The notes under the pieces: model-generated | Databases searched by the model: none | What the model was told of the DNA's origin: nothing | What the model saw: only the letters and a program-made list of their open reading frames with translations | Made by a program: the position numbers and the translations under genes | Sequence record: MH243438.1 | From: Escherichia phage vB_EcoM_NBG1 | Strand: one strand, 5' to 3' | Length of the DNA stretch: 64,000 nt | Part shown: piece by piece, positions 1 to 64,000 of the stretch | How positions within the stretch are numbered: position 1 is the first letter of the stretch | Layout: each line of letters begins with the position of its first letter

Positions 1-57
1 AAGAAGAGTCGAAAGAGGCTCGTTTCCAAGACCCCGACCAAGAACAAGAGGATTTTT
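1..57 (+). CDS. Probable 3' end of portal gene 20 (partial, runs off window start)
   Basis: Open frame from position 3 ending in TAA at 55-57, acidic tail EESKEARFQDPDQEQEDF; sits where gene 20 precedes gene 67 in T4 order. Identity is by position only. Confidence 0.3.
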
Positions 58-58
58 A

Positions 59-295
59 ATGGACGATTTAATTCAAGCTATTAAATCAAACGACCTCGTT
101 GCTACTCGAAAGTTTTTTGAAAGTGCAATGGCAGAAAAAACGGTTCGTTTGATTGAAGCACGCAAAGCAGAAATCGCTTCTCAATTTTTGATTGAAGGCG
201 AAGAACCTGAAGAAGAAAAGAAAGCTAAAGCTTCGGAAGACGACGCTGATGAAGGCGATGACGACGAAGACGATGATGATGAGGACGATGAATAA
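59..295 (+). CDS. 67: Prohead core protein gp67
   Basis: 78 aa with poly-acidic C-terminus ([12 protein letters not shown]); size and position before gp68 match T4 gp67; stop overlaps gp68 ATG. Confidence 0.85.
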
Positions 296-720
296 TGTAT
301 CTTATCCCTGAATCTTATGAATTGGTACTCGAAAATGTCGAAGCACTTATTCCTGAAGCACAGGGCCGAATCGATGCATTGTCTTCTGCTCTCGATATTG
401 ACGATATAAATACTATTATCGAGAACATGCTTGAAACTGAAACGGATTTAGCTGTTGCAATGGCTTCCATTATTAATGAAGAACAGTTAAATGAGTTTAT
501 CGTTAAACATGTTTCTTCTCGTGGTGAAGTCACCCGCACTAAAGACCGTAAAACTCGTGAACGTAACGCGTTCCAAACAACTGGTCTTTCTAAAGCAAAA
601 CGTAGACAAATCGCTCGTAAGGTCGTTAAAGCTAAAAAAGCTAACCCTTCAGGCCAAGTTAAAGGCTTGCGTAAGCGTAAAAAGGCTCTTAAACGTCGTA
701 AAGCATTAGGATTAAGCTAA
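295..720 (+). CDS. 68: Prohead core protein gp68
   Basis: 141 aa, basic C-terminus, same length as T4 gp68, synteny 67-68-21. Confidence 0.85.
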
Positions 721-1361
721 TGAATAAACCCGAGTTACTTATTGAAACTTGGGGTCAACCCGGTGAGATTATTGATGGCGTTCCAATGTTGGAATCTCAT
801 GATGGAAAAGATTCTGGCTTAAAACCAGGGCTTTATATAGAAGGTATTTTTCTTCAGGCAGAGGTTGTTAACCGAAATAAACGTTTATATCCTAAACGCG
901 TTTTGGAAAAAGCAGTAAGTGACTATATTAAAGAACAAGTCGCAACCAAACAAGCCCTTGGAGAATTAAACCATCCACCTCGTGCAAATGTTGACCCTAT
1001 GCAAGCCGCTATCATTATTGAAGATATGTGGTGGAAAGGAAACGATGTATATGGACGTGCTAGAATTATTGAAGGCGACCATGGTCCCGGCGATAAATTA
1101 GCTGCTAATATACGAGCTGGTTGGATTCCAGGTGTTTCCTCTCGTGGTCTTGGTTCTTTAACCGACACCAATAAAGGGTACCGTATCGTGAACGAAGGAT
1201 TTAAATTAACCGTCGGCGTAGATGCCGTATGGGGACCTTCTGCTCCAGATGCTTGGGTTACTCCTAAACAAATATCAGAATCAGAAAATTCGGTGGAAAC
1301 CACCAAAAACAGTGCTGATGAAGCATTTAAAGCTCTCGCAGAGAGTTTAAAAGCATTATAA
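720..1361 (+). CDS. 21: Prohead core scaffold protein and protease gp21
   Basis: 213 aa; N-terminus [31 protein letters not shown] matches remembered T4 gp21. Confidence 0.95.
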   Translation: MNKPELLIETWGQPGEIIDGVPMLESHDGKDSGLKPGLYIEGIFLQAEVVNRNKRLYPKRVLEKAVSDYIKEQVATKQALGELNHPPRANVDPMQAAIIIEDMWWKGNDVYGRARIIEGDHGPGDKLAANIRAGWIPGVSSRGLGSLTDTNKGYRIVNEGFKLTVGVDAVWGPSAPDAWVTPKQISESENSVETTKNSADEAFKALAESLKAL

Positions 1362-1364
1362 ATA
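1357..1364 (+). promoter_or_regulatory. T4-type late promoter (TATAAATA) upstream of gene 22
   Basis: Exact TATAAATA about 30 nt upstream of the gene 22 ATG. Confidence 0.7.
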
Positions 1365-1394
1365 ATAATGTAATCTAAACCACAGGACACTAAA

Positions 1395-2207
1395 ATGATC
1401 AAAGAACAACTTTTGAAAGAAGCTCAGAACATCGAGACTTCAGTTGCTCTTAATAGTGTTTTCGAATCAGTAGAACTGTCTCCGGACGTTAAAGCTAATT
1501 TCAGCACTGTATTCGAAGCCACCGTTAAGCAGGAAGCAGTCAAGCTGGCTGAATCTCATATCAAAGCCATCGCCGAAAAAGCCGAAGAAGAAGTTGAAAA
1601 GGCTAAAGAAGATGCTGAAGAGAAAGCTGATAAAAAATTGGCTGAACAAGCTTCTAAATTCCTAGACCATCTTGCAAAAGAATGGCTCGCAGAAAACCAA
1701 ATCGCAGTTGATAAAGGCATTAAAGCTGATTTGTTCGAATCCATGCTTGGTGGTCTGAAAGAACTGTTTGTTGAACATAACGTTGTTGTTCCAGAAGAAT
1801 CTGTAGATGTTGTAGCAGAAATGGAAGAAGAGCTGGCCGAACATAAAGAAGAAACCGCTCGTTTGTTCGAAGAAGTTACCAAACGTGATGCATATATCAA
1901 TTACGTTCAGCGTGAAACCGCTATTAATGAAAGCGTAAAAGACCTGACTGAATCTCAGAAAGAAAAAGTTATTGGCCTAGTTGAAGGTATGGATTATTCT
2001 GACGCATTTGGTACTAAGTTAACTGCTATTGTAGAAATGGTTAAAGGTTCTACTAAAGAAGAAGCCGCTATTACCGAAAGTATAAATACAGTTGACAATG
2101 ACGCTGCCGGTCTTAATTTTGTTGCCGAAGCAGTTGACACTACCACAACTCAGGTAGAACAGAATTCTAATGTAAGTTTATATGCGAAAGTCGCATCTCG
2201 TTTCTAA
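1395..2207 (+). CDS. 22: Prohead core scaffold protein gp22
   Basis: 270 aa acidic coiled-coil-like protein; size and position match T4 gp22; TATAAATA late promoter upstream. Confidence 0.9.
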   Translation: MIKEQLLKEAQNIETSVALNSVFESVELSPDVKANFSTVFEATVKQEAVKLAESHIKAIAEKAEEEVEKAKEDAEEKADKKLAEQASKFLDHLAKEWLAENQIAVDKGIKADLFESMLGGLKELFVEHNVVVPEESVDVVAEMEEELAEHKEETARLFEEVTKRDAYINYVQRETAINESVKDLTESQKEKVIGLVEGMDYSDAFGTKLTAIVEMVKGSTKEEAAITESINTVDNDAAGLNFVAEAVDTTTTQVEQNSNVSLYAKVASRF

Positions 2208-2224
2208 TTTAAAGGTTAACACAA

Positions 2225-3793
2225 ATGACTACTATCAAAACTAAAGCTCAGCTCGTAGACAAATGGAAAGAACTGCTGGAAGGTGAAGGCCTGCCGGAAA
2301 TCGCTAATAGCAAGCAGGCTATTATCGCTAAAATCTTCGAAAACCAGGAAAAAGATTTCGAAGTATCCCCTGAATATAAAGACGAGAAAATCGCTCAGGC
2401 ATTTGGTTCTTTCTTGACCGAAGCTGAAATTGGTGGTGACCATGGTTATAATGCTCAGAACATCGCAGCGGGTCAAACCTCTGGTGCAGTAACCCAAATT
2501 GGGCCGGCAGTTATGGGTATGGTTCGTCGTGCTATTCCTAATCTGATCGCTTTTGATATTTGTGGTGTTCAGCCTATGAACAGCCCGACCGGTCAGGTAT
2601 TTGCTCTCCGTGCAGTATATGGTAAAGACCCTATCGCTGCTGGCGCTAAAGAAGCTTTCCATCCGATGTATGCTCCAGATGCGATGTTCTCTGGTCAGGG
2701 TGCTGCTAAGAAATTCCCAGCTCTGGCTGCTGACACTACTACTGTTGTAGGTGATATCTATACTCACTTCTTCCAAGAAACTGGTACTGTATATCTGCAA
2801 GCTTCTGCTGTCGTAACACTTGATTCTGGTGCAACTGATGCAGCTAAATTAGATGCAGAAGTTAAGAAACAAATGGAAGCTGGTGCACTGGTAGAAATCG
2901 CTGAAGGTATGGCTACTTCTATCGCTGAACTCCAGGAAGGTTTCAACGGTTCTACCGATAACCCATGGAATGAAATGGGCTTCCGTATCGATAAACAAGT
3001 TATTGAAGCTAAATCTCGCCAGCTGAAAGCTGCTTACTCTATCGAATTAGCACAAGACCTCCGTGCAGTACACGGTATGGATGCTGATGCTGAACTGAGC
3101 GGTATTCTTGCTACTGAAATTATGCTGGAAATCAACCGTGAAGTTGTTGATTGGATTAACTACTCGGCACAGGTTGGTAAATCTGGTATGACCCTGACTC
3201 CGGGTTCTAAAGCTGGTGTATTTGACTTCCAGGACCCGATTGATATCCGTGGTGCTCGTTGGGCCGGTGAAAGCTTTAAATCTCTGTTGTTCCAGATTGA
3301 TAAAGAAGCAGTTGAAATTGCTCGTCAAACCGGTCGTGGTGAAGGTAACTTCATTATCGCTTCCCGTAACGTAGTTAACGTACTGGCTTCAGTTGATACT
3401 GGTATTTCTTACGCTGCACAGGGTCTGGCTTCTGGTTTTAATACCGACACTACTAAGTCTGTATTTGCCGGTGTACTTGGTGGTAAATACCGCGTATACA
3501 TCGACCAGTATGCTAAACAGGATTACTTCACCGTTGGTTACAAAGGCGCTAACGAAATGGATGCAGGTATTTACTATGCTCCTTACGTTGCACTTACCCC
3601 ACTGCGTGGTTCTGATCCTAAGAACTTCCAGCCGGTAATGGGCTTTAAAACTCGTTACGGTATCGGTGTTAACCCGTTTGCTGAAAGTTCCCTGCAGGCT
3701 CCAGGTGCTCGCATCCAGTCCGGTATGCCGTCTATCCTGAACAGCCTTGGTAAGAACGCTTACTTCCGCCGTGTATATGTAAAAGGCATCTAA
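2225..3793 (+). CDS. 23: Major capsid protein gp23
   Basis: 522 aa; matches T4 gp23 in length and sequence character; strong codon bias; terminator hairpin downstream. Confidence 0.97.
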   Translation: MTTIKTKAQLVDKWKELLEGEGLPEIANSKQAIIAKIFENQEKDFEVSPEYKDEKIAQAFGSFLTEAEIGGDHGYNAQNIAAGQTSGAVTQIGPAVMGMVRRAIPNLIAFDICGVQPMNSPTGQVFALRAVYGKDPIAAGAKEAFHPMYAPDAMFSGQGAAKKFPALAADTTTVVGDIYTHFFQETGTVYLQASAVVTLDSGATDAAKLDAEVKKQMEAGALVEIAEGMATSIAELQEGFNGSTDNPWNEMGFRIDKQVIEAKSRQLKAAYSIELAQDLRAVHGMDADAELSGILATEIMLEINREVVDWINYSAQVGKSGMTLTPGSKAGVFDFQDPIDIRGARWAGESFKSLLFQIDKEAVEIARQTGRGEGNFIIASRNVVNVLASVDTGISYAAQGLASGFNTDTTKSVFAGVLGGKYRVYIDQYAKQDYFTVGYKGANEMDAGIYYAPYVALTPLRGSDPKNFQPVMGFKTRYGIGVNPFAESSLQAPGARIQSGMPSILNSLGKNAYFRRVYVKGI

Positions 3794-3817
3794 TCTTAAT
3801 TGATTAAATCTTATTTT

Positions 3818-3846
3818 GGGAGACTTCGGTCTCCCATTTTTGGTTT
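3818..3846 (+). terminator. Rho-independent terminator after gene 23
   Basis: Hairpin GGGAGAC-TTCG-GTCTCCC followed by a T-run. Confidence 0.8.
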
Positions 3847-4115
3847 TATTTCTGTGCAATTTCGATGTAAGTTTTCAAAATATTTTGCCAATTAGGCATA
3901 CCTTCTTGGACATATGCTGGAGAACCGTCTTTGTTTTTGAATGATGCAAGTTTATCAGTGGCCCAATAACCTTTAGCTCGAGCTTCAGAATCAACTTTCA
4001 TCCATACTTTGTTGAAGGCATTACCATTAACTTTTGCACCGTATTTTTCTACTAACTTAACTGCTTCAGCTTCCAGAACTTTTAAAGTATCTCGTAAGAA
4101 ACGTGCTTTAGTCAT
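3846..4115 (-). CDS. Hypothetical early protein in the slot occupied by segD in T4
   Basis: 89 aa ORF on - strand between genes 23 and 24, preceded by a T4-type early promoter at 4144-4176; no GIY-YIG or other motif recognised. Confidence 0.55.
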   Translation of the reverse strand: MTKARFLRDTLKVLEAEAVKLVEKYGAKVNGNAFNKVWMKVDSEARAKGYWATDKLASFKNKDGSPAYVQEGMPNWQNILKTYIEIAQK

Positions 4116-4143
4116 TTTGTTTACTCCTCTGTAGTTGATAAGT

Positions 4144-4176
4144 CTATAGTATCACATACCAAATACGTTGTAAACA
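4144..4176 (-). promoter_or_regulatory. T4-type early promoter
   Basis: On the - strand: GTTTAC -35, 17 nt spacer, extended -10 (tgtGATACTATAG); upstream of the 89 aa ORF. Confidence 0.6.
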
Positions 4177-4181
4177 ATCTT

Positions 4182-4189
4182 TATAAATA
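4182..4189 (+). promoter_or_regulatory. T4-type late promoter (TATAAATA) upstream of gene 24
   Basis: Exact TATAAATA 28 nt upstream of the gene 24 ATG. Confidence 0.7.
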
Positions 4190-4216
4190 ATCTATATCAC
4201 ATAAGGAAAAAATGCA

Positions 4217-5500
4217 ATGAGTAAAATCCAAAAATTATTGCGTGAATCTACAACGTCTACTAGCAACTCAATCGGTCGCCCAAATCTCGTTGCTTTGACT
4301 CGCGCTACGACTAAATTAATATATTCTGACATTGTAGCAACACAAAGAACTAATCAACCTGTTGCTGCTTTTTATGGTATCAAATATCTTAACCCAGACA
4401 ACGAATTAACATTTAAAACTGGTGCTACTTATGCAGGTGAAGCTGGATATGTAGACCGAGAAAAAATTACCGAACTCACAGAAGAATCAAAAGTCACATT
4501 AAATAAAGGCGATTTTTTCAAATATAATAATATCGTCTATAAAGTGTTAGAAGATACGCCATTTGCAGATATTCAAGAAAGTGATCTAGAATTAGCTCTT
4601 CAGATTGCAGTCGTTCATTTAAAGGTACGGTTATTTTCAGATGCAGCGGTAACAAGCAAATTTGAAAGCTCTGGTAGCGAAATTTCTGATGCAAGATTCC
4701 AGATTAATAAATGGCAAACTTCAGTCAAATCTCGTAAACTTAAAACCGGCCTCACGGTTGAATTAGCGCAAGATTTGGAAGCGAATGGATTTGATGCCCC
4801 TAACTTCTTAGAAGATTTGCTTGCTACTGAAATGGCTGATGAAATTAATAAAGATATTCTTCAGTCTTTAATTACTGTATCGAAACGTTATAAAGTTACT
4901 GGAATTACTGATACCGGATTTATTGACTTGAGCTATGCGTCTGCTCCAGAAGCAGGTCGTTCATTATACCGAATGGTATGCGAAATGGTTTCGCATATCC
5001 AAAAAGAGTCAACTTATACTGCAACGTTTTGCGTAGCCTCAGCTCGTGCAGCTGCTATTCTTGCTGCTTCTGGTTGGTTAAAACATAAGCCAGAAGATGA
5101 CAAGTATCTTTCACAAAATGCTTATGGATTCTTGGCAAATGGATTACCTCTTTACTGCGATACCAACAGTCCGTTAGATTATGTTATTGTGGGTGTTGTA
5201 GAAAATATCGGCGAAAAAGAAATTGTAGGGTCCATCTTTTATGCTCCATACACTGAAGGAGTAGATTTAGATGACCCGGAACATGTTGGTGCATTTAAAG
5301 TTGTAGTTGATCCAGAAAGCTTGCAACCGTCTATCGGATTATTGGTTAGATATGCTTTATCAGCAAATCCTTACACAGTAGCAAAAGACGAAAAAGAAGC
5401 GAGAGTAATTGATGGCGGGGACATGGATAAAATGGCAGGACGTTCAGACTTGTCTGTTTTACTCGGTGTTAAATTGCCTAAAATTATTATAGATGAATAA
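4217..5500 (+). CDS. 24: Capsid vertex protein gp24
   Basis: 427 aa, same length as T4 gp24; TATAAATA at 4182-4189 upstream. Confidence 0.95.
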   Translation: MSKIQKLLRESTTSTSNSIGRPNLVALTRATTKLIYSDIVATQRTNQPVAAFYGIKYLNPDNELTFKTGATYAGEAGYVDREKITELTEESKVTLNKGDFFKYNNIVYKVLEDTPFADIQESDLELALQIAVVHLKVRLFSDAAVTSKFESSGSEISDARFQINKWQTSVKSRKLKTGLTVELAQDLEANGFDAPNFLEDLLATEMADEINKDILQSLITVSKRYKVTGITDTGFIDLSYASAPEAGRSLYRMVCEMVSHIQKESTYTATFCVASARAAAILAASGWLKHKPEDDKYLSQNAYGFLANGLPLYCDTNSPLDYVIVGVVENIGEKEIVGSIFYAPYTEGVDLDDPEHVGAFKVVVDPESLQPSIGLLVRYALSANPYTVAKDEKEARVIDGGDMDKMAGRSDLSVLLGVKLPKIIIDE

Positions 5501-5502
5501 AC

Positions 5503-5530
5503 GAAAAAGGGACCGTAAGGTCCCTTTTTC
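5503..5530. terminator. Bidirectional terminator between gene 24 and rnlB
   Basis: Hairpin GGGACC-GTAA-GGTCCC flanked by an A-run and a T-run, between convergent genes. Confidence 0.75.
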
Positions 5531-5531
5531 G

Positions 5532-6530
5532 TTATGATACTAATTCAATCCATGCAGGACGCAGAACATCTTGCACCATTCGGACTAATTCTTTCTTAAC
5601 AAGATTCGGATTATCGGATGATGTTAATACAATACCTTCACGAGAAGTTTCTTCCAGAATATCTTGAACAGTCAATCCCATCACTTTGCCAAAATCTTTT
5701 GGCGTTACAGTCCCAATCTTAGAAATCACATTATTAACACGATTTAATGTAACATAACAAGCTAGAACATCAAGCAAGTTTTTGTCAATTTCGGTTAATG
5801 GAACCTGAGTTTTAATAGGCTTATCAGACTTTTTCTTTTCACTGAATTTAGAGTTCTTGCACTTAATAGCTACACGAGTACCGTTTGGCAGCCATTTAGG
5901 GAAACAAGGCTTCAGAACATAACCTTCTGCTGTATTATCGCCAATAACATTAGCATCAAATACACAATTATTTGCTTCTACAAGGTCTTCTGACGCAGTA
6001 GCATTATAAGCGGCTAAGACGGAATCAAGGTCATTTGGAATCGTGATAAGAGCATCGAATGTTCCACGACCGAGCATTGGTGCCATTTTAAAACCGAATT
6101 CATTACAGAAATCTTGCATTTCGTAATCGGTCAAATACGTATTATCACCACTTTCTGTATTGATAAGGATATCGAACACATAAAAATCTTTTTCACCGTA
6201 GTCAACACCTTTCTGGATTCCACCACCAGCGAATTCACCGAATACTTGATATGATACGGCTCGAGCTGTGTACATGAATTCCTGAACGGCTTTAATAGCT
6301 TTATCATACTTCTTAAGTACGATTTCATAACCATAAAAATCTTCTGCTGGAAGAATAGGGCCTGTGCGCTTGGCGCATGTGACGTTGTCACGTTCAATTA
6401 TTAACGAGAAGTTAGTCCCATGGATTTTCTCACGTGCTACCCAAACACCAGTAGTCAAACCATTAGTGTAGAGTTTTTCAATAACCTTAGAGTTGTAGTG
6501 GTTTTCAAGACTGCTGTATTTCTTAAACAT
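5532..6530 (-). CDS. rnlB: RNA ligase 2
   Basis: 332 aa; [14 protein letters not shown]...KIHGTNFS (nucleotidyltransferase KxHG motif I) and C-terminus [11 protein letters not shown] match remembered T4 Rnl2. Confidence 0.95.
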
Positions 6531-6649
6531 AAATCACCATTATAAATAATAATATCAAAATAATTAGCAGAGACTCTATCTCCGACCCGATGTTTAATTT
6601 GAATGGATAGAACCTAGATTCATTATACCATCAAAAAATGTAAAGCATA

Positions 6650-6901
6650 TTAGAACTTGATTTCTATCCAATGACCATCACGCTGGTCGTGATTAATTTT
6701 GTACTGAAAGCCGTTATCACGAAGCCATTGACCGACTTGTTCAGTTATAGTTAAATCGTTCTTTGACGGGTAGTACGTGAATTGTGTCTGGCCTTTGTCA
6801 GCGGCTTTCTCTGCCATCACAGAGAAGTTAGTAATAAAATCACTCAACAAATTAGCTTTAGTGGCCAGTGCCCTTTCTCTTAATTCCTGTGCAAAACTCA
6901 T
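6650..6901 (-). CDS. Hypothetical protein (T4 24.2 position)
   Basis: 83 aa ORF between rnlB and hoc; overlaps next ORF by 4 nt, suggesting coupling. Confidence 0.5.
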   Translation of the reverse strand: MSFAQELRERALATKANLLSDFITNFSVMAEKAADKGQTQFTYYPSKNDLTITEQVGQWLRDNGFQYKINHDQRDGHWIEIKF

Positions 6902-7098
6902 TTCTTCACCTTTTTGTTAATCAAACGTTTACGGTATACAACTTTTTCTTTTGCTTTAAACTTTGACCGAGCTGTCTCGGCTTTAGTCCATAGTAATCCA
7001 ACTTCTTTAGGTTGTAAACCAATTTTTTGAGCAATTTCTACGAATGAAAATCCCGCCTCATGTAATGTATAAACTTCAACTTCAGCTCTCATAATCAA
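6898..7098 (-). CDS. Hypothetical small basic protein with possible helix-turn-helix (T4 24.3 position)
   Basis: 66 aa; segment GFSFVEIAQKIGLQPKEV resembles an HTH; lysine-rich C-terminus. Confidence 0.45.
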   Translation of the reverse strand: MIMRAEVEVYTLHEAGFSFVEIAQKIGLQPKEVGLLWTKAETARSKFKAKEKVVYRKRLINKKVKK

Positions 7099-7161
7099 TC
7101 CCGTATTATTTGGTTTGTGCCATTATATACATCAATCTCAAGTTGTGTTTTGTATGCTTTA

Positions 7162-7190
7162 AAAACGAAGAAAGGGGCCGAAGCCCCTTA
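7162..7190 (-). terminator. Terminator after hoc
   Basis: Hairpin GGGGC-TTCG-GCCCC with T-rich tail on the - strand, immediately after the hoc stop. Confidence 0.65.
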
Positions 7191-7193
7191 CGA

Positions 7194-8324
7194 TTATGGA
7201 TATGTATAGATGATACCAGTTTCCAAAGCAGTTTTATGGATGATGTATCCATTACGTGATTCTTGAACATCAACTTCCGGATAGTCTTTCATCATCTTCT
7301 GAAGAGTGTAACGATGCAGGTAGTATTTACTATCTGGATCTTCAGTTTTCCAATCTTTACCTTCTTCAGTCATTTTTTGGATTTCATCCATAACCCACCA
7401 TCCGCACCAGATGTAAGCTGAAGTACGATGTGGAAGAGGATGAACATAAGGTAATTCACCTTCTGGTTCCGGAGCAACTTTATCAGTTACCTGAACTTGA
7501 CCTTCTGCTGTAATAGTTTTGCTATCGTAATCAGTTGCAGTAATAGTTGCAGTAACTTCAATAGTTTGACTTCCAATAGACGAGGTATCAACGGTATATA
7601 CATTAGTTGACCCTTCTACAGGAGAAGAATCTTTCTTCCATGAATACGCAATTTGCGCTTCTTCTGGAGCATCAGTGACATTAGCGGTAAATGTAGCCGA
7701 AGCATCTTGCTGAACGTTAATAGAAGGAGGAGTCAATGTAACCTGTGGATTCATTGTCTTCTTATTAACCGTTAATGATACTTCATTCGAAGTAACTTCC
7801 TTTGCATCATAATCTGTCGCGGTTACTTGGGCTACACATTTAATTCTTTTTACTCCACTTGCAGTTGGAGTATAGCTAAATGTAGAGTTAGTTTCTCCAC
7901 CAACCTGTGAATCATCTACATACCACTGATACGTAGCAGATGCGCCTGATGGCTGCGAAGCCAAAGCAGCGGTAAATTCAACAGCTGTTCCAATCACTCC
8001 AGCCGCAGGACTAGCAGGAGTTACGGCTAAGGTAGTCGTCTGTGTCTTATTTTGAACTGTGATAGTCGTAGTAATTTCTGCTGTTTCAGCGTCAGTATCA
8101 GGAATAGTATTTGTTGCAACAACTTTAATTGTTTTTGTTCCAGCAGGTCCTTTTAACACGTAATCAAAAGTTTCTGCCGATCCTACTTGAGGAGCATCGT
8201 CTACACTCCATGCATAGGTAATAGTTCCACCTTCAGTTTGACCACTGGGTGCAGCAGTAAACTGCTTAGTCTCATCTATAACTCCAGTAGGTGTTTTAGG
8301 AGTTATATCAACTGTAAAAGCCAT
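7194..8324 (-). CDS. hoc: Highly immunogenic outer capsid protein Hoc
   Basis: 376 aa (same as T4 Hoc); Thr/Ser-rich repeated beta-rich segments consistent with tandem Ig-like domains; terminator hairpin immediately downstream. Confidence 0.9.
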   Translation of the reverse strand: MAFTVDITPKTPTGVIDETKQFTAAPSGQTEGGTITYAWSVDDAPQVGSAETFDYVLKGPAGTKTIKVVATNTIPDTDAETAEITTTITVQNKTQTTTLAVTPASPAAGVIGTAVEFTAALASQPSGASATYQWYVDDSQVGGETNSTFSYTPTASGVKRIKCVAQVTATDYDAKEVTSNEVSLTVNKKTMNPQVTLTPPSINVQQDASATFTANVTDAPEEAQIAYSWKKDSSPVEGSTNVYTVDTSSIGSQTIEVTATITATDYDSKTITAEGQVQVTDKVAPEPEGELPYVHPLPHRTSAYIWCGWWVMDEIQKMTEEGKDWKTEDPDSKYYLHRYTLQKMMKDYPEVDVQESRNGYIIHKTALETGIIYTYP

Positions 8325-8333
8325 AAGTTATCC

Positions 8334-9002
8334 TTATTTTAATGTTACGAAAGAAGAATTACGAGTTTCACGAATTAGAACTGATCCATCGCGATTAATA
8401 TAATAAATTAAGCTAAATAATGTTTGGTGAGCAGAAGCGTGCACAAAACTGGTTGGGCGAGATTTCCAATCTGGGGTTTCGGCTATCCATTGATAAATCC
8501 ACCAAGGAACAGTAACATATCCTGGGCCTTTGCCTAATTTAATGAGTGTAGGACTAAAATTTTCAGGCAGAACAAATTTTACTTCTTTATTTACCTCTGG
8601 CTCAGGTTCTTTTTCAGATTCAACAACCTGAGTAATTGCTTCTTCGAATTTATCATGGTCGAATTCTTTTTCTTGTTCGACAACTTCTAATACTTCAGCT
8701 TGTTCTGTTGGAGAATCAAACAACAGAATAGCTTCTTCTTTAACTTCTTCGTTGGTGAAATTAACACCGTCCACATCATCTGCGGCAGTAATTAAATCGG
8801 TGATAGATAATCCATCAGTTTCAGGTAATGGTTCATCAGCCAGTGCGTTAAGAGCTTCTTCGATATCAATAACAATATTATCGAATGATTTTGTTTTCTT
8901 AACACTAATGCCAAATTGTTCCGCATATTCAAACAGTTTAGCTTTGGCTTCCTTTTTATCAGAAAGAGCACGTAACTCTTCAATATAGTCTTTATCGATC
9001 AT
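8334..9002 (-). CDS. inh: Inhibitor of prohead protease Inh
   Basis: 222 aa acidic protein next to hoc; size and position match T4 Inh. Confidence 0.8.
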   Translation of the reverse strand: MIDKDYIEELRALSDKKEAKAKLFEYAEQFGISVKKTKSFDNIVIDIEEALNALADEPLPETDGLSITDLITAADDVDGVNFTNEEVKEEAILLFDSPTEQAEVLEVVEQEKEFDHDKFEEAITQVVESEKEPEPEVNKEVKFVLPENFSPTLIKLGKGPGYVTVPWWIYQWIAETPDWKSRPTSFVHASAHQTLFSLIYYINRDGSVLIRETRNSSFVTLK

Positions 9003-9015
9003 GATATTTCCTCAT

Positions 9016-9023
9016 TATAAATA
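9016..9023 (+). promoter_or_regulatory. T4-type late promoter (TATAAATA) upstream of segE/uvsW
   Basis: Exact TATAAATA in the inh-segE intergenic region. Confidence 0.5.
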
Positions 9024-9051
9024 TAACTATATTTATTACATGGAAAAGAGT

Positions 9052-9783
9052 ATGTATCACTTTGTTTATGAGACCGTAAATTTAATCAATGGTAAAAAGT
9101 ACATTGGCAAACATTCTACAGAAAATTTAAATGATTCGTATCTAGGGTCAGGTGTTGCCTTAAATCGCGCTATCAAAAAATACGGAGAAGAATCATTTAA
9201 ACGTTCAATAATTAAACAATTTGAAACTTCCGCTGAAGCTTTAGAATACGAAGCTCAGTTAGTAACAGAGGATTTGGTCAAATCTAACGAGTATTATAAT
9301 ATGCGCCAAGGCGGTGAAGGTGGAAGGTATAAGTACACCGAAGCTGATAAGACTAAAATGTCTAATAGTGCTAAAGAACGAATAAAGAGGCTTGGTCATA
9401 ATCTTTTAGGAAAACACAGATCGGAAGAAACAAAAAGAAAACTATCTGAAACAAATAAACGTCGATACTCTGAAGACCCAACATGCCACGGGCGGTATGG
9501 TACAGGAAAGCCAAAGATTGATAAAATTAAAGGTCCTAAAAATCCTACAACTCTAAATAAAATTTGTGTTAACAACGGTAAAGAAAACAGATTTATATCA
9601 GCTGAGGACCCGATGCCTGAAGGATTTGTAAAAGGAATGGTCCAACTTAATAGAAAATCTAGAAAGGGCTGTGAAGTAAAACCTACGACCACCGGCAGAA
9701 TATGGGTAAATAACGGGGCTATAAATAAATTAGTAAATCCGTTATCCATCCCAGATGGATATGTTAAAGGCCGTTTAAGGTAA
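9052..9783 (+). CDS. segE: GIY-YIG homing endonuclease, SegE-like
   Basis: N-terminal MYHFVYETVNLINGKKYIGKH is a GIY-YIG motif; located between inh and uvsW as segE is in T4. Start set at ATG 9052 (purine-rich SD); the ORF is open from 9001, alternative ATG at 9040. Confidence 0.85.
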   Translation: MYHFVYETVNLINGKKYIGKHSTENLNDSYLGSGVALNRAIKKYGEESFKRSIIKQFETSAEALEYEAQLVTEDLVKSNEYYNMRQGGEGGRYKYTEADKTKMSNSAKERIKRLGHNLLGKHRSEETKRKLSETNKRRYSEDPTCHGRYGTGKPKIDKIKGPKNPTTLNKICVNNGKENRFISAEDPMPEGFVKGMVQLNRKSRKGCEVKPTTTGRIWVNNGAINKLVNPLSIPDGYVKGRLR

Positions 9784-9788
9784 TTATT

Positions 9789-11303
9789 ATGACAGATATT
9801 AAAGTACATTTTCATGATTTTAGCCATGTAAGAATTGAATGCGACGAAAGCGTGTTCTATGAATTACGCGACTTTTTTAGCTTTGAAGCCGATGGGTACA
9901 AATTCAACCCGCGTTACAAATATGGGAACTGGGATGGTAGAATTAGACTTTTAGATTACAACCGTTTGTTACCATATGGACTTGTAGGACAAATAAAAAA
10001 GTTCTGTAGCAATATGAGTTATTCTGTATGGATTGACCCTAAAATCTTTGAGACCGAAGACCTTACCAGGGAAGATTTTGACGCATGGCTTTCTAAACAA
10101 GAAATTTATTCAGGCAACGCCAAAATCGAACCACATTGGTATCAAAAAGATGCAGTATATGAAGGACTAGTTAATCGTCGTCGAATTTTAAACCTTCCGA
10201 CATCAGCAGGTAAATCACTAATCCAAGCACTTTTAGCTCGGTATTATCTAGAGAACTATGAAGGTAAAATTCTCATTATCGTCCCTACAACAGCATTGAC
10301 AACCCAGATGGCTAATGATTTTGTTGATTATCGCTTGTTTAGTCATTCGATGATTAAGAAAATTGGCGGTGGTGCTGATAAAGCAGACAAATCTAAAAAC
10401 GACGCTCCAATTATTGTTGGCACATGGCAAACGGTAGTTAAGCAGCCTAAAGAATGGTTCTCTCAGTTCGGTATGATGATGAACGATGAATGCCACTTAG
10501 CAACAGGCAAAAGTATTTCTTCAATCATCGCAGGATTAAATAATTGTATGTTTAAATTCGGTTTATCTGGCTCATTAAGAGACGGAAAGGCCAATGTAAT
10601 GCAGTACGTAGGTATGTTCGGCGAAATCTTCCGTCCTGTTAGCACGTCTAAATTAATGGAAGATGGACAGGTAACTGAGCTTAAGATTAATAGTATTTTC
10701 CTTCGTTATCCAGACGAATTCGCCACCAAATTAAAAGGTAAAACATACCAAGAAGAAGTTAAAATTATTACCGGACTAAAACGACGTACAAAGTGGATTG
10801 CTCAACTTTCAGTCAAATTGGCTAAGAAAGACGAGAACGCCTTTGTAATGTTTAAACACGTTACACACGGTAAAGAAATATTTGAAGCTATTAAAGAGCT
10901 TGGATACGAAAAAGTTTATTACGTATCAGGCGAAGTTGATACTGAAACACGTAACGCGCTTAAAGTCATGGCAGAAAATGGTAAAGGCATTATTATTGTC
11001 GCATCATATGGAGTATTCTCTACCGGTATTTCAGTCAAGAATCTTCATCATGTTATTTTTGCCCATGGTGTTAAATCAAAAATTATCGTACTTCAAACAG
11101 TAGGTCGTGTGCTTCGTAAGCATGGTTCTAAAGCTGTTGCTACAGTTTGGGATCTCATCGATGACGCAGGTGTAAAACCTAAATCATTAAATACTAAAAA
11201 GAAGTATACTCATCTTAATTACTTGTTAAAACACGGTATTGATCGTATCCAACGTTACGCTGATGAGAAATTTAACTATGTAATGAAAACAATTAATTTA
11301 TAA
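9789..11303 (+). CDS. uvsW: UvsW RNA-DNA and DNA-DNA helicase
   Basis: 504 aa; MTDIKVHFHDFSHVRIECDE... and SF2 helicase motifs (LPTSAGKS Walker A, DECH box) match remembered T4 UvsW. Confidence 0.95.
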   Translation: MTDIKVHFHDFSHVRIECDESVFYELRDFFSFEADGYKFNPRYKYGNWDGRIRLLDYNRLLPYGLVGQIKKFCSNMSYSVWIDPKIFETEDLTREDFDAWLSKQEIYSGNAKIEPHWYQKDAVYEGLVNRRRILNLPTSAGKSLIQALLARYYLENYEGKILIIVPTTALTTQMANDFVDYRLFSHSMIKKIGGGADKADKSKNDAPIIVGTWQTVVKQPKEWFSQFGMMMNDECHLATGKSISSIIAGLNNCMFKFGLSGSLRDGKANVMQYVGMFGEIFRPVSTSKLMEDGQVTELKINSIFLRYPDEFATKLKGKTYQEEVKIITGLKRRTKWIAQLSVKLAKKDENAFVMFKHVTHGKEIFEAIKELGYEKVYYVSGEVDTETRNALKVMAENGKGIIIVASYGVFSTGISVKNLHHVIFAHGVKSKIIVLQTVGRVLRKHGSKAVATVWDLIDDAGVKPKSLNTKKKYTHLNYLLKHGIDRIQRYADEKFNYVMKTINL

Positions 11304-11328
11304 GGGCTTCGGCCCTTAGGAGATAAAA

Positions 11329-11559
11329 ATGGTACTTGAATTTAAACAATTTTTATACGAAGCATCTATTGACGAATTCATGGGTAAAATTGCTAGTTGT
11401 CATACCCTAGAAGGGCTTGAAGAATTGGAAGCTTATTATAAGAAACGTATAAAAGAAACGGAATTAAAAGATACAGATGATATTTCTGTCAGGGATGCCT
11501 TAGCAGGTAAGCGTGCCGAACTTGAAGGCGATGATGAGGATGTGGAAGAAGACTTCTAA
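11329..11559 (+). CDS. uvsW.1: UvsW.1 small acidic protein
   Basis: 76 aa ORF 25 nt downstream of uvsW in another frame; same size as T4 UvsW.1. Confidence 0.8.
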   Translation: MVLEFKQFLYEASIDEFMGKIASCHTLEGLEELEAYYKKRIKETELKDTDDISVRDALAGKRAELEGDDEDVEEDF

Positions 11560-11560
11560 T

Positions 11561-11600
11561 TAAAAAAAAGGCCCGACCTTTTTGGAAGGGCCAAAAACCA
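11561..11600. terminator. Candidate bidirectional terminator between uvsW.1 and uvsY.-2
   Basis: A-run, GGCCC...GGGCC stem, T/A runs, between convergent genes. Confidence 0.45.
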
Positions 11601-11618
11601 TAGGCAAAAAAGGTAACA

Positions 11619-11786
11619 CTATAGTAAAAGTTGGGTTTCGTTCAATTGCTCTTCTGAACTTTCTGAAACCGGCAATTGTTGTACATAATTATAACAAGGA
11701 CCAGGATGTGCTGGGCCTTTGTCTGTTTCAACAACCAATGCAGAATCGATTGGAGTTTTACAGACAACACAAATCTTATCTGACAT
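11619..11786 (-). CDS. uvsY.-2: UvsY.-2-like small protein
   Basis: Hand-translated about 55 aa ORF (MSDKICVVCKTPIDSALVVETDKGPAHPGPCYNYVQQLPVSESSEEQLNETQLLL) with SD AGGAGG upstream; below the ORF-track size cutoff. The track's + ORF 11582-11788 is rejected. Confidence 0.6.
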   Translation of the reverse strand: MSDKICVVCKTPIDSALVVETDKGPAHPGPCYNYVQQLPVSESSEEQLNETQLLL

Positions 11787-11818
11787 GATTGCCTCCTAAG
11801 TTGAAATTACATATCTAT

Positions 11819-12043
11819 TTATACAACTCTCATATGCATATCAATGCCCATATCTTTAGAATAAAAATATTCATCAAGATATCCGGCAAATTTTCCTTTA
11901 ATATAAAGGACATCTTCACCACACGGATGGTCTGCCAGGATACGAATATCCTGACGACGTAGACGATACTTTTCCATTAGGAATTTAATTTCAGTTTCAA
12001 ATTCTTCGTCATTATTAAAGGCATCTTCAATTGAATAACGCAT
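11819..12043 (-). CDS. uvsY.-1: UvsY.-1-like protein
   Basis: 74 aa ORF directly downstream of uvsY, stop/start coupled. Confidence 0.65.
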   Translation of the reverse strand: MRYSIEDAFNNDEEFETEIKFLMEKYRLRRQDIRILADHPCGEDVLYIKGKFAGYLDEYFYSKDMGIDMHMRVV

Positions 12044-12456
12044 TATTGCCCCGCTTCAAATTCTCGCATATCCTGGATATGTTTAAGTGCAAAACTACGA
12101 GACTTAACTGCGTCAAGTGCACCACTACAGAACTCAAGTAAAATTCCCCAGTATTGTAAAGTAGTCTCTATTTTAAGCACATCTTTATCTGCAGCCAGGA
12201 CAGTTTTCATTTCAGATTTCTCGTATCGGTCCATACTGAATTCATCACCGTCACCTCGTCCCGAGTAGTAGTCTAATCTTGCTTTTAGAGCAGTTTTCTT
12301 CTGAGTCTCTATACGCAACATTTCTTTACGAATAAATGAGTGCTTACGTAGCCATTTGCTGTATAACTTAACATTATTCGCTGTCTCATATTGCAACTTT
12401 GTTGTATCAATAGCTAAGTCTGCGTCTAACTCTTCCTGTAAATCTTCCAGCTTCAT
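12043..12456 (-). CDS. uvsY: Recombination mediator UvsY
   Basis: 137 aa from internal ATG at 12456; MKLEDLQEEL...LRIETQKKTALKARLDYYSGRGDGDEFSMDRYEKSEMKTVL matches remembered T4 UvsY. The track ORF is extended upstream to 12519. Confidence 0.92.
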   Translation of the reverse strand: MKLEDLQEELDADLAIDTTKLQYETANNVKLYSKWLRKHSFIRKEMLRIETQKKTALKARLDYYSGRGDGDEFSMDRYEKSEMKTVLAADKDVLKIETTLQYWGILLEFCSGALDAVKSRSFALKHIQDMREFEAGQ

Positions 12457-12535
12457 AATATTCTCTCTTTTACTAATAATCTCCCGGCTGTATCGGAAGG
12501 ACCTAAAACCATTATACATAGGTTGCCTTGAAGCA

Positions 12536-12934
12536 TTACACTCTATTGCTTGACGCTAACTGAAGTTTAATTTGTTCAATATCGTCAGGGTTGTCTACGA
12601 CCGAAAATCTAATCTCTACTATAACCGTATAGTCATCATATACTGGCGTTACACTTACAGAAAGTTTGTCGATGCGTGGCTCATAGTTACGGACAGCTGC
12701 CTGGATATTACGCTCAATCGTATCGGCTGTAAGTGGTGTCATGTTCTCGAAAAGTTCGTCGACCAAATCACATCCAAATTCAGGGTCGAAGGGGCGTGAG
12801 CCTTTTCTAGTTGTCACTATGCCAAGAAGACTATTTTTAATAGAACGAAGTCCTACAGAACGAGCAACGTCCTTGTTCCAATCCATACGCATTTCTGGGT
12901 CGATATCTGAATAAAGTTTATTGATATTAGACAT
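12536..12934 (-). CDS. 25: Baseplate wedge subunit gp25
   Basis: 132 aa; MSNINKLYSDIDPEMRMDWNKDVARS... matches T4 gp25. Confidence 0.95.
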   Translation of the reverse strand: MSNINKLYSDIDPEMRMDWNKDVARSVGLRSIKNSLLGIVTTRKGSRPFDPEFGCDLVDELFENMTPLTADTIERNIQAAVRNYEPRIDKLSVSVTPVYDDYTVIVEIRFSVVDNPDDIEQIKLQLASSNRV

Positions 12935-13560
12935 TATAGTAACTCAAAGAATTCTTTGAGGCCTCGTATTGTGTGAACGTGTGACGCCCCACATTTGGGA
13001 CATTTAATAGGGGTTGCCAGATAAATCGATGGCGATACCAAAAGATTTTTAATATTGATCATGTCATCTTCTGTTATAAGGCCGTAAAGGTCGTTTATTT
13101 CTGCTTCAGTTAAATCTTCAACAGGGATGGACTCTCCATTGACAAAAACGGCCTCAATACATGAAGCAATCATTAATGCGATATTTTTATCGTCAAATAA
13201 TTTAGGTTGACGGAACTTAATTTTAATACCACTAAACGAATACCAGGGATCGGCCTGTTCATCTAATTGAGTGTGCAATAAATTCATATAGACTTGAAAT
13301 GAATGCCCACAGGAACAATTCCAGGTGTGTTCTTGATTCACTTCACCTAATGAATGGGCCCACAGATTTACCAACAATAACTCGGCTTCTTGTTTAGTCA
13401 AGTTTTTAGCATTAGAGCAATTAGTGATAATATTGTTCACTGCTGATTCAATAGTACCGGTAGCCCGCGCACCTATGAGTCCTAAATATTCTTTTAAAGT
13501 AAAGGCTCTACAATTCACTTCTTTATCGCCTAAACGTACTGTAAACGTATATTTGTACAT
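12934..13560 (-). CDS. 26: Baseplate hub subunit gp26
   Basis: 208 aa, same length and position as T4 gp26; - strand TATAAATA upstream. Confidence 0.88.
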   Translation of the reverse strand: MYKYTFTVRLGDKEVNCRAFTLKEYLGLIGARATGTIESAVNNIITNCSNAKNLTKQEAELLLVNLWAHSLGEVNQEHTWNCSCGHSFQVYMNLLHTQLDEQADPWYSFSGIKIKFRQPKLFDDKNIALMIASCIEAVFVNGESIPVEDLTEAEINDLYGLITEDDMINIKNLLVSPSIYLATPIKCPKCGASHVHTIRGLKEFFELL

Positions 13561-13578
13561 GTTAACTCCTTTATTGTG

Positions 13579-13586
13579 TATTTATA
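13579..13586 (-). promoter_or_regulatory. T4-type late promoter upstream of gene 26 (divergent, overlapping)
   Basis: The + strand reads TATTTATA, i.e. TATAAATA on the - strand, about 20 nt upstream of the gene 26 start. Confidence 0.6.
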
Positions 13587-13590
13587 AATA
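13583..13590 (+). promoter_or_regulatory. T4-type late promoter upstream of gene 51
   Basis: TATAAATA 18 nt upstream of the gene 51 ATG. Confidence 0.7.
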
Positions 13591-13607
13591 ATAGAAAAGG
13601 AGTAATT

Positions 13608-14360
13608 ATGGCTAATATAATTCGTTGTAAATTACCGGATGGTGTTCATCGTTTTAAGCCGTTCACCGTAGCGGATTATAGAGACTTTTTACTAGTTAGA
13701 AATGATATCGAACATCGTTCGCCACAAGAACAAAAAGAAATAATTGCCGATCTGATTGATGATTATTTTGGCGAGTACCCTAAAACATGGCAACCATTTA
13801 TATTCCTGCAAGTTTTTGCAGGCTCTATAGGTAAAACAAAAGTTCCCGTTATTTTCACTTGCCCTAAATGCTCTAAAGAAAAAACTGCACCATTTGAGAT
13901 ATATCAAAAAGAACTAGTCGAACCTGAACTTGATGTTGCTGGTATAAAAATACGTTTTTCTTTCCCTGAAAAGTTTTATGACAATAAAGCATTAATGATA
14001 AGTGAAAACATAAAAGAAATATATTATAATGATGAATGGTACCCATGGAATGATTTGACTGAAGAGAACCAAATCCAAGTAATAGAAGCAATAGACATTG
14101 ACTCGCTCGAGAAGGTTATTGCTTCTATGAATCCTATTAATTTGACCCTTAGATTAGGTTGTTGTGAACGACATGTTAAAACATATACTGATATCTTAGA
14201 GGTTTTTAAATTGTTAGTTAACCCTGATGAGATTTTTACATTCTATCAGATAAACCATTCACTGGTAAAGAGTCAATACACATTGGATTCTATTATGCAA
14301 ATGATTCCTGTTGAACGTGGTATTGCTTTAACATTAGTAGAAAAGGACCATAAAAAATGA
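13608..14360 (+). CDS. 51: Baseplate hub assembly catalyst gp51
   Basis: 250 aa; position and size match T4 gp51; late promoter 13583-13590. Confidence 0.88.
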
Positions 14361-15529
14361 AAGTATTCCAACGTCCAGGATATCCTAACTTAAGCGTTAA
14401 ATTATACCAAGATTATTCGGCTTGGCAAGAAAATAGATACGTTGAACTCGCGGCAACAATAACAACTTTAACCATGCGAGATTCGCTATATGGAAGAAAT
14501 GAAGGGATTCTTCAATTTTATGACACTAAAAACATCCACACTAAAATGGACGGTAGACAGATAGTTCAAATCTCTGTTTCAAATTCAAACACACCTCTCC
14601 AAGTTAGAACTCGAATTTATGGATGTAGACATTATTCTGTGTCTGTGGACTCAAAAGGTGACAATATTATTGCAATTGAGCTTGGAACAATACATTCTAT
14701 AGAGAACCTTAAATTTGGGCGACCATTCTTCCCGGACGCAGGCGAATCTATACGTGAAATGTTAGGTGTCATATACAAAGACCGTGCGTTAATTACTCCG
14801 CCAATAAACACTATTAATGCTTATGTTCCTGATATCCCTTGGACAAGCACATTTGATGATTATTTGGCATATGTCAGAGAATTAGGACTTGCTACAGCGA
14901 GTGATAAGTTCGTATTCGTATGGCAAGATATTTTAGGCGTAAACATGATTGACTACGATACTCTTATTGGTCAGGAAGGCATTAAGATGATTGTAGGTGA
15001 GCCAAATACTGTAGGTCAGTATATTCAAGAGCTTGAGTATCCATTAGTATGGGATTTCACCTGGATGACTAAAGCTAACCAATTTACACGAGACCCTATT
15101 AAAAACGCTACGATATTCGCTCATTCATTTTTAGATACATCTATTCCGGTTATTGTTACAGGCGATGGTGATAATGCTATTCTTGTGTCAAGATCCGGTG
15201 GATATTCCGAAATGACCTATCGTAATGGATTTGAAGAAGCAAGTCGTCTTCAGACAATGGCTCAATATGACGGATATGCTAAATGCACTACTACAGGTAA
15301 TTTTAACATAACGCCTGCTACTAAAATTATATTTGTTGACCAAAAGAACCAATTCAAATCCGAATTTTACGTGGATGAAGTTATTCACGAGTTATCAAAT
15401 AACAACTCACAAACTCATCTGTACATGTTTACCAACTCAATGGTGTTAGAACCTGTTAACCCAGTTAAGGTTAAAAATGAACTTAAATCTGATTCTACCT
15501 CTAAAGAAAATAATTCTACCACAGTCTAA
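14357..15529 (+). CDS. 27: Baseplate hub subunit gp27
   Basis: 390 aa (T4 gp27 is 391); synteny. Confidence 0.92.
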
Positions 15530-16010
15530 TAAAAAGGTAATGATTCCTAAATTAGGGCTTAAACATTATAATCTTTTAAAGGACGTTAAAGGTCCTGATG
15601 AAAACATGAAAATCTTAGCTGATTCTATTTGTAAAAATATGAGTCCCGCAGATTTTGATTTTGCATGTCTACATATATTGGAATTTAATAACAAACTTAA
15701 GTCTGAAGTTGAAAAAGACGGATTCACATATAAACTAGATGACGTCTATGTATGCCAACGAACAGAATTCCAATTCCAAGGCAATACTTTTTATTTTAGA
15801 CCTCCAGGCAAATTTGAACAATTCGCTACAATCAGTGAAATGCTATCAAATTGCTTAATAAAAGTTAATGACGAAGAGAAAGAAATTTCTTTCCTTGAGA
15901 TGCCTGCTTTTGTAATCAAATGGGCAGAAGACCTTTCGACAACTATTGCTATTCCAGGCCCTAATGGTCCTATTAAGGGTATAGCAGAAATTATTGGATT
16001 GCTTGAATGA
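15477..16010 (+). CDS. 28: Baseplate hub distal subunit gp28
   Basis: 177 aa, same as T4 gp28; overlaps gp27 3' end in another frame. Confidence 0.85.
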
Positions 16011-17779
16011 AACCTGAAGAAATGAAATCCATGCGTAGAAATAAGGTCATTGCCGATAATAAACCACAAAAAGTAGCTGCAACAGCAGCTACCGATTCAT
16101 TAGAAGCATTGAATGACATTTCATCAAAACTAGACGATGTCCAAGCCGCGTCTGAACTCACATCACAAAGTGTAGAAGATAAAGGCAATGGAATTATTGA
16201 ATCAATTGGAGACTTAAAGAATTCGACAGATAATACTGCTGAAGGCACAGAGCTTATCGCAGAAGTTATTGAAAAACAAACTGAAGTCACTAAAAGTATA
16301 AACGAAGTTTCTAGTGCAATAAGCTCTAAGTTAGACCGATTAGCTACATTATTAGAGCAAAAATTACAAACATCTACCGCTATTCAAAATACAGGAGGCA
16401 CCTCTCTTGAAGTAATTGAGAACGCAATACCTGTTAAAGTGGTTGAGAATGAAACTTCTGATGAGTTGTTTAAAGCATTCCCTACACCTGAAAAGATTGA
16501 TAATAAGCCAGACGAAGATTTCTTTCCAGTCCCGGTTCAAGAAAGTGCTAATTCTACTTCCGATTCTAAAGGCGGAATTAGCTTTAAATTGAGCGATAAA
16601 ATTGCAATGCTCACCAAAACAGTTCAAACCGGGTTTAATAAATCAATATCCATTTCAGACAGAATTGCTGGAATGCTTTTCAAATACACTATAACGGCTG
16701 CTATTGAAGCAGCAAAAATGGCCGCACTTATTCTTGGTATTGTTATCGGTATTGATTTATTGATAGTCCATTTCAAATATTGGACAGACAAGTTCACTTC
16801 TGCCTGGGATTTATTTGATGAAAACTTTACTAAATTCTCCGACGAAGCTAAAGAGTGGGGTAAATTCTTAAGTGATATATTCACTTCTATTGACTCGATA
16901 AAACAATTGTGGGAAGCTGGAGACTGGGGTGGTTTAACCGTTGCTATTGTCAAAGGTGTAGGAACAGCATTAATGAACTTAGGTGAACTAATTCAATTAG
17001 GAATGGCTAAACTCTCCGCGTCTATATTGCGTGCTATAGGTTTTGGTGATACCGCAGACGAAATAGAAGGACGTGCTTTAGAAGGATTCCAAGAAACTAC
17101 TGGGAACAAATTAAAGAAAGAAGACCAAGAGAAAGTCGCTAAATATCAAATGAAACGTGACGATGGGGAATTAGGAACCGTTTCTAAAGGTCTTGATATG
17201 TTACAACGCGGCAAAACATTCGTTACTAACTGGGTTCGTGGTAATGACAATAAAGAAGAGTTTAGTACAAGTGATGAGCGCGCTGCGGAATCAGCAAAAT
17301 TAAAAGAGTTACCTGAAGAGGAACGTAAAGAGGCGTACATAAAAGCGAATGAAACTCGTGCTGCACTGGTTAGATTTGAGGATTATATCGATAAAATCGA
17401 TATGACTAATCCAGAAAATGCTAAAAACGTCGAGAAGTCTTATGCTGATTTAAGTAAACTTATTAAAGACCCTGAACTTAATAAAACTCCTGTTGTTAAA
17501 AAGGAAATAGATGCTAGATTTGAAAAGCTAAATAATAAAATGGCTGAAGCCAAAAAGGCTCAGACTACAGTTAAGCCTGAATCTTCGTCTAAATCTCCGG
17601 AAGCAAAACAAGTTCAGTCAATAGAGAAAGGACGTGCTTCTGAATCTAAACAACAGCAACCGGTAGCGGCGATTAGTAACACAAATAATGTCGTCAAAAA
17701 GAATACCGTAGTCCAGAATATGACCCCTGTAACAAGTACAACGGCTCCTGGAATTTTCCATGCCACCGGTGTTAATTAA
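16007..17779 (+). CDS. 29: Baseplate hub subunit and tail length determinator gp29
   Basis: 590 aa, same as T4 gp29; tape-measure-like composition. Confidence 0.92.
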   Translation: MKPEEMKSMRRNKVIADNKPQKVAATAATDSLEALNDISSKLDDVQAASELTSQSVEDKGNGIIESIGDLKNSTDNTAEGTELIAEVIEKQTEVTKSINEVSSAISSKLDRLATLLEQKLQTSTAIQNTGGTSLEVIENAIPVKVVENETSDELFKAFPTPEKIDNKPDEDFFPVPVQESANSTSDSKGGISFKLSDKIAMLTKTVQTGFNKSISISDRIAGMLFKYTITAAIEAAKMAALILGIVIGIDLLIVHFKYWTDKFTSAWDLFDENFTKFSDEAKEWGKFLSDIFTSIDSIKQLWEAGDWGGLTVAIVKGVGTALMNLGELIQLGMAKLSASILRAIGFGDTADEIEGRALEGFQETTGNKLKKEDQEKVAKYQMKRDDGELGTVSKGLDMLQRGKTFVTNWVRGNDNKEEFSTSDERAAESAKLKELPEEERKEAYIKANETRAALVRFEDYIDKIDMTNPENAKNVEKSYADLSKLIKDPELNKTPVVKKEIDARFEKLNNKMAEAKKAQTTVKPESSSKSPEAKQVQSIEKGRASESKQQQPVAAISNTNNVVKKNTVVQNMTPVTSTTAPGIFHATGVN

Positions 17780-17787
17780 GGATTATT

Positions 17788-18897
17788 ATGATTAGTGTAA
17801 AAGAAATAGTAGTAGATGCAAAGGATTTAAATAAAGCAATCCCAGTCTCAGAAAGTGCTGGGCAAAGCACTAAAACCGAAACAACTACTAAAACTTATGT
17901 TGCTCAATTTCCTACAGGAAGAGCAGCCGGAAATGACTCCACAGGAGACTTCCAGGTAACAGACCTTTATAAGAATGGATTATTATTTACCGCGTACAAT
18001 ATGTCTGCACGCGATTCAGGATCCCTCAGGAATTTACGTCCGGCATATGCCGGTACTTCATCTAATGGTATCATATCAGATTTAACTGATAATGTGAAAG
18101 ATGCAGTGACTAAATTCTCTAATGGATTGCTTCCTGCCGGGGCTAATAAATCTACTATAAATAAAACTCCTGTTGCTAATATACTTTTGCCACGTTCCAA
18201 ATCTGACGTCGATACAACTTCACATCGTTTTAATGATATCGGTGATAGCCTTATTACTAAAGGTGGAGGTACTGCTACGGGTGTTTTAAGTAACATTGCT
18301 TCTACTGCAGTCTTTGGTGCATTAGATTCTATTACTCAAGGGCTTATGGCTGATAATAACGAACAGATTTATACGACTTCTCGTAGTATGTACGGTGGTG
18401 CTGAGAACCGTACCAAAGTCTTTACATGGGATTTAACTCCACGTTCAACTGAAGACCTTATGGCTATTATAAACATTTACCAGTATTTTAACTATTTCTC
18501 TTATGGTGAGACTGGTAAATCACAGTATGCCCAAGAGATTAAAAGTTATTTAGACGAATGGTACCGTTCAACGTTTATTGAGCCTATGACGCCGGATGAT
18601 GCAGTAAAAAATAAGACATTGTTTGAAAAGATTACTGCGTCATTAACAAATGTATTAGTTGTAAGCAACCCTACAATTTGGATGGTTAAAAACTTTGGTT
18701 ATACGTCTAAATTTGATGGATTAACTGACGTATTTGGTCCATGCCAAATACAAAGCGTACGTTTTGATAAAACTCCAAATGGACAATTTAATGGTCTTGC
18801 TGTTGCTCCTAACTTACCATCAACATTTACGTTAGAGATAACAATGCGAGAAATTATTACATTAAACCGTTCTTCACTTTATGCGGGGACTTTCTAA
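17788..18897 (+). CDS. 48: Baseplate tail tube cap gp48
   Basis: 369 aa; synteny 29-48-54. Confidence 0.9.
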   Translation: MISVKEIVVDAKDLNKAIPVSESAGQSTKTETTTKTYVAQFPTGRAAGNDSTGDFQVTDLYKNGLLFTAYNMSARDSGSLRNLRPAYAGTSSNGIISDLTDNVKDAVTKFSNGLLPAGANKSTINKTPVANILLPRSKSDVDTTSHRFNDIGDSLITKGGGTATGVLSNIASTAVFGALDSITQGLMADNNEQIYTTSRSMYGGAENRTKVFTWDLTPRSTEDLMAIINIYQYFNYFSYGETGKSQYAQEIKSYLDEWYRSTFIEPMTPDDAVKNKTLFEKITASLTNVLVVSNPTIWMVKNFGYTSKFDGLTDVFGPCQIQSVRFDKTPNGQFNGLAVAPNLPSTFTLEITMREIITLNRSSLYAGTF

Positions 18898-19859
18898 TGT
18901 ACTCTTTAGAAGAATTTAATAACCAAGCTATAAATGCAGATTTCCAACGAAACAATATGTTTAGTTGTGTATTTGCTACTACACCATCAACCAAATCGTC
19001 TTCACTAATTTCGTCAATTGGTAGTTTTGCTTATAATAACTTAGGGTTGGATTCAGATTGGCTAGGATTGTCTCAAGGTGATATCAATCAGGGCGTAACA
19101 ACCCTGATTACAGCAGGAACACAGAAATTAATTCGAAAATCAGGTATAAGTAAATATCTGATTGGAGCAATGAGTCAACGTACGGTACAAAGCTTGTTAG
19201 GTGAGTTCACAGTAGGAGCTTATCTGATAGACTTCTTCAATATGGCATATAATAATACAGGTTTAATGATTTATTCTGTAAAAATGCCTGAGAACCGATT
19301 ATCTTATGAAACGGATTTCAACTATAACTCCCCGAACATCCGAATTACCGGCCGAGAAATGGACCCATTAGTAATAAGCTTTAGAATGGATTCCGAAGCA
19401 TCTAACTTTAGAGCAATGCAAGACTGGGTAAACTCAGTCCAAGACCCTGTAACAGGTCTTCGTGCTTTACCACAAGACGTCGAAGCAGATATTCAGGTTA
19501 ATTTACACGCACGAAATGGTTTACCACATACCGCTGTCATGTTCACAGGATGTATTCCTGTTAGTGTCTCTTCTCCTGAGTTAACGTATGATGGTGATAA
19601 TCAGATAACAGTTTTTGATGTAACATTTGCTTATCGCGTTATGCAATCAGGTGCTGTAAATAGGCAGGCTGCTTTAGAATGGCTGGAATCAGGACTTATT
19701 AGTAGTGTTTCAGGAATGTTTGGAAATAATCAGAATGATTCTGGGCTAGGAAGTGCAGTATCAAGACTTTCTAGATTAGGTGGGACTGCTGGAGGTGTGT
19801 CTAATATAAACACATTGACAGGTGTGGTGAATTCTGCGTCAAGAGTTTTAGGACTATAA
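18897..19859 (+). CDS. 54: Baseplate tail tube initiator gp54
   Basis: 320 aa, same as T4 gp54; terminator hairpin downstream. Confidence 0.9.
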   Translation: MYSLEEFNNQAINADFQRNNMFSCVFATTPSTKSSSLISSIGSFAYNNLGLDSDWLGLSQGDINQGVTTLITAGTQKLIRKSGISKYLIGAMSQRTVQSLLGEFTVGAYLIDFFNMAYNNTGLMIYSVKMPENRLSYETDFNYNSPNIRITGREMDPLVISFRMDSEASNFRAMQDWVNSVQDPVTGLRALPQDVEADIQVNLHARNGLPHTAVMFTGCIPVSVSSPELTYDGDNQITVFDVTFAYRVMQSGAVNRQAALEWLESGLISSVSGMFGNNQNDSGLGSAVSRLSRLGGTAGGVSNINTLTGVVNSASRVLGL

Positions 19860-19860
19860 G

Positions 19861-19888
19861 AAAAAGGGAGACGTTGTCTCCCTTTAGG
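19861..19888. terminator. Bidirectional terminator between gene 54 and the alt.-1-like gene
   Basis: AAAAA-GGGAGAC-GTT-GTCTCCC-TTT between convergent genes. Confidence 0.75.
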
Positions 19889-19891
19889 GGT

Positions 19892-20185
19892 TTATTTACG
19901 GAATGAAAGGAATGCTGGTGCTCGGAATGGAGTATCATCTTTAGAGTATTTAACTAATACGACCATTGGTACCTCTGTTTCTAAATGACCTGTCACTACA
20001 CCGATAAAAATTTGATCAGTGTGCTCAGGGTCACGAAAGTTTTTAAGAGGTTCCATAGCAATATGGAATGCACCTGGGAATACTCGATTCAATTCGTCAA
20101 TCACAGCTTCGTTAAAAACATCATCCGCTGGGATAGCATCTTCAACTACTAGTTCTTGACCATTAAAGCGAAGCATAGATTTCAT
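19892..20185 (-). CDS. Hypothetical early protein downstream of alt (alt.-1-like)
   Basis: 97 aa from ATG 20185 with SD GAGGAAA; early promoter at 20215-20245. Confidence 0.6.
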   Translation of the reverse strand: MKSMLRFNGQELVVEDAIPADDVFNEAVIDELNRVFPGAFHIAMEPLKNFRDPEHTDQIFIGVVTGHLETEVPMVVLVKYSKDDTPFRAPAFLSFRK

Positions 20186-20214
20186 AACGTTTTCCTCATG
20201 TTGTTGATGGGATG

Positions 20215-20245
20215 ATAGTATCACACATCCATGTGTTTGTAAACT
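20215..20245 (-). promoter_or_regulatory. T4-type early promoter
   Basis: GTTTAC -35 and TATCAT-type -10 on the - strand, followed by the conserved caacaacATGAGGAAA leader; upstream of the alt.-1-like gene. Confidence 0.6.
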
Positions 20246-22331
20246 ATCCTTGGATAAATTTAAACGGAACTGATTCTAAATCCATTAAAGATGCTAACAA
20301 TTTCAAACCTTTAGGTGCACTAGTTTTTTCTACAAATGAGGCAAAAGATACCGGCTCATCTGATTCGATTTCACCCGTCATAGCAACTACCTCGCCTGTT
20401 TCCATGAGAACATCACCATCGTAAATGACAGCTTCGTCCAACTGGTCCGAGGACATGACTTCAGCTTGAATAAATTTAAGGTTGGATTCTAAACCTGCAC
20501 CAGTGTCAGATGACGCATCTGTAATTTTATTTATCTGCAAGAGAATGCCTCTAGGCAAAATAATTTCTTGCTCATTAGGGTGATTACTCAACTGTCCCGG
20601 ATAAATCACGTTAACTTTATGGGCGCCATCAATAGCCCATCCAACGTTAACACGGATTTGTTCTGGTGCATGCATAGCTGTTCTTACTTGACTAGGAGAA
20701 ATAGTAACACCTTCGTCGTTATTGTCAATGTTAAGCTCTTTGCGAACTTCTTCAGGAGCAAGTCCAAGGGCAACGTTCTCTTTAAACCCACCGAAAATAA
20801 TAGGAGCTAGTGAAGTGGAAACATAGTTTCTGAAATAGAATACCTTATTTTTAACCATTGCTTCGTAAATAGGCATTCTGATAGACTGAGCTCTATATAA
20901 CGTTAGTCCTTCAGGTAAACGGTCTCCATTTAAAAACGCCGAATCAAGACCATCAATAGCGCGTTTAACTTCATCTTCATCCGCAACATCGTAAAAATCT
21001 GGTTTATAACGACCTAACAACATATTATTGATATCTGTATATGCAGAAGAGGCATATTCACGAATAGCTCGTTTTTCAGAAACAGAGTATTGTTTAGGGT
21101 CCCGATTCATTGTTATATTAAAGGTGCCTCTAGCCGATTCTCGGGCATAAGTATACATCACATTAGACAAGAACGCTGATTTACGTTGTTTCCAAGTTCT
21201 TTCAGATACTTCAGCTAAAACGTCGTCAGGCAGTTGGAAATTATCACGTCTAAAATCTTCAAACCATTCGTCTTTAATAGAGTCTGCAATTTCATTTGCA
21301 GCTTCAACAAAAGCAGCTAATGCTTTAACAGATGTTGTTTTTTCGGTTTTAATTTTCTTAGCAAACTTTTCTAAAGTCGGCTTAATAACACCACCATAAG
21401 AAACTTCATCAGCAAATTTAAAGGATTCATCAATACGATTATAAATCTTATTTTCGATATCAGCAACTAAAGTGCCTTTTGCTGTGGATGATGCTTGGGC
21501 TAGTACGATTTCATATGCTTCAGGAAGTAATTCGGCTGTAGCCGGGCCACTAACTTCTTTAGCAGAATTTTCGTATTTCTGGAATAACTCACCTTCTTGG
21601 CGGTCAGCTTCTAAAGATTGACTTGCTGCAATAGCACGACGAGAAATTTTAGTACGAGCAATAACAGGCTTATCTTTACGTTTTTCTTCTACAGCAGCAA
21701 TAGAACCAGCGATAGCCGTTTCTTTGGTGACCTTTTCGCCAGTCTTTTTACTCACATAAACTTCGCCAACATCAGAATCTACTTTCGTGTACAACTCTGT
21801 GTTAATGTTAGGGATGCCTTTAATATCTTCAATGTTGGCATTTTTACGAACCATCATCACATAGGTGTGTTTACCTGTGAATTGATACATTGCCGACAAT
21901 ACTTTAAAACGACCACCGGTTTTAGTAGAAACTAAACGAGCAAGAAGAGTTTGAAGCTGTTGTCCACGTCCTTTCAATTTCTTGGTAGGGAATCGGAACA
22001 GAACTGCATCCATACGAAGAGCTTTAACTTGTTCATATACTGTATTGAAAATGGTGTTGATTGCATCAATAGGAGCAGGACCAAGGCCATTTTTCAATTC
22101 AGCGAGATTACCCTTTTCAGACAGACTCATAATAACAACATGAGCGTATTTGTCGCCGAGTTTAACTTGTTTTACAGCATCGCCTTCGGAAAGGTAAGAG
22201 AATAAACGAACTACAATATTTGTATCGATATCACCAATTTTCCAGACTTGTGGAACTTTAGCTTTAGGGTTCAAATTGACGACAGGAAGACTGCCTTCAG
22301 ATTCAAACACTTCATTTAATTGTTCAGACAT
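20244..22331 (-). CDS. alt: ADP-ribosyltransferase Alt (packaged)
   Basis: 695 aa; C-terminus ...LESVPFKFIQG and internal segments (SRRAIAASQSLE, MVKNKVFYFRNYVSTSL, VNVIYPG) match remembered T4 Alt. Confidence 0.9.
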   Translation of the reverse strand: MSEQLNEVFESEGSLPVVNLNPKAKVPQVWKIGDIDTNIVVRLFSYLSEGDAVKQVKLGDKYAHVVIMSLSEKGNLAELKNGLGPAPIDAINTIFNTVYEQVKALRMDAVLFRFPTKKLKGRGQQLQTLLARLVSTKTGGRFKVLSAMYQFTGKHTYVMMVRKNANIEDIKGIPNINTELYTKVDSDVGEVYVSKKTGEKVTKETAIAGSIAAVEEKRKDKPVIARTKISRRAIAASQSLEADRQEGELFQKYENSAKEVSGPATAELLPEAYEIVLAQASSTAKGTLVADIENKIYNRIDESFKFADEVSYGGVIKPTLEKFAKKIKTEKTTSVKALAAFVEAANEIADSIKDEWFEDFRRDNFQLPDDVLAEVSERTWKQRKSAFLSNVMYTYARESARGTFNITMNRDPKQYSVSEKRAIREYASSAYTDINNMLLGRYKPDFYDVADEDEVKRAIDGLDSAFLNGDRLPEGLTLYRAQSIRMPIYEAMVKNKVFYFRNYVSTSLAPIIFGGFKENVALGLAPEEVRKELNIDNNDEGVTISPSQVRTAMHAPEQIRVNVGWAIDGAHKVNVIYPGQLSNHPNEQEIILPRGILLQINKITDASSDTGAGLESNLKFIQAEVMSSDQLDEAVIYDGDVLMETGEVVAMTGEIESDEPVSFASFVEKTSAPKGLKLLASLMDLESVPFKFIQG

Positions 22332-22365
22332 AGTGTTTTCCTTTTAGTAATAATTTATATTTATG

Positions 22366-22390
22366 CCAAAAAGAGCCCGAAGGCTCTTAA
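22366..22390 (-). terminator. Terminator-like hairpin upstream of alt
   Basis: - strand AGAGCC-TTCG-GGCTCT followed by TTTTT. Confidence 0.55.
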
Positions 22391-22575
22391 TCCACAATCG
22401 GAAGCAAAGTACGATAAACTTCAAAATTAGAGCCTTTTTCGTACTTATCGAAATTGTCCATAAAAATATGATAGGAATCGTTATTAGGAAAATCTAATAT
22501 AATCTGAGAGCAAGAGGTGGAAACATCTCCACCATCCTTCTTAGCTACAATAACTGTTTCTAAATAAGCTTTCAT
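22387..22575 (-). CDS. Hypothetical protein
   Basis: 62 aa from ATG overlapping the ligase stop (TAATG); terminator hairpin at its 3' end. Confidence 0.5.
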   Translation of the reverse strand: MKAYLETVIVAKKDGGDVSTSCSQIILDFPNNDSYHIFMDNFDKYEKGSNFEVYRTLLPIVD

Positions 22576-24068
22576 TATAAACCTGTCTGGGACCACGGTC
22601 CAAATACGTCTTCAAACGAATCCGCTTCTGTTTTATCAAAACGGAACCCTTTAATAATTGGAAGGAAAATACCTACAGTACCTTCACGGCCTTTAGAATG
22701 AACCCAACCATTACATTCACAATCAGCGATACGTCCAATTAATTTACCTTCACGAGCTTCGGTCATTAATCGTTCACGGTCTAAATCATGACGCTCGTCT
22801 AAAGGAATAAGAACCTTTACACCGTCAACTGTTTTATGAGTTGTATCTTTAAAACCTGACCCACAATCGGTTGTAATACGACGACAACGTGATACGAGTT
22901 CGACACCACCTAATTTGTTAGGGTCTTTAGAGTGTTCATAGTATCCTACAACTTCTAAAGCGATATCAATAACTTCTTTAAATTTAATTAGGTTCTTAGA
23001 GCGTTTGTTTTCCCAATATGAATCACGGTTTTTAAGAATAATACCTTCAAGACCTTGGTCAACATATTTTTTATAAACCACTTTAGCTTCGTCAAGATTA
23101 CGAACTAACTGATTTTCAATTGGCTCAATTCGCTTAAAGCCTTCAGCCATATTTTCAAGAGCAGCAAAACGAACATCGTATTTCTGACCTTTAATTTTGC
23201 CATCAGAATAGACTTCATCTAAAGGAACATAGTCCCAGGCTTGAAGAACCATACCTTCAGCTTCTTTAGGAGAAATAGTCCCTTGAAGAGATTTATTTGC
23301 TAAACCGTTTGAAGTGCTACGGTCCGCAACTTGTACTTCTTCGGATTCTTCATTATCACCAAATAAGAACGACAGGTCATTTCCTGAGCTCACAGCCTTT
23401 TTAATATCAAATGAATGGTAAACTAATTCACCGTCGATTAAAACCCCATTAGGGTGTCTTTCACGAGCTTCTTTAGTCATTTCCATTAGTTCATCCGCTA
23501 ATAGAGTAAGACCATGATATTCGTTGCCGGCACGAGAAAAGAATTGAACACCATCATCGCGAACTTCAGCGAAACAACGAGCACCATCGGCTTTTAATTG
23601 AGCAAATGCAGGCCATTTAATATTTTTAGTAATCAATTTCTCATCATATGCAGATGCTAACATCTGTGGTTGCAATTGAATAAGTCCAGGCCACACCTTA
23701 TTCGCGATAGACACTGAAGCACCTACTTCAAGGTCGCGCATCATTACACGACGAAGGACTTCTACATCATCAGGTTTACCGTCAGCGATATAACCCATGA
23801 GCTCTTTAATTGCAGCATTACCAGTGAGTTTACGAGTGGCTAATGTGAACTCAATAAAATCCAACATGTCATCTAATTCAAGAAGACCATACGCTTGAGA
23901 CCTTTCACCTGGTCCTGGCCATTTCTTAATATAATACTGGATACCACGTGCATATGTTAAACGATACACACGTTCAAGTAATTTGTTGTCCTTATTTTTC
24001 TTAAGGATTTCCTGTTTTGTTTTAGTAGAACCGATCGCAGCTATTTGGTTTAAAATATCTAAAATCAT
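22575..24068 (-). CDS. 30: ATP-dependent DNA ligase gp30
   Basis: 497 aa; MILDILNQIAAIGSTKTKQEILKKNKDNKLLERVYRLTYARGIQYYIKKW... and adenylation motif KADGAR match remembered T4 DNA ligase. Confidence 0.97.
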   Translation of the reverse strand: MILDILNQIAAIGSTKTKQEILKKNKDNKLLERVYRLTYARGIQYYIKKWPGPGERSQAYGLLELDDMLDFIEFTLATRKLTGNAAIKELMGYIADGKPDDVEVLRRVMMRDLEVGASVSIANKVWPGLIQLQPQMLASAYDEKLITKNIKWPAFAQLKADGARCFAEVRDDGVQFFSRAGNEYHGLTLLADELMEMTKEARERHPNGVLIDGELVYHSFDIKKAVSSGNDLSFLFGDNEESEEVQVADRSTSNGLANKSLQGTISPKEAEGMVLQAWDYVPLDEVYSDGKIKGQKYDVRFAALENMAEGFKRIEPIENQLVRNLDEAKVVYKKYVDQGLEGIILKNRDSYWENKRSKNLIKFKEVIDIALEVVGYYEHSKDPNKLGGVELVSRCRRITTDCGSGFKDTTHKTVDGVKVLIPLDERHDLDRERLMTEAREGKLIGRIADCECNGWVHSKGREGTVGIFLPIIKGFRFDKTEADSFEDVFGPWSQTGL

Positions 24069-24334
24069 TTGATGTCCTCGATTTTGGTTACGGTTCTATT
24101 ATAAGCCACTTCATCTAGAAGCGATTTCAGCGTTTTCTGATAAGTTGTAATCCATTTACCGAGTCCTTCAACATAGTATTCTGAAATGTAGATGAACCCT
24201 TGTTCAACACACTCTTTAAATATTTCTGTGTCTTTTACTGAACGAAACAATGGCCAGTCTCGAAAGAACATGTTAACGTGACCGTAGTCACGTGTGGTAT
24301 TTTTGCCATCTGTAATATCATGAACTACAAACAT
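24065..24334 (-). CDS. Hypothetical protein (30.1 position)
   Basis: 89 aa ORF coupled to the ligase start. Confidence 0.55.
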   Translation of the reverse strand: MFVVHDITDGKNTTRDYGHVNMFFRDWPLFRSVKDTEIFKECVEQGFIYISEYYVEGLGKWITTYQKTLKSLLDEVAYNRTVTKIEDIK

Positions 24335-24343
24335 AATTAACCC

Positions 24344-25168
24344 TTAACAATTTATAGACCAAGTCCATTTAGACGAATCTAAAGGAAAGTTTTGAATCGT
24401 CCACCACGGCTGCATATCAGTTGGTCCTGGGGTTCGCCAGGTATATGGAGTACGTGTTGTCGAGGGGCCACCAATTTGATTAGGCCATGCACCTGGACTT
24501 GTTGCACCAGATTCTTTAAGCAAATCCGCCAATCGTTTTAAAAGGTCTTCACGATCTGAATCTGAATTATTCTTAGGCAGAACCAAACGAGATTCAATAT
24601 CATCCCACGTGTGTACACGTTGTGCAGTACGAGGAATGGCATCACGTTCACCACGAGCCAACCAATAAATCGGTACATTAAGAATTTCTGCCGCATGGTC
24701 ACAATGATGAGCTAAATCGTCAACGTAACAAATTACGTTATATTTTGTTTTAGCTAGTTCGAATAATTGTTCCTTTGAAGAATCATGACCACACATCATT
24801 ACTTCAGAGAAAGCGCCTGGGAACAAAGCATTCAAATTAAATTGTCTATTCAATCGAGCATCAATTGAATCACCTAGCGCCGTCACGGCTACAAAATTAT
24901 AGTCTTCTTTTAGTTTATTGATAACTCGAAGAGCATCAGAATAAGGCGCTAAGTAACGAATAAAATCAGAGCTATTATATTTTTCTATTAATTGTTTACC
25001 AAGGTTATCGTCGGTATTGAACAGTTTACCAGGAGAAATAAATTTTTCGTCCTGAATCATTTTTAAAATATGTTCTAATGGAAGGTTATATTTTTGGGCA
25101 AAATAAGGAAGTCCAGATTGCCAGCTTAAACATACACCATCAATATCAGTCAAAATAGTAGGCTTCAT
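24344..25168 (-). CDS. HAD-superfamily-like hydrolase (30.2 position)
   Basis: 274 aa; N-terminal ILTDIDGV resembles HAD motif I (DxDGT/V); unusual Trp/Pro-rich C-terminal tail. Confidence 0.55.
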   Translation of the reverse strand: MKPTILTDIDGVCLSWQSGLPYFAQKYNLPLEHILKMIQDEKFISPGKLFNTDDNLGKQLIEKYNSSDFIRYLAPYSDALRVINKLKEDYNFVAVTALGDSIDARLNRQFNLNALFPGAFSEVMMCGHDSSKEQLFELAKTKYNVICYVDDLAHHCDHAAEILNVPIYWLARGERDAIPRTAQRVHTWDDIESRLVLPKNNSDSDREDLLKRLADLLKESGATSPGAWPNQIGGPSTTRTPYTWRTPGPTDMQPWWTIQNFPLDSSKWTWSINC

Positions 25169-25632
25169 AAAGAGTCTCTTAGTAGGTTTAACACGTCAAT
25201 AAATTCATCTTCAGTTAGTATTGTATCATCTTTTGTTAGATGGCTGGCCATGCTGTGCTTCAAAATTTTTCCTTTAGAGGCTTGTAAGGCATCACGAAAC
25301 CCCTTGTTTTGGATCGCGGCTTCAAAATATGCATTTGTGTATAATTCTTTCCACGCTTCGGAGTATCTTGAAAATGGAACTCCTAACCAGAAGAGAGTCC
25401 CACGGTCCTGAGCTCTTGCGTAAGACCTTCCAGCTTGCTGTGCAGCCAATCCAGACAACCCAAATATACGTCTTTGCTGTTCAACATTTTTCACCTTACA
25501 TCCTTGGAGAAATCCTTCAAGACCTCCGAATTGAATACCATCCATAACAAAAGGCCATTGAGCAAAGTTACTTAATGCACATGACGGCCACTTGAAATTA
25601 CTTCTTATTTCTAATTCAGACATCTTTAACAC
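25165..25632 (-). CDS. Possible NADAR/YbiA-like domain protein (30.3 position)
   Basis: 155 aa; pattern LSNF...DG..F...E.F.Q..K recalls the NADAR/YbiA family; assignment is from motif memory only. Confidence 0.45.
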   Translation of the reverse strand: MLKMSELEIRSNFKWPSCALSNFAQWPFVMDGIQFGGLEGFLQGCKVKNVEQQRRIFGLSGLAAQQAGRSYARAQDRGTLFWLGVPFSRYSEAWKELYTNAYFEAAIQNKGFRDALQASKGKILKHSMASHLTKDDTILTEDEFIDVLNLLRDSL

Positions 25633-25834
25633 TTATAATTTCAACATCCGCCCAATGTCCGTATCCAGGTATACGGTCTTCGATAGATAAATTTCTGTCA
25701 TTTTTAGGCATTTTAATTGACGTAACGTATGGTTCTAAACGGTTTTCCGCGTAATATGGAAAAACGTCGGTTACACGATAAGTAACTTCAATCATTTCCG
25801 TACCAAACAATTTCTGGATTAATTTATTCAACAT
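25616..25834 (-). CDS. Hypothetical protein
   Basis: 72 aa ORF in - strand early operon. Confidence 0.45.
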   Translation of the reverse strand: MLNKLIQKLFGTEMIEVTYRVTDVFPYYAENRLEPYVTSIKMPKNDRNLSIEDRIPGYGHWADVEIISVKDV

Positions 25835-26021
25835 GTTTCAACCCTTTAATAGGAGATAACTCTTTACCCATACGTATGTCAGAAGTCCAATCAACCCATT
25901 GAACAGCATACGCTTCATTGATAATTCCAGCAGCGGTTTTAAATTCAGGGAGAACTTTAAAAATCACCCCAGGAATTCCAACACCTTTTAATTGGACTGT
26001 TTGTGCTATTAAAAATTTCAT
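25824..26021 (-). CDS. Hypothetical protein
   Basis: 65 aa ORF; early promoter at 26045-26077. Confidence 0.45.
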   Translation of the reverse strand: MKFLIAQTVQLKGVGIPGVIFKVLPEFKTAAGIINEAYAVQWVDWTSDIRMGKELSPIKGLKHVE

Positions 26022-26044
26022 ATTTTTCCACTTACTAAAGAAAT

Positions 26045-26077
26045 CATTATACTCTAATCCGTCCTTGGATGTAAACT
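26045..26077 (-). promoter_or_regulatory. T4-type early promoter
   Basis: GTTTAC -35 with GAGTATAATG -10 on the - strand. Confidence 0.55.
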
Positions 26078-26690
26078 ACTTAATGAAATTAATTTCTACC
26101 GGATGAACAACAGGTTGAGCAGTGATATATTGAGTAATTGCTTTCATGACTAGAGCTTCAGAACCAGGATTTTTCTCAACGAATTCACGTGCTTGGTTAT
26201 GAGCTTCAAGTTCACTTAGTAAACCACTTCGTTGACATCCACGGTCTTGAGTACCCTGTTCAGATAAAAAGGCGACGATGTATTTTTCATCGTCATACGG
26301 TTTAGACGGTTGAGCAAATGTTCCTTTACTTCCAAAAGGAGAGTTATGACGCCACATCACGCCGTGAGGAGTTTCAACCTTCGTGTATTCATGCGGTCCA
26401 TTTTTCTTAGTTTCTTTCCATGGAACTTCATGGACCTTAGGGTTAGGACATTCAATAAAATGCTCATCTAAATCGGTCGAGAATATTAAAGTAAAACAAT
26501 TACTGAATTTACCAACACCTGCCTGATAAATTTTACCTTCAGAAGTTCTAATTTCACAAACTGAGCCAGCATCAGTAACTTCTAAAACTTCAAAAGGCTC
26601 GATAAGGTCATATGAGAACATGTTTTTAAGGCGTGGAGTAATATCCCCATTTTTAAAATTCATTTTATAAAAAGTATTAACTTTAAACAT
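26076..26690 (-). CDS. Hypothetical protein
   Basis: 204 aa ORF, no recognised motif; shares short GSVCEI motif with the next ORF. Confidence 0.55.
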   Translation of the reverse strand: MFKVNTFYKMNFKNGDITPRLKNMFSYDLIEPFEVLEVTDAGSVCEIRTSEGKIYQAGVGKFSNCFTLIFSTDLDEHFIECPNPKVHEVPWKETKKNGPHEYTKVETPHGVMWRHNSPFGSKGTFAQPSKPYDDEKYIVAFLSEQGTQDRGCQRSGLLSELEAHNQAREFVEKNPGSEALVMKAITQYITAQPVVHPVEINFIK

Positions 26691-26725
26691 AATTTCCTCA
26701 ATGGGAGCCGAAGCTCCCAGTTAAA

Positions 26726-27091
26726 TTAGATATCAAATTCGTTAAGAACTACATCAAAGATTGCTTCGAGATGTTCATGTTTAGCTCGGTTACTCAGGAT
26801 ATGACGAATCCAAGTTTTAACCAGAAGTTTACGATTAACACCGTTCCAGCAAGGATGAGTACCTAAATCACGCTGACGGAAATCATCATCTAATGCAATT
26901 TTGAAGTTGGAACCTTCCATTGTGATTGAAACCGTGATGCCATTTTCAAATCGCATATAAACATAATTAGGAGTCATGCACTGCTCAATTTCACATACTG
27001 AACCATTTTTATGCTTCCACAAACAAACCATATCGATAGAACCAGCGATACCGTTAGAAACATATTTGCGTTCGAAGTTGGTGTAGTTCAT
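26726..27091 (-). CDS. Hypothetical protein
   Basis: 121 aa; early promoter at 27131-27162; shares CMTP motif with next ORF. Confidence 0.55.
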   Translation of the reverse strand: MNYTNFERKYVSNGIAGSIDMVCLWKHKNGSVCEIEQCMTPNYVYMRFENGITVSITMEGSNFKIALDDDFRQRDLGTHPCWNGVNRKLLVKTWIRHILSNRAKHEHLEAIFDVVLNEFDI

Positions 27092-27130
27092 TTTATTCTC
27101 CAGATGTTTAAGTTGTTTGTTGGTACAGGT

Positions 27131-27162
27131 CTATAATAACATAACCTGTACCAAAGTAAACT
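27131..27162 (-). promoter_or_regulatory. T4-type early promoter
   Basis: GTTTAC -35 and GTTATTATAG -10 on the - strand; upstream of the 121 aa ORF. Confidence 0.6.
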
Positions 27163-27165
27163 GTT

Positions 27166-27534
27166 TTATGCAACTTTAATCCAATTGTCTAAATTTAAAA
27201 CACCTTTGGCTTTCATTTTTTCGATCAGGTTATCTGCTGTAATGCGTCCATTTTGATACCATGTAACATCTTCAGAGTAACCAGTTTCTTCGTCAACATA
27301 TGTTTCTGAACGAATTTTACCGGTAATAATAGTTTTTAATTCGTATGTGTCACCTGTGAAAAAGTTTGCTAACACAATTTTCCAAGAGAAATCATCTGAA
27401 GGACCTTCAGGGGTCATACAACCTACGAACTCAAATTGCTCTTTGTATAACATCCACTGGAATTCTTTAATTTCGATAGCTTTATAACCGTCGTGGTCTT
27501 TACATTTGATGTATGAGTTCAGATTGATTTTCAT
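27166..27534 (-). CDS. Hypothetical protein
   Basis: 122 aa; early promoter at 27574-27605. Confidence 0.55.
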   Translation of the reverse strand: MKINLNSYIKCKDHDGYKAIEIKEFQWMLYKEQFEFVGCMTPEGPSDDFSWKIVLANFFTGDTYELKTIITGKIRSETYVDEETGYSEDVTWYQNGRITADNLIEKMKAKGVLNLDNWIKVA

Positions 27535-27573
27535 TTTATTCTCCGATTGTTTTATTGATTAGGTGGTACAAGT

Positions 27574-27605
27574 CTATAGTAACACATCCTACAGGAGAGT
27601 AAACA
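27574..27605 (-). promoter_or_regulatory. T4-type early promoter
   Basis: GTTTAC -35 and GTTACTATAG -10 on the - strand; upstream of the 122 aa ORF. Confidence 0.6.
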
Positions 27606-27634
27606 TCTTTTTTTAAACTTTTTCTGCCCTAAAC

Positions 27635-27662
27635 GCACAAAAGGGAGACCGAAGTCTCCCTA
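27635..27662 (-). terminator. Terminator after the 59 aa basic ORF
   Basis: - strand GGGAGAC-TTCG-GTCTCCC followed by TTTT. Confidence 0.7.
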
Positions 27663-27665
27663 AAA

Positions 27666-27845
27666 TTATGCAACAACCTTTCCAAAACGAGAAGCATCAT
27701 CTCGAAGAACTGCACGTGCTCTGCGCATGATCTTCTCAACGGTTTGATTAATACGAGAGTTCGACCCACGCTTGTATCCAGCGCGTTTAGAGGTACCATC
27801 AACTTTCTTTTCAACTGCTTTCTTTGCTTTAGCTTGTTTTGCCAT
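27666..27845 (-). CDS. Hypothetical small lysine/arginine-rich protein (not in ORF track)
   Basis: Hand-translated 59 aa (MAKQAKAKKAVEKKVDGTSKRAGYKRGSNSRINQTVEKIMRRARAVLRDDASRFGKVVA); SD AAGAG upstream; terminator hairpin right after stop; replaces the track's 27629-27814 ORF. Confidence 0.5.
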   Translation of the reverse strand: MAKQAKAKKAVEKKVDGTSKRAGYKRGSNSRINQTVEKIMRRARAVLRDDASRFGKVVA

Positions 27846-28008
27846 TATAAATTCTCTTTAAATGAAAATGCAGGACTTATTGACATTGCCTGCGCAAGCC
27901 CTCAACGGGAACATAGGTTTTGGATATTTAACGACAGGATAACCATAAACCCGTCATCATACCTACCATGACTTACACAGCTAACCTTTTGCTGACGCAT
28001 GATAGCAA

Positions 28009-28257
28009 TTATTTCAAAGTAATAACAAAATGACGAACTGCTTTGCGTGCTGCAGAAGCCAGAGGCTTAGCATATTTCAATTCATCTTTAGCTTCCAGTT
28101 CAGAAGCCAGAGTAGCCTGAGCAGGATTCAGGTGTTTGAAATAACGCAGGATTTCCAGTGCTTCGGCTTCAACATCAATTGACGCACCGTAGTTTTCGTG
28201 ACCGTTATTCCATGCGTTGCGTTGCAGTTCAAGAGCGTGTTGTAATTGTTTAATCAT
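28009..28257 (-). CDS. rIII: Lysis inhibition accessory protein rIII
   Basis: 82 aa; MIKQLQHALELQRNAWNNGHENYGASIDVEAEALEILRYF... matches remembered T4 rIII. Confidence 0.9.
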   Translation of the reverse strand: MIKQLQHALELQRNAWNNGHENYGASIDVEAEALEILRYFKHLNPAQATLASELEAKDELKYAKPLASAARKAVRHFVITLK

Positions 28258-28381
28258 TTTAAATTCTCAATTCGAGATAATATTTAGTAGCCACGTTCGT
28301 CTGAATTTCACCTTCTTTCGACAAGTCTCTCAGTTGTAGGCTACCGCTTAGAAGAGTGTTCTCTTCATATAGTTATTTATA

Positions 28382-28714
28382 TCACTTATAAAGACACGGA
28401 ATAGCTTTATAGTGGCATGTTACGAATTTCTGTTTAATTTCTTTAGGTTGTTTAAGTCCCAAAGCCACAAATGGATGTGGAACATTTCGAATTTGTCCAA
28501 CTGGCAGTGGAGTCAAATCACCGACTTCAACAAAACCTTTAGGAACATCAGGACCTACAGAATGAACTACACATAGTTCAGGAACTTCACCTTGAACACG
28601 TTTACCAATCACAAGTCCTGATTCGGTAACTTCTTCATCACCTGCTTGAGCGGGTTCAGAAACCAGAATGACATATTCACCAACAGCACGAATTGGGAGT
28701 TGTACTTCAGACAT
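28382..28714 (-). CDS. 31: Head assembly co-chaperonin gp31 (GroES analogue)
   Basis: 110 aa; [29 protein letters not shown]...[15 protein letters not shown] matches remembered T4 gp31. Confidence 0.95.
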
Positions 28715-28742
28715 CTTATTTCCTTGTTGTTTGACGATAGAT

Positions 28743-28770
28743 TAATAATACCATACTATTCGTAAAGCAT
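28743..28770 (-). promoter_or_regulatory. Candidate MotA-dependent middle promoter upstream of gene 31
   Basis: The - strand reads aTGCTTTAc (MotA-box-like) about 13 nt upstream of TATTAT; T4 gene 31 is known to have a middle promoter. Confidence 0.3.
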
Positions 28771-28771
28771 A

Positions 28772-29080
28772 TTACATAAGAAGCAAACGTTCTACCGGAG
28801 TACCATCAACCGAAATTACTTTATCAAGGCGGAAAGAACGCCACTGACCTAACTTGGTATCGAATGCTCGAACTGATTCACGAGGTTCAGAACGAACTTC
28901 TGTCGATGGGTTACTATTTTCATATTTTACTTCAAGTTCATCACGGGAGGCAAGCATCGTACGAACATCACCATTAGCCTTTTCAAATACAACACAATGA
29001 ACGCCTACAGACAGAATAGTTTTAATACGTTCACGAAGAACCATAGTTTCTTGTTCAGTTAAAATCATATTATTCACCAC
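28772..29080 (-). CDS. Hypothetical protein (31.1 position)
   Basis: 102 aa ORF between cd and gene 31. Confidence 0.6.
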   Translation of the reverse strand: MVNNMILTEQETMVLRERIKTILSVGVHCVVFEKANGDVRTMLASRDELEVKYENSNPSTEVRSEPRESVRAFDTKLGQWRSFRLDKVISVDGTPVERLLLM

Positions 29081-29651
29081 AAAAGTTTCGAATTTGTTCC
29101 CAATTCAGAGAACGAAGATTATTACGAGAGTACTGAATTACTTCAATACCAGCTTGTTTAAGAATGTCTGCCCAATTTTCAGGAGATCTGTCATATAATT
29201 CCGCGTATACAACCTTTTTAATACCTGACTGCGTAATAGCTTTAGTGCAATCAGGACACGGAGAAAGCGTAGTATATAACGTAGCACCTTCAATAGAATT
29301 ACCTTTACGAGCTGCAAACAAAATTGCATTCAGTTCCGCATGGATTTCGTTATTGGCAGACCAGGCACTATGAGCGGCCCGATGTTCTTTAGCCAAAACA
29401 AAATTATCTGCCCGTCCAAATGCTGTAGTGCCTTCTTTATGTCCAGCAATGATGACCGGTCTTGGATTATTCTTCAACCAGCCATTTTCGGATGCATGTT
29501 CGCAACAGTTAACACCACCTGAAGGAGAGCCATTATAACCTGTAGAAATAATGCGTCCATCTTTTTCAATGACGGCACCAACTTTCCATGAACAACATTT
29601 TGATTCTTGAGAAATCAGATATGCAATCTGAAGGTATGTGCTAGCTTTCAT
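29070..29651 (-). CDS. cd: dCMP deaminase
   Basis: 193 aa; zinc motifs HAELNA and SPCPDC; matches remembered T4 Cd in length and sequence. Confidence 0.95.
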   Translation of the reverse strand: MKASTYLQIAYLISQESKCCSWKVGAVIEKDGRIISTGYNGSPSGGVNCCEHASENGWLKNNPRPVIIAGHKEGTTAFGRADNFVLAKEHRAAHSAWSANNEIHAELNAILFAARKGNSIEGATLYTTLSPCPDCTKAITQSGIKKVVYAELYDRSPENWADILKQAGIEVIQYSRNNLRSLNWEQIRNFCGE

Positions 29652-30643
29652 TATTGAACCTTATTAATATAAGTTAACAGCTCTTTAGTTTGTTCCCAAC
29701 TGATGCACGCATCGGTAACGGAAACGCCATAGGACATATTATCAGAAATTTTTTGATTTCCTTCATGTAGGAACGATTCTATCATAATTCCTTTGACCAA
29801 ATCATTAGCTGCTAAATTTTTACCAATACCAATTTGATTGCTATAATGCCCATCAGCGTTTGCATGGCTACAGTCAACCATTACATAATGATTCAGACCT
29901 ACTGCCCTTGCTTTGTTAGAAGCTTCTTGAATATCAGAAGAATGATAGTTCGGGCCGTTGGTCCCGCCACGCAATACGATATGCGTATTCTGATTACCTT
30001 CAGCTTCAACAATGCCTACAGTACCATCGACGTCCATACCCATATACCGATGAGGCCAGGCGGCACTATACATCGCGTCTGTAGCTACTTTAATAGAACC
30101 ATTGGTTGCGTTCTTGAAGCCTACGCACATCGGTAGACCTGAAGCAATTTCACGATGTGTCTGACTTTCAGTCGTACGGGCGCCAATAGCAACCCATGAG
30201 AAAATACCAGAAAGATACTTAATCGTGAACGGGTCTAATACTTCAGTTGCTAATGGAAGTCCCATACGTAGAAGTTTACGACACAATGTTCGTGCAACTA
30301 TAAGACCGTGGTTCATATCAAAACTTCCGTCAAGATATGGATCATTTACAAGACCTTTCCAACCTACGGTAGTTCGAGGCTTTTCAAAATAAACGCGCAT
30401 CACTAACAGAACATTAGGAAGACGAGTTTGAAGTTCAGCCAAACGTTTGCCGTATTCAACAGCAGCAATAGGGTCATGAATTGAACAAGGACCTACAACA
30501 ATAAGTTTGCGTGGGTCTTCACCGTTCATAATCGAATTAACTTGTTCGCGATGAGAAGCCACTTGTGATGCGTAAGCTTCCGACAAAGGAATAATCTCAG
30601 CCAGTTCTTTTGGAGAAATAAGTTTTCTGATGACAGGTAACAT
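29651..30643 (-). CDS. 3-deoxy-D-arabino-heptulosonate-7-phosphate (DAHP) synthase, class I (AroG/F/H-like)
   Basis: 330 aa; VGPCSIHD, VYFEKPRTTVGWKGL, AIGARTTESQTHRE, DCSHAN and SVTDACI line up with catalytic and metal-binding motifs of E. coli AroG/AroH as remembered; stop overlaps cd start. Confidence 0.85.
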   Translation of the reverse strand: MLPVIRKLISPKELAEIIPLSEAYASQVASHREQVNSIMNGEDPRKLIVVGPCSIHDPIAAVEYGKRLAELQTRLPNVLLVMRVYFEKPRTTVGWKGLVNDPYLDGSFDMNHGLIVARTLCRKLLRMGLPLATEVLDPFTIKYLSGIFSWVAIGARTTESQTHREIASGLPMCVGFKNATNGSIKVATDAMYSAAWPHRYMGMDVDGTVGIVEAEGNQNTHIVLRGGTNGPNYHSSDIQEASNKARAVGLNHYVMVDCSHANADGHYSNQIGIGKNLAANDLVKGIMIESFLHEGNQKISDNMSYGVSVTDACISWEQTKELLTYINKVQ

Positions 30644-30763
30644 AACAATCCTTAGGAGATATAAACAGATTCTGATTCAACAATACCTTTAACCGGATTA
30701 GACAGGCTAAGTTGGTAGTGCTCAGATTTATGACCATTCTCGATAGTAATGAGATAGCTCTCA

Positions 30764-31000
30764 TTATAGTGTTCCATATACTCGAGTTGCTTCAACAAGA
30801 CCATCACTGCCTAATTTAAGATTAGTAATTTGGTCACCATCTTTAGGATTAACGATTATGAGAAAAGAACGTGGAGATTCTTGAATAACTCGTAATGTTG
30901 CATCTTGGAAACGTTCAGACACTTTATTGATGAGTGCTTGAGCAAATTCTTTTACTTTAATCTGAAATTCGTGTACTGTAATTGGGTTTTCACTTAGCAT
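30764..31000 (-). CDS. Hypothetical protein
   Basis: 78 aa; early promoter cassette at 31027-31059. Confidence 0.5.
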   Translation of the reverse strand: MLSENPITVHEFQIKVKEFAQALINKVSERFQDATLRVIQESPRSFLIIVNPKDGDQITNLKLGSDGLVEATRVYGTL

Positions 31001-31026
31001 TTCTATTTCCTCATTTGTTGGTAGAG

Positions 31027-31059
31027 TTATAGTATCACAACTCCACCATGTTGTAAACC
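31027..31059 (-). promoter_or_regulatory. T4-type early promoter
   Basis: GTTTAC -35, GTGATACTATAA -10, then conserved ccaacaaATGAGGAAA leader. Confidence 0.6.
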
Positions 31060-31060
31060 A

Positions 31061-31336
31061 TTAAATTGCTTTGCATTCAATTTTTTGTGTACCGAAATTG
31101 ATATCACACTGGATAACTAAATCACCATCAAGATCAAATACCACTATGACGTGCGCAGACCCAGGGAGAAGAGTAATAGCAATAGAATCTACTTGGTCTG
31201 GGAGCAAAGTATTGAGTACATGAGTTAGTTGAGCATGAACTCTGAGTTCGGCTGCATTATCAAGCACTTCAAACATATTATTAGCAATAATCTGACTGAA
31301 GACTACCTTTACAATTTCAGAATAAGTTGGGAACAT
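31061..31336 (-). CDS. Hypothetical protein
   Basis: 91 aa ORF in - strand early block. Confidence 0.45.
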   Translation of the reverse strand: MFPTYSEIVKVVFSQIIANNMFEVLDNAAELRVHAQLTHVLNTLLPDQVDSIAITLLPGSAHVIVVFDLDGDLVIQCDINFGTQKIECKAI

Positions 31337-31343
31337 AATTACC

Positions 31344-31568
31344 TCAGTGTACAGTATTTACTTTAACTCGAACAACAAATCGCTCGGTCGGTTCACCTAC
31401 AGGAACAAACTCTACATGATATTCGCCTTTGTAACGAGTATTCAGATCATTACGAATTCCTGCGAGTTTGTTTATTAATGTAGGACTCATATTAAGTCCC
31501 ACTAGTTCACGAAGCATTTTGTATGCTTCATCTTCGATTTCATGATGTTTATCGTACATAGTTTTCAT
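31344..31568 (-). CDS. Hypothetical protein
   Basis: 74 aa ORF. Confidence 0.45.
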   Translation of the reverse strand: MKTMYDKHHEIEDEAYKMLRELVGLNMSPTLINKLAGIRNDLNTRYKGEYHVEFVPVGEPTERFVVRVKVNTVH

Positions 31569-31739
31569 TTAACCATTCAATTGCCTGGTCGACGTTATCA
31601 AATATACCGCCGTCCAAACGTTCTTCATGCTCATAGTCCAGCACATCAATACCGAACTGCCCATTTACTAAAGGCCAGGCTACAAACAAATATTCTTTAT
31701 GCTGTTCGATGGCCTCAATCACTTCATATAATCGTTTCA

Positions 31740-31740
<1 letters not shown>
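31549..31740 (-). CDS. Hypothetical protein
   Basis: 63 aa ORF coupled to pseT stop. Confidence 0.45.
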
Positions 31741-32826
<1,086 letters not shown>

Positions 32827-32827
<1 letters not shown>

Positions 32828-33126
32828 TATTTTATTCCTAAGAAAATTTCAAGAATACGAATGTTATGCTCGCGCCGGTCTTTATTAATTTCAGCAACGT
32901 TTTTATTAATTGACTTACTTCTAACGTTTGAAGAAATAAATTTAATCATATGACTTTTGAGTTGTTGCAAATCCATTCCTTTTTCTTTAGCAGCTTTACG
33001 AAGAGCTTTACCTGCTTCATCTAGGGCCTTTGCTGCATCTTTGTCATAATTGTCAAGTGACATTCCACGGCAGATATCAATATACTCATCAGACCGTTTG
33101 ATGTAATTCTCTAGTAATGTTTTCAT
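32827..33126 (-). CDS. Hypothetical protein
   Basis: 99 aa; early promoter at 33154-33185. Confidence 0.5.
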
Positions 33127-33153
33127 TTAGATTTCCTCAATTATCCATAGGAG

Positions 33154-33185
33154 CATTATACTCTGCTCCTGAGAGTTTGTAAACT
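33154..33185 (-). promoter_or_regulatory. T4-type early promoter
   Basis: GTTTAC -35 and GAGTATAATG -10 on the - strand. Confidence 0.55.
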
Positions 33186-33408
33186 ATTTTACTAAAGATT
33201 CAATATACTCGTGAAGAGCTTTAGTCGCTACTGCCCACTTATTCTGATATTCATTTTTAAGATTAGCACGAGACTGAACTAACAATCGGTCATTAGTCGG
33301 AGGCAAAGATTCTAATCGTTGAATCTGGCGCCCATAAATCATAGCCGCCATTTCAGATTCATAGATAAGCCCTTTAATGTATTCATACTGTTCTTTAGTC
33401 ATTGGCAT
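33184..33408 (-). CDS. Hypothetical protein
   Basis: 74 aa ORF. Confidence 0.45.
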   Translation of the reverse strand: MPMTKEQYEYIKGLIYESEMAAMIYGRQIQRLESLPPTNDRLLVQSRANLKNEYQNKWAVATKALHEYIESLVK

Positions 33409-33689
33409 TTTTCCTCTTTTAAACTACTACGATAATAACATAACATAGTCTTCTGGTCATGTACATATCTTTTTACGTCGTTTAACCAGATACGAAATTC
33501 TTGAGAGTCTTCAAATGGCATTCCAACCCACGGATTACCATCAATAACCTTTACTTGCCATTTCTGGTTATATTCAACAATAGATTCAGGCCATGGCGGA
33601 TGTAAAGTTTCTTTAGGGCTTAAGAGCACATCCTGGGCACATCCAGCCAAAATGCCAATAGATAATACAACTGCGGTTAATTTAATCAT
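33399..33689 (-). CDS. pseT.2: Outer-membrane spanin lipoprotein (Rz1 analogue, T4 pseT.2-like)
   Basis: 96 aa; signal peptide with lipobox LAGC; overlaps upstream i-spanin by 4 nt. Confidence 0.75.
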   Translation of the reverse strand: MIKLTAVVLSIGILAGCAQDVLLSPKETLHPPWPESIVEYNQKWQVKVIDGNPWVGMPFEDSQEFRIWLNDVKRYVHDQKTMLCYYRSSLKEEKCQ

Positions 33690-34042
33690 TCTGAGAGCTT
33701 CCTGAGGTCTTCTGCAAAGGAATCGAAGGACCTGTTGATTTGTTTTTCGACCAATCCTGGCTTACTTGCCACCACGTTCTTCTTCTTCGAATCCTTACGG
33801 AGCTTTTCATTTTCGGCCTTAAGTTGGTCAACTAAAACACGGTTCTTATAAGTCATTTCTTCGATTGACTGATATTGAACCTTGAAGTCGTCTAATACTT
33901 TAGCATTGTTTTTAGCAGCCTCTTTGACAGAAGCTAATTCAGTATTCAACGAATCAACTTTGTTGTTTAAGACAACTATTGTTACCGTAGAAACTAGAGC
34001 AAAAGCTGCTACTATAGCATAAATCGGATTTACTTTAAGCAT
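33686..34042 (-). CDS. pseT.3: Inner-membrane spanin (Rz analogue, T4 pseT.3-like)
   Basis: 118 aa; N-terminal transmembrane segment then coiled-coil-like region; paired with the lipoprotein. Confidence 0.75.
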   Translation of the reverse strand: MLKVNPIYAIVAAFALVSTVTIVVLNNKVDSLNTELASVKEAAKNNAKVLDDFKVQYQSIEEMTYKNRVLVDQLKAENEKLRKDSKKKNVVASKPGLVEKQINRSFDSFAEDLRKLSE

Positions 34043-34530
34043 GTTTTAATAATCTCAATGATTTCATCTCGGGATAATCCATTGATAAGAACTGTTTTAG
34101 GCCCGTCAGTTTGGATTTTGTATGATTCAAACAATACACACAACTCTTCTGCTGTATGATATGGGCTTGAGATTCCGAGACGGTTGAATTTGTCGGTAAG
34201 AGGGTCGCAAATAATATAGAATTTGATACCTGCGATATGTACGTTTGGTTGACTAATATTAATGAACACATTAGCGTCATATTTAGTCAAATTGTTTTGA
34301 AGAAATTCTACCATAGCATTAACTGCTTCTGGCATCGCTTCGCGTTTCTCTTCAGCGTATCGGGTTGAATACTCTTTTTGTTTTACTTTCTTTTTAAGAT
34401 TTTTGGCCAGTGTAACACGTAGGTCAGTAAGATAACCAACTGGACGTCCTTTCTTAAAGACTCGGATTCCGTCAGTTGTGTCTCCAAAAGCGGTTACGAC
34501 CATATCGTTAGTAATCAATTGCATATTCAT
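34030..34530 (-). CDS. alc: Alc, inhibitor of host transcription
   Basis: 167 aa from ATG 34530 (SD GGAGAA), same length as T4 Alc; N-terminus MNMQLITNDMVVTAFGDTTDGIRVFKK resembles it. Confidence 0.8.
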   Translation of the reverse strand: MNMQLITNDMVVTAFGDTTDGIRVFKKGRPVGYLTDLRVTLAKNLKKKVKQKEYSTRYAEEKREAMPEAVNAMVEFLQNNLTKYDANVFINISQPNVHIAGIKFYIICDPLTDKFNRLGISSPYHTAEELCVLFESYKIQTDGPKTVLINGLSRDEIIEIIKTCLK

Positions 34531-34558
34531 AATTTTCTCCTCGTGTTGTTGATAAAAG

Positions 34559-34591
34559 CCATAGTAACACCTTCCTTGGTGTTTGTAAACC
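34559..34591 (-). promoter_or_regulatory. T4-type early promoter upstream of alc
   Basis: GTTTAC -35, GTGTTACTATGG -10, conserved caacaacacGAGGAGAAA leader; overlaps the rnlA 3' end. Confidence 0.6.
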
Positions 34592-34592
34592 A

Positions 34593-35726
<1,134 letters not shown>

Positions 35727-35741
35727 TCAGTTAGTTTTTTT

Positions 35742-35775
35742 AAATTGTACCACAATCCTTGTGGTATGTAAACTA
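35742..35775 (-). promoter_or_regulatory. T4-type early promoter upstream of rnlA
   Basis: GTTTAC -35 on the - strand; -10 less canonical. Confidence 0.45.
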
Positions 35776-36183
35776 CTTTTTCTTATGTTGGATATTCCAA
35801 GGCGGGTTGAACTTTTTGATAAAAAGTGGTTCTTCAAGGTCCATTGTTGCGATGGTCATTGAACCAAGTTCGTTGGTGACTGAAAGGTCAAAACATTGGC
35901 GGGCCCAGAATTCAACCTTTTTACCTTGCATTAAGGCATCCAAAATCATAAGTGATTTTCTTGAATCTGAAGTCTGGTCTTTTCGATTTATGGCTGTTCG
36001 ATAATAGTTAATGCGTTTCTTTAAATTCTTGGTTTTACCAATATACACAAGTTCGTCATCTATAGCAATAGCATATATGACATTTTTCTTATTAGGGACA
36101 TCAACTGTTTTAATTGTTGCATCTTCTAATAGCTCCAATTCTGTATATTTAATAAAGGAATATTCGGCGGCGATATCTTTCAT
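35773..36183 (-). CDS. denA: Endonuclease II
   Basis: 136 aa; VIYAIAIDDELVYIGKTKNLKKRINYYRTAINRKD (GIY-YIG-like) and C-terminus FNPPWNIQHKKK match remembered T4 DenA. Confidence 0.95.
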   Translation of the reverse strand: MKDIAAEYSFIKYTELELLEDATIKTVDVPNKKNVIYAIAIDDELVYIGKTKNLKKRINYYRTAINRKDQTSDSRKSLMILDALMQGKKVEFWARQCFDLSVTNELGSMTIATMDLEEPLFIKKFNPPWNIQHKKK

Positions 36184-36209
36184 AATAAAGTGGGACCGAA
36201 GTCCCGTCC

Positions 36210-37388
36210 TTAGAAATATTTTTTGTATGAATTGATTACATTTTGGTCTACATCATTATCAATTTGTGCGACAAGATAAGAACTGATTTCAACTTCTTGT
36301 GGGGCTGCTTGAACCAAATCAGAGTTCAAATACTCACGAATCCATGGAATAGGATGACGAGTTGATACGTCTTTAAGAGGACATGGCAGACCACAACTAC
36401 GCATACGAGACACGGTAAGATAATCCACAAATTCACTTAGGATTTTAACATTTAGACCTGGAAGAGCACCATCTTTAAACAAGTGTTCAGCCCATTCTTT
36501 TTCTTGAGCGTTAACTTCCATGAAAATATCAACTGCTTCTTGTTCACACTCTTGAGCAATTTTGACCCATTCATCACCGTCTTCGCCATCTTGTAAAGCA
36601 TGAATAATATATTGAGTGCCCTTGAGGTGGAGCTGTTCATCACGAGCAATGAACTTCATAATCTTGGCATTACCTTCCATGATTTCCATATTCTTGTGGA
36701 AGTTAAAGGTGCATGCGAAAGATACATAAAAACGAATAGCTTCTAAGGCATTAATAACGTGCAAACAGAGGTAAAGAGATTTCATTAGCTCACGCTTCCA
36801 ATATGTCTCATGCTCAATAGCATCTTCAATAACGTCTTCGTCTGCATTAATTTCTTTTTGGTATTCGATATCAGCTTTAGCGTTTTCCCAATAACGAGTT
36901 TTAATCAGAACATCATCATAATAACGTCCAATGGATTCAGCACGTTTCATAATAGCTTCATCTAATACAATCTCATCAAACACCTTCGATGGATCTGTAT
37001 AAAGATTTCGCATAATATGAGTATATGAACGAGAGTGAATAGTTTCACTGAAAGTCCATGTAGCAACCCATGTATCTAATGAAGGGTCTGAAAGCAATGA
37101 CATAAGTACCGCAGATGGTGCTCTACCTTGGATAGAATCTAATAATGATTGATACTTAAGGTTGTTGGTAAAGATGTCCTGTTGGAACTGTGGAAGCTTA
37201 TTAAACTGGGCCGAATCCAACATCAAGTTTACTTCCTCGGGACGCCAAAAGAACGAGAGCTGCTTTTCGATAAGCTCTTCAAAAACTTTATGACGCTGAA
37301 TATCATACCGTGCGAGGCCAAGACCAGAACCAAAGAACATCGGTTCATTCAAAACATCGACTTGTTGTGTGTTAAAAACTGTACTCAT
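36210..37388 (-). CDS. nrdB: Ribonucleotide reductase small subunit, uninterrupted
   Basis: 392 aa from ATG 37388 (the track ORF starts at a GTG at 37400); MSTVFNTQQVDVLNEPMFFGSGLGLARYDIQRHKVFEEL... matches remembered T4 NrdB; no intron. Confidence 0.95.
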   Translation of the reverse strand: MSTVFNTQQVDVLNEPMFFGSGLGLARYDIQRHKVFEELIEKQLSFFWRPEEVNLMLDSAQFNKLPQFQQDIFTNNLKYQSLLDSIQGRAPSAVLMSLLSDPSLDTWVATWTFSETIHSRSYTHIMRNLYTDPSKVFDEIVLDEAIMKRAESIGRYYDDVLIKTRYWENAKADIEYQKEINADEDVIEDAIEHETYWKRELMKSLYLCLHVINALEAIRFYVSFACTFNFHKNMEIMEGNAKIMKFIARDEQLHLKGTQYIIHALQDGEDGDEWVKIAQECEQEAVDIFMEVNAQEKEWAEHLFKDGALPGLNVKILSEFVDYLTVSRMRSCGLPCPLKDVSTRHPIPWIREYLNSDLVQAAPQEVEISSYLVAQIDNDVDQNVINSYKKYF

Positions 37389-37442
37389 TATATTTCTCAC
37401 TTAGTTATTAACTCATCCATGAGTAAATTATAATAAAAAGTC

Positions 37443-39698
37443 TTAAAGCTTACAAGCAGAACAATCTTCTGCTTTAGGTGTTTCTAATTCATAGTCGTCT
37501 GTACCAGACCCATCACGAGTGTTATGATAGTAGAGGTTTTTTCCGCCAAAGTACCAGAAGTAAAGCAGATCATCAAGCATCACTGACATTGGCACTTTAC
37601 CTTTCTCAAATACTGCAGGGTCATAGTAAGTATTGGCAGAAGCAGATTGGCACACCCATTTCAACATGATAGCAACTTGGGTCAAATAAGGTTTATTACC
37701 TTTCTTAGCAAGTTTCCACGCATAGTCGTAAAGACTCATGTTATGTTCGATATTAGGAACAACCTGTCGGAAGTTGCCTTCTTTAGATTCTTTAATACTT
37801 ACTGGACCGCGCGGAGGCTCAATCCCGTTTGTAGAGTTCGATACTTGACTGCTTGACTCACAAGGCATGAGTGCAGACAACGTTGAGTTACGAATTCCAT
37901 GTTCTTTGAGTTCAGCTCGAAGTTCTTCCCAGTCACAGACGTAGTTCGGGGCTGCGATTTGGTCAATCTTTTTATTGTACCAGTCGATAGGTAATTCGCC
38001 TCTAGACCATTTAGTGTCTGAATAATACTCACAAGGTCCTTTTTCTTTGGCGAGTTTGATTGAAGCTTTGATAAGGCCATATTGCAATCTCTCAAACAAT
38101 TCATGAGTCAAATCGTTAGCGTCTTCATATGAAGCAAAGTTAGAAGCTAACCATGCAGCATAGTTCGTAACACCAACACCAAGATTACGACGCTTTTTAG
38201 CTTTTAAAGCTTCTGGGACCGGATAATCCTGATAGTCTAACAGGTTATCAAGTGCACGTACTTGTACTTCAGCAAGTTCATTAATTTTATCTTGGTCTTG
38301 CCAATCAAATTTATCTAATACAAAAGCAGATAATGTGCATAAACCAATTTCAGCATCAGGACCGTTCACATCATTAGTTGGAATAGCTATTTCACAACAT
38401 AAGTTACTCTGACGAATTGGAGCTTTTTCACGAATAAATGGAGTGTAGTTATTCGTGTTATCAACAAACTGTGGATAAATTCGAGCAGTGCCAGAACGTT
38501 CAGTCATGAACAATTCAAAGAGTTCTAGTGCTTTGATTCTTTTCTTTCTGATTGTTGGGTCTTTTTCAGCTTTCTCATAAAGCTCACGGAATTTATCTTG
38601 ATCTTCAAAGAACGAGTAATACAGTTCGCCTGACATTTCGTGAGGGCTAAATAAAGTAATATAATCATTTTTACCAAGGCGTTCCATCATAAGGTCATTA
38701 ATCTGAATTCCGTAGTCCATATGTCGAATACGGTTTTCATCCACGCCTTTGTTATTTTTCAGAACTAATAGGTTCTCTACTTCTAAGTGCCACATCGGAT
38801 AATACGCTGTAGCAGCACCACCACGAATACCACCTTGAGAACAAGATTTTACTGCAGTTTGGAAATGTTTCCAGAATGGAATAACGCCCGTATGTCGAAC
38901 TTCACCCATACCGATCTTAGAACCTTCTGCACGAAGCATACCAACGTTGATACCAATACCAGCTCGTTTAGAAATATATTCAATAATTGATGCTGAAGTT
39001 TTGTTAATAGATTTTAACGAATCACCGGCTTCAATAACTACACAACTAGAGAACTGGCGAGTTGGAGTACGAGCACCTGCCATAATTGGAGTAGGCAATG
39101 AAACTTGATGAGTAGAAACGGCATCGTAAAAACGAATAATATGTTTCAAACGGTCATGAGTTTCGTCTTGGTGTAAGGCCATGCCAATAGCCATGATAGC
39201 AAACTGTGGAGTTTCATAAATCTTCCCAGTTGTTTTATCTTTAACTAGATATTTTTCTTTAAGCTGCATAGCACCAGCATAAGTCAGGTCAAAGTCTCGT
39301 TCATGTTTAATCTGTGAATCGAGATAAATGATTTCTTCTGCTGAATATTGAGACAACAGCTCAGGGTCATATTTGCCTTCATTAACACAGTAAGAAATAT
39401 GGTCGATAAAAGCAGGCGGTTCAAACTGCCCATATACATCTTTACGAAGTGCAAACATTAGCCCTTTGGCGGCGACATATTGATAATCAGGTTCTTCGAC
39501 AGAAATCGAGTTAGCTGCAACTTTAATACAAATCTTCTGGATATCTTTGGTGCTCATCCCGTCGACAAGATGGGTCTTAATTTCTTCGTACAATTCATAT
39601 GGGTCAATTTGTGTTCCTTCACATTGCCAAGTTAAGACTTGAATAATTTTCTGTGCATCAAAATTTTGGGATACACCACTGCTCTTAGTTACTTGCAT
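37443..39698 (-). CDS. nrdA: Ribonucleotide reductase large subunit
   Basis: 751 aa; class Ia RNR alpha features (ATP-cone N-terminus, active-site Cys region NLCCEI, C-terminal CSACKL). Confidence 0.96.
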   Translation of the reverse strand: MQVTKSSGVSQNFDAQKIIQVLTWQCEGTQIDPYELYEEIKTHLVDGMSTKDIQKICIKVAANSISVEEPDYQYVAAKGLMFALRKDVYGQFEPPAFIDHISYCVNEGKYDPELLSQYSAEEIIYLDSQIKHERDFDLTYAGAMQLKEKYLVKDKTTGKIYETPQFAIMAIGMALHQDETHDRLKHIIRFYDAVSTHQVSLPTPIMAGARTPTRQFSSCVVIEAGDSLKSINKTSASIIEYISKRAGIGINVGMLRAEGSKIGMGEVRHTGVIPFWKHFQTAVKSCSQGGIRGGAATAYYPMWHLEVENLLVLKNNKGVDENRIRHMDYGIQINDLMMERLGKNDYITLFSPHEMSGELYYSFFEDQDKFRELYEKAEKDPTIRKKRIKALELFELFMTERSGTARIYPQFVDNTNNYTPFIREKAPIRQSNLCCEIAIPTNDVNGPDAEIGLCTLSAFVLDKFDWQDQDKINELAEVQVRALDNLLDYQDYPVPEALKAKKRRNLGVGVTNYAAWLASNFASYEDANDLTHELFERLQYGLIKASIKLAKEKGPCEYYSDTKWSRGELPIDWYNKKIDQIAAPNYVCDWEELRAELKEHGIRNSTLSALMPCESSSQVSNSTNGIEPPRGPVSIKESKEGNFRQVVPNIEHNMSLYDYAWKLAKKGNKPYLTQVAIMLKWVCQSASANTYYDPAVFEKGKVPMSVMLDDLLYFWYFGGKNLYYHNTRDGSGTDDYELETPKAEDCSACKL

Positions 39699-39785
39699 AT
39701 ATTCCTCAGTATAGGTTGATAGACATTACTCCAAACGGGATAGTATTTATCCCGTTAATTTATTATACACTTTTAAACTGAAGCG

Positions 39786-40040
39786 TTAATTATCCTCAGC
39801 AATAATTTCTTCATATTCTTTAGGTGTCAAGACTGTGATATTGAAATAAACCAACGGTTCTTTTTCTATACCGAATCCACCACAGAATTCACGATATTCA
39901 TAAATTCGTTCGTGTGAATAGCAAATGAATCGTTCACCTTTAACTGTGATTTCACTATTCGGTGAAGGGATATCCAGTTCGGTAGGATTTTTCATTTCAA
40001 AAATTGTGGTGCCATATGAATTAATAAAACGTAAAATCAT
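39786..40040 (-). CDS. Hypothetical protein
   Basis: 84 aa ORF between td and nrdA. Confidence 0.5.
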   Translation of the reverse strand: MILRFINSYGTTIFEMKNPTELDIPSPNSEITVKGERFICYSHERIYEYREFCGGFGIEKEPLVYFNITVLTPKEYEEIIAEDN

Positions 40041-40041
40041 T

Positions 40042-40902
40042 TTATACCGCCATTTTAGCTTTGATAGCTGGATGTGATTCGTAATTTTTAAGAACGAAAT
40101 CAGAATGTGTCATTGTTCCAGTAACCCAGTCCATTTGGATTTTTGTAGGCCAATTCTCAAAATTACTAGGCCAATTAATTTCAAGAGAACATAACTCTTT
40201 AGGTTCACGTCGAAGAACTTCTTTGCATTGTTCTACATGATTGCTGTAGATATGCGTATTGCCGCCTGAGAACACTAAATCACCTGGGATAAGGTTACAC
40301 ATCTTAGCCACAATATATGTCAAGGCAGCGTACGAGGCAATGTTGAACGGCAGGCCCAAGAAAACATCTACACTGCGTTGATACCATTGTAAATCAAGAT
40401 GACCATTACGCACATTGAACTGATAGAACATATGACAAGGAGGAAGAGCCATTTGGTCAATTTCAGCTGGATTCCAGGCAGAAACAATTTGACGACGATC
40501 GGTTGGTATTTTTTTAATACGGTCGATTGTTTCAACTAATTGGTCTACACCACCAAAATCACGCCATTGCTTACCATAAATAGGACCAAGTTCACCACTA
40601 TGATATCCAAGGTCTTTTGCCTGATTTTCATAGTTGTCGTCCCAAATAGTTTTACCTTGAATAAGACTACCATGAGTACGAATACGCAAATCATTAACAT
40701 TGGTAGAACCAGACATGAACCACAGTAGTTCGGCAATACAAGCTTTCCATGCTAATTTCTTAGTTGTTACTGCAGGGAATCCTTTAGACAGATCCCAACG
40801 TAATTTAGTTCCGAACACGGCAATTGTTCCTGTGCCTGTACGGTCGTCTGTTTCATAACCATTTTCTAGGATATCATTAATCAGGTATTGGTATTGTTTC
40901 AT
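40042..40902 (-). CDS. td: Thymidylate synthase, uninterrupted
   Basis: 286 aa continuous ORF; active-site region ALPPCHMFYQFNV; same length as spliced T4 Td; no intron. Confidence 0.97.
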   Translation of the reverse strand: MKQYQYLINDILENGYETDDRTGTGTIAVFGTKLRWDLSKGFPAVTTKKLAWKACIAELLWFMSGSTNVNDLRIRTHGSLIQGKTIWDDNYENQAKDLGYHSGELGPIYGKQWRDFGGVDQLVETIDRIKKIPTDRRQIVSAWNPAEIDQMALPPCHMFYQFNVRNGHLDLQWYQRSVDVFLGLPFNIASYAALTYIVAKMCNLIPGDLVFSGGNTHIYSNHVEQCKEVLRREPKELCSLEINWPSNFENWPTKIQMDWVTGTMTHSDFVLKNYESHPAIKAKMAV

Positions 40903-41486
40903 TTATATACGCTCTCAGTAATTTCGGTGAGTTCATCGATTCTGTAGTAATGAGATTCTACCATAGAACGTTGAAGCATAATATCCTGGACGAAATCTTT
41001 ATCAAGTTGAACATCTGAATTAACACGACATTTCTTAATGATTTTAGTCATCACGATTTCATCGGCATAAGGCAGTGCTTGTTTTAATAAAGCGGGGCCA
41101 CCAATAACAGATACATCAACATGTTCAGTAGAAAGTTTAAACGGTACATCAGTTGCAGGGCTAAACAGGTTAATTTCACCGCCCATTAGCAAGGTAATAA
41201 ATTCAGATTGGGTGATATAGAACCGTGCAAGTTCATCAGTTTTAGTCCTAGGCAGTTTTCTGGCCATATCAGTGACAACCACATGAGTACGATCTGGGAG
41301 TAGACGAGGTAATGATGCAAAAGTCTTAGCACCCATAACCATTACAGTGTTTTTAGTGCGAGCAACAAAGTTACTCATATCTTGTTTGATATGCTTCCAT
41401 GGAAGTCCATCACCTAATCCAAAAGCATATTCCAGTTTATCATCAACTGTTTTAGACGGTGCGCATGCGAATACTAATTTAAGCAT
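40899..41486 (-). CDS. frd: Dihydrofolate reductase
   Basis: 195 aa from ATG 41486; MLKLVFACAPSKTVDD...AFGLGDGLPW matches remembered T4 Frd; the track ORF is extended upstream. Confidence 0.92.
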   Translation of the reverse strand: MLKLVFACAPSKTVDDKLEYAFGLGDGLPWKHIKQDMSNFVARTKNTVMVMGAKTFASLPRLLPDRTHVVVTDMARKLPRTKTDELARFYITQSEFITLLMGGEINLFSPATDVPFKLSTEHVDVSVIGGPALLKQALPYADEIVMTKIIKKCRVNSDVQLDKDFVQDIMLQRSMVESHYYRIDELTEITESVYK

Positions 41487-41727
41487 TTTTAAGTCCTTTA
41501 ATAACTTTTTGGATTTGTGATTTAGAAGAAACCAAATCAGTCTGGATTTGACAACCATCGGTAGAGTCAAATACTATAACACAAACGCGAGGTTTTGTTG
41601 TGTATCGCCCAGACAAATCAAATGCGTCACCAATGAATTCGGCCAAATCCGGATGGTCTAAATTAACTGAAGTATAAACTTCATATCCGACATCAGCGCC
41701 TTGAGAGTATTCAACAACAACATTCAT
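41479..41727 (-). CDS. Hypothetical protein (frd.1 position)
   Basis: 82 aa ORF coupled to frd. Confidence 0.5.
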   Translation of the reverse strand: MNVVVEYSQGADVGYEVYTSVNLDHPDLAEFIGDAFDLSGRYTTKPRVCVIVFDSTDGCQIQTDLVSSKSQIQKVIKGLKNA

Positions 41728-41729
41728 AA

Positions 41730-41978
41730 TTATTTCCTCAGATTTTTCTTAACAACTTTCCAATCGGCTTTGAACGATTCAACATCAGAGTGGTGAATCC
41801 AGAATCCTGCACTTTCACCATCTTCGTAGAGTGGACATCCATCACATTCTTCGTTCCAACCCATTTCACGTAAAGCTTCTTCAGCTTGTTCAAGGAGTTC
41901 AGCGTCTTTACCAACGATGTTGAAGTACCATTTACCTCTAACTTCAGAATCTTTGATGCTCTGGCGTTGTAATCTCAT
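41730..41978 (-). CDS. Hypothetical protein
   Basis: 82 aa ORF. Confidence 0.5.
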   Translation of the reverse strand: MRLQRQSIKDSEVRGKWYFNIVGKDAELLEQAEEALREMGWNEECDGCPLYEDGESAGFWIHHSDVESFKADWKVVKKNLRK

Positions 41979-42042
41979 TTTATTCTCCGCTTCACCTTTA
42001 ATTTGATAGGGCTACTATAACATAACCCTATCTGATTGTACA

Positions 42043-42435
42043 CTACTTTTTAAAAGTGTTTTGCAAAAGTTTGATGATTTCGTCGACGTTGGTTTCATCT
42101 ACGATACAATGGATTTTTGTTACACCTAAAGTTACACCTTCGTTAGTAGGTTGAGGCTTTACTAAATCTACCTCGGTAAAGTATTTGAACTCGTCAGGAT
42201 AAATCTCAAAATAAGTTTCAATTTCACCACCGGCAGAACATACAGTACCATCTTCCATAGTTACACTTACTACGTTTGACATATCGCTATCATAATCAGG
42301 TTCCATTCCGTTTACAACAAAACTAGGCCCGTGGAGTTCAATCAATTTTAACATCTTAGCGTTATTGTGTGGTGCTTCTTGAACAAAGTCATCTTTAAAT
42401 AAAGGGTTAATGATATAAGATTTTCCGATTTCCAT
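42043..42435 (-). CDS. Hypothetical protein
   Basis: 130 aa; early promoter cassette at 42461-42494. Confidence 0.55.
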   Translation of the reverse strand: MEIGKSYIINPLFKDDFVQEAPHNNAKMLKLIELHGPSFVVNGMEPDYDSDMSNVVSVTMEDGTVCSAGGEIETYFEIYPDEFKYFTEVDLVKPQPTNEGVTLGVTKIHCIVDETNVDEIIKLLQNTFKK

Positions 42436-42460
42436 TTTGATTTCCTCATGTTGTTGATAG

Positions 42461-42494
42461 GTCTATACTAACACATCCAGGGAAGAAGTAAACA
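42461..42494 (-). promoter_or_regulatory. T4-type early promoter
   Basis: GTTTAC -35, GTTAGTATAGAC -10, conserved caacaacATGAGGAAA leader; upstream of the 130 aa ORF. Confidence 0.6.
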
Positions 42495-42518
42495 ACTTTT
42501 TCGGCAATTTACAGATAC

Positions 42519-42543
42519 TCAAAAGGGAGACCGAAGTCTCCCA
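42519..42543 (-). terminator. Terminator after gene 32
   Basis: - strand GGGAGAC-TTCG-GTCTCCC plus T-run, 6 nt after the gp32 stop. Confidence 0.75.
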
Positions 42544-42548
42544 ATTTA

Positions 42549-43448
42549 TTATAGACCAGCTAACAGGTCATCGAGGTCGCTATCGTCAGAAGACGAGGAA
42601 CTCATGAAGTCATCTTCAGTTTTTGCAGAACTAAAGGCTTCCATGTCTTTATCAAAATCGTCAAGGTCAGAAGCAACTTTATCTGCAACAGAAGCTGCGG
42701 CAGCTGCTGCACCACCAAGAGCGGCAGTACCAAGAACTTGATTAAATTTAGTATTCAATTCTTCAAACGATTTGAACTTATCTTTAGAAGTCATTTCAGA
42801 AAGGTCAACCATTTGTTCGAACAATTCTTTCTGGAAAGATTCATCATCAATGTTTGGAATCGCAGATTGATTCAGGAATTTAGATTCGTCGTAGTTACTG
42901 AAACCAGAAACCTGTTTAACTTTCAGCACAAAGTTAGCACCTTCCCACGGGCAAGTTACATCAACCGGAGTTTCACCCATTTCGGTATCAACTGCAATCA
43001 TTGCATTGATTTTGTCCCAAATCTTTTTACCAAAACGGTATTTGAATACTTTACCTTCATTATCTGGAGCTTGTGGGTCTTTAACAACCAGGATATTAGC
43101 CCAATAAGAAGTTTTACGTTTCAGTTGAGAATATTCTGTTTTGTTTGTATTGTACAGGTCATTTTTACTAATGTACTGGCATACCGGACAAGAGTCATAA
43201 TCGCCGTGTGTAGATGAACAGGTTTCAATATACCATTTGCCATTTTTCTTGAAACCGTGGTTAACAAGAATTGTAAACGGAAGTGCGTCATCTGTTTTTG
43301 CCGGCAGGAAACGAATTACCGCTTGACCATTACCGGATGCATCGAGTTTCAGCTTCCATTCACCTTTATCTTCTGAAGAGAAACCTTTGTTACCATTCAG
43401 TTTAGCCATCTGAGCTGCGAGGTCTGCGGTACTTTTACGTTTAAACAT
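42549..43448 (-). CDS. 32: Single-stranded DNA-binding protein gp32
   Basis: 299 aa; [36 protein letters not shown]... and acidic C-terminal tail match T4 gp32; terminator hairpin downstream. Confidence 0.97.
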
Positions 43449-43565
43449 TTTATTTGCCTTTATTTAGATTATTAATTAAATTTTACAGTTGGTTGCTACG
43501 ACACTTATACCTCGTAGCTGGTATGATTTATTTATAAAGTAATTTTAACACACAAGAAATAAAGC

Positions 43566-44219
43566 TTAATACTTACATGATTTGATTGTTTCTATGAACA
43601 ATTTCTTAGCAGCATTTCCATCGATTTGAAGTATTTTTCGATATGCCTTTAATTTGGTAGAATAATTTTGCCAGACTAAGTTATCGGTGAGTTCGTCGTG
43701 CTTATCTATAATATTCAAAAATGAGTCCAACAATAAGAAAGTCTCAAATGAAATTATATTGCTTTGTAGCAATTTGAATATGTAGCTCGACTGAACGTTG
43801 TTATTATAATCAAATATCTCTTGAAGCGCACTAACTTCAACTTTCTTACTGAAATAGTAGATGTTACGTACGTCTTCAGCAAACGTCTCCTTGGCTTGTT
43901 TGAGACGTCCAATATATTCCCTATAGAAAACTAATGCATCAGCGTCTGATATCTCACCAATCCATGCGTCTTGGTTAGCAACTAAGTTGCTTATGAATAT
44001 CAAGGTGAGTTCCTTCAATTTATATTTCTCTGCTAGTTTTTCAAAGAAATATTTATCTCGGCGTTTTTGATACGCATTATCCGAAACACGCATGCACCAG
44101 TTATATTTGATTACGTCATACCGACCATTAAAATGTTGTTTGCACATCAAGTATAGTTTGTATACCGATTTTCCGTTAATATAACGTTCTCCATCAGGAG
44201 GCATGCGTATTTTAATCAT
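43566..44219 (-). CDS. 59: Helicase loader gp59
   Basis: 217 aa, same length and position as T4 gp59. Confidence 0.9.
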   Translation of the reverse strand: MIKIRMPPDGERYINGKSVYKLYLMCKQHFNGRYDVIKYNWCMRVSDNAYQKRRDKYFFEKLAEKYKLKELTLIFISNLVANQDAWIGEISDADALVFYREYIGRLKQAKETFAEDVRNIYYFSKKVEVSALQEIFDYNNNVQSSYIFKLLQSNIISFETFLLLDSFLNIIDKHDELTDNLVWQNYSTKLKAYRKILQIDGNAAKKLFIETIKSCKY

Positions 44220-44554
44220 AATAAGAAATCTAGCGTATTAGTTTTTTCACCACGAGCAACTGATGGGCGAAGCATGTTTTCGTCAATTGCTTCGCTTGTA
44301 ATTTTTTCAACAATTCCTGTAGGAATAAATTTAGCAAATTGTGTTTCTGGAATAGAATTTTCTTCCAAGAAAGCAGTTGTTGCTTCTAAATAAGACATAC
44401 CAAATTGTTCAACCATGGATTCGATAATGAATCCGTTTTCTTGTCGGTCAAGCAATTTAGCGATATCATCTTTATCGTGTTTTACTGCTAATTCTTGTTC
44501 AGATAAACCGGCCTCATCAACCGGTTTAATATCACTTAGTGAAAACTGTGTCAT
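44216..44554 (-). CDS. 33: Late promoter transcription accessory protein gp33
   Basis: 112 aa; MTQFSLSDIKPVDEAGLSEQELAVKHDKDDIAKLLDRQENGFIIESMVEQFGMSYLEATTAFLEENSIPE matches T4 gp33. Confidence 0.95.
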   Translation of the reverse strand: MTQFSLSDIKPVDEAGLSEQELAVKHDKDDIAKLLDRQENGFIIESMVEQFGMSYLEATTAFLEENSIPETQFAKFIPTGIVEKITSEAIDENMLRPSVARGEKTNTLDFLL

Positions 44555-44801
44555 AAAGCTCGACTACCTCTTCGTTTTCAGCTTCAAATTGGTCACGAGC
44601 GTCTTTATGATAAAGAGCTAACAAACGATTAAACATTTTTCCATCGACGCCAAGCTCTTCTTTAGCACGAGTACGAATGTCTTTAATCAGTTCATTATAA
44701 CCAGAAATTTTAAGTTTGTTATCGGAAGCTTCCTTAACTAGTTTAGCCAGTTCTTCACCATGCACATCTTGATTAAATTCAACTGCTTCTTTCTTAGCCA
44801 T
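44532..44801 (-). CDS. dsbA: Double-stranded DNA binding protein DsbA
   Basis: 89 aa from ATG 44801 (SD GAGGT); size and position match T4 DsbA. Confidence 0.85.
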   Translation of the reverse strand: MAKKEAVEFNQDVHGEELAKLVKEASDNKLKISGYNELIKDIRTRAKEELGVDGKMFNRLLALYHKDARDQFEAENEEVVELYDTVFTK

Positions 44802-44808
44802 GTTTACC

Positions 44809-45726
44809 TCAGAATTCATTAATTACACTTGTTAATTTAGAAAGACCAGATTTTACAAAGTATGAATAAATCTTGCCTTTAGGTTGTTGTTTATATGAGT
44901 TATAATACTCTATAATGGTTGAAGCAATATTATCAGGGATATAATCAAAATCAATGAGAACCAAATTTTCTTGATACCGTTTATATTCTTCTGCACTTAA
45001 TAATACTTCAGCTTGAGAACGGTCGTTAGCAATTGCTTCAATAATTGATGTTTTCATGCTTGGAGTTCGTTCACCATCAACTCTGGTAAACCAGAAGTCG
45101 CCACGAACTCGAACAGATGCAACGCCGTCTTTACGGTCACCTTTAAGAATTTTAGTCATACAATCAATTTCAGCAGAACCGTTCTTAATTTTAACCCATT
45201 TTTTCTGTGGTGGCGACCACTGTTTAACGTTAGGATATTTGTGTAATTGTGTAAAGTCACCATCAGATGCAACAATACATACTTTATGTCCGGCTAATGA
45301 CAAATATTTAGTTAATACACCGATATGGTCATCCGCTTCATACTTGTCAATATCCATTACAACGTATGGCATGTATTTCTTAATCTCATCAACAACTTGA
45401 TGGAGTGCAGTAAAATATCCTTCCCAATCCCATTTTGAAGCTTCACGATCGGTTTTACGATTTTTCTTGTAATAGTAAGCAAAGTCACGACGCCAATAAC
45501 CTGAAGTAGCATTATCCATACACAACACAAATTTTGTATAGCCTTGCTTACGGAACATCACTACGTTTTTACGAATTGAATTCAAGATTACATGGCGAAC
45601 CATTGGAATCGTAATTTTATCGCCATCTTCAAAGTTGTTTAATGCTGCTGCCAATGCAATGTTACTAAAGTCGGCAAGTGCAATACCTTCTTTGTAATCT
45701 TCATCTAACATCATTTCTAAATCCAT
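44809..45726 (-). CDS. rnh: RNase H (5'-3' exonuclease)
   Basis: 305 aa; FEN-family features and C-terminus SYFVKSGLSKLTSVINEF match remembered T4 Rnh. Confidence 0.95.
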   Translation of the reverse strand: MDLEMMLDEDYKEGIALADFSNIALAAALNNFEDGDKITIPMVRHVILNSIRKNVVMFRKQGYTKFVLCMDNATSGYWRRDFAYYYKKNRKTDREASKWDWEGYFTALHQVVDEIKKYMPYVVMDIDKYEADDHIGVLTKYLSLAGHKVCIVASDGDFTQLHKYPNVKQWSPPQKKWVKIKNGSAEIDCMTKILKGDRKDGVASVRVRGDFWFTRVDGERTPSMKTSIIEAIANDRSQAEVLLSAEEYKRYQENLVLIDFDYIPDNIASTIIEYYNSYKQQPKGKIYSYFVKSGLSKLTSVINEF

Positions 45727-45754
45727 ATGAACCTCTTGTTCAGTTAGTCAACTT

Positions 45755-45789
45755 GTCTATAGTAACACACTCATTTGAAAGCGTAAACT
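45755..45789 (-). promoter_or_regulatory. T4-type early promoter upstream of rnh
   Basis: GTTTAC -35 and GTTACTATAGAC -10 on the - strand; back-to-back with the gene 34 late promoter. Confidence 0.6.
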
Positions 45790-45791
45790 GG

Positions 45792-45799
45792 TATAAATA
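45792..45799 (+). promoter_or_regulatory. T4-type late promoter upstream of gene 34
   Basis: TATAAATA about 30 nt upstream of the gene 34 ATG. Confidence 0.7.
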
Positions 45800-45829
45800 A
45801 GTATTATTGAAACAATAAAGGAAAAACGA

Positions 45830-48800
45830 ATGGCCGACATCAAACGTAAGTTCAGAGCCGAAGACGGTCTGGACGCCGGTGGCGACAAGATTGTTAACGT
45901 AGCATTAGCCGACCGTACAGTAGGTACTGATGGCGTAAACGTTGACTTCCTGGTACAAGAAAACACCGTTCAAGTATATGATTCTACGCGTGGATATAAC
46001 AAAGGATTTGTTGTTCTTTATGACAATCGTTTATATCAAGCAATAAATGATATCGTGTCTCCTTCCGGGGCATTTAACCTTTTACAATGGCGTGCAGTTC
46101 GTACTGATGCACAATGGATAACTGTAGCTTCTGGGACTTATCAACTTTCTTCAGGTGAATCGATTTCTGTTAACACTGGTGCCGGCAATGATATGGTTTT
46201 CACGTTGCCGAATACGCCGGTTGATGGCGATACTGTTGTTTTGGCTGATATTGGTGGAAGAACCGGGACAGTTAAAGTACAGATTAACGCGTCTGTGCAG
46301 AGTATTTTAAACTTTAGAGGTGAACAAGTTCGTACAGTTTTAATGACGCGCCCACGTTCACAACTATTGTTTGTGTTTAGTAATCGTTTGTGGCAGATGT
46401 ATATTACCGATTATGGTAAAGAATCAATCACTGTTACACCTGCGACACCATATCAAGCACAAGCAAATGATTTTATCGTTCGTCGTTTTACTAGTGCAGC
46501 ACCAATCAACATTACACTTCCACGTAATGCTAACAATGGTGATATAATCAGCCTAGTCGATTTAGATAAATTAAACCCACTGTATCATACAATTGTTAAA
46601 ACATTTGATGATACAACGTCTATTGGTGAAGTCGGGACTCATATTGCCGAAGGCAGAAATGACTCTGACGCGTTTTTTGTTTTTGATGCTGCAAGTAGTT
46701 TATGGCGTATATGGGAAGGCGACCAGAAATCGCGTCTTCGTATTATCCGTGCGGATTCAAATATTCGACCAAATGAAGAAGTTCTTATTTTTGGCACAAA
46801 TAACGCTACAACCGGAACTATTAATCTTACGCTGCCTACAGGAATTTTGAGTGGTGACACTGTTAAAATTTCAATGAACTACATGCGTAAAGGCCAAACA
46901 GTAAAAATTAAAGCTGCCGAAGGTGATACAATTGCTTCTTCTGTCGCATTACTTCAGTTCCCTAAACGTTCTGAATATCCACCTGATGCTCAATGGGTCT
47001 CTGTTACTGAACTAGAATTCAATGGCACTACTTCATATGTTCCTGTATTAGAATTAGCGTATATCGAAGACACCGATTCTGACACTCATTATTGGGTTGT
47101 GCAACAGAATGTCCCTACGGTAGAACGTGTCGATGCTGGAACTGATGCTACACGAGCTCGTTTAGGTGTTATTGCTCTTGCTACTCAAGCGCAAGCAAAT
47201 GTTGATTTAGAGAATACTCCAGCTAAAGAAGTGGCTATTACTCCTGAAACATTGGCAAATCGTACAGCAACTGAAGCTCGACGTGGTATCGCTAAAATTG
47301 CTACAACAGCACAAGTTAACCAGAATTCCACAGCATCATTTGTGGACGATACTATTGTTACGCCTAAAAAACTAAATGAGCGTACAGCAACTGAAACTCG
47401 TCGCGGTCTTGCTGAAATTGCTACTCAGGCTGAAACAGATGCTGGTCTTGATGACACAACGATTATTACACCTAAGAAATTGCAGGCACGTCAGGGCTCT
47501 GAAACACTGTCCGGTATAGTTAAATATGTATCAACTACTTCTGCTACTCCGGCTGCATCTCGTGGAACTGCAGGTACTAATGTTTATAATAAAGACACAA
47601 CCACGTTAACTATTTCTCCTAAAGCCCTTGACCAATATAAAGCAACTTATGCTCAACAAGGTGCAGTAATTTTAGCTGTTGATAGTGAAGTAATTGCTGG
47701 TCAATCTCAAGCAGGTTATTCTCACGCTGTAGTAACTCCTGAAACACTACATAAGAAAACTTCTACTGATGGACGTATTGGTTTAATTGAAATTGCTACG
47801 CAAGCAGAAACTAATGCTGGGACTGATTATACACGTGCAGTAACGCCTAAGACGTTAAATGATAGGAGAGCGACGGAAGGATTATCCGGCATAGCCGAAC
47901 TTGCTACGCAAGTCGAATTTGATACTGGAACTGATGATACTCGTATCTCGACTCCACTGAAAATTAAAACTCATTTTGATTCTTCTGACCGTACCAGTGT
48001 TAATTCTGATTCCGGACTTATTGAAGAAGGAACCTTGTGGAACCATTATACTCTTGATATTTCTAAAGCAAATGAAACACAACGTGGTACACTTCGCGTA
48101 GCGACCCAGGCAGAATCTAATGCAGGAACTTTAGATGATGTTCTTATTACTCCTAAAAAGCTTTTAGGGACTAAGTCCACTGAAACGTCTGAAGGTGTAA
48201 TCAAGGTTGCTACTCGGGCTGAAACTGTAACAGGAACTTCTGCTAATACAGCTGTATCGCCTAAGAATTTAAAATGGATTGTCCAGTCTGAACCAACATG
48301 GGCTGCTACTACGGCGATAAGAGGTTTTGTTAAAACTTCATCCGGTTCAATTACGTTCGTTGGTAATGATACAGTCGGTTCAACACAACCTTTAGAATCA
48401 TATGAAAAAAATAGCTATGCTATATCTCCATATGAATTAAACCGTGTACTTGCTAACTATTTGCCATTGAAAGCTAAAGCCGTAGATAGTAATTTATTAG
48501 ATGGCCTAGATTCATCTCAGTTCATTCGTAGGGACATTGCACAGACGGTTAATGGTTCACTAACCTTAACCCAACAAACGAATCTGAGTGCCCCTCTTGT
48601 ATCATCTAGTACTGCTACGTTTGGTGGGTCAGTTTCGGCAAATAGTACATTAACTATTTCTAACTCCGGAACAGCTACTCGTCTGATTTTTGAAAAAGGA
48701 CCTCAAACTGGAACTAATCCAGCACAGACGATGACTATCAGAGTTTGGGGAAATCAGTTTGGTGGCGGATCAGATACAACACGTTCTACTGTATTTGAAG

Positions 48801-49705
48801 TTGGTGATGAAACGTCTAATCATTTTTATTCTCAACGTAATAAAGATGGGAATATAGCGTTTAGCATTAGTGGTACTGTGATGCCAATAAACATTAATGC
48901 TTCCGGTTTGATGAATGTTAATGGCGTTGCAACATTCGGTCGTTCAGTTACTGCTAATGGCGAATTCATTAGTAAGTCTGCAAATGCTTTCAGAGCAATT
49001 AGTGGTGATTACGGATTCTTTATTCGTAATGACGCTGCTAATACCTATTTTATGCTCACTGCATCAGGCGATCAGACCGGCGGATTTAACGGATTACGTC
49101 CTTTAGCTATTAATAATGCATCCGGCCAAGTAACGATTGGTGAAGGCTTAATCATTGCCAAAGGTGCTACTATAAATTCAGGTGGTTTGACTGTTAACTC
49201 TAGAATTCGTTCTCAGGGTAATAAAACATCTGATTTATATACCCGTGCGCCAACATCTGATAATGTAGGATTCTGGTCAATTGATATTAACGATTCAGCC
49301 ACTTATAACCAGTTCCCAGGTTATTTTAAAATGGTTGAAAAAACTAATGAAGTGACTGGGCTTCCATACTTAGAACGTGGCGAAGAAGTTAAATCTCCTG
49401 GTACATTGACTCAGTTTGGTAACACACTTGATTCACTTTACCAAGATTGGATTACTTATCCAACAACCCCAGAAGCACGTACAACCCGTTGGACACGTAC
49501 ATGGCAGAAAACTAAAAATTCTTGGTCAAGTTTTGTTCAGGTGTTTGATGGCGGAAACCCTCCTCAACCTTCTGATATTGGCGCTTTACCTTCTGATAAT
49601 GCAACAATCGGAAACTTGACAATAAGGGATTTCTTAAGGATTGGTAATGTCCGCATTATTCCAGACCCTGTGAATAAATCTGTTAAATTCGAGTGGATTG
49701 AATAA
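45830..49705 (+). CDS. 34: Long tail fibre proximal subunit gp34
   Basis: 1291 aa; MADIKRKFRAEDGLDAGGDKIVNVALADRTVGTDGVNVDFL... and C-terminus match T4 gp34; late promoter 45792-45799. Confidence 0.97.
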   Translation: MADIKRKFRAEDGLDAGGDKIVNVALADRTVGTDGVNVDFLVQENTVQVYDSTRGYNKGFVVLYDNRLYQAINDIVSPSGAFNLLQWRAVRTDAQWITVASGTYQLSSGESISVNTGAGNDMVFTLPNTPVDGDTVVLADIGGRTGTVKVQINASVQSILNFRGEQVRTVLMTRPRSQLLFVFSNRLWQMYITDYGKESITVTPATPYQAQANDFIVRRFTSAAPINITLPRNANNGDIISLVDLDKLNPLYHTIVKTFDDTTSIGEVGTHIAEGRNDSDAFFVFDAASSLWRIWEGDQKSRLRIIRADSNIRPNEEVLIFGTNNATTGTINLTLPTGILSGDTVKISMNYMRKGQTVKIKAAEGDTIASSVALLQFPKRSEYPPDAQWVSVTELEFNGTTSYVPVLELAYIEDTDSDTHYWVVQQNVPTVERVDAGTDATRARLGVIALATQAQANVDLENTPAKEVAITPETLANRTATEARRGIAKIATTAQVNQNSTASFVDDTIVTPKKLNERTATETRRGLAEIATQAETDAGLDDTTIITPKKLQARQGSETLSGIVKYVSTTSATPAASRGTAGTNVYNKDTTTLTISPKALDQYKATYAQQGAVILAVDSEVIAGQSQAGYSHAVVTPETLHKKTSTDGRIGLIEIATQAETNAGTDYTRAVTPKTLNDRRATEGLSGIAELATQVEFDTGTDDTRISTPLKIKTHFDSSDRTSVNSDSGLIEEGTLWNHYTLDISKANETQRGTLRVATQAESNAGTLDDVLITPKKLLGTKSTETSEGVIKVATRAETVTGTSANTAVSPKNLKWIVQSEPTWAATTAIRGFVKTSSGSITFVGNDTVGSTQPLESYEKNSYAISPYELNRVLANYLPLKAKAVDSNLLDGLDSSQFIRRDIAQTVNGSLTLTQQTNLSAPLVSSSTATFGGSVSANSTLTISNSGTATRLIFEKGPQTGTNPAQTMTIRVWGNQFGGGSDTTRSTVFEVGDETSNHFYSQRNKDGNIAFSISGTVMPININASGLMNVNGVATFGRSVTANGEFISKSANAFRAISGDYGFFIRNDAANTYFMLTASGDQTGGFNGLRPLAINNASGQVTIGEGLIIAKGATINSGGLTVNSRIRSQGNKTSDLYTRAPTSDNVGFWSIDINDSATYNQFPGYFKMVEKTNEVTGLPYLERGEEVKSPGTLTQFGNTLDSLYQDWITYPTTPEARTTRWTRTWQKTKNSWSSFVQVFDGGNPPQPSDIGALPSDNATIGNLTIRDFLRIGNVRIIPDPVNKSVKFEWIE

Positions 49706-49713
49706 GAGGTATT

Positions 49714-50841
49714 ATGGAAAAATTTATGGCTAAGTTTGGACAAGGATACGTCCAAACGCCATTTTTATCGGAAAGCAATTCAGTACGATTTAAATTAAGC
49801 ATAGCGGGCTCTTGTCCGCTATCAACATCTCCTGCTTATATTAAGTTTCAAGATAATCCACTTGGGTCTCAGGTTTTTTCCGTTGGATTAAACGTTCGTG
49901 TAATAAATCCTACAACAGGTGCAGTAGTTGAATCTAAGACATATAATTTCTCTACTGAAAACGACGCCACGTCAAGTGCATTTGTTACTTTCATGGACAC
50001 ATATGCTTCAAATTTTATATTTGCTCTTGTTACTAACGCTAAAACAAACTTTCCACCTGAAGTTCTTGCATGGTTTACTAAAGCTGGGAGTTCTGCTATT
50101 CCATTAGCTCAACAAGTTTTAAATATAGTGGACATTTCTTATTCTGCATTTTATATTTCTGGTAAGAATGCTATAGCACTAGAACATATTAAGTATAGTA
50201 ATAAGAAAACTTCAACCGACTATAGTACACCACTTGATGTTGTGTATGACACTATCGATGATATTGGTGCTACCGGCTTCCCTAGACGTACGTATGAATC
50301 GTCAGACACATTTTTATCTGCCATTGGAGGTACTAATAATGAAATTAAAAGGATGCCTACAACATCCATTATTACACCTCTCGCTGGGTATAAATTGAAG
50401 CCTGGAGATTTCCTTTATATGAAATTCCAACTAATGGCCGATGCTGATTTGTTAGCACAAGGGACGACACGACTTTCTATTCGTTTCTTTAAATCTCCTT
50501 CTACTTCACCTATTTCATTTAAGGATATAAACTTTGACGGGGGTGCAGGTGAATGGAAGATATATGAAGACTACATAGAAATTCCTTCTGGTGCTGACGG
50601 GTTCACGATTTATTGTTATCGTACAGCTCCAGTCGGGCAAGGTGGATTAAGAAACGTTATATTCACTGAAGTATCATGTAATGGAAGCGTTTCAAAACCT
50701 GCTGAGTTTGGTATAAATGGTATTCGTGTAAATTATGTTTCAGAATCTTTAAGTGCTCCAGACATAATGACATTACCTACTCAATCTTCAACTGATACTG
50801 GTAAGGTATTTGGACAAGAATTTAAAGAAGCATCAGAATAA
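49714..50841 (+). CDS. 35: Long tail fibre hinge connector gp35
   Basis: 375 aa; synteny and size match T4 gp35. Confidence 0.9.
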   Translation: MEKFMAKFGQGYVQTPFLSESNSVRFKLSIAGSCPLSTSPAYIKFQDNPLGSQVFSVGLNVRVINPTTGAVVESKTYNFSTENDATSSAFVTFMDTYASNFIFALVTNAKTNFPPEVLAWFTKAGSSAIPLAQQVLNIVDISYSAFYISGKNAIALEHIKYSNKKTSTDYSTPLDVVYDTIDDIGATGFPRRTYESSDTFLSAIGGTNNEIKRMPTTSIITPLAGYKLKPGDFLYMKFQLMADADLLAQGTTRLSIRFFKSPSTSPISFKDINFDGGAGEWKIYEDYIEIPSGADGFTIYCYRTAPVGQGGLRNVIFTEVSCNGSVSKPAEFGINGIRVNYVSESLSAPDIMTLPTQSSTDTGKVFGQEFKEASE

Positions 50842-50843
50842 AT

Positions 50844-50870
50844 TTAGGGAGACTTCGGTCTCCCATTTTT
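50844..50870 (+). terminator. Terminator after gene 35
   Basis: GGGAGAC-TTCG-GTCTCCC followed by ATTTTT. Confidence 0.8.
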
Positions 50871-50871
50871 G

Positions 50872-50879
50872 TATAAATA
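50872..50879 (+). promoter_or_regulatory. T4-type late promoter upstream of gene 36
   Basis: TATAAATA 25 nt upstream of the gene 36 ATG, just after the gp35 terminator. Confidence 0.7.
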
Positions 50880-50903
50880 TGGTATACATATAAGGAGACA
50901 ACT

Positions 50904-51569
50904 ATGGCCGATTTAAAAGCTGGTAGTACAACTGGCGGTGCTGTCATATGGCATCAAGGTAATTTCCCTTTAATGCCAGCAGGTGATGACGTCCTGTATA
51001 AAACGTTTAAACTCTATTCAGAATATAATAAACCACAAGCTGCTGATAACGATTTCGTTTCTAAAGCTAATGGTGGTACTTACGCTTCAAAGGTAACATT
51101 TAACAGTGGCGTGCAAATACCATATGCTATAAACAATACAAACCAAAGCGGTATTTTTCCTGGTAACGGTGATGCAGCTACTTTTGTTACAGCAAATATT
51201 GATATTGTTTCATGGTACGGTATTGGTTTTAAATCATCACAAGGAACAGCTGGTAGAACTGTAGTAATCAATACACGTAATGGTGATATTAATACAAAAG
51301 GCGTTGTGTCGGCAGCTGGTCAAGTAAGAAGCGATATGACTGCTCCGGTTGCAGCAAATGATCTCACAAGAAAAGATTATGTTGATGGAAGAATAAATAT
51401 TGTTACGGATAACGCAAATTCCCGTGTATTGCGTTCTGGCGATACCATGACTGGTACTTTAACAGCACCAAACTTTTTCTCACAGAATCCGGCGTCTGAG
51501 GCTAATCATGTTCCTCGTTTCGACCAGATTGTAATTAAAGATTCTGTTCAAGATTTCGGCTATTATTAA
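50904..51569 (+). CDS. 36: Long tail fibre hinge connector gp36
   Basis: 221 aa, same as T4 gp36; late promoter 50872-50879. Confidence 0.9.
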
Positions 51570-51577
51570 GAGGACTT

Positions 51578-54500
51578 ATGGCTACATTAAAACAGATACA
51601 ATTTAAAAGAAGCAAAGTAGCAGGAGTTAATCCTACTGCAGCACAATTAGCCGAAGGCGAATTAGCGATAAACTTAAAAGATCGAACTCTTTTTACCAAA
51701 GATGACCTCGGTAATATTATTAGCCTAGGCTTTGCTAAGGGCGGGGATATTAACGGTAATGTAACTCATGTAGGTAACTATACTCAGACAGGTACATTTA
51801 ATTTAATAGGCTCACAAAATGTTGCATCTGGTGGATATATCGAATTTGCTTATAAGGCCACCGGAGTTGGTTCTTGGGCTGGTCAACACACGGCAAAAGC
51901 CCCTATTTTCATGGATATTTCCGCATCAACCGCTACTTCAGAATATAACCCGTTAATTAAGCAACGTTATAAAGATGGTACTTTCTCATTAGGGACCTTA
52001 GTTAATGAAGGCTCAATGAAGATGCATTATATTGATGAAACAGGCACTTCGAAATATTGGACCTTTAACCGTAATGGTAATTTTCAAGTTGATTCCGGAA
52101 ATTTATTAGTAGCTAATGGATATTTAGTTACTCAAAGTAATATTGAAACTAAAGCTGGTTCTTTAATTGGTCCTAAAGTTATTACCAAAAATATCAATGT
52201 GAGCACTAAATCTTGGGACACTAATATTGATACTGCATATGATTTAGTTTCATTACCGACTTGGCAGTATACTCCAACCGAAACGGATTTGGATACTAAT
52301 GGTATAAACTACCTTCGTAAATTCCGCGGACATGTTTCTTCTGCTATTTTCCATGAAATTGCTGATGCTCGTTCAGGTAAACCACAGAATATTTCATATT
52401 GGACTGGACGCAATGCTGAAGTTTATCAATGGTCTTATACCACCGACGGGCGTATGTCTGTTGCTAATTCGATAGGTGTAGGTCTTGCCGATGTCGGCTC
52501 CCAAGGGCGTTATCCTTTGGCAACATTTGGTAAAGGTATTGCAATTGGTGATAATGACACTGGTGTTAAATGGGTTCGTGACGGTGTTATTGATTTGGTT
52601 GCTAATGGCATTTCGGCGGGTACAATAAACAGCAATGGTATTAACAGTACTAAAAAATTGATGGTTGGTTATAGCCGTGATTCCGGAACTACATGGGATT
52701 ACCCAAATAACAACCAAGCAATGTTTACTGCGCGTACCGATGTTGATGGTAATAATAATGGTGATGGTCAAACTCATATCGGTTATAGCAGTAATTCTAA
52801 AATGTATCACTATTTCCGTGGCACGGGTCGTATGTCCATTAGTATGGGTGATGGGCTTCTTGTTGAGCCTGGCATTTTAGATATTAAAACCGGTTCAAAT
52901 TCGTTAAATTTGCGTGCTGATGGTACCATCGCTTCTGTTCAAACATTAAAACTTAATAATGGATTATATTTTAATGGTGATGGAACTAATGCTTCTCTAG
53001 TTTTTAAAGCAGCTTCAGGTATTGATGGCACTAAGCAAATTTTGTGGGAAGGCGGTACTCGTGCTGGTCAGAATAAAAGCTATGTAACTGTTAAAGCATG
53101 GGGTAATTCATTTAACGCATCTGGCGATCGTAATCGTGAAACGGTTTTTGAAGTATCAGATGGGCAAGGATATTATTTTTATTCACAGCGTGTGGCTCCA
53201 AGTGGCTCTGAAACTACTGGGCCTGTTGTAACGCAGTTCAATGGACAAGTTAATGCTAGAGGAAGTATTATTACTGACGGAAGTTTTAAAGTTAATGGAT
53301 TAAGCACTTTAAATGGTGCAGTTACCATGAGCAATGGACTTAATTTAACAGGCGGTTCTTCTATCACAGGTCAAGTTAAAATTGGTGGAACAGCCGATGC
53401 ATTAAGAATTTGGGATGCTGAATATGGTGCTATTTTCCGTCGTTCTGAAGATAAATTTTATATAATTCCGACCCCAAAGGACGCTGGCGGAACTGGTGGT
53501 ATTTCCAACCTTCGTCCATTTACCATGACTCTTAGTACTGGTAAAATGGAATTTAAACATGATGTTGGACTTGGTGATAACGGCTCCGGCGGAAGCATAT
53601 TATTTGTAGATAACACTAACAAAGCCACTACTAATAATGGTCGTTTATACGTTAATATGTCAAGTGATGCTATAGTGCTTAATGCTCCTACACAAGAAAC
53701 ATCTAACTTTATCCAAGGACGCAAAGCTAACGTCACTAAATGGTATGTTGGTATTGGCGACAGCGGTGATTCTGTTCGTATGCATAGTTATGCATATTCC
53801 CACGGCTTGGTATTAAGTGCTAACTCCGTTGATATTACTAAACCTCTTAAAGTCGGAAATGCTCAATTCGGTACTGATGGTAATATCACCGGTGGTTCTG
53901 GTAATTTTGCTAACTTGAATACCACAATAAATAACCTTAAGACAGATATTGTCTCAAGTTATCCTATTGGTGCTCCGATTCCTTGGCCTACTGATACACC
54001 TCCTGAAGGTTATGCCATAATGGAAGGTCAAACTTTTGATGTTGGCTTGTATCCTAAGTTAGCGGCGGTGTATCCTTCCGGCGCTCTGCCTGATATGCGT
54101 GGTCAAACTATCAAGGGTAAACCGAGTGGTCGTGCAGTGTTGAGTGCAGAAGCTGATGGTGTTAAGTCACATAGCCATAGTGCAAGTGCATCAAGCACAG
54201 ATTTGGGTACTAAGACCACTTCTAGTTTTGATTACGGTACTAAAACATCTTCAAGCTTTGATTATGGTACTAAGACCAGTAATACCACTGGCAACCATAA
54301 CCATACAGTGAGTGGTAATACTGGTTCCGCTGGTGCGCACCAACACGCACGTTCAGGCCCTCAGATACAAGGCGGCGTACCCACTAGCATATTCTATGAT
54401 GGATACAATAGTGCGGGACCAAACTTCAACGCTAAAATCACTGGATCCGTGAGCGGTGCTACTGCATCGTCGAATATGGCCAAAACTTCTTCAGATGGTG

Positions 54501-54715
54501 CCCACACTCATAGTTGGTCAGGAACTACAAGTACCACAGGTAACCATGCCCACACCGTTGGTATTGGTGCCCATACACATACTGTAGGTATTGGTGCCCA
54601 CTCTCATTCGGTAGCGATTGGTTCTCATGGCCATACTATCACTGTAAATAGTACAGGTAATACAGAAAACACGGTTAAAAACATTGCTTTTAACTATATC
54701 GTTCGTTTAGCATAA
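51578..54715 (+). CDS. 37: Long tail fibre distal subunit gp37 (receptor-binding)
   Basis: 1045 aa; conserved N-terminus; C-terminal region has His-x-His repeats (HSHS, HNHT, HTHS, HAHT, HTHT, HSHS, HGHT) as in the T4 gp37 tip. Confidence 0.95.
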
Positions 54716-54717
54716 GG

Positions 54718-54742
54718 AGAAGGGACTTCGGTCCCTTTTTAT
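54718..54742 (+). terminator. Terminator after gene 37
   Basis: GAAGGGAC-TTCG-GTCCCTT followed by a T-run. Confidence 0.75.
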
Positions 54743-54745
54743 AAT

Positions 54746-55297
54746 ATGAAACTCTATCATTATTATTTTGACACTAAAGAATTTTACAAAGAAGAAAATT
54801 ATAAACCATTAAAAGGCGTAGGATTTCCGGCTCATTCGACACCAAAAAAACCTTTAGACCCTAAAGAAGGCTATGCTGTTGTATTTGATGAACGCGAACA
54901 AGAATGGGTATATGTTGAAGACCATCGTGGAAAAACAGTATGGACTTATGATAAGCAAAAAATTGTTATTGACACTCCAGGTGCTCTTCAAAATGTTACT
55001 ACAGAAGAACCTGGTGAATTTGACATTTGGACCGACGACGGGTGGAAGGAAGATGAAGCATATAAACGTGTAGTTCAACGTGATAAGAAAATTCATGAAC
55101 TCTATAAATTATTCAGTGTTTTAAGTTCTCTTATTGACGCAGATGTTGCTAATAGAGAAGAAAAACGAAAATTTAAAGAGCTCAAAAAATTCTTTGCCCT
55201 TTTAGAAAAACATGAACATCTTGGCGGCGAATTCCCTAAATTCCCTGACCTTGAAAACAAATCTATTATCAAAGCGATTATAAATATCTTTAAGTAA
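54746..55297 (+). CDS. 38: Tail fibre assembly chaperone gp38 (T4 type)
   Basis: 183 aa; MKLYHYYFDTKEFYKEENYKPLKG... and FALLEKHEHLGGEFP match T4 gp38. Confidence 0.92.
   Translation: MKLYHYYFDTKEFYKEENYKPLKGVGFPAHSTPKKPLDPKEGYAVVFDEREQEWVYVEDHRGKTVWTYDKQKIVIDTPGALQNVTTEEPGEFDIWTDDGWKEDEAYKRVVQRDKKIHELYKLFSVLSSLIDADVANREEKRKFKELKKFFALLEKHEHLGGEFPKFPDLENKSIIKAIINIFK
55279..55286 (+). promoter_or_regulatory. T4-type late promoter upstream of holin t
   Basis: TATAAATA 21 nt upstream of the t ATG, inside the 3' end of gene 38. Confidence 0.65.
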
Positions 55298-55306
55298 GGA
55301 GGTATT

Positions 55307-55966
55307 ATGGCAACACCAAAAGTATCATTTTCGCCTAGTGATATTCTATTTGGGTTGCTAGATCGTATTTTCAAAGATAACGCTACTGGAAAGGTTTTAA
55401 TGTCCCGAGTAGCGGTAATTATTCTTTTGTTCCTAATGGCACTAATATGGTACAAAGGAAGTATTTTGCTGGATTATTATGTAAGAGCTAAGTATGATAC
55501 TTATACTGAAATAATCCAAAAAGAACGAGCTTTACGTTTTGAATCTGCGGCTCTAGAACAACTGCAAATAGTTCATATCTCATCTGGTGCAGATTTTAGT
55601 GCTGTGTATTCTTTCAGACCTAAAAACTTAAATTATTTCGTCGACCTTATAGCTTATGAAGGCAAACTACCTAGCACAATTTCTGAAAAGTCCCTTGGCG
55701 GATTCCCAGTGGATAAAACGGCTAATGAATATATAATTCATTTAAGTGGCCGTCATTTCTCGTCTAAATCAGAATTTGCATTTTTGCCTACAAAATCTAA
55801 GACTGCCGAACTTTCTTATATGTATAGTTGTCCATACTTTAATTTGGATAACATCTATGCTGGAACTGTGACGATGTATTGGTATAAGGGGAATAATATA
55901 CTTGAGGAAGATCGCTTAGCGGCTATATGCAACCAAGCGGTCCGAATACTAGGAAGGGCTAAATAA
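55307..55966 (+). CDS. t: Holin T
   Basis: 219 aa; SFSPSDILFGLLDRIFKDNATGKVL... and C-terminus ILGRAK match T4 T holin; late promoter 55279-55286. Confidence 0.96.
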   Translation: MATPKVSFSPSDILFGLLDRIFKDNATGKVLMSRVAVIILLFLMALIWYKGSILLDYYVRAKYDTYTEIIQKERALRFESAALEQLQIVHISSGADFSAVYSFRPKNLNYFVDLIAYEGKLPSTISEKSLGGFPVDKTANEYIIHLSGRHFSSKSEFAFLPTKSKTAELSYMYSCPYFNLDNIYAGTVTMYWYKGNNILEEDRLAAICNQAVRILGRAK

Positions 55967-56239
55967 TTAGTTGTTAGAATACATCGCTAAATGACGATAA
56001 ATATTTTCAAAACCTTCATTGAATTCACTAATCAGTGTTTTCTTTTCTTCGGCAGTTAAATTTGTAATTAGTTTTCTAAAAGAATTCTGATTTAGCTGCC
56101 GACCATCTTTTTTAATTCCAATCTCATTCAAGAATCCGATGAAACTTGCTCGGTCTTCAACAATATCTTCCCTAGAGAATTTAATCAAAATAGAAGCAAT
56201 AGTAATAATTTCACGTACGATTTCAATGTCTTTATTCAT
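55967..56239 (-). CDS. asiA: Anti-sigma-70 protein AsiA
   Basis: 90 aa; VREIITIASILIKFSREDIVEDRASFIGFLNEIG...NQNSFRK matches remembered T4 AsiA; early promoter at 56271-56304. Confidence 0.95.
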   Translation of the reverse strand: MNKDIEIVREIITIASILIKFSREDIVEDRASFIGFLNEIGIKKDGRQLNQNSFRKLITNLTAEEKKTLISEFNEGFENIYRHLAMYSNN

Positions 56240-56270
56240 AACGTTTTATTCATTCCACTTAATTGATAGG

Positions 56271-56304
56271 AGTATAGTACCATTATCAGTGTTGATTGTA
56301 AACG
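56271..56304 (-). promoter_or_regulatory. T4-type early promoter upstream of asiA
   Basis: GTTTAC -35 and GGTACTATACTC -10 on the - strand. Confidence 0.6.
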
Positions 56305-56447
56305 GCTTTTTCTACGCTTTTAACGTAATTAGTGTAGTCTTCCTGTTCATACGAGTGTAAGACCAAGAATTGAACTAATAGTTCATTATAGACTAAAGCC
56401 TCACGCTCACGTTCGGCCTCTACTACGTTCTGAAGATTATGACTCAT
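56286..56447 (-). CDS. Hypothetical small protein
   Basis: 53 aa from ATG 56447, downstream of the arn-like gene. Confidence 0.4.
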   Translation of the reverse strand: MSHNLQNVVEAEREREALVYNELLVQFLVLHSYEQEDYTNYVKSVEKAVYNQH

Positions 56448-56736
56448 ATCGTTCCTTATAACTATCAATATAGTCCTGTATGTCGAAAAACGACATTTCA
56501 TATTCTATGACGTTAAGAGCCCGTTCTTCAGTATAGTCAGAACCAAAGACGATAGTGATTTCGCCAGGCTTCATGTGATTGAAATCGACACTAAAAGGAA
56601 TACGAGAACATACTTCGTCTGCCATATCTACGATAACACTACGACACACTTCTCGGTTAACCTGATAAAGCTCTGCAAGTTCTTCACATCGAATAACAAG
56701 TTCAGTGGCAGGATTTTCTTTGATTTTAGTAAGCAT
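56437..56736 (-). CDS. Acidic protein, possibly Arn-like anti-restriction (McrBC inhibitor)
   Basis: 99 aa from ATG 56736; acidic composition and position between asiA and motA as for T4 arn. Identity not verified. Confidence 0.45.
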   Translation of the reverse strand: MLTKIKENPATELVIRCEELAELYQVNREVCRSVIVDMADEVCSRIPFSVDFNHMKPGEITIVFGSDYTEERALNVIEYEMSFFDIQDYIDSYKERYES

Positions 56737-56819
56737 AGTCTTTACCCTTATGTTTTTGTTTGCGTTTAGATTGAAGTTCTGATTTCTTTTTGTCTTTATG
56801 GACGGAAGCCTTATTGAAA

Positions 56820-57038
56820 TCATGTTTTGCTACAAGATTGTTCATAATGATTTATAACCTCGTTTAAACATTTGTCTGTGAAAGAAAACTTTTTAGCCAC
56901 AGAACATTCGATAATGTGCTCTTTCAAATCTTTAGAGTCAGTATAACCCATCTCAGTAATAAAGTGGCGAATTAAAGCTTTATTCTTATCATTAACAGAA
57001 TTAAAATAATCTGCTTTAGAATCAATTATTCTCATCAT
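56820..57038 (-). CDS. Hypothetical protein
   Basis: 72 aa ORF. Confidence 0.45.
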   Translation of the reverse strand: MMRIIDSKADYFNSVNDKNKALIRHFITEMGYTDSKDLKEHIIECSVAKKFSFTDKCLNEVINHYEQSCSKT

Positions 57039-57303
57039 CTAATTTCCTTAATTGATATTGCAACGAGCCAATAATTTCTTCGTTCATTTTAATATACATG
57101 TCACGCAAGAAAGGTTTTAACCCATCACGAATAATTGCTAACGTATCACCTTTACATAAATTAACCAAATAAGGATGGTCTAAAGCATCCCAACCAGGCT
57201 GATTAGCATACATACCATAATTTTCTTCCATCATAGCATTCAGGCGTTTGATATGATTAATGTGGGCTTCAATAGCATCAATCTGGAGTTGTTTAAGATT
57301 CAT
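57022..57303 (-). CDS. Hypothetical protein
   Basis: 93 aa ORF. Confidence 0.45.
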   Translation of the reverse strand: MNLKQLQIDAIEAHINHIKRLNAMMEENYGMYANQPGWDALDHPYLVNLCKGDTLAIIRDGLKPFLRDMYIKMNEEIIGSLQYQLRKLDDENN

Positions 57304-57764
57304 TAGTAAAGGTCCTCAGAGTAAAGTTCTTTTTCATTACCACCACGTTCAATACGTACTTGTCCAGCGTAAGTTGCAATAATCATTGCTTCTTCACGTG
57401 TCCAATAATTACTATATTGGTCAATAAACCCTTGGTCATCATCACAAACTTGTTGAGTAACTAATTGAGGTTTAACTACATCTAAAACTTCTGCCATATC
57501 TTTAGAATAATGACGAGCACCTGGAATAATAAGAGTTCGTCCATCTTTTAATTTAAAACGGTTGGCTGCGCAGACAATTCGTCGTTGATACTTTTGGTTT
57601 TCATCCCAATACAGAGTCTGCCAACAGATTTCAGGAACTTCATCTAAAACATTTTGTTCTGTATATTCACCACCGTAAGAAGCTAATTTAGCAGCCAGAC
57701 TTTCCGGAGTCTCACGCGACAAAGCTTTATCTAACAGAGCTAAACGTTCTTTAAAAGTTTTCAT
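57303..57764 (-). CDS. Hypothetical protein
   Basis: 153 aa ORF, coupled to neighbours. Confidence 0.5.
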
Positions 57765-58105
57765 TTAAACCATCCTTTAATACGTTGCCAAATAGATTTT
57801 TGTGCTTGTTTATTAACACCAATTGAACGAATAACCGGTTGTGACTGCTGATATTCTTTATAATCTTCTTTATAGATTTCGTAAGCTGCATCAACAAATG
57901 AACTGATCGCTGCCATAAAGTTTTTACGTATACCACCAGGAGCTACTCCATTAGGGAATTCGGAATTTTCTCGAATAATTAAATATAACCCAGCTCTAAC
58001 TTTAACGATAGTTCCAAGATAAGCCCCGTGGTACCAAATATCCCATCCTTCCTGAGTAGGTTCTGCACATTTACGAAGTTCGTTAATAATATTCAGCTTA
58101 TTCAT
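57761..58105 (-). CDS. Hypothetical protein
   Basis: 114 aa ORF immediately downstream of motA. Confidence 0.5.
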
Positions 58106-58115
58106 TATGTATTCC

Positions 58116-58748
58116 TCACAGTACGTTAGTTACAAGGGTAATGATTTCTTTGGACACATTAGGGAAGTCAATGTAGGTATATTTACCACCGATCTTAATC
58201 TTAACATCATTTTCAAGAGAAGTAAACAGCTTTGATTCAGTTTCTGACATATTGTATGCAAAGATTCTAAGAGCGCCATCTCGACGAATTTCGATCTGAC
58301 GAATACCTAGAACTCGTTTTGCAAATCGAACTTCTAAGTTACTACGGTTTTCACCAATTTCTTTAACTTCAACTTTATCTTTAATATTTTCAAAAACAAA
58401 GTTTGCTAATTCATGCATTTCAGGAGTAACTCCACGTGCTTTTCTGGTGTTACGTTTCTGAAGAAGTTCTGGAGCATTTTCTTGGGCAAAGAGGTCTGCA
58501 GCTTTTTGGATAATATCCATTGCTTCGCCTGTTGCTATAAGTCCATCACCGGATTTTTCGACTAAACCTTTCTTAATCAATACACCAATGTTAGAGTTAA
58601 CAACTGATGCGTTGTATTCTGCTTCCAGAGCTTCACGGACATTGGCAGCAGTGGTGAAGTTGTTCTTAATGATATAAACCATTATTGCAGCAGTTTTTTC
58701 ATTCAGAACGTTTTCAGAAGCTTTGATGATGTAAGTAACTTTAGACAT
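58116..58748 (-). CDS. motA: Middle-promoter transcription activator MotA
   Basis: 210 aa; MSKVTYIIKAS..NVLNEKTA...VVNSNIGVLIKKGLVEKSGDGLI matches remembered T4 MotA; early promoter 58782-58815. Confidence 0.95.
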   Translation of the reverse strand: MSKVTYIIKASENVLNEKTAAIMVYIIKNNFTTAANVREALEAEYNASVVNSNIGVLIKKGLVEKSGDGLIATGEAMDIIQKAADLFAQENAPELLQKRNTRKARGVTPEMHELANFVFENIKDKVEVKEIGENRSNLEVRFAKRVLGIRQIEIRRDGALRIFAYNMSETESKLFTSLENDVKIKIGGKYTYIDFPNVSKEIITLVTNVL

Positions 58749-58781
58749 TTTATTTCTCCAAATTAGTACTTGTTTTGATAG

Positions 58782-58815
58782 GTCTATAATATCATGTTTG
58801 AAGCAAAAGTAAACT
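58782..58815 (-). promoter_or_regulatory. T4-type early promoter upstream of motA
   Basis: GTTTAC -35, 17 nt spacer, GATATTATAGAC -10. Confidence 0.65.
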
Positions 58816-58852
58816 TTATTTTGGGCTCTTTTTCCAAAAGCCCTGGTAAAAT

Positions 58853-59068
58853 TTACAAACTCATTTCTTTAATAAGGCCAATAAGTTTTGCCTTTTTAGA
58901 ACGAAGCTTTTCTAAACGATGACCATTTGAACCGCGAACCACCAAAGAATTGATTTCAACTTCTAAGAAATTTAATTCTTCAACAAGTGCTTTACGGGGA
59001 GCATTCATACCAGGTTTAACTTTACCGAAACGAGTAGTTGTGTTTTGGGTTAATTTCATTTTAGACAT
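58853..59068 (-). CDS. Hypothetical small basic protein
   Basis: 71 aa; has its own early promoter; 5' leader and first codons nearly identical to motA (see findings). Confidence 0.55.
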   Translation of the reverse strand: MSKMKLTQNTTTRFGKVKPGMNAPRKALVEELNFLEVEINSLVVRGSNGHRLEKLRSKKAKLIGLIKEMSL

Positions 59069-59103
59069 TTTATTTCTCCAATTTGGTTGTTTTGTTTTGA
59101 TAG

Positions 59104-59137
59104 GTCTATAATATCATGTTTGAAGCACGTGTAAACT
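59104..59137 (-). promoter_or_regulatory. T4-type early promoter (duplicate of the motA promoter module)
   Basis: Near-identical copy of the 58782-58815 module, upstream of the 71 aa ORF. Confidence 0.65.
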
Positions 59138-59255
59138 GTTTTGTGAGGAAAAAATGCACAAAAGGGAGCTTCGGCTCCCTAATCATGTTTGTCCAACCAA
59201 TACAGCCAAATCACTAGTGCAGCTATTGCACCGAGAAATCCTAAGGCTAGGGCAC

Positions 59256-60581
59256 TCAAAGTGCCTCCAAGTCTTTAGTGTACTCTGTCACAACATCAGT
59301 AGACTTCCAATACTCATTTTCTTCTTTCTTAGCTTTAGCTTCTTCTGCTAGTTTACGTGCTTCATCGGAAGTGATATGGAAGATGTTAAGACCTACCAGT
59401 TTATCGACATGTTCTTTATACATTTCGATTTGTGCTAGCTCTTCAGTCAAAGCTTTACGAGTCTTGCCCTGAATCACAATTTCACCGTTGATAACTTTTT
59501 TGATGAAGTGCGCCTTAGCAAAAGCAAGTTTAAATGCTTTTTCAGATTCAAGGATTTTGTTGTCAATACGTTTCTGAACGTAAGTCTTACGGACTTCAAC
59601 AAAATCTTTGATTAAGTCCACTACGTTATCGTAGACAGCTAATTTACCCTTTTCATTAATCACTGTGATGTTTTGTGAACGACGTTCGATGAGACTAAAA
59701 TCTTTCATGATTTTTTCATGACGTAGCTCTTCATCACCAGGAAGCGAGTACTCTTTACGGAACTTCACCTTAAACCCAAAGCCGTGTTCACCACAATCAT
59801 CTTCCCATGAGATTAGACCTTTGTCTTCCAATGGGTCAAGAACCTTACTCACGTACGTTTCACGGTCGAATTTATATGGGATTTCAGTTATCTGCATTTG
59901 AGTGCGAGATGTGAACTTATATGTTCCGTGAATCTCATAACGCCCATCAACTTCATGTACTTCACCACGGAATTCCGGGAATTCAACTTTTGGCTTAGTG
60001 ACATTTTTACCTTGAAGAGCTTGTAATACAGCCTTTTTTACCGATTTAAAACTATGAGGCAGAATATTTGTTGCGTAACCGGTTGCAATACCAGAGACAC
60101 CATTCAAAAGAACTGTCGGAATAATAGGAAGATAGAATTTTGGTGGAACGTGTTCTTTATCTTCATGAGCTGGAGCATATTCAGTATCTTTATATACGTT
60201 ATAGAAATTTTTACTTACACGAGCAAAAATATAACGAGATGCTGCAGCTTTTTGGACTGTTCTAGAACCAAAGTTGCCTTGGCCATCTAACAGTGGATAG
60301 TTGTTGTTCCATGTGTTAGCCATTAATGCACCTGCATCTTGTGCAGAAGATTCACCATGGTGATAACCTAAATCTGCAACACCGCCTGCAATTGACGCAA
60401 GTTTATGAAATTTTTCTTTATTACCACGAGCCAAATCTAACGCACGATGAACCACAAAACGTTGAACCGGCTTAAATCCATCAATCATGTTTGGGATTGC
60501 ACGGTTTTCAACGGTGTACATCGCATATGCTAAGGCTTCGTTATCAATAATACTTTTTAGATTACGAGAATTCAATTGCAT
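59256..60581 (-). CDS. 52: DNA topoisomerase II medium subunit gp52
   Basis: 441 aa; MQLNSRNLKSIIDNEALAYAMYTVENRAIPNMIDGFKPVQRF... matches remembered T4 gp52. Confidence 0.96.
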   Translation of the reverse strand: MQLNSRNLKSIIDNEALAYAMYTVENRAIPNMIDGFKPVQRFVVHRALDLARGNKEKFHKLASIAGGVADLGYHHGESSAQDAGALMANTWNNNYPLLDGQGNFGSRTVQKAAASRYIFARVSKNFYNVYKDTEYAPAHEDKEHVPPKFYLPIIPTVLLNGVSGIATGYATNILPHSFKSVKKAVLQALQGKNVTKPKVEFPEFRGEVHEVDGRYEIHGTYKFTSRTQMQITEIPYKFDRETYVSKVLDPLEDKGLISWEDDCGEHGFGFKVKFRKEYSLPGDEELRHEKIMKDFSLIERRSQNITVINEKGKLAVYDNVVDLIKDFVEVRKTYVQKRIDNKILESEKAFKLAFAKAHFIKKVINGEIVIQGKTRKALTEELAQIEMYKEHVDKLVGLNIFHITSDEARKLAEEAKAKKEENEYWKSTDVVTEYTKDLEAL

Positions 60582-60585
60582 ATTT

Positions 60586-60726
60586 TCACCATATTAATGA
60601 ACGAATAACCATTATAACATCTGAAATGAAAAGCACTACTTGGATTAGTCCAAACATCACACCATAGTACAGAACCGTAAGCAACAACAAGAGCCCGAAG
60701 GCTCCTGCTAAGATTTTCTTAATCAT
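60586..60726 (-). CDS. Small hydrophobic membrane protein (not in ORF track)
   Basis: Hand-translated 46 aa (MIKKILAGAFGLLLLLTVLYYGVMFGLIQVVLFISDVIMVIRSLIW); start overlaps the stop of the upstream small ORF (TAATG). Confidence 0.4.
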   Translation of the reverse strand: MIKKILAGAFGLLLLLTVLYYGVMFGLIQVVLFISDVIMVIRSLIW

Positions 60727-60872
60727 TACTCGCCTTTTAACACGTTAAGAAGAGCTAAGACCGCTAAGGTACCTTGTGATACGGCCTGTTGAAATACTGT
60801 TGTTTCGCCTGTAACTAAAGTGTTAACGAATAAAAACGACCAACACAGCAATGCAATAATCCATGCTACCAT
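60726..60872 (-). CDS. Small hydrophobic membrane protein (not in ORF track)
   Basis: Hand-translated 48 aa (MVAWIIALLCWSFLFVNTLVTGETTVFQQAVSQGTLAVLALLNVLKGE); lies between ndd and gene 52. Confidence 0.4.
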   Translation of the reverse strand: MVAWIIALLCWSFLFVNTLVTGETTVFQQAVSQGTLAVLALLNVLKGE

Positions 60873-60924
60873 TTTAATTACCTCAAAAATAAATTAAAGG
60901 CCTAACTTAATAGGCCTGTATAAA

Positions 60925-61371
60925 TTAGTAACTCTGCAGAATGAATTTGAAATTATCAGCCAGAAGACGGTTCATTTCAGTGAGTGTTTGATATTCTGAT
61001 GTATGGTTGCGAGTGAATGCCAGAGCCAATTGACCTTTACCATAACCAGTGGTCAATGGTTTCATGTTCTTAGCTGCAACAAAGATTACATCATATTCAA
61101 TATTGTTAGTGCCCATGGTACGAGCCAGTTGCGAACGGCCTTGACGAATGTGAGAAAGAATTGCATCCAACCCTTGTTTAGAACGTTGACGTCCTACAAA
61201 GAATCGTGCTGCTACTTGTCGCCAATCGGATGAACCTTTAACAAAGAAGTAAAAACCTTCACGAGAACGAAACTCTTTAGAAACTTCAGAACCGTATTCG
61301 CCATTACGAACTACTGCAACAACTTCACCGCCAACTGCCAGAAGGTCTTTACGAGTTAAATATTTGGACAT
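60925..61371 (-). CDS. ndd: Nucleoid disruption protein Ndd
   Basis: 148 aa; [29 protein letters not shown] and C-terminus [45 protein letters not shown] match remembered T4 Ndd. Confidence 0.93.
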
Positions 61372-61413
61372 GCTAATTTCCTCAATTGATTAATGTTTTT
61401 GTAATCCATGAGA

Positions 61414-61446
61414 GCATTATACTCTGCTCTCAAGAGTTTGTACAAT
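61414..61446 (-). promoter_or_regulatory. Early-promoter-like element upstream of ndd (diverged -35)
   Basis: -10 region GAGTATAATG as in the 33154 and 26045 elements, but -35 reads TTGTAC instead of GTTTAC. Confidence 0.4.
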
Positions 61447-61447
61447 T

Positions 61448-61648
61448 TTATTCGGCCATATCAGAACGTTCAAAAAGCTCTTCAACAGTTAAACATTCAG
61501 TGCCATCTTCAATAAAGAATCGAGTCCAACACGTTGGGGCGATACAGTTATGAGTTTGTCCGGCGATAGAAGCTACACGAATAAGCTGCTGACCATTATT
61601 CAGGACAAATTTTTCACCAATTTCAACATCTTTAAAAAGCTTAGCCAT
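61448..61648 (-). CDS. Hypothetical protein
   Basis: 66 aa; early promoter 61674-61706. Confidence 0.5.
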   Translation of the reverse strand: MAKLFKDVEIGEKFVLNNGQQLIRVASIAGQTHNCIAPTCWTRFFIEDGTECLTVEELFERSDMAE

Positions 61649-61673
61649 TTTGTGTTCCTCATGTTTCAGTAGG

Positions 61674-61706
61674 ACTACTATACCATAATCCTACCTTGTT
61701 GTAAAC
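61674..61706 (-). promoter_or_regulatory. T4-type early promoter
   Basis: GTTTAC -35 and ATGGTATAGTAG -10 on the - strand. Confidence 0.55.
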
Positions 61707-61898
61707 AATTAAATTACATTAAAATATGTTAAAGCCAACCATGTTCCAATGAACGAACATGCGATGTAAAACCACGCATCACAAATTGTTCTTAGTACAA
61801 TAAGAAGTGCATTTTTCATAAGTACCTCAACACAATTGAAAATATTATACAAATCATTGGGATACTAAGCAACCATATTCCTATCCACATTTTAGAGC

Positions 61899-62162
61899 TC
61901 ATATCTCAACTTCCGCGAGTTCCATATATCCTTTGTTGATAACCTCTTTAAGGTCTTTAGAAAGAATAACACTAAAATGGTCGTTCATATGTCCGTTAAC
62001 TAAACGAGTTATTTCGGCTTCAGATGACATATAAGGCACGTCTGAGTCCCAATGAGATAGTCCCAAATGGGTATAAATCATCCCTTCGTCATCTGCGGTG
62101 TTGTACATTGAAACAAATTCGCCTGTTACTTTATGTTTTGCGTAGAAAAATTTAAATTTCAT
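61899..62162 (-). CDS. Hypothetical protein
   Basis: 87 aa; early promoter 62187-62219. Confidence 0.5.
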   Translation of the reverse strand: MKFKFFYAKHKVTGEFVSMYNTADDEGMIYTHLGLSHWDSDVPYMSSEAEITRLVNGHMNDHFSVILSKDLKEVINKGYMELAEVEI

Positions 62163-62186
62163 GATGTTATCCTCTTTTAGATAGGA

Positions 62187-62219
62187 CTACTATATCATAG
62201 TCCTACTTAGTTGTAAACA
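62187..62219 (-). promoter_or_regulatory. T4-type early promoter
   Basis: GTTTAC -35 and ATGATATAGTAG -10 on the - strand; similar to the 61674 element. Confidence 0.55.
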
Positions 62220-62230
62220 CTTTTATGAAA

Positions 62231-62788
62231 TTAAAGATGAAGATACCACCCGTTGTAGTTGCTCTTGCGGACGATTTTCTTTAGGTCTTCATGGTCTCCC
62301 ACGAACTTTATAGAATAAGAGAAGACGTCAGGTGAGGTTTCTTTGACATTCAATATAATAATACAGTCAGCGACTCGATGATTAAGGAAGGGCCCTATGT
62401 TGATTCCGTTGCCACCCGGATAATCACCACTGTATCCTGTGGTAACAGAAATCCATTTAGAATCTATCTGGTGCGTCTTGACTTCGACACGCAACCCGCA
62501 GTATTTAGGATGAGCTAACACATCCCATGCATACGTGTACGGGTCTTCTACGTCTTCATTACCTTTATTAACATATCCGTCTAGCCAATTTGCTACTACA
62601 TACTCTGCAAAGACTGCAACCTTACAACGTCGAACAACGTCTTCTTTGTTTTGGTCAGGATTTTGGCTCAACGAATATCGAGCAGTGTCAGCGATCTTAA
62701 CTTTCATTTCGCTAGTCAAAAACTCATTCGACAGGATAAATGTCGGAAGACTCTTCAGCCTCAACAGCCCCAAGTTCGTCTTTACCAT
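62231..62788 (-). CDS. Hypothetical protein, possibly DenB-like endonuclease IV
   Basis: 185 aa from ATG 62788 (SD GAGGT), matching remembered length and map position of T4 DenB; sequence identity not verified. Alternative starts at 62851 and 62710. Confidence 0.45.
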   Translation of the reverse strand: MVKTNLGLLRLKSLPTFILSNEFLTSEMKVKIADTARYSLSQNPDQNKEDVVRRCKVAVFAEYVVANWLDGYVNKGNEDVEDPYTYAWDVLAHPKYCGLRVEVKTHQIDSKWISVTTGYSGDYPGGNGINIGPFLNHRVADCIIILNVKETSPDVFSYSIKFVGDHEDLKKIVRKSNYNGWYLHL

Positions 62789-63011
62789 AGATACCTCTGA
62801 TGTGTAGTTCGCCAAAATAAATGCGGTCACCTTCTTCAAGATATTCGGCATCTACAGATGGAATTTCATTAACAACTTCGTCGCATTCTAACCAGCCATA
62901 GTGTGCATCGCCAGGATGTTTTACCAATTTAGCACAATAAACTGATTTACACTTATGATGACCACGAAGATTAGCAATTTTGGATTCTGATACGTCAAAT
63001 GGATGAATCAT
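62724..63011 (-). CDS. Hypothetical protein
   Basis: 95 aa ORF between rIIB and the DenB-like gene; its 3' end overlaps the proposed DenB-like start in another frame. Confidence 0.45.
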   Translation of the reverse strand: MIHPFDVSESKIANLRGHHKCKSVYCAKLVKHPGDAHYGWLECDEVVNEIPSVDAEYLEEGDRIYFGELHIRGIYGKDELGAVEAEESSDIYPVE

Positions 63012-63024
63012 AATTACCCCTAAA

Positions 63025-63048
63025 GAAAAAAGGGGACCGAAGTCCCCA
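63025..63048 (-). terminator. Terminator after rIIB
   Basis: - strand GGGGAC-TTCG-GTCCCC followed by a T-run, directly after the rIIB stop. Confidence 0.75.
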
Positions 63049-63052
63049 ATTA

Positions 63053-64000
63053 TTATTCTGCAAATAATTCAGTAACGTCTGAAATTACTTCATAACGACA
63101 TGTACGCATCTTAGCATCACCATAGTCAACCGGGATGGATACAACATCGCGTGGATGAACTTTAACTTTCACAACTTTATCTGAGCTTGAACCAAAGTGG
63201 CGAATATAAGATTTAGCACAAACATGTAGACCACGGGAACAAGTTTGTGTATCATCATCGTTAACACGAGTGCGAGGCATTGAAACAACTTTACCAGGCG
63301 AGTTATCAAATGTGCCGCTATAGCAATCTAAATAGTCTTTACGAACTACTTTCCACGCATAGAAATGACCGTCTTCAGTGATTTCAATATCATTTGCAAC
63401 CAAGAAGTCGAATAAACGTTGTACAGCTTTTTCGCTTGGGTTTTCTAACAGGTTTTCAAGGAATGGCAGATAAAATTTAAAGTCTTCACCTTTTTCCATA
63501 GAATCAATAATACGATTAACCAGGCCAGAACGAATCTCTATACCTTGATAAAATAAACTACCACCTTCAATAACAACATTACCGTCAACAAACTTACTAA
63601 TAGCTTTCTTGATGTTAATAAGTTCGACAGCTTTACTAAGGTTTCCTGCGACCAGATTAGCTTTAATTTCTTCAAAATTTGCATGACTTGATGGAGTCGC
63701 ATTGTATGCTACGCGTCCTTCAATAATTGAAATAAATTTAGATGACGCATTCCATACGATTTCAGGACGATGGCCGCCGATAATAGGTTCATCATTTTCT
63801 GGAACTTCTTCGATTACATAAGAGGCATCGTTTGCTTCAGGGACAACGCCTTCTGCTTTAAAATTCTTAACAATCTTACGAAGAGTATCTGTTGAAATGT
63901 CGAAGTAATCAGCAATTTCCCGACGGGTCCATTGACCTGATTCAACCAGTCTGTAAGCTTCTAACTGTTCTTCTTTGGACAAGCATTTGATATTGTACAT
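63053..64000 (-). CDS. rIIB: rIIB protein (start codon at last base of window)
   Basis: 315 aa; MYNIKCLSKEEQ... and C-terminal half (FLENLLENPS.KAV.RLFDFLVANDIEITEDG.FYAWKVVR, MPRT.VNDDDTQTCSRGLHVC.KSYIRHFGSSSDKVVKVKVHPRDVVSIP) match remembered T4 rIIB; terminator hairpin downstream. Confidence 0.95.
   Translation of the reverse strand: MYNIKCLSKEEQLEAYRLVESGQWTRREIADYFDISTDTLRKIVKNFKAEGVVPEANDASYVIEEVPENDEPIIGGHRPEIVWNASSKFISIIEGRVAYNATPSSHANFEEIKANLVAGNLSKAVELINIKKAISKFVDGNVVIEGGSLFYQGIEIRSGLVNRIIDSMEKGEDFKFYLPFLENLLENPSEKAVQRLFDFLVANDIEITEDGHFYAWKVVRKDYLDCYSGTFDNSPGKVVSMPRTRVNDDDTQTCSRGLHVCAKSYIRHFGSSSDKVVKVKVHPRDVVSIPVDYGDAKMRTCRYEVISDVTELFAE

Follow-up and report, generated by a model that had tools for sequence, protein, structure and literature searches.

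A T4-type receptor-binding tip with an additional paired needle module in the long tail fiber protein gp37 of Escherichia phage vB_EcoM_NBG1

[quoted passage not shown] The domain boundaries of this tip and the out-and-back topology of its chains are known (PMC9603124; PMC12609058), and its needle holds seven Fe ions that are coordinated by H-x-H pairs (PMC11705849). The T4 host-range mutations collected from the literature all map to the head (aa 932 to 959), and single substitutions in the head alter specificity. The sequence of the gp37 C terminus of phage TuIb (X55191) is said to have been reported by Montag, Hashemolhosseini, and Henning in 1990. TuIb uses OmpC (PMC9659904), and the BASEL phage FelixPlatter depends on ompC (PMC8594841).

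Here we describe a histidine-rich array at positions 54150 to 54660 of the window, the whole 64,000-nucleotide stretch of vB_EcoM_NBG1 DNA that was analyzed (MH243438.1). We conclude, with a probability of roughly 0.85, that this interval corresponds to the stem and head (domain D11) in a gp37 receptor-binding tip of T4 type and TuIb subtype, with one extra paired module and a predicted eighth metal site, and that the head is an exchangeable receptor-binding cassette.

The His-x-His array of gp37

Gene 37 (51578 to 54715; plus strand, as for all features given below) encodes the distal subunit of the long tail fiber, with 1,045 amino acids. The assignment is based on the open reading frame, on homology to T4 gp37 (46% identity in a full-length comparison), on Pfam matches (gp37_trimer, Collar, and Gp34_trimer), and on the closest genome, vB_Eco_F27, in which the counterpart is annotated as the distal subunit. 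An initial annotation of this DNA had pointed out at least seven H-x-H motifs at the C terminus of the protein. We count eight, with first residues at aa 865, 907, 921, 976, 990, 999, 1008, and 1017 (nucleotide starts, 54170, 54296, 54338, 54503, 54545, 54572, 54599, and 54626), and the two peptides that had been quoted are found at aa 878 to 901 ([24 protein letters not shown]) and aa 993 to 1020 ([28 protein letters not shown]). The interval 54150 to 54660 comprises aa 858 to 1028, which is nearly exactly the stem and head (domain D11 in T4) of the tip.

All 16 histidines within the last 190 residues of gp37 lie inside H-x-H motifs, and the other 855 residues contain 10 histidines. Shuffling the whole protein (20,000 shuffles) gave a mean of 0.6 and a maximum of 5 motifs, and shuffling only the last 190 residues gave a mean of 1.3 and a maximum of 7. 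Chance clustering is no explanation for the array. At the nucleotide level, one tandem array with a period of 30 nt (54200 to 54289; TRF boundaries, 54206 to 54278) has three units with 70 to 77% identity to the reference unit, and another with a period of 27 nt (54560 to 54622) has about 80% matches. These arrays are old, diverged duplications rather than recent ones. Scans of the entire 64,000-nt window for tRNAs and Rfam families returned no matches.

Organization of the tip and pairing of needle units

In a phmmer search against the PDB, query residues 1 to 271 aligned with residues 9 to 242 of the T4 gp37 tip (2xgf_A; E = 2.8e-84), and this full-length match bears out the equivalence to the metal-coordinating needle of T4 that had been claimed for the region. 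The T4 tip has seven His pairs (883/885, 915/917, 929/931, 966/968, 980/982, 989/991, and 998/1000), and every one of them has an aligned His pair in the NBG1 protein, so a lack of correspondence with the T4 iron-binding histidines was not seen. This end-to-end homology suggests that the T4 organization into collar, six-stranded needle, and head applies to the NBG1 protein as well.

The N-terminal part of the collar (the knob, D10) covers aa 793 to 863 (53954 to 54166), aligns with T4 residues 811 to 881, and includes the match to Pfam Collar PF07484 (aa 798 to 845; E = 4.1e-11). It is followed by the outgoing, or ascending, needle strand (aa 864 to 923; 54167 to 54346), which aligns with residues 882 to 931 of the T4 stem, has a 10-aa insertion, and carries His pairs 1 to 3 (54170 to 54178, 54296 to 54304, and 54338 to 54346), three 10-aa D-x-G-T-K units (54200 to 54289), and one 14-aa unit. 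The head, or tip domain (aa 924 to 969; 54347 to 54484), is predicted to be the receptor-contacting knob and is of the TuIb type; its 46 aa exceed the 28 aa of T4 (932 to 959) by 18 and cannot be aligned with them. The returning, or descending, strand (aa 970 to 1028; 54485 to 54661) aligns with residues 960 to 1009 of the T4 stem, has the 9-aa insertion VGIGAHSHS, and carries His pairs 4 to 8 (54503 to 54511, 54545 to 54553, 54572 to 54580, 54599 to 54607, and 54626 to 54634), one 14-aa unit, and three 9-aa steps (54545 to 54634). The Phage_fiber repeat PF03335 was matched in six stretches (25.2 bits, compared to a cutoff of 20). A C-terminal strand that re-enters the collar (aa 1029 to 1045, [17 protein letters not shown]; 54662 to 54712) completes the tip, and these 17 residues are identical to the C terminus of T4.

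If the protein is built like that of T4, its three chains would each exit the collar, extend outward, form a small head, and run back, and together they would make up a six-stranded needle. At each H-x-H level, six imidazoles from the three chains may hold one axial metal ion (Fe2+ in T4). Compared to T4, the outgoing strand of the NBG1 protein is extended by one 10-aa unit and its returning strand by one 9-aa VGIGAHxHx unit, so that it has eight His pairs versus seven. The extra module combines these two units, D-x-G-T-K (10 aa) on the way outward and V-G-I-G-x-H-x-H-x (9 aa) on the way inward. Because one module is added, the needle of the presumed trimer is predicted to be longer by about 10 residues per strand (60 and 59 versus 50 and 50) and to have a putative eighth site, which may be occupied by metal.

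The two additions follow a pattern seen among the homologues of the tip. The H-x-H spacing of 182 distinct C-terminal modules can be written as [12+10u][14]^m HEAD [14]^m [9]^u, with u = 1 to 4 and m = 0 to 2. The modules were parsed by their spacing vectors, as splitting at the largest H-x-H gap misassigns the head where the 14-aa unit is absent. In 181 of the 182 homologues, there are as many 10-aa units as 9-aa units (1 to 4); because the homologues are mutually related, fewer independent events lie behind this count than it suggests. Every parsed sequence also has as many 14-aa units ahead of the head as behind it (0 to 2), and the family ranges from 5 to 10 H-x-H motifs. The lone real exception, L003 (IMG/VR contig 3300030021_000020), has three 10-aa units and only two 9-aa steps; unless its contig is a misassembly, the pairing of units is not absolute.

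Given these equal numbers (10-aa with 9-aa and 14-aa with 14-aa), we infer that the two near-duplications are paired halves of a single structural module. The near-duplicated segments listed in the initial annotation are thus present, but it had not been recognized that they form a single additional needle module, with one half in the outgoing strand and the other in the returning strand. That the two strands have equal numbers of units also fits the out-and-back topology. A further proposal would make the needle a length-quantized rod of strictly paired units (10-aa with 9-aa, 1 to 4; 14-aa with 14-aa, 0 to 2) with 5 to 10 metal sites, in which the unit number tunes the reach of the head through the LPS layer to the porin. 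This proposal is tentative, and we think it unlikely; if it is true, needle length would be a second host-range variable alongside the head sequence. The pairing rule may be used as a design constraint for chimeric or shortened tips of the T4/lambda type, in which 10-aa and 9-aa units would be changed together, or 14-aa units on both sides, and as a quick check of the number of metal sites from sequence.

The head as the variable part of the tip

Among 37 distinct sequences of this architecture, mean pairwise identity is 70 to 74% in the stems and 83 to 85% in the collar but only 33% in the nonrepetitive head between His pairs 3 and 4, which is 30 to 55 aa long. Most likely, it is this small variable knob that decides to which bacteria the phage attaches. 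We propose that the His array is a conserved scaffold (at the DNA level, a pair of conserved flanks) and that the head, 46 aa long and bracketed by His pairs 3 and 4, would be a swappable receptor-binding cassette. The initial annotation had placed the variation in specificity in the repeat region. Variation does occur within the tip, but it is concentrated in the head, and the repeats belong to the conserved scaffold.

Comparison with vB_Eco_F27 (OP870146, WBF80286.1; Mosigvirus) likewise points to the head. The two phages have 98.8% nucleotide identity over 95% of genes 37 and 38 and share the eight His pairs, both extra units, and an identical descending repeat block, whereas F27 has another head cassette of similar length. 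The sequences differ at 154 positions in 3.7 kb, 108 of them within 54330 to 54520, with 3 differences over the first 2,366 nt of the gene. Most of the differences form a dense block (54323 to 54538), whose left edge falls between His pairs 2 and 3 and whose right edge falls between His pairs 4 and 5, directly followed by identity over 54539 to 54624.

This comparison bears on two ideas about the repeats. One is that the His-x-His motifs and duplicated segments are themselves the element of the fiber in which specificity varies. Their number does vary over the family, and Tetart et al. reportedly (by the title of a 1996 paper) found that small-domain duplications in the T4 adhesin expand host range. 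Yet the repeats are far better conserved than the head, the nine-residue repeat block at 54539 to 54624 is unchanged between this phage and F27 although the head has been replaced, and the T4 host-range mutations sit in residues 932 to 959, outside the repeats. We therefore consider this idea improbable. The other idea would give the repeats a complementary role at the DNA level, with the conserved His boxes and 14-aa repeats as patches of homology at which recombination moves head cassettes between phages. Its chances appear to us about even. The dense block of F27 differences is bounded within the His-pair repeats, and Tetart et al. are said, again by title (1998), to have described the swapping of adhesin specificity by recombination between conserved motifs. 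The same tip module also occurs on the unrelated fiber shafts of lambda-like prophages (PMC9659904). However, the nucleotide-level comparison is that of one genome pair, with breakpoints deduced from mismatch density, and a lower level of divergence begins at about 53944, so that several exchanges may be superimposed.

That gp37 itself carries the specificity depends on the type of gp38. Gene 38 (54746 to 55297), assigned by homology to T4 gp38, encodes a tail fiber assembly chaperone of 183 aa, which is 68% identical to its T4 counterpart (E = 8e-92; 179 residues aligned without gaps) and matches Pfam Caudo_TAP and PHROG 105 ("tail fiber assembly"; E = 1e-49). The earlier call of a T4-type chaperone, as opposed to a T2-type adhesin, agrees with all of these features. 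By analogy, gp38 (together with gp57A in T4) would fold the gp37 trimer and be absent from the virion. In the gap that separates the stop of gp37 from the start of gp38, folding revealed a hairpin with a UUCG loop (54717 to 54740; -15.7 kcal/mol, z = -3.4) at the split Shine-Dalgarno/AUG site of gene 38. T4 has an equivalent at the same place, the role of which has been described (PMC3014915). A scan for terminators after gene 37 found none, and we take the hairpin, by its T4 equivalent, for the split ribosome-binding site already known for gene 38 and not for a terminator. Because the tip is homologous to that of T4 and gp38 is of the chaperone type, gp37 is expected to be the host-range determinant, as had been proposed.

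The predominant arrangement among T4-type phages is that of T2, T6, and S16, in which the C terminus of gp37 is cleaved and a separate gp38 adhesin caps the fiber and binds the receptor (PMC3157838). For NBG1 this arrangement is refuted by the size of gp38 and its identity to the T4 chaperone and by a gp37 that has a complete collar, needle, and head module and the T4 C terminus, and we give it practically no weight. Just as little weight falls to a compositional accident, by which the array would be a low-complexity tail, rich in His, Gly, Ser, and Thr, without specific structure. The tip is indeed rich in G, S, and T, and single-chain AlphaFold2 models (based on alignments of 30 and then 67 sequences) have low confidence (mean pLDDT, 49.5 and 49.8; pTM, about 0.2) and are unusable. 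However, none of the shuffles attained eight motifs, the H-x-H positions vary hardly or not at all across alignments of 30 to 67 sequences, and the sequence of the region matches the crystal structure 2XGF, so that the accident is likewise refuted. A "Trojan horse" function, in which His pairs load the fiber with iron to mimic a siderophore and reach an iron uptake receptor, has been discussed for H-x-H-bearing fibers of marine phages (PMC11705849). We deem it very improbable for this phage, as the iron in T4 is buried on the needle axis and coordinated by His pairs (PMC11705849; PMC12609058), relatives with similar heads require the porin OmpC and not siderophore receptors (PMC8594841; PMC9659904), and nothing in the window points to siderophore mimicry.

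Relation to described tips

Overall, the feature is nothing out of the ordinary, namely a receptor-binding tip of a kind already described for the long tail fibers of T4-like phages. Its fold and iron sites have been published, as have the variable insert and the TuIb form with eight pairs, and the locus leaves current understanding unchanged. It is of practical use for work on the host range and receptor of this phage, in that host range would be predicted or engineered from the 46-aa head cassette (54347 to 54484) and not from the His repeats.

The closest match in layout is the gp37 C terminus of TuIb, in which three D-x-G-T-K units are likewise combined with eight H-x-H motifs, 52 aa separate His pair 3 from His pair 4, and the spacing vector is the same (42,14,55,14,9,9,9). 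The heads are 82.7% identical over 52 aa, with about nine substitutions in the cassette, and the head of FelixPlatter is 77% identical to that of NBG1. Based on these identities (77 to 83%), OmpC, possibly with LPS, is likely the receptor and is the first one to test. TuIb is filed under Tequatrovirus, whereas the genome closest to our sequence is a Mosigvirus. The TuIb-type layout is also found in F27 and in dozens of other T-even phages, and at least 25 phage records align to 54150 to 54720 over exactly 571 nt with 90 to 95% identity.

The likeness to T4 extends to the T4-type gp38 chaperone gene downstream and the hairpin that precedes it, whereas the fiber shaft is only about 46% identical overall. 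The fibers of T2, T6, and S16 occupy the same genome position and have the same function in primary receptor recognition, but their tip is unrelated, as it is a separate adhesin of about 260 aa with glycine-rich motifs and no His-pair needle. In the T4/lambda family of receptor-binding proteins, which includes lambda Stf and prophage side tail fibers (PMC9659904), a tip module of roughly 215 aa has the same conserved collar and His-repeat flanks around a receptor-specific insert of 30 to 70 aa, with a gp38/Tfa-type assembly gene after it. Bacterial genome records account for many of the tip homologues, consistent with prophages. Members of this family differ from NBG1 gp37 in their unrelated, shorter shafts and in needles that mostly have seven pairs (u = 2) or m = 0. 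Finally, in the long and short fiber tips of Bas63 (Felixounavirus), collar, needle, and head resemble those of T4 and six or seven His pairs are present, and the authors of that study suggest that His pairs increase in number with the length of the needle (PMC12609058); Bas63 belongs to a distant phage group and carries its tips on other shafts.

The T4-type tip of gp37

We conclude that the array of paired histidines at the end of gp37 is a textbook element of T-even tail fibres. The window holds a long-tail-fibre block with the gene order of T4: gene 34 (45830-49705), gene 35 for the hinge connector (49714-50841), gene 36 (50904-51569), gene 37 (51578-54715), gene 38 (54746-55297), and the holin gene t (55307-55966). 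Of the genomes in the phage collection, the closest, that of Escherichia phage vB_Eco_F27 (F27, a Mosigvirus), has the same order at this block and is 98.8% identical in nucleotides across 95% of genes 37-38. Across the whole 64 kb (1-64000), no tRNA genes were found, nor any Rfam families at the gathering threshold. Residues 58-129 of the gene 35 product match the Pfam family ILEI (interleukin-like EMT inducer; PF15711, E = 7e-07, 30.1 bits, cut-off 27), a surprising domain name in a fibre hinge protein.

Eight H-x-H motifs occur in gp37, starting at residues 865, 907, 921, 976, 990, 999, 1008, and 1017; the initial annotation had claimed at least seven, and both peptides it quoted are present. 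Within the last 190 residues every histidine, 16 in all, belongs to one of these motifs, and the remaining 855 residues contain ten histidines. In 20,000 shuffles of the whole protein the mean was 0.6 motifs and the maximum 5; when the shuffle was confined to the last 190 residues, the mean was 1.3 and the maximum 7. The DNA carries two arrays, one of 30-nt period with three units (54200-54289; TRF span 54206-54278) that match the reference unit at 70-77% identity, and one of 27-nt period (54560-54622) with about 80% matches. This divergence indicates that the duplications are old.

The last 271 residues match the crystallized T4 gp37 tip (PDB 2XGF) end to end (E = 2.8e-84). In pairwise alignment, all seven T4 His pairs (883/885, 915/917, 929/931, 966/968, 980/982, 989/991, and 998/1000) fall on His pairs here. 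A lack of correspondence to the T4 iron-binding histidines, the outcome that the initial annotation named as counting against its reading, therefore did not appear. The paired histidines of T4 coordinate seven iron ions (PMC11705849, PMC12609058) in a six-stranded needle (PMC12609058). The T4 tip comprises a knob or collar (residues 811-881 and 1010-1026), a thin, largely extended stem or needle (882-931 and 960-1009), and a small tip or head (932-959). Carried over through the alignment, these boundaries place the outgoing stem of the window protein at 864-923 (60 aa), the head at 924-969 (46 aa), the returning stem at 970-1028 (59 aa), and a closing strand identical to that of T4 at 1029-1045; the interval 54150-54660 encodes residues 858-1028. 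Relative to T4, the outgoing strand has a 10-aa insertion, a third D-x-G-T-K-T-x-x-x-x unit, and the returning strand a 9-aa insertion, a third V-G-I-G-A-H-x-H-x step that bears the eighth His pair. These two insertions are the near-duplicated segments remarked on earlier. The head is 18 aa longer than that of T4 and unalignable with it. Pfam adds to the evidence for this family a Collar domain at 798-845 and Phage_fiber short repeats in six stretches. Residues 513-649 (53114-53524) match the Gp34_trimer domain (PF21446, E = 2.9e-08), so this module is common to the proximal and distal half-fibres.

The product of gene 38 is, as proposed, a T4-type chaperone, with matches to Caudo_TAP and to the PHROG category "tail fiber assembly." At 183 aa and 68% identity to the T4 assembly chaperone, it is not an adhesin of the T2/T6 type, which is roughly 260 aa long (PMC3157838). 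Within 54713-54748, the 30 nt that separate the stop of gp37 from the AUG of gp38 contain a hairpin, GAGAAGGGAC-UUCG-GUCCCUUUUU (-15.7 kcal/mol, z = -3.4), with AAGGAG located 26 nt upstream of the AUG; a simple terminator scan made no call at this hairpin. T4 has GGGGC-UUCG-GCCC at the equivalent place, known as the "split" Shine-Dalgarno/AUG site of gene 38 (PMC3014915). The window hairpin is a site of this type, with its stem altered and its pairing kept.

The head as the variable element

The initial annotation was largely right in its interpretation, and imprecise on where specificity varies. It expected specificity to vary in the repeat region; the determinant does lie inside the interval, but in its non-repetitive part, the head, for which the repeats serve as scaffold. 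Among 37 distinct sequences with exactly the architecture of the window gp37, mean pairwise identity is 0.85 and 0.83 in the collar pieces, 0.74 and 0.70 in the stems, and 0.33 in the head, which ranges from 30 to 55 aa. The T4 mutations affecting host range or receptor contact that are listed in PMC5221442 and PMC9603124 lie in 932-959 (G938, T939, V941, G943, K945, Y949, Y953, A955, and others).

Comparison with F27 points to the same element. Across 3.7 kb, 154 aligned positions distinguish the two sequences, 108 of them within 54330-54520. Gene 37 (51578-54715, against L001 3001-6141 of F27) has only 3 differences within its first 2366 nt and diverges progressively from about 53944. Differences are dense from position 54323, which lies between His pairs 2 and 3, as far as 54538, which lies between pairs 4 and 5; beyond this block, the nine-residue repeats at 54539-54624 show no difference between the two phages. 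This is a clear mosaic junction within one gene, a replacement of the head cassette with conserved repeat sequence at its borders. It fits recombination between conserved motifs, reportedly the subject, by title, of Tetart et al. in 1998.

The window head shares 82.7% identity with the head of phage TuIb, whose receptor is OmpC (PMC9659904), and 77% with that of the BASEL phage FelixPlatter, which depends on ompC, a dependence that was complemented (PMC8594841). By this head similarity OmpC is the likely receptor, as a first guess only, because single substitutions alter specificity in T4 (PMC9603124).

Paired units in the needle and known relatives

Homologues were drawn from a 5.8-billion-protein search, IMG/VR loci, and a 50%-identity representative library, and each complete C-terminal module was encoded as the vector of spacings between consecutive H-x-H motifs. 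With one exception, the vector is [12+10u] [14]^m HEAD [14]^m [9]^u in 182 distinct modules, a count that overstates the independent events, as the homologues are related to each other; here u is the number of paired 10-aa outgoing and 9-aa returning units and m the number of 14-aa units on each side of the head. A first spacing of 22 aa accompanies one 9-aa step (1 module), 32 aa two (95 modules), 41 or 42 aa three (80 modules), and 52 aa four (4 modules). The 14-aa steps before and after the head are equal in all modules (0/0, 1/1, or 2/2), although a returning step of this type measures 15 aa in one homologue. Despite the relatedness of the homologues, several combinations of u and m exist, every one symmetric, with five to ten His pairs; T4 (u = 2, m = 1) has seven and the window gp37 (u = 3, m = 1) eight. 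One homologue outside this tabulation, P0228, is without the second outgoing His pair, and direct counting gives two D-x-G-T-K units (the second being FNYGTK) and two 9-aa steps, so it obeys the rule. The sole real exception is an IMG/VR contig (3300030021_000020, match 1501-2097), in which three 10-aa D-x-G-T-K units face two 9-aa His steps; its His pairs number seven, and its head resembles that of TuIb. It may be a truly unbalanced needle or an assembly artefact.

In an antiparallel needle, each outgoing unit would flank one returning unit, and with the units side by side, needle length would change only by a matched pair. If a uniform antiparallel register is assumed (i + j = 1892 in the window, 1891 in T4), the His pairs are evenly spaced, no two level, at intervals of 7-9 residues in the window gp37 and 6-9 in T4. 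Stem strands 909-914 and 979-984 (sum 1893) appear in the second of two low-confidence AlphaFold2 models, to which we give little weight.

Genome records of E. coli and Shigella contain the tip module in great numbers, in clusters of hundreds of members carried on short shafts. Its label there is sometimes "tape measure" or "terminase," pointing to open reading frames that may have been fused or mis-called in those records.

The eight-pair form is not new and had already been sequenced. Translation of the partial gene 37 of TuIb (X55191) gives the same architecture: the D-x-G-T-K unit occurs three times and the H-x-H motif eight times, and 52 residues separate His pairs 3 and 4. F27 gp37 (OP870146) also has this architecture. 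Against 54150-54720, at least 25 phage records give alignments of exactly 571 nt with 90-95% identity, led by phage 308Ecol101PP (94.7%). The family, including T4, TuIa, TuIb, lambda Stf, and more than 200 phages, has been described as having a receptor-specific insert of 30-70 aa flanked by conserved sequence, with a gp38-like gene adjoining (PMC9659904). Scaling of His-pair number with needle length has been suggested for Bas63 (PMC12609058). What our analysis adds is limited to stating outright that needle units pair one to one, a modest refinement.

Follow-up and report, generated by a model that had tools for sequence, protein, structure and literature searches.

What do the three small genes downstream of motA contribute to a T-even phage? 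The question is raised by Escherichia phage vB_EcoM_NBG1 (MH243438.1), of which we analysed a 64,000-nucleotide stretch, hereafter the window. An earlier note, made from the letters of this window, had singled out three coupled minus-strand open reading frames (ORFs) of 93, 153 and 114 aa at 57022-58105 and had proposed them as candidate anti-defence or host-takeover factors by association with their neighbours. Here, we identify the genes and ask how far this proposal carries for each of them.

A conserved gene block downstream of motA

The window belongs to a Mosigvirus, a T-even phage of the RB69/JS09 type. Over 2.9 kb around the block, it shares 98.2% identity with Escherichia phage vB_EcoM_JS09, and this region matched 757 phage records. 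Along the minus strand, the gene order is motA, which encodes the activator of middle transcription (58116..58748; Pfam MotA_activ E=1.8e-40, MotCF E=2.2e-8), followed by the 114-aa ORF (57761..58105), the 153-aa ORF (57303..57764), the 93-aa ORF (57022..57303), a 72-aa ORF (56820..57038), two small ORFs and asiA. Coordinates and overlapping start and stop codons of the block checked out: the 114- and 153-aa ORFs are joined by ATGA, the 153- and 93-aa ORFs by TAATG, and the 93-aa ORF overlaps the next ORF by 17 nt. The first gene of the block starts 10 nt downstream of the motA stop codon. All three ORFs are genuine genes: each belongs to a PHROG family (E 1e-41 to 1e-73), has between 22 and 157 homologous protein clusters and is conserved at the protein level while its third codon positions are near saturation.

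Comparison with T4 arn.1-arn.4, which the earlier note had suggested and we carried out, identified the ORFs, as judged by sequence and gene order, as orthologues of T4 arn.2 (93 aa; 40% identity, E=2e-20), arn.3 (153 aa; 83% identity, E=5e-96; both BLASTP/tblastn) and arn.4 (114 aa; 75% identity to translated T4 DNA over the whole 114 aa, E=2e-58). The 72-aa neighbour is arn.1: its product is 79% identical to the 43-aa T4 Arn.1 as annotated, and 71% identical when all 72 aa are compared by tblastn. Sequence, order, strand, coupling and position between arn.1 and motA are shared with T4, and the same order and strand between these two flanking genes recurred in the annotated genomes of mar005P1, F31, T4, Bas35 and Bas38. 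The block genes belong to the 'arn operon', a non-essential early/middle operon, and are retained in hundreds of genomes. Their PHROGs, 1844 for arn.2 (E=2.5e-41), 839 for arn.3 (E=1e-72) and 1594 for arn.4, are all described as 'unknown function'; arn.1 falls into phrog_4452. As the earlier note had it, no motifs could be assigned: Pfam-A, NCBIfam and PDB sequence searches of the three proteins returned no significant match, and the precomputed Pfam labels PF26819 (Arn.2), PF26092 T4_Y16D (Arn.3) and PF26821 (Arn.4) are placeholders named after the T4 proteins.

Two differences from T4 concern the ends of the operon. The T4 reference has ATA at the arn.4 start codon and an annotated product of 68 aa, whereas the window has a normal ATG and encodes 114 aa. 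Moreover, the T4 operon includes arn, but that of the window ends without it. No homologue of T4 Arn (92 aa) was found in the block or anywhere in the window (blastp and tblastn, E>2), and the position of T4 arn is occupied by an acidic 99-aa ORF on the minus strand that is unrelated to Arn (56437..56736; pI 4.4; phrog_8202, E=1.9e-54). The block had been described as lying between an arn-like gene and motA; the motA flank is correct, but the supposed arn-like gene is the arn.1 orthologue (56820-57038), not arn.

In phage T2, arn.4-arn.3-arn.2-arn.1-arn form a single abundant transcript; a host sRNA, ArcZ, base-pairs with the arn.2 3' end and thereby protects this transcript from RNase E (2026 preprint, doi 10.64898/2026.06.19.733364). 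According to the same study, arn.1 to arn.4 have no known function and may "conceivably" serve in counter-defence (doi 10.64898/2026.06.19.733364). The ArcZ pairing site of T2 arn.2 is only partly kept in the window. Upstream of motA lies a sigma-70-type promoter-like site (58786..58813, minus strand; TTTACT-16-TATTAT, the -10 element being extended by TG), from which a motA-arn.4-arn.3-arn.2 transcript could start; co-transcription of the block with motA is plausible. We detected no convincing terminator between motA and the block, no strict MotA-box promoter within 57000-59300, no match to a relaxed pattern within the block and no Rfam RNA family within 55900-59300. From the position after motA and the T2 transcript data, we infer early or middle expression of Arn.3.

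The N-terminus of Arn.3 matches the antitoxin CmdA

One of the three proteins led to a known defence system. CmdTAC, also designated PD-T4-9, is a toxin-antitoxin-chaperone system that aborts T-even infection (PMC9519451, PMC11618068). Its toxin CmdT is an ADP-ribosyltransferase that modifies mRNA; the antitoxin CmdA combines two N-terminal helices with a long unstructured tail that terminates in LAA, and the SecB-like chaperone CmdC protects CmdA (PMC11618068). The T4 major capsid protein displaces CmdC, upon which ClpXP/ClpP degrades CmdA and CmdT is freed; CmdA is needed both for folding and for neutralising CmdT (PMC11618068). The system sits in a hypervariable region of a P2-like prophage.

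Arn.3 residues 1-30 matched positions 1-30 of 77 of the PADLOC model for CmdA, PD-T4-9_B, with E=1.2e-8, the sole strong PADLOC match. We therefore refer to aa 1-32 of Arn.3 (57669..57764, minus strand), a predicted CmdA-like two-helix hairpin supported by PADLOC, BLASTP and tblastn, as the N-module. As CmdA query, we used the protein from a cmdTAC locus recovered from an E. coli genome via a published primer; its N-terminus is MLSFEQRMALLNKALQQYNPESLYEKLSSYPA. BLASTP aligned the two proteins with 17/32 identical (53%) and 24/32 similar residues (75%; E=3e-9), and the Arn.3-CmdA score of 83 exceeded that of every one of 20,000 composition-preserving shuffles (maximum 45, z=15.3). When CmdA was searched against the window with tblastn, only 57764-57675 matched (E=4.6e-7). 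The reciprocal tblastn search of CmdA against 50,697 phage records yielded matches in 298; among 40 rows sampled down the ranking of these records, 39 were T4-like phages or vibriophages, with the annotated T4-like matches located at the 5' end of arn.3. Complementarily, 21 of 117 long members of the T4_Y16D family, to which Arn.3 belongs, matched PD-T4-9_B (best E=2.5e-10) and no other PADLOC family. An AlphaFold2 (AF2) model of Arn.3 placed helices at residues 4-14 and 20-28, and two helices are likewise predicted for the corresponding ~30 residues of CmdA.

At the level of sequence, then, homology links the first ~32 residues of Arn.3 to the two N-terminal helices of CmdA, and we found no mention of this link in the literature searched. 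In nucleotides, the two modules are just 51% identical, indicating that the relationship has been maintained at the protein level, and at this identity neither the direction nor the age of the sharing can be read from the sequences.

Beyond this module, the two proteins part ways. Where CmdA has a disordered chaperone-addiction tail, Arn.3 has a folded domain (aa 41-153, pLDDT 91-98), and the HMM match accordingly stops at position 30 of 77. CmdA ends in ...DLAA, with an Ala-Ala ClpXP degron, whereas Arn.3 lacks a degron and ends in ...LYSEDLY, a terminus kept throughout its family. Finally, CmdA is encoded next to CmdT and CmdC, but arn.3 has neither neighbour; it resides in a lytic phage and its N-module is fused to a folded 113-aa domain. 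CmdT and CmdC were not found in the window (tblastn, E>0.9), and among the 50,697 phage records tblastn detected CmdT in a single, non-T4-like 34.6-kb Vibrio phage and in none of the T-even phages, which makes the N-module an orphan antitoxin-like element. A PDB search for CmdT or CmdA returned no structure.

The N-module is mobile and evolves separately from the core

The N-module is a mobile unit that occurs on different scaffolds. Erwinia phage FBB1 and Klebsiella phage SAKp28 carry it on a Y16D domain, as in Arn.3. In Vibrio phages QD01 and 184E37.1, the match to CmdA extends out to 'SYPAxGPT' and the module is joined to C-terminal regions of two other, unrelated kinds. P0007, a T-even-type protein, contains two N-modules in tandem.

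Within arn.3, the two parts have different histories. Between the window and T4, the Y16D core is 96% identical in amino acids, 97% in nucleotides and 96% at third codon positions, whereas the adjoining N-module reaches only 47%, 63% and 53%, respectively, which points to independent recombination of the modules. The neighbouring genes show 50-77% nucleotide identity between the two phages, far below that of the core, indicating that the core was exchanged recently between genera. The N-modules of the window and Bas35, in turn, share 80% of their amino acids and 72% of their nucleotides but only 47% of third positions, as expected of alleles that have diverged under purifying selection.

The core of Arn.3 belongs to a large, nearly phage-only family

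The AF2 model of Arn.3 (pLDDT 91, pTM 0.82) shows a third helix after the hairpin, followed by a compact alpha/beta domain. This C-terminal T4_Y16D core spans aa 41-153 (57306..57644, minus strand). All 157 clusters homologous to Arn.3 carried PF26092 T4_Y16D, and a profile search of 1.84 billion representatives extended the family to 3509 clusters at E<=1e-3 and 1431 at E<=1e-10. Among 185,579 bacterial and archaeal species, each represented by one genome, only two loci were found, both on contigs of metagenome-assembled genomes, so that Y16D is essentially phage-specific.

The minimal form of the domain comprises 85-95 aa, and most Y16D proteins lack the N-module and stand alone at 85-110 aa. 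In 117 diverse members, R84-H85, Q111-G-F-x-D115, R123, Q135 and S149-E150 were conserved. Strong conservation of these polar residues in a domain that mostly occurs without the N-module indicates that Y16D has a function of its own, which the surrogate-antitoxin model proposed below does not explain. When the long N-terminal extensions found on some Y16D proteins were scanned with Pfam and PADLOC models, only the CmdA module and, in one protein, an RMF domain turned up. By eye, other N-termini looked Zn-ribbon-like or transmembrane. Comparison of Y16D with macro, NADAR and ARH folds revealed no similarity, and its predicted fold found no match among solved structures.

Arn.4 and Arn.2 are T-even-specific orphans

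The two remaining proteins are orphans specific to T-even phages. Arn.4, a basic protein (pI 9.4) with 53 clusters, begins with an alpha+beta domain (aa 1-47) and continues with helices towards its C-terminus. It is most conserved in exactly these N-terminal 47 residues, which the T4 annotation omits. Even in the distant T4-like phages FBB1, SAKp28 and EcS1, Arn.4 adjoins Arn.3. Its structural model, of medium confidence, matched only generic small alpha+beta proteins and was uninformative. Arn.2 evolves fast; its 22 close clusters were all PF26819, and at least two allelic forms cross genus boundaries. The window carries the RB69-type allele, as does the Tequatrovirus Bas38, which also has the 99-aa ORF that replaces Arn.

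Two PADLOC candidates were set aside as probable chance matches. REase_II matched Arn.4 at E=0.0016, but only 10 of 33 homologues matched as well and none with a better E-value; Hp1 matched Arn.2 at E=0.004 and was absent from the diverged Arn.2 proteins of T4 and SAKp28. No homologues of Arn.2 or Arn.4 were detected on plasmids (tblastn).

For the anti-defence or host-takeover role that had been proposed by association, the outcome thus differs between the genes. The CmdA homology is direct sequence evidence that supports an anti-defence role of Arn.3 better than guilt by association could, whereas for Arn.2 and Arn.4 the proposal stays at association.

A surrogate antitoxin as a candidate function of Arn.3

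On these grounds, we propose that Arn.3 may be a degradation-proof decoy, or surrogate, antitoxin for CmdT-family toxins, and put the probability of this reading at about 0.4. The N-module would bind CmdT-family ADP-ribosyltransferases in the manner of CmdA. This presupposes that the helices are the CmdT-binding part of CmdA, an assignment reached by elimination that is absent from the text of the original paper (PMC11618068). The compact Y16D domain would stand in for the CmdA tail and its Ala-Ala degron, yielding a chaperone-independent, protease-resistant surrogate that could keep CmdT neutralised after host CmdA has been destroyed and thereby protect the phage. Since the N-module is the variable, recombining part of arn.3, specificity would probably be allele-dependent, with a given Arn.3 protecting only against matching CmdT variants. 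Arn.4 and Arn.2, presumably co-expressed, are assumed to be accessory or counter-defence factors of the same operon.

The proposed logic, a stable phage-encoded stand-in for a labile host antitoxin, would be shared with T4 Dmd, which replaces RnlB/LsoB, and with the pseudo-ToxI of phage PhiTE. Dmd acts against the toxins RnlA and LsoA, and to our knowledge it is not homologous to the antitoxins it replaces. By analogy, Arn.3 would differ from Dmd in sharing sequence with its cognate antitoxin and in targeting an mRNA ADP-ribosyltransferase rather than an RNase.

Our estimate for the surrogate-antitoxin reading is held at this level by the sensitivity of the phages concerned, because CmdTAC still blocks most T-even phages, Mosigviruses included. 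ECOR22 CmdTAC reduces plating 100- to 100,000-fold for 10 of 12 BASEL Tevenvirinae tested; the exceptions are Bas35 and Bas38, and neither BASEL Mosigvirus isolate is among them. A second CmdTAC blocks T4, T6 and new Tequatrovirus isolates. T4 mutants escaping CmdTAC map to alt.-3, not to arn.3 (PMC11618068). Arn.3 is thus not sufficient against the systems studied so far and, if it acts on CmdT at all, must be allele-specific or partial. In the same line, Arn.3 alleles did not correlate with the CmdTAC insensitivity of Bas35 and Bas38, whose N-modules are no closer to CmdA than that of the window. ECOR22 CmdTAC was, on the other hand, found by selection for T4 resistance, which biases towards an allele that T4 cannot counter.

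Alternative explanations

The sensitivity of T-even phages to CmdTAC also counts in favour of the main rival account, which we consider possible but doubtful: the N-module could be a shared ancestral helical handle with another job, for example in oligomerisation or in docking to Arn.4 or to a host factor, and the activity would reside in Y16D as a phage-specific nucleotide- or RNA-directed binder or enzyme. Consistent with this, most Y16D proteins do without the CmdA-like module and others bear unrelated N-termini, the invariant RH, QGFxD, R123, Q135 and SE residues resemble a ligand-binding or active site, and arn.4 and arn.3 have remained adjacent in FBB1, SAKp28 and EcS1. However, a mere handle accounts neither for the match of the module to a defence antitoxin at E=1e-8, with no other PADLOC family matched, nor for its grafting onto three unrelated C-terminal domains in lytic phages or its duplication. 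A more specific combination of both parts has Arn.3 tether itself by its CmdA-like helices to CmdT-type enzymes, while Y16D binds NAD or ADP-ribose or strips ADP-ribose from RNA. In this view, the RMF-fused member of the family hints at an action on the ribosome or on mRNA. We regard the combination as improbable. Its nearest parallel, by analogy only, is DarG of the DarTG system, which combines a toxin-binding part with a second domain able to undo ADP-ribosylation; DarG, however, relies on a macrodomain, a fold that Y16D does not detectably resemble.

In many GenBank records, every arn.x gene is labelled 'anti-restriction nuclease', and the operon is shared with arn in T2 and T4, so the three proteins might instead be Arn-type anti-restriction or host-takeover factors, acting as DNA mimics or nuclease inhibitors. 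The mild acidity of Arn.2 (pI 5.2) and Arn.3 (pI 4.9), compared with 4.55 for T4 Arn, would fit, but charge alone is not diagnostic, no structural match was found and Arn.4 is basic. None of the three resembles T4 Arn in sequence, the labels were most likely propagated from the gene names and the description of the arn.1 PHROG, and the block persists in the window phage although arn is absent; we therefore give this explanation little weight. Slimmer still is the chance that the mimicry runs in reverse, with CmdA having taken an Arn.3-like N-terminus from a phage, so that the resemblance would serve the defence system, for instance in sensing or competing with a phage process, rather than the phage. 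The hypervariable prophage region housing CmdTAC is a place where genes of phage origin accumulate, and the low nucleotide identity of the modules leaves direction and age unreadable. Activation of CmdTAC, however, is already explained by binding of the capsid protein to CmdC, which makes a role for a phage-like N-terminus unnecessary, and the N-module occurs widely among lytic phages, attached to different scaffolds. That the three ORFs are dispensable ORFans lacking a selected function in current hosts is hardly credible: the sources examined contained no functional or essentiality data on arn.2-4, and T4 has its ATA in place of an arn.4 start codon, but amino acid identity across genera well above third-position identity, invariant residues and retention of the genes in hundreds of genomes all speak against it.

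Discussion

The genes of this block were already known; new here are the connection of Arn.3 to the CmdTAC antitoxin and the recognition of the large Y16D family. For arn.2-arn.4, T4 genes to which no function has been assigned in decades, the homology of Arn.3 to CmdA makes the guess of a counter-defence role specific.

Should Arn.3 indeed silence CmdT, it would provide the first example of viral inhibition of a toxin-antitoxin-chaperone system and, likewise, of an mRNA ADP-ribosyltransferase. A lytic phage would then have copied the toxin-binding part of a host antitoxin and swapped the degradable tail for a stable domain. Independently of this, Y16D emerges as a large, nearly phage-only family with a confidently predicted fold and nothing alike among solved structures. 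If the less probable idea that Arn.3 is tethered to CmdT-type enzymes and erases ADP-ribose were true, the ~3,500 clusters of Y16D would represent unrecognised viral enzymes or sponges directed against nucleic-acid ADP-ribosylation or translation-targeting immunity. The surrogate-antitoxin reading, if true, would provide a handle on allele-specific host range among the T-even phages used in therapy.

Modular exchange in arn.3 and related proteins

The arn.3 core (window 57306-57644) shares 97% nucleotide identity with T4, reaching 96% at third positions, and the genes on either side of it are 50-77% identical to their T4 counterparts. Judged by this identity profile, the core is a sharp recombination mosaic, the 5' boundary of which lies at the junction of the two Arn.3 protein modules, that is the CmdA-like N-module and the Y16D core.

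These modules also occur in other arrangements. P0007, a 203-aa protein from a 170.6-kb T-even-type genome, carries a tandem pair of CmdA-like N-modules in front of one Y16D core, one module resembling the window type and the other the T4 type. Within A3, an alignment of Y16D family members, one protein has an N-terminal Pfam RMF (ribosome modulation factor) domain (E=9e-6), others begin with Zn-ribbon-like or transmembrane segments, as judged by reading the sequences, and several contain two Y16D copies within a single protein. Furthermore, Bas35, which together with one other BASEL T-even phage escapes restriction by CmdTAC, has an extra 51-aa ORF inserted between arn.4 and arn.3 (8841-8996 of its locus, L014).

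CmdT itself was found in a single record of the phage collection, PQ189358.1 (10715-11278), from the 34.6-kb Vibrio phage 10N.286.54.F9_PE001. The homologue shows 42% identity across its full length, and this phage presumably carries a CmdTAC-like system.

Gene content and gene starts around the arn block

The window lacks an arn homologue. The place of arn is taken by two overlapping minus-strand ORFs, an acidic one of 99 aa (56437-56736; pI 4.4, phrog_8202) and a basic one of 39 aa (56726-56845), the latter being 79% conserved in T4 DNA, where it is unannotated. The same 99-aa ORF is present in the Tequatrovirus Bas38, where it is labelled 'Arn', yet lacks similarity to T4 Arn.

The arn.4 start codon is ATG in the window (58103-58105), Bas35 and Bas38, and the codon at this position in reference T4 is ATA (3455-3457 of the T4 locus, L003). 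Arn.4 has a conserved length of 109-114 aa, and the T4 annotation comprises 68 aa. Because ATA replaces ATG and this shorter annotation takes an internal Met as its first residue, the arn.4 start codon may have been lost by natural mutation in T4.

At the other end of the block, arn.1 (window 56820-57038, minus strand) encodes 72 aa, all of which are also encoded by T4 DNA (L003 2175-2393) with 71% identity. The longer T4 reading, possibly starting at TTG, extends into the 70-nt 'intergenic region' separating arn.2 from arn.1. The ArcZ target at the arn.2 3' end reads CCAGGGAAAT in T4/T2 versus AAGGAAAT in window 57040-57060, leaving six contiguous ArcZ pairs; the ArcZ sequence used fits the coordinates that the T2 preprint reports. 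In the window phage, the arn.1 Shine-Dalgarno sequence and the counterpart of this target occupy the same place. In T2, the sites for ArcZ and RNase E fall in the arn.2/arn.1 'intergenic region' (doi 10.64898/2026.06.19.733364); as the 72-residue frame runs into this region, they may lie inside, or at the beginning of, the longer arn.1 coding sequence.

Follow-up and report, generated by a model that had tools for sequence, protein, structure and literature searches.

The region directly upstream of motA in Escherichia phage vB_EcoM_NBG1 (MH243438.1) raises the question of why motA, the gene for the activator of middle transcription, and the small gene in front of it begin in almost the same way, and what this repetition has to do with the presence of the small gene. 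The window, which is the whole stretch of 64,000 nucleotides analyzed here, comes from an RB69-like phage of the genus Mosigvirus. We found that a near-identical early promoter, leader, and start codon, present in two copies, flank a small mobile gene directly upstream of motA. A preliminary description of the window had offered two readings of this repetition: either it arose by recent duplication, or a portable regulatory cassette had supplied a new small ORF with the motA expression signals.

Two copies of an early promoter module

Both copies lie on the minus strand, copy 2 (59136-59060, 77 nt) upstream of the small gene, ORF71, and copy 1 (58814-58740, 75 nt) upstream of motA, and each comprises an early promoter, a leader, a Shine-Dalgarno (SD) sequence, and the codons ATG TCT AAA. 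In copy 2, the -35 hexamer GTTTAC (59136-59131) is followed by TGn with the -10 hexamer TATTAT (59113-59108), GGAG (59079-59076), and the ATG (59068-59066) that opens the first three codons of ORF71 (59068-59060); the corresponding elements of copy 1 are found at 58814-58809, 58791-58786, 58759-58756, and 58748-58746, and its three codons (58748-58740) are those of motA. The copies are direct repeats whose promoter parts start 322 nt apart and whose leader parts start 320 nt apart, and a global alignment gives 88% identity (68 of 77 columns identical, 7 mismatches, and one 2-nt gap). The copies agree without exception over 36 consecutive nt that run through the -10 region and over the 22-mer TTGGAGAAATAAAATGTCTAAA, which is the SD-ATG-TCT-AAA block; the differences comprise 3 nt just past the -35 hexamer and a ~12-nt patch in the middle of the leader. 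The early claim of two ~75-bp modules ~320 bp apart, with the early promoter, a near-identical leader, and the same three codons, is thereby confirmed, including its position.

With up to 3 mismatches allowed in the 64-kb window, GTTTACNNNNGCTTCAAACATGATATTATAGACCTATCAAAACAA and TTGGAGAAATAAAATGTCTAAA gave no more and no fewer than two matches each, and none of 100 dinucleotide-preserving shuffles gave a match to either. BLAST of the region against the window aligned 86 columns at 86% identity (E = 2.5e-22). No third copy was found in the window by pattern search with 3 mismatches or by blastn-short, and megablast of a 115-nt module against whole Mosigvirus genomes returned 1 or 2 matches per genome, with no third copy.

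Part of the promoter identity is family consensus. The 13 GTTTAC-N16-18-TAYWAT sites on the early-gene strand of the window, taken as early promoter candidates, show a family resemblance, but near-identity occurs in the copy 1/copy 2 pair only: in ungapped comparison of the promoter part, this pair is 82% identical, in contrast to 51 +/- 10% for the other pairs, whose maximum is 74%. The spacer TGCTTCAAACATGA is confined to the same pair. Because the identity exceeds the early-promoter family resemblance and takes in the leader and the start codon, the similarity is not limited to the hexamers. Elsewhere in the window, the promoter/leader sequences at 27604 and 27161 reach 70% identity in ungapped alignment. 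A direct repeat (D3) and an inverted repeat (I1) in the window look like chance matches.

Both spacers contain TTTTGCTTCA (58805-58799 and 59127-59121), located 7 nt from TATTAT. Middle promoters were judged by a MotA box, (a/t)(a/t)(a/t)TGCTTtA, centred at -30 and lying 11-13 nt upstream of a TAnnnT -10 element. At a distance of only 7 nt from TATTAT, the GCTT is about 5 bp too close, and the hexamers 11-13 nt downstream of the spacer box (ATAGAC, TAGACC, and AGACCT) are without the required T at -7. A MotA-dependent middle promoter at the spacer TGCTTCA was rejected on this spacing and the missing usable -10.

Organization of the region between gene 52 and motA

The elements follow one another in the order gene 52, a tiny membrane ORF, a terminator, copy 2, ORF71, a stem-loop, copy 1, and motA, all on the minus strand. 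Gene 52 (59256-60581; ORF list), which encodes the topoisomerase II medium subunit and is annotated as gp52 in PhAPEC2, RB69, and T4, forms the upstream edge of the cassette slot; motA (58116-58748), assigned from the ORF list and the annotations in relatives, forms the downstream edge, and its product is 52% identical to T4 MotA and 69% identical to JS98 MotA. The tiny hydrophobic ORF (59179-59259, 26 aa, TTG start), read from the sequence, overlaps the gene 52 stop codon. It has a CDS annotation in HX01, small hydrophobic ORFs lie at the same place in T4 and JS98, and it is the positional counterpart of T4 motA.1.

The intrinsic terminator (59149-59179) consists of the hairpin GGGAGC-CGAA-GCTCCC (59179-59164) followed by TTTTGTGCATTTTTT. 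The hairpin folds at -14.6 kcal/mol (z = -3.1), and the terminator is also annotated in PhAPEC2 and WFK; in RB69, a terminator 'motA<--52' has been predicted at 162727-162742 (Nolan 2006, PMC1524935). Directly after the ORF71 stop codon, the stem-loop GGGCTTTT-GGAAA-AAGAGCCC (58823-58843) forms an 8-bp stem (-12.2 kcal/mol, z = -2.2), which the cassettes of Mosigvirus, Dhakavirus, and Tequatrovirus all retain; among them, one pair has changed from G-C to A-U in a compensatory manner, and G-U intermediates occur. The stem-loop is followed by AAAATAAA and then by the -35 hexamer. Because it has no U-run, this stem-loop is not a canonical terminator and its terminator function is uncertain. Both leaders are A-rich and lack stable structure (-1.7 and -2.1 kcal/mol, z about 0.2-0.4). 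At the orthologous site of RB69, an early promoter, Pe:162713, has been predicted (Nolan et al. 2006, PMC1524935), and early-promoter activity of both copies is probable, judging from their sequence and from the T4 and RB69 predictions.

ORF71 and the contents of the slot

The cargo gene ORF71 (58853-59068, minus strand; ORF list) encodes a basic protein of 71 aa that is predicted to be coiled-coil-like. It belongs to PHROG 6200 (E = 1.6e-39), a family of unknown function, and has no credible match in Pfam (best RACo_C_ter, E = 0.05, sub-threshold) or among PDB sequences (only a coiled-coil at E = 0.74). ORF71 is present in 93 phage records, at one place per record, and together with the two-copy arrangement in about 76 Mosigvirus-type records, both counts including GenBank/RefSeq duplicates; in 10 of the 10 loci inspected, its place is the 52-motA slot. 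In Dhakavirus and Tequatrovirus, ORF71 is 72-77% identical to that of Mosigvirus, starts with MNK-MK instead of MSK-MK, and is preceded by a different leader. A dN/dS of 0.18-0.27 over the three genera points to purifying selection on ORF71. Rather than a new ORF, as it had been called at first, ORF71 is an established, conserved small gene.

We located the corresponding loci of relatives with an alignment of four MotA proteins, which found 32, whereas MotA alone as query found 2. The 52-motA slot is empty in T4, RB69, WFK, and two Dhakavirus contigs. It holds ORF71 in Mosigvirus, in the Dhakavirus phages JS98 and VR5, and in the Tequatrovirus phages Manna and UoN_LDJ77_1; ORF75 in one Dhakavirus contig and Tequatrovirus HP3; and ORF73, ORF87, or ORFs of 215-223 aa in other phages. 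From these contents, the gap is a hyperplastic cassette slot.

Roughly half of the Mosigvirus records are without exactly one 322-bp unit, a count that is rough because it comes from megablast identity bands in which ORF71-plus genomes also match in part. Over the same span, the ORF71-less Mosigviruses measure 679 bp and the window 1001 bp, the difference being one 322-bp unit. Two junction types exist among the empty sites. In WFK, mar005p1, GADS24, L048, and L049, the crossover lies in the 22-mer and joins the copy 2 leader to motA, while in RB69, PTK, and pEK20 it lies in the promoter core and joins the 5' part of copy 2 to the copy 1 leader. In WFK, mar005p1, GADS24, and two IMG/VR contigs, copy 2 is unbroken from the terminator through ATG TCT AAA into motA codon 4. 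As copy 2 reads into motA in these ORF71-less Mosigviruses, ORF71 in the window sits behind the promoter, leader, and first three codons of motA. The comparison with related genomes that had been suggested thus identifies copy 2 as the resident motA start region, now fused to ORF71, and the cassette part of the earlier proposal stands. The 22-mer is invariant in both copies of the six ORF71-plus Mosigviruses examined (6/6) and in all empty sites.

The 280-nt upstream flank of the window is identical to that of the ORF71-less mar005p1, and among 11 flanking sequences the flanks do not sort by ORF71 state. Within Mosigvirus, two histories are conceivable: an ORF71-plus ancestor that underwent deletions of two kinds, or a gain of ORF71 by insertion with deletion afterwards.

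Exchange between genera and concerted change

The ORF71 cassettes of JS98 and Manna are 96.4% identical, in contrast to 61.8% for motA and 69.6% for gene 52; likewise, the ORF75 cassettes of HP3 and a Dhakavirus are 95.5% identical and their motA genes 62%. Horizontal transfer of whole ORF71 and ORF75 cassettes between genera is directly visible in these alignments. Where cassette junctions can be seen, they fall at CTATCAA, within the SD-ATG region, or in the spacer of the promoter. The 5' end of copy 1 (the stem-loop plus GTTTACTTxTGCTT) moves with the cassette in three genera. With unrelated ORFs in one slot and cassettes about 96% identical between flanks about 62% identical, the proposed link to the modular shuffling of T4-type phages (PMC2839356, PMC4122927) is borne out.

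The two copies also change together. JS98 has TTCTGC in both copies and VR5 has TTATGC in both; where Dhakavirus has T and C in both copies, Mosigvirus has C and T in both. Three clustered nucleotide changes convert codons 2-3 of ORF71 from AAT AAG to the TCT AAA of motA, accompanied by changes in the upstream SD spacer, a cluster that has the form of a conversion signature.

Modules as probable homology arms of a mobile cassette

Taken together, the copies are very probably tandem modules of the published PeSL (promoter-early stem-loop) type that bracket a 322-bp mobile ORF71 cassette in the 52-motA slot and are shuffled by general recombination. Host sigma-70 RNA polymerase would read each module immediately after infection, copy 2 driving ORF71 after the gene 52 terminator and copy 1 driving motA. 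Because the intervening stem-loop has no U-run, a fraction of the transcripts started at copy 2 probably continues into motA. The modules would act as homology arms at which phage general recombination inserts, deletes, and swaps cassettes within and between genera, and the genome comparison shows such events; copy 1 is joined to the cassette's own 3' stem-loop. The near-identity of the copies would then have three sources, the shared early-promoter consensus, a slot promoter of common descent, and gene conversion (or crossover), to which the identity of the 22-nt SD-ATG-TCT-AAA block, seen only in Mosigvirus, would be due. As this region is identical, ORF71 and MotA should be translated alike, and RegB, cutting at GGAG, may shut both off alike. 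That the promoters are active, that RegB cuts, and that mini-circles form is inferred.

Selection on expression could account for part of the same pattern. The SD-ATG-TCT-AAA identity could be kept by selection for co-regulation of ORF71 and MotA through RegB, a RegA-type, or another operator-binding factor, with recombination incidental, which would make ORF71 a functional partner in switching from early to middle transcription. The invariance of the 22-mer in both copies and all empty sites fits this idea, as does the presence of a regB gene in RB69, and the T4 motA mRNA is reported to be the classical RegB substrate (Uzan et al. 1988; Uzan 1990, cited in PMC3014915). RegB sites, GG*AGRAYARAA, lie in the SD regions of early genes (PMC3014915); similarly, in both leaders the SD is GGAG, an A-rich stretch comes next, and the 5' UTR of the early gene is unstructured. 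However, GGAGAAATAAA matches the strong consensus GGAGRAYARAA at 9 of 11 positions only, and RegB of the RB69 type is divergent. Moreover, Dhakavirus and Tequatrovirus retain ORF71 despite a different leader and the MNK start, so an identical translation start is not needed for ORF71 function, and the common empty-site alleles show ORF71 to be dispensable, which counts against co-regulation. This explanation, compatible with the mobile cassette and not exclusive of it, is unlikely to be the main one. A bolder form of it, in which the identical modules, from the promoter through the RegB-type GGAG leader to the first three codons, are a selected 'plug-in expression adaptor' that fuses slot cargo in frame to the MotA start and switches it on and off like MotA, seems to us quite unlikely; if it were true, MotA feedback might act via the Mot-box-like TGCTTCA spacer element, and ORF71 would be regulated along with MotA and modulate either the early-to-middle switch or host takeover.

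Functional convergence, in which strong early promoters and good ribosome-binding sites are selected to the same optimum without shared ancestry or recombination, has some points in its favor. The early promoters of T4-type phages have an extended consensus outside the hexamers (PMC2988021); in the window, GTTTAC, TAYTAT, and AGACNTATCAA are common to the other early promoters, and GGAGAATAAAATG ends several leaders. In Dhakavirus genomes, an exact 22-mer common to the early promoters, CATGATACTATAGACCTATCAA, occurs in at least 10 copies preceding unrelated genes. Convergence is nevertheless very unlikely, since the spacer of this pair recurs in none of the other window promoters, the clustered codon and SD-spacer changes look like conversion, the JS98 and VR5 SNPs occur in both copies within each genome, and the hybrid empty-site junctions require physical recombination between copies.

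A dedicated site-specific recombinase or nuclease that recognizes the stem-loop or the promoter could move cassettes in an integron-like manner, in place of general homologous recombination. The stem-loop is conserved across genera with its compensatory change, a PeSL stem-loop-binding protein has been speculated upon by Arbiol et al. (PMC2839356), and the junctions recur at few places (CTATCAA, SD-ATG, and the terminator T-run). Yet the junctions occupy several positions, always in identity stretches (the 36-nt core, the 22-mer, the promoter spacer, and the T-run), which is the pattern predicted by homology-dependent exchange; the cassettes come without an accompanying recombinase gene, and the G-U stem pairs argue for a role of the stem at the RNA level rather than as a DNA site. 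We consider such an enzyme highly improbable. A recent local tandem duplication of the sequence upstream of motA, produced by slippage or unequal crossover either in this genome or in its direct ancestor and with ORF71 as a by-product, would explain direct repeats 320-322 bp apart that are 88% identical and include three motA codons, but it is scarcely credible and this half of the early proposal falls, given that the arrangement is spread over about 76 Mosigvirus-type records and, with a 72-77% identical ORF71, over two further genera, that ORF71 is under purifying selection, that its alignment with motA gives no similarity past codon 3 and no sign of a scrambled motA fragment, and that the 5' flanks differ (terminator for copy 2, cassette stem-loop for copy 1).

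Comparison with PeSL cassettes and other systems

Read as a mobile cassette between tandem modules, the locus is a clear new example of the cassette shuffling already described for T4-type phages and no new kind of element. PeSL cassettes have been described in RB49/phi1 (Arbiol et al. 2010, PMC2839356) and in PST/T4 and nt-1/KVP40 (Comeau et al. 2014, PMC4122927), with PeSL-flanked ORFs, chimeric PeSLs, and mini-circles with crossovers in the interval from the -10 to the SD or ATG (PMC2839356; PMC4122927). Both copies have the early promoter of a PeSL (GTTTAC, a 17-nt spacer with TGn, and TATTAT), which matches the PST/T4 consensus TTTACW-N17-TAYWAT (PMC4122927), a stem-loop (the terminator hairpin by copy 2 and the 8-bp stem by copy 1), and GGAG, 7 nt, and ATG. 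As in PeSLs, a stem-loop, an A/T-rich stretch, an early promoter, an SD, and an ATG stand between small non-essential ORFs, the flanked ORF occurs in some close relatives while others have one chimeric element in its place, and crossovers fall between the -10 and the SD or ATG. The small-ORF indels and replacements of PeSLs have their counterpart in the 322-bp presence or absence in Mosigvirus, the two chimeric junctions, and the unrelated ORFs of the slot.

Unlike in the published PeSLs, the homology here reaches 9 nt into the coding sequence, so that the cargo begins with the first three MotA codons, joined in frame; two distinct types of empty-site junction, and transfer between genera at about 96% identity, can also be seen directly. 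In PMC2839356 and PMC4122927, 'motA' and 'RB69' have no occurrences, JS98 appears only for the g43 region, and the 52-motA locus, Mosigvirus, and Dhakavirus are untreated. Homology arms can, as this locus shows, extend into coding sequence and yield in-frame N-terminal fusions. The locus is a compact natural experiment for PeSL modular shuffling in sequenced isolates with 95-99% identical flanks, which include the occupied state, two empty kinds (with 36-nt and 22-nt crossover blocks), alternative cargos, and cross-genus cassette transfers; with all these states in sequenced isolates, the mechanism is directly testable with available phages.

In relation to the motA promoter of T4 and RB69, copy 2 is the positional orthologue, situated after gene 52, the small membrane ORF, and the terminator. 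In the window, however, it would drive ORF71, with a second copy driving motA, whereas in ORF71-less relatives it reads directly into motA. The spacer and leader sequence of the T4 motA promoter differ, GTTTACAACCAAAGCATACTGTGGTACTAT. For annotation, the modules explain the coming and going of a conserved 71-aa early gene beside motA, and transcription of motA in these phages may start at two tandem promoters.

In the T-even internal protein (IP) loci, as described in later papers, early promoters with weak A/T-rich stem-loops flank interchangeable early genes (Repoila et al. 1994, via PMC2839356, PMC4122927). As far as these descriptions go, the 52-motA slot is similar in that conserved T4-type early promoters flank slot-confined small early genes, but the locus and the cargo differ. 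An analogy, and only that, can be drawn with integron cassettes, which share a fixed slot by a conserved gene, interchangeable single-ORF cassettes, and slot-borne expression signals. In contrast to integrons, the slot has no integrase and no attC/attI, the exchange appears to be homology-driven, and each cassette brings or regenerates its promoter.

Two near-identical modules in the gene 52-motA interval

Every gene in this part of the window is carried by the minus strand. Gene 52 (60581..59256) is followed by a 26-codon hydrophobic ORF (59259..59179), the TTG start of which overlaps the gene 52 stop, and then by a hairpin, GGGAGC-CGAA-GCTCCC then TTTTGTGCATTTTTT (59179..59149). Module copy 2 (59136..59060) leads into ORF71, a 71-aa gene (59068..58853); a second stem-loop (58843..58823) and module copy 1 (58814..58740) separate ORF71 from motA (58748..58116).

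Both modules consist of GTTTAC, a 17-nt spacer ending in TGA, TATTAT, AGACCTATCAAAACAA, a short variable patch, and TTGGAGAAATAAA followed by ATG TCT AAA. In a global alignment, 68 of the 77 columns are identical, with seven mismatches and one 2-nt gap (BLAST E = 2.5e-22), which confirms the near-identical promoter, leader and start modules reported in the preliminary description. Two blocks are exact in both copies: 36 nt that begin at the last base of the spacer start, span the -10 and extend into transcribed sequence, and 22 nt comprising the Shine-Dalgarno sequence, its spacer, the ATG and codons 2-3. No third occurrence of either block turned up in the window with up to three mismatches allowed, and none of 100 shuffled controls gave a match. 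The hexamers or the general early-promoter consensus alone are insufficient to account for this likeness: among the 13 GTTTAC-N16-18-TAYWAT sites on the minus strand of the window, which clearly belong to one family, the promoter parts of copies 1 and 2 share 82% ungapped identity, compared with 51 ± 10% (maximum 74%) for the other pairs.

Presence and absence of ORF71 in related phages

Over a 2-kb stretch around the site, the window matches RB69-like Mosigvirus phages at 95-98% identity, the top match being vB_EcoM_JS09 (98.4%); the relatives' annotation names the flanking genes gp52 and MotA and the 71-aa ORF "hypothetical". With tblastn, ORF71 was found in 93 phage records (all record counts include GenBank/RefSeq duplicates), at a single place in each, which was the gene 52-motA slot in all ten loci inspected. 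About 76 of these records are of the Mosigvirus type (87-100% identity), and the remaining 17, with 72-78% identity, belong to Dhakavirus (JS98, VR5, IME08, Bp7 and others) and some Tequatrovirus phages (Manna, UoN_LDJ77_1). This spread leads us to reject a recent duplication, one of the two alternatives in the preliminary description. ORF71 gives dN/dS values of 0.18-0.21 when Mosigvirus is compared with the other genera and of 0.27 for JS98 against Manna, and is a real gene; its position and signals predict immediate-early expression. It falls in PHROG 6200, a family with no assigned function, and no credible Pfam or PDB relative was found.

About 150 Mosigvirus records match a 1001-nt query that crosses the slot; query coverage reaches at least 80% in only 84 of these. 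In lower-coverage records such as WFK, mar005p1, AV112 and KAW3E185 the span is 679 bp instead of the 1001 bp in the window, so that precisely one 322-bp unit is absent. RB69 likewise has no ORF71, and its motA-gene 52 gap is 185 bp.

Empty sites and exchange between the copies

WFK, mar005p1, GADS24 and two IMG/VR Mosigvirus contigs each have a lone module that is copy-2-like over its full length: the terminator, CTCACAAAACA, GTTTACA(T/C)(G/A)T, the core and the leader CAAAACAAAACAACCAAATTGGAGAAATAAAATGTCTAAA pass directly into motA codon 4 (GTT ACT), which places the junction, relative to the window, within the 22-mer. In RB69, PTK and pEK20, the lone module is a hybrid of a copy-2 5' part and the copy-1 leader CAAAACAAATACTAATTTGGAG, and its junction lies within the promoter core. 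Two junction types between flanks that are 95-99% identical require physical exchange between the repeats at different points, and the empty sites mark copy 2 as the resident module.

The 280-nt upstream flank of the window is identical to that of mar005p1, which has no ORF71, and the first 290 nt of its motA differ at 4-6 positions from four genomes without ORF71 and at 10-12 from two with it. The ORF71 state does not track flank similarity, and the cassette is therefore an indel segregating in a recombining population. Within Mosigvirus, two kinds of deletion could have acted on an ancestral ORF71-plus state, or an insertion could have come first and a deletion later.

The two copies also change together. 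JS98 carries GTTTACTTCTGC in both copies and VR5 GTTTACTTATGC in both, and where the two Dhakavirus copies have GCTTTAAAC...ATACTAT, the Mosigvirus pair has GCTTCAAAC...ATATTAT. The leaders of the two copies are unlike each other in Dhakavirus and Tequatrovirus, where ORF71 starts ATG AAT AAG ATG AAA; in Mosigvirus, three clustered changes give TCT AAA at codons 2-3, and the Shine-Dalgarno spacer is identical to that of motA. MSK is the conserved MotA start in T4, JS98, HP3 and the window. The most economical reading of these sequences is that a crossover or conversion tract put the translation start region of motA before ORF71, a placement that the empty sites with the copy-2 leader show from the other side.

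The slot as a cassette hot spot

We surveyed the slot in 32 IMG/VR loci retrieved via MotA alignment and in GenBank loci. It is empty in T4, Mosigvirus phages and two Dhakavirus contigs; elsewhere it holds ORF71, an unrelated 75-aa ORF (PHROG 10955; one Dhakavirus contig and HP3-type Tequatroviruses), a 73-aa ORF (another Dhakavirus), an 87-aa ORF or, in other contigs, ORFs of 215-223 aa. Nearly all surveyed slots have one early promoter before the cargo and another before motA. The gene 52-motA slot is a cassette hot spot across the subfamily.

From its start codon across the stem-loop into the beginning of the downstream promoter, the ORF71 cassette of JS98 (Dhakavirus) matches that of Manna (Tequatrovirus) at 96.4% identity, whereas motA is 61.8% and gene 52 69.6% identical between the two phages; the flanks of Manna are 97% identical to T4. 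Similarly, the ORF75 cassettes of HP3 and a Dhakavirus contig share 95.5%, against 62% for motA. Cassettes thus move across genera, and their junctions fall within the promoter or leader. The upstream promoter of HP3 is the T4 motA promoter as far as CTATCAA, with a cassette-type leader beyond; that of Manna has the T4-type promoter and leader as far as GGAGATTAAAATG, then ORF71 (MNKMK...), and its downstream promoter is cassette-type in GTTTACTTCTGCTTTAA and of another type beyond. In the Mosigvirus pEK20 (MZ868638.1, 6683-7586; locus L087), the gene 52 3' end, a small membrane ORF (...LIAAHFKK) and the hairpin GGAACCTTCGGGTTCC are of the Dhakavirus type and meet the Mosigvirus promoter at the terminator T-run, which makes pEK20 an inter-genus recombinant joined at this same regulatory module. 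The proposal of a portable cassette that grafted motA signals onto a small ORF is therefore supported: cassettes cross genera, and a copy-2-type module reads into motA at empty sites.

Proposed working of the module and comparison with PeSLs

Each module shows the hallmarks of a T-even early promoter, namely the -35 GTTTAC, TGn and a -10 element; the early promoters of T4 are described as very strong, of the UP/-35/TGn/-10 type with additional consensus positions (PMC2988021). The orthologous RB69 site has a predicted early promoter (Pe:162713) and, just upstream, a terminator at 162727-162742 (Nolan 2006 supplement). The first hairpin folds as a canonical intrinsic terminator and should insulate the slot against gene 52 transcription. 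The second stem-loop is conserved, and a G-C to A-U compensatory change with sense-strand G-U intermediates suggests a role at the RNA level; since it lacks a U-run, copy-2 transcripts probably run on into motA. Both promoters would fire immediately after infection, yielding mRNAs with predicted unstructured 5' UTRs of ~31-33 nt that would be translated from an identical initiation region. Both mRNAs may also be cut by RegB at GGAG. The T4 motA mRNA is the classical RegB substrate. The module leader matches 9 of the 11 positions of the strong-site consensus GGAGRAYARAA (PMC3014915).

Beyond expression, the modules would serve as homology arms through which the general recombination system of the phage exchanges cassettes. 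This role is supported by the presence and absence of ORF71, the empty-site junctions, the slot survey, inter-genus transfer and concerted evolution, together with the published behaviour of promoter-early stem-loops (PeSLs), pairs of which were shown to form mini-circles by recombination, the crossovers lying between the -10 and the Shine-Dalgarno sequence or ATG (PMC2839356). T4-type recombination is reported to need less than ~50 bp of homology (PMC2839356), and the 36-nt and 22-nt blocks are of the same order. The MotA-box-like spacer element and the putative shared RegB site would also fit a selected co-regulation adaptor tying the cargo to MotA, which we consider improbable.

The module pair agrees with PeSLs (PMC2839356; PMC4122927) in anatomy and behaviour: the promoter, the stem-loop, the Shine-Dalgarno sequence with ATG, and indels leaving chimeric single elements are all present. 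Near-identical copies are few in Mosigvirus, whereas each Dhakavirus genome has at least ten exact 22-mers. In neither paper does motA or RB69 appear; PMC2839356 (2010) refers to JS98 once, only for the g43 region, and a full-text literature search found no description of the 52-motA locus. Unlike in published PeSLs, the homology reaches into coding sequence, giving an in-frame MSK fusion, and the set of natural recombinant alleles is unusually complete. The pair joins an already-known kind of element; for the specialist it is a neat, well-documented example and no surprise.

Other regulatory sequences

The product of the 26-codon ORF (59179-59259, minus) is (M)SALALGFLGAIAALVIWLYWLDKHD. At the corresponding position T4 has motA.1 and JS98 a 34-aa ORF, neither with obvious sequence similarity to the 26-codon ORF, which is a CDS in the HX01 annotation and missing from that of most relatives.

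The gene 52 terminator hairpin (59164-59179, minus) occurs in two versions, each the exact reverse complement of the other: GGGAGC-CGAA-GCTCCC in the window, PhAPEC2 and RB69, and GGGAGC-TTCG-GCTCCC in HX01, Shf125875, FP43, WFK, mar005p1 and others (compare loci L083, L084, L004, L005 and L086). They represent a hairpin (loop) inversion polymorphism, as expected of template switching at a quasi-palindrome.

The promoter spacers at 58799-58805 and 59121-59127 (minus) contain TTTTGCTTCA/ACGTGCTTCA, resembling the MotA-box core TGCTTtA, and the JS98 spacer has a perfect TGCTTTA. The element lies ~5 bp nearer the -10 than in middle promoters; among the early promoters of the window only copies 1 and 2 have it, and slot promoters from several genera conserve it. 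The element could act as a MotA feedback site or simply reflect common descent.

In the consensus fold of 58809-58857 (minus; alignment A3), an outer A/T-rich helix surrounds the conserved 8-bp stem, pairing GTAAATTTTA, directly past the ORF71 stop, with TAAAGTTTAC, which includes the -35 hexamer. This modelled helix is retained in five of seven sequences and may be a chance product of A/T richness.

Dhakavirus genomes carry at least ten exact copies of CATGATACTATAGACCTATCAA (extended -10 to ~+8) before unrelated early genes (L010, L013, L017, L033, L035, L036, the JS98 contig L043 and other Dhakavirus loci within L007-L047). Their early promoters use few recurring leader types and are far more uniform than those in the Mosigvirus window.

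A second adjacent promoter/leader pair, with -35 elements at 27604 and 27161 (minus), 443 bp apart, precedes ORFs of ~121 aa (27534..27166 and 27091..26726) and may be another cassette pair. Identity is 70% without gaps and 74% over the 50 nt past the -10, and GGAGAATAAAATGAA, which ends both leaders, fits the strong RegB consensus at every position.

Follow-up and report, generated by a model that had tools for sequence, protein, structure and literature searches.

Two overlapping genes for very small hydrophobic proteins between ndd and gene 52 of Escherichia phage vB_EcoM_NBG1, probable orthologues of T4 ac and 52.1

Gene content of the ndd-gene 52 interval

The DNA analysed here, called the window in what follows, is a 64-kb stretch of Escherichia phage vB_EcoM_NBG1. 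It belongs to a Mosigvirus, with a nucleotide identity of 99.5% to phage APCEc01. A previous sequence-only reading had reported two small open reading frames of 48 and 46 amino acids at positions 60586-60872, joined by a TAATG junction, and both were found exactly there on the minus strand. ORF48 (60726..60872) is read from 60872 to 60726 and encodes MVAWIIALLCWSFLFVNTLVTGETTVFQQAVSQGTLAVLALLNVLKGE. ORF46 (60586..60726), read from 60726 to 60586, encodes MIKKILAGAFGLLLLLTVLYYGVMFGLIQVVLFISDVIMVIRSLIW. At the TAATG junction, the two frames share one base. ORF46 is terminated by a TGA codon (60588..60586) and the ATG of gene 52 is located at 60581; the spacer between them is 4 nt long (AAAT) and not 5 nt as first proposed.

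The two frames are flanked on the same strand by ndd (60925..61371), coding for the nucleoid disruption protein of 148 residues (Pfam Phage_T4_Ndd, E=4.3e-89; labelled ndd in both APCEc01 and RB69), and by gene 52 (59256..60581), coding for the medium subunit of DNA topoisomerase II (441 residues), which was identified from the list of open reading frames and from the APCEc01 and RB69 annotations. The upstream position of ndd fixes the synteny of the locus. The order ndd - ORF48 - ORF46 - gene 52 on one strand is also that of APCEc01, RB69 and RB51, and RB69 carries the same pair of genes with equal lengths, the 1-nt overlap and the 4-nt gap to gene 52. The T4 order, ndd-stp-ac-52.1-52, differs from that of NBG1 by the additional stp gene.

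Stp is a soluble peptide of 26 amino acids, not a membrane protein, which activates the host PrrC anticodon nuclease. The sequence-only reading had mentioned stp among the genes of this neighbourhood, but it is absent here. The spacer between ndd and ac measures 52 nt and contains no such open reading frame, and a tblastn search of the whole window with T4 Stp returned chance-level matches only, the best of which (E=0.071) lies elsewhere than in the spacer. Both ORF48 and ORF46 are unlike Stp. A consensus scan of the same spacer revealed a terminator-like hairpin (60898..60917, minus strand) with the structure AGGCCT-N8-AGGCCT followed by TTAATTTATT. In phage SA79RD, the ndd-ac hairpin is annotated as a rho-independent terminator, and T4-type phages carry a GGCGTC-UUCG-GACGCC hairpin at the equivalent site before ac. 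An Rfam search of positions 60300-61500 gave no match, even at E<=1.

Both frames are conserved genes coding for very small hydrophobic proteins. Conservation in related phages is extensive, since tblastn against a phage collection yielded 273 records with ORF48 and 727 with ORF46. In homology searches, each frame matched a dedicated phage protein family with an E-value of about 1e-22, far beyond chance. Searches of large databases returned solely proteins of T-even-type phages (12 clusters for ORF46 and 4 for ORF48), and no distant relative of known function was found for either protein by these searches. Matches to transmembrane segments in NCBIfam stayed at chance level, and membership in a defence or anti-defence family was rejected, as PADLOC gave only a chance-level match (E=0.038).

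ORF48 and ORF46 very probably correspond, as Mosigvirus orthologues, to ac and 52.1, two early genes of T4. The expectation of hydrophobic peptides, the coupling-type overlap and the comparison with T4 were thus right, whereas the idea of small membrane peptides additional to ac was not: the first frame is the ac gene and the second is the gene named 52.1 in T4. Neither is new. Both received their names in T4 decades ago, they have been annotated in RB69 (NP_861957 and NP_861956) since its genome record, and they are also annotated in APCEc01.

The ac gene

The ac frame is preceded by a Shine-Dalgarno sequence read as GAGGT (60880..60884, minus strand), located 7 nt before the ATG, and the gene is annotated in APCEc01, RB69 and SA79RD. 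Its product matches phrog_2501 over the full length (E=3.2e-22). With the same profile, E-values of 2.2e-25, 2.2e-23 and 1.7e-17 were obtained for the Ac proteins of T4, RB51 and Roth20, respectively. ORF48 thus shares family and size class with T4 Ac (51 aa, AAD42488 / UniProt P18924) and RB69 Ac (NP_861957), and its gene, like theirs, lies after ndd and directly before 52.1. When compared by BLASTP, ORF48 and T4 Ac are 37% identical over 35 residues (E=2e-7). A Cys-Trp motif and an SVF-Q-x3-QG motif are kept between ORF48 and the T4 and RB69 proteins.

One transmembrane helix had been proposed for each of the two proteins, a proposal borne out only in part. For ORF48, AlphaFold2 predicts two helices instead, at residues 2-21 and 24-45, with moderate confidence (pLDDT 78), the first helix alone being strongly hydrophobic. 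An ESMfold model of T4 Ac likewise consists of two helices, joined at D26-A27 (bioRxiv 10.1101/2025.06.30.662393). This hinge aligns with G22-E23 of ORF48, so that the two proteins are predicted to be alike in having two helices and a hinge at equivalent residues. Furthermore, Gly34 of ORF48 occupies an invariant column of the alignment and matches Gly38 of T4 Ac, the residue whose replacement by arginine (G38R) confers acriflavine resistance (bioRxiv 10.1101/2025.06.30.662393); this glycine belongs to the conserved motifs mentioned above.

Differences between the Ac proteins were also observed. ORF48 belongs to a subtype characterized by the sequence TGET(S/T)V(F/I), unlike T4 Ac, and this subtype is also present in RB51, JS98 and Klebsiella phages; in T4_ev151, an Ac of this subtype coexists with a copy of the T4 type. 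The C-terminus of ORF48 is KGE with a 1-nt overlap with the next gene, whereas that of T4 Ac is ND with an 8-nt overlap. The RB69 gene is identical to ORF48 in its length and junctions. The T4 gene, unlike ORF48, is preceded by stp. Ac evolves faster than 52.1, with pN/pS values of 0.4-0.7.

Action of Ac on acridine sensitivity

In the presence of T4 Ac, the infected or Ac-expressing cell accumulates acridines or becomes sensitive to them, and the loss of Ac gives rise to acriflavine-resistant phages (bioRxiv 10.1101/2025.06.30.662393). As it is the wild-type protein that causes sensitivity, the database name 'acridine resistance protein' describes the mutant and not the protein. The phenotype has been demonstrated in T4 and T2 only. 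For ORF48, it would be expected by homology to T4 Ac, from which it is transferred at 37% identity. Soon after infection, Ac would form a short helical hairpin inserted in the inner membrane, and the membrane-bound protein would then raise the net intracellular concentration of acridine.

The route that we tentatively consider the most likely one, in line with the 2025 preprint, is an interference of Ac with efflux driven by the proton motive force (AcrAB-TolC); the mechanism rests on sensitisation data (bioRxiv 10.1101/2025.06.30.662393). A somewhat less probable explanation, which corresponds to the classical view of Silver, is that Ac raises the permeability of the envelope to cationic dyes without any inhibition of the efflux pump. 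Early uptake studies, as related in the preprint, point in this direction, as infected cells took up more acridine and cells infected with ac mutants took up less (via bioRxiv 10.1101/2025.06.30.662393). It is plausible that a small hairpin peptide in the membrane could disturb the bilayer or alter the membrane potential. However, the expression of Ac also sensitises cells to ampicillin, from which the authors argue for impaired efflux (bioRxiv 10.1101/2025.06.30.662393). The sequence of the protein is neutral between permeability and efflux. A second locus of quinacrine resistance, 'q', presumably lies near ac; a text search for this locus returned nothing relevant.

The 52.1 gene

The product of ORF46 matches the Pfam family DUF7396 (PF24129) over the entire profile (positions 1-46 of 46) with a score of 79.9 bits (E=1.6e-22), the curated gathering cut-off of this family being 27 bits. 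It also matches phrog_3595 (E=9.7e-23) and is 72% identical to T4 gp52.1. The proteins of T4 (AAD42526 / UniProt P18922) and RB69 (NP_861956) have the same length of 46 residues, and the core YYG...QVVLFISD...SL.W is invariant. The N-terminal third differs, residues 7-18 being AGAFGLLLLLTV in ORF46 and GYSLALAALLVA in T4 gp52.1, and the stop codon is TGA here and TAA in T4.

For this second protein, AlphaFold2 predicts with high confidence (pLDDT 97) a single uninterrupted hydrophobic helix of 44 residues, from position 2 to position 45, which is about twice the length needed for one crossing of the membrane. No solved relative was retrieved when the PDB was searched with a 52.1 profile. E. 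coli AcrZ, a 49-aa single-helix peptide which binds AcrB, is similar to gp52.1 in size and in consisting of a single long hydrophobic helix, a likeness that would fit a locus acting on AcrAB-TolC. Mimicry by homology was rejected: in BLASTP comparisons of ORF48 and ORF46 with AcrZ, no alignment was obtained at E<=100. AcrZ is thus not homologous to either protein, and a functional analogy would be pure speculation.

The 52.1 gene is under strong purifying selection. Its dN/dS ratio is about 0.1 (0.09-0.15 where dS could be computed, dS being saturated in the other comparisons). Between clades, dN is about 0.21 and synonymous sites are saturated, and the variable columns are distributed over the three codon positions as 17/12/33.

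Expression and probable translational coupling

In T4, ac and 52.1 belong to the early class at the RNA level, and neither Ac nor gp52.1 was detected by mass spectrometry in T4 proteomics (PMC9697503 supplement), an outcome to be expected of hydrophobic peptides of this size. Among T4 deletions, one listed as gp52.1-rIIB could be recovered (PMC9712115). The gp52.1 protein would be a second small membrane helix, probably dispensable in the laboratory.

In every clade examined, the start of 52.1 overlaps the upstream open reading frame, by 1 nt in NBG1 and RB69, by 8 nt in T4, RB51 and Roth20, and by 4 nt in the VR-type sequences L016 and L017. Furthermore, no Shine-Dalgarno sequence precedes 52.1 in T4, RB51, JS98 and the VR types. 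The overlap being kept in all clades and a Shine-Dalgarno sequence of 52.1 being usually absent, these observations support translational coupling. In NBG1, gp52.1 would be made from the same early mRNA as Ac through termination and reinitiation at TAATG.

Such a coupling would suit an obligate two-peptide membrane complex, in which Ac and gp52.1 are produced in a fixed proportion and are both needed for the acridine phenotype, but we consider this association unlikely. The conserved stop/start overlap and the lack of a Shine-Dalgarno sequence proper to 52.1 are in its favour, both products are predicted to be small membrane helices, and Ac supplied from a plasmid is less efficient than Ac made by the phage (bioRxiv 10.1101/2025.06.30.662393). 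However, T4 ac alone on a plasmid sensitises E. coli to acriflavine (bioRxiv 10.1101/2025.06.30.662393). The gene arrangements of other phages also weaken an obligate pair: in VR-type phages, 52.1 is coupled to a peptide of the phrog_9347 family and the interval contains no Ac, and in JS98 a phrog_9347 peptide separates the Ac gene from 52.1. In addition, the T4-type N-terminus of 52.1 occurs with four different upstream peptides, with no sign of co-variation.

Probable regulatory signals within 52.1

The 52.1 frame contains an RNA hairpin, UAGCAGGAGCC-UUCG-GGCUCUUGUUG, in codons 6-14 (60685..60710, minus strand). When its minimum free energy was compared with that of 2000 synonymous recodings, values of -16.6 kcal/mol and -7.1 +/- 2.6 kcal/mol were obtained, respectively (z=-3.7), which supports a selection of the hairpin (codons 6-19) beyond the needs of the protein. 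Hairpins with other stems are located at the same place in T4, in JS98-type and VR-type phages and in Klebsiella phage Roth20; the NBG1 hairpin, with its UUCG loop, thus has another stem than that of T4. In SA79RD, the hairpin inside 52.1 is annotated as a terminator. The NBG1 hairpin was not taken to be a classical intrinsic terminator, since a simple scan was negative and its U-tract, like that of T4, is poor.

Further downstream, codons 31-39 overlap a MotA-type middle promoter of gene 52, TGCTTTTCA-N10-TATAAT (60611..60635, minus strand), for which a start at about position 60604 and a leader of 23 nt are predicted. The strict motif of these promoters was found twice in 64 kb, where 0.31 occurrences are expected. 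The orthologous T4 site is the mapped promoter P52, with a start at T4 position 165227, exactly 7 nt past the -10 hexamer, and the TGCTT element is invariant in 16 distinct sequences. Finally, the Shine-Dalgarno sequence of gene 52, read as GGTGA (60586..60590, minus strand), is made up of the final codon of 52.1 and its stop codon, and is followed by the 4-nt spacer and the ATG of gene 52. GGTAA and 4 nt precede gene 52 in T4, RB51 and the VR-type sequence L016. The arrangement of JS98-type phages is the same except for the letters of the spacer, and in the VR-type sequence L018 the spacer is longer. ORF46 therefore resembles T4 52.1 in its 4-nt gap to gene 52, in the embedded P52 motif and gene 52 Shine-Dalgarno sequence, and in its overlap-type start.

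From the position of these signals, we infer that the 52.1 DNA both encodes a protein and controls the expression of the topoisomerase through P52 and the gene 52 ribosome-binding site. The conserved frame, the mapped middle promoter, the ribosome-binding site and the selected hairpin would make the gene a compact example of multi-layer coding.

The hydrophobic peptide of about 50 residues encoded upstream of 52.1 varies among phages, being an Ac of one of two subtypes or a member of the unrelated phrog_9347 family. It is conceivable, but improbable, that a modular system of two membrane peptides exists in which gp52.1 is the partner that stays constant and the 52.1 frame includes a regulatory RNA element. 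If this were the case, the hairpin would set the amount of 52.1 relative to the upstream peptide; it might partially terminate the early ndd-ac transcript or stabilise its 3' end, or else cause a pause favouring reinitiation. The interchangeable upstream peptides could then direct gp52.1, as a shared scaffold, towards different membrane proteins of the host.

That ORF46 is not a functional protein, its conservation reflecting only the gene 52 signals (P52, hairpin and ribosome-binding site), is very improbable: all three signals, P52 as mapped in T4 included, do lie inside 52.1, the SA79RD and mar005P1 annotations place only a terminator and a promoter there, with no coding sequence, and gp52.1 is missing from T4 proteomics, but the amino acids are kept while synonymous sites are saturated between clades and variation at third positions is dominant, the LYYG and FGLIQVV stretches are conserved outside the promoter core with many synonymous changes, and the reading frame, the length of 46 residues and the start overlap are retained from Escherichia to Klebsiella phages.

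Annotation of ac and 52.1

As a discovery, the ac/52.1 pair matters little, and its practical value lies in annotation. The Mosigvirus/RB51-type Ac is a distinct subtype, only distantly identical to T4 Ac as reported above, and its neighbour 52.1 is strongly constrained and apparently coupled to it. The ac gene is used for counter-selection, and the way in which it acts is currently being debated (2025 preprint, cited in PNAS 2026). In several Mosigvirus records 52.1 is missing, and in others 52.1 or a second copy carries the label "acridine resistance", a misleading name for a protein whose wild-type form causes sensitivity.

Identification of the two reading frames as ac and 52.1

All ORFs of at least 20 aa were listed and the region was read directly. 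Upstream lies ndd (60925..61371, a 148-aa ORF; Pfam Phage_T4_Ndd, 4.3e-89) and downstream gene 52 (59256..60581, a 441-aa ORF for the topoisomerase II medium subunit). The two ORFs proposed by the sequence-only reading were found at exactly the coordinates given, with the strand corrected to minus: ORF48 (60872..60726, 48 aa, MVAWIIALLCWSFLFVNTLVTGETTVFQQAVSQGTLAVLALLNVLKGE), preceded by the Shine-Dalgarno sequence GAGGT 7 nt before its ATG, and ORF46 (60726..60586, 46 aa, MIKKILAGAFGLLLLLTVLYYGVMFGLIQVVLFISDVIMVIRSLIW). They are joined, as proposed, by TAATG, in which one base is common to the ORF48 stop and the ORF46 ATG. The ORF46 stop TGA (60588..60586) is separated from the gene 52 ATG by AAAT, that is by 4 nt and not by the 5 nt first counted. 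A candidate early promoter of the ndd-ac-52.1 transcript, strongly sigma-70-like (TGTACA-17-TATAAT, 10/12 matches), lies at 61416-61444 on the minus strand, about 45 nt 5' of the ndd ATG.

These ORFs had been taken for additional small peptides in the neighbourhood of ac and stp, an interpretation that holds in part: ORF48 and ORF46 are ac and 52.1 themselves, and the pair is thus already known. ORF48 matched the PHROG protein family phrog_2501 (3.2e-22), as did T4 Ac (2.2e-25), and BLASTP aligned the two proteins with 37% identity across 35 residues (E=2e-7). ORF46 is 72% identical to gp52.1 of T4 and matched phrog_3595 (9.7e-23) and Pfam DUF7396 (PF24129; 79.9 bits for a gathering score of 27). 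The T4 reference record gives the gene order ndd-stp-ac-52.1-52. In RB69, the type Mosigvirus, both genes are present with equal lengths, the 1-nt overlap and the 4-nt gap to gene 52. When a 1.1-kb query around the region was used, Escherichia phage APCEc01 was 99.5% identical and about 150 further Mosigvirus genomes were 95-99% identical. Conservation in related phages was borne out by tblastn against 50,697 phage records, where relatives of ORF48 and ORF46 were present in 273 and 727 records, respectively. In a collection of 5.8 billion proteins, 52.1 led to 12 clusters, all PF24129, and Ac to 4 clusters, with T-even-type phage proteins only in both cases.

In APCEc01, ORF48 is annotated as 'acridine resistance protein', a misnomer since the wild-type protein confers sensitivity, and ORF46 as 'hypothetical protein'. 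Annotation of relatives is uneven: the Mosigviruses SA79RD, mar005P1, JK45 and mogra carry no separate hypothetical-protein CDS for 52.1.

Predicted shape of the two proteins

Both products are, as proposed, predicted small membrane peptides. Their shape was examined in Kyte-Doolittle profiles and in AlphaFold2 models built from small alignments. ORF48 shows a strongly hydrophobic N-terminal segment, a polar stretch (TGETTVFQQAVSQG) and a weaker second segment; its model contains helices 2-21 and 24-45, broken at Gly22-Glu23 (mean pLDDT 78). This agrees with the two-helix ESMfold model of T4 Ac, whose hinge D26-A27 (10.1101/2025.06.30.662393) aligns with the ORF48 break. ORF46 is hydrophobic over nearly its whole length (GRAVY 1.86) and was modeled as a single unbroken helix of residues 2-45 (mean pLDDT 97). 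One transmembrane helix per protein is a reasonable starting description of 52.1 and too simple for Ac. As the predicted helix of gp52.1, with 44 residues, is about double what a single pass through the membrane requires, the protein may adopt either one crossing or a hairpin. A bend at the invariant Tyr-Tyr-Gly (residues 20-22) would place Lys3, Lys4 and Arg42 on one side.

Function of Ac and gp52.1

In T4, acridine sensitivity is due to the product of ac, and mutation or deletion of the gene gives resistance. Expression of T4 ac in E. coli sensitised the cells to acriflavine (3-log drop) and ampicillin, deletion of ac allows T4 to plate on acriflavine, and the G38R substitution in T4 Ac gives resistance (10.1101/2025.06.30.662393). 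Gly34 of ORF48, which aligns with T4 Gly38, is an invariant column. Ac would raise acridine accumulation in the infected cell, by one of two routes, neither of which is proven. The authors of the preprint proposed that membrane-inserted Ac blocks AcrAB-TolC (10.1101/2025.06.30.662393), and this was restated as the assumed mechanism in a 2026 PNAS paper (PMC13250531). Silver's older view, as summarised in the preprint (10.1101/2025.06.30.662393), was an early change in envelope permeability. Of the two, inhibition of efflux is somewhat favoured over a general change in permeability.

For gp52.1, which would be translated together with Ac, no functional study was found; this strongly constrained protein is one point of remaining interest. 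In time-resolved omics of T4, 52.1, ac and stp all belong to the 'early' RNA class and have no protein class, which means that mass spectrometry did not detect their products (PMC9697503 supplement). The block is dispensable in the laboratory, since recovery of the T4 deletion entered as 'gp52.1-rIIB' had a success rate of 100% (PMC9712115). The best explanation is that the ac and 52.1 products are early, dispensable small inner-membrane proteins.

Probable translational coupling within a modular interval

Every small ORF in the ndd-52.1 interval was tabulated and classified with PHROGs. The order is ndd, ac, 52.1, 52 in the window and RB69, ndd, stp, ac, 52.1 in T4 and RB51, and ndd, stp, ac, a 53-aa phrog_9347 peptide, 52.1 in the JS98 type. 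In the VR type, which has no ac in the interval, it is ndd, stp, phrog_9347 peptide, 52.1, and in Klebsiella phage Roth20 it is ndd, a 57-aa phrog_5941 peptide, ac, 52.1. The phrog_9347 product is a two-helix hydrophobic peptide of 53-55 aa which can replace Ac in the slot before 52.1, and the hydrophobic phrog_5941 peptide can adjoin ndd downstream; among the loci compared, members of these two families lie at 1047-1208 (L008, L015, L020), 1040-1204 (L016, L017), 1041-1208 (L018), 1304-1477 (L021) and 793-966 (L020). Small membrane peptides thus form a modular cassette in this interval, in which 52.1 is constant and the peptide upstream of it is interchangeable, the latter being a second point of interest.

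Unlike T4, RB51, the JS98 type and the VR type, the window Mosigvirus has no stp, the gene whose product activates the host anticodon nuclease PrrC, between ndd and ac. The 52-nt ndd-ac spacer (60873-60924) holds only a terminator-like hairpin (60898-60917), and a tblastn search with T4 Stp over the full 64 kb of the window gave chance-level matches only; the absence of stp is genuine.

The laboratory-evolved T4 relative T4_ev151 (LR597660) has the order ndd, stp, two tandem phrog_2501 genes, 52.1. The first Ac-family gene (1483-1638) is RB51/Mosigvirus-like and the second (1649-1807) T4-like; both are labeled 'Acridine resistance', and 52.1 (1800-1940) is unannotated.

Across the clades compared, the 52.1 start is always overlapped by the ORF directly upstream. 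The overlap measures 1 nt (TAATG) in Mosigviruses, 4 nt (ATGA) in two VR-type loci and 8 nt (ATGATTAA) in T4, RB51, the JS98 type, Roth20 and the third VR-type locus. No Shine-Dalgarno sequence precedes 52.1 in the T4, RB51, JS98 and VR types, and a weak AAGG is the best candidate in the window. Coupling of the two ORFs, as first suggested, is very probable. Since the junction persists even when the upstream peptide belongs to another family, 52.1 would be translated by termination-reinitiation, for which the comparative support is good. The possibility that Ac and gp52.1 form an obligate, specific complex is argued against by the T4-type 52.1 N-terminus, which is paired with four different upstream peptides with no co-variation seen.

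Coding constraint and embedded signals in 52.1

Orthologous genes were taken from the window, from five GenBank loci with annotation and from twelve loci of IMG/VR, 18 sources in all, which provided 16 distinct 52.1 nucleotide sequences. Among these, variable columns numbered 17, 12 and 33 at codon positions 1, 2 and 3. Comparison of the window with the T4, JS98 and VR types gave about 23-26 synonymous differences per about 33 synonymous sites, i.e. saturation, for about 19-22 non-synonymous differences per about 105 sites; where dS was computable, dN/dS was 0.09-0.15. This signature indicates strong purifying selection on the protein, and argues against ORF46 as a mere open frame over regulatory DNA. 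Ac evolves faster (pN/pS 0.4-0.7 between subtypes) and keeps Cys10-Trp11 and a VF-Q-x3-QG motif. In one 52.1 family member of 47 aa from an ENA contig (P0012), the first 13 residues are swapped for an unrelated polar MKYMTVTDLNNAG..., with the conserved C-terminal two thirds unbroken; the start may be an alternative or a miscalled one, or the gene may be a recombinant.

Codons 6-14 of 52.1 (60710..60685, minus strand) form an 11-bp hairpin with a UUCG tetraloop, UAGCAGGAGCC-UUCG-GGCUCUUGUUG. As a control, 2000 recodings of the same peptide were drawn from the codon usage of the window. The native MFE in the window was -16.6 kcal/mol, compared with -7.1 ± 2.6 after recoding (z = -3.7; fraction at or below native, 0.0005). 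The corresponding values were -18.7 and -8.3 ± 2.6 (z = -4.0; 0.0005) in T4, -19.7 and -9.5 ± 2.8 (z = -3.7; 0.002) in the JS98 type, -19.0 and -8.4 ± 2.6 (z = -4.1; 0) and -19.4 and -8.0 ± 2.7 (z = -4.3; 0.001) in two VR-type loci, and -15.8 and -10.0 ± 2.9 (z = -2.0; 0.03) in Roth20. In RB51-type phages the hairpin is largely lost (-6.9 and -4.8 ± 2.1; z = -1.0; 0.17). Equivalent hairpins with other stems occur in T4-like, JS98-like, VR-like and Klebsiella phages; the stems are unlike among Mosigvirus, T4-like and Klebsiella phages and coincide with the least conserved part of gp52.1. Selection for RNA structure is reasonably supported, and the hairpin is a third point of interest. In SA79RD it is annotated as a rho-independent terminator, which is doubtful given the poor U-tract of both the window and the T4 hairpin; a simple terminator scan did not report it and Rfam gave nothing at this site.

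The 52.1 frame also holds the promoter and the ribosome-binding site of gene 52. The Shine-Dalgarno sequence GGTGA of gene 52 is the last codon plus the stop codon of 52.1, and a MotA box with a -10 motif, TGCTTTTCA-N10-TATAAT, occupies codons 31-39 (60635..60611, minus strand). The T4 middle promoter P52 was experimentally identified (Stoskiene et al. 2007), as cited in the Hinton review of 2010. Table 1 of that review prints its start as 65227; standing between the entries 153011 and 166702, this is evidently T4 position 165227 with the leading 1 apparently dropped. Position 165227 falls within T4 52.1, exactly 7 nt past the orthologous hexamer TATTAT, and the ATG of gene 52 follows 23 nt later. 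As the window motif predicts a start near 60604, with the same 23-nt leader, the P52 element known in T4 is conserved in the window. In the window the strict pattern TGCTT-N12-14-TATAAT has two matches, for 0.31 expected; the other match (12511-12535, minus strand) is a candidate second MotA-dependent middle promoter.
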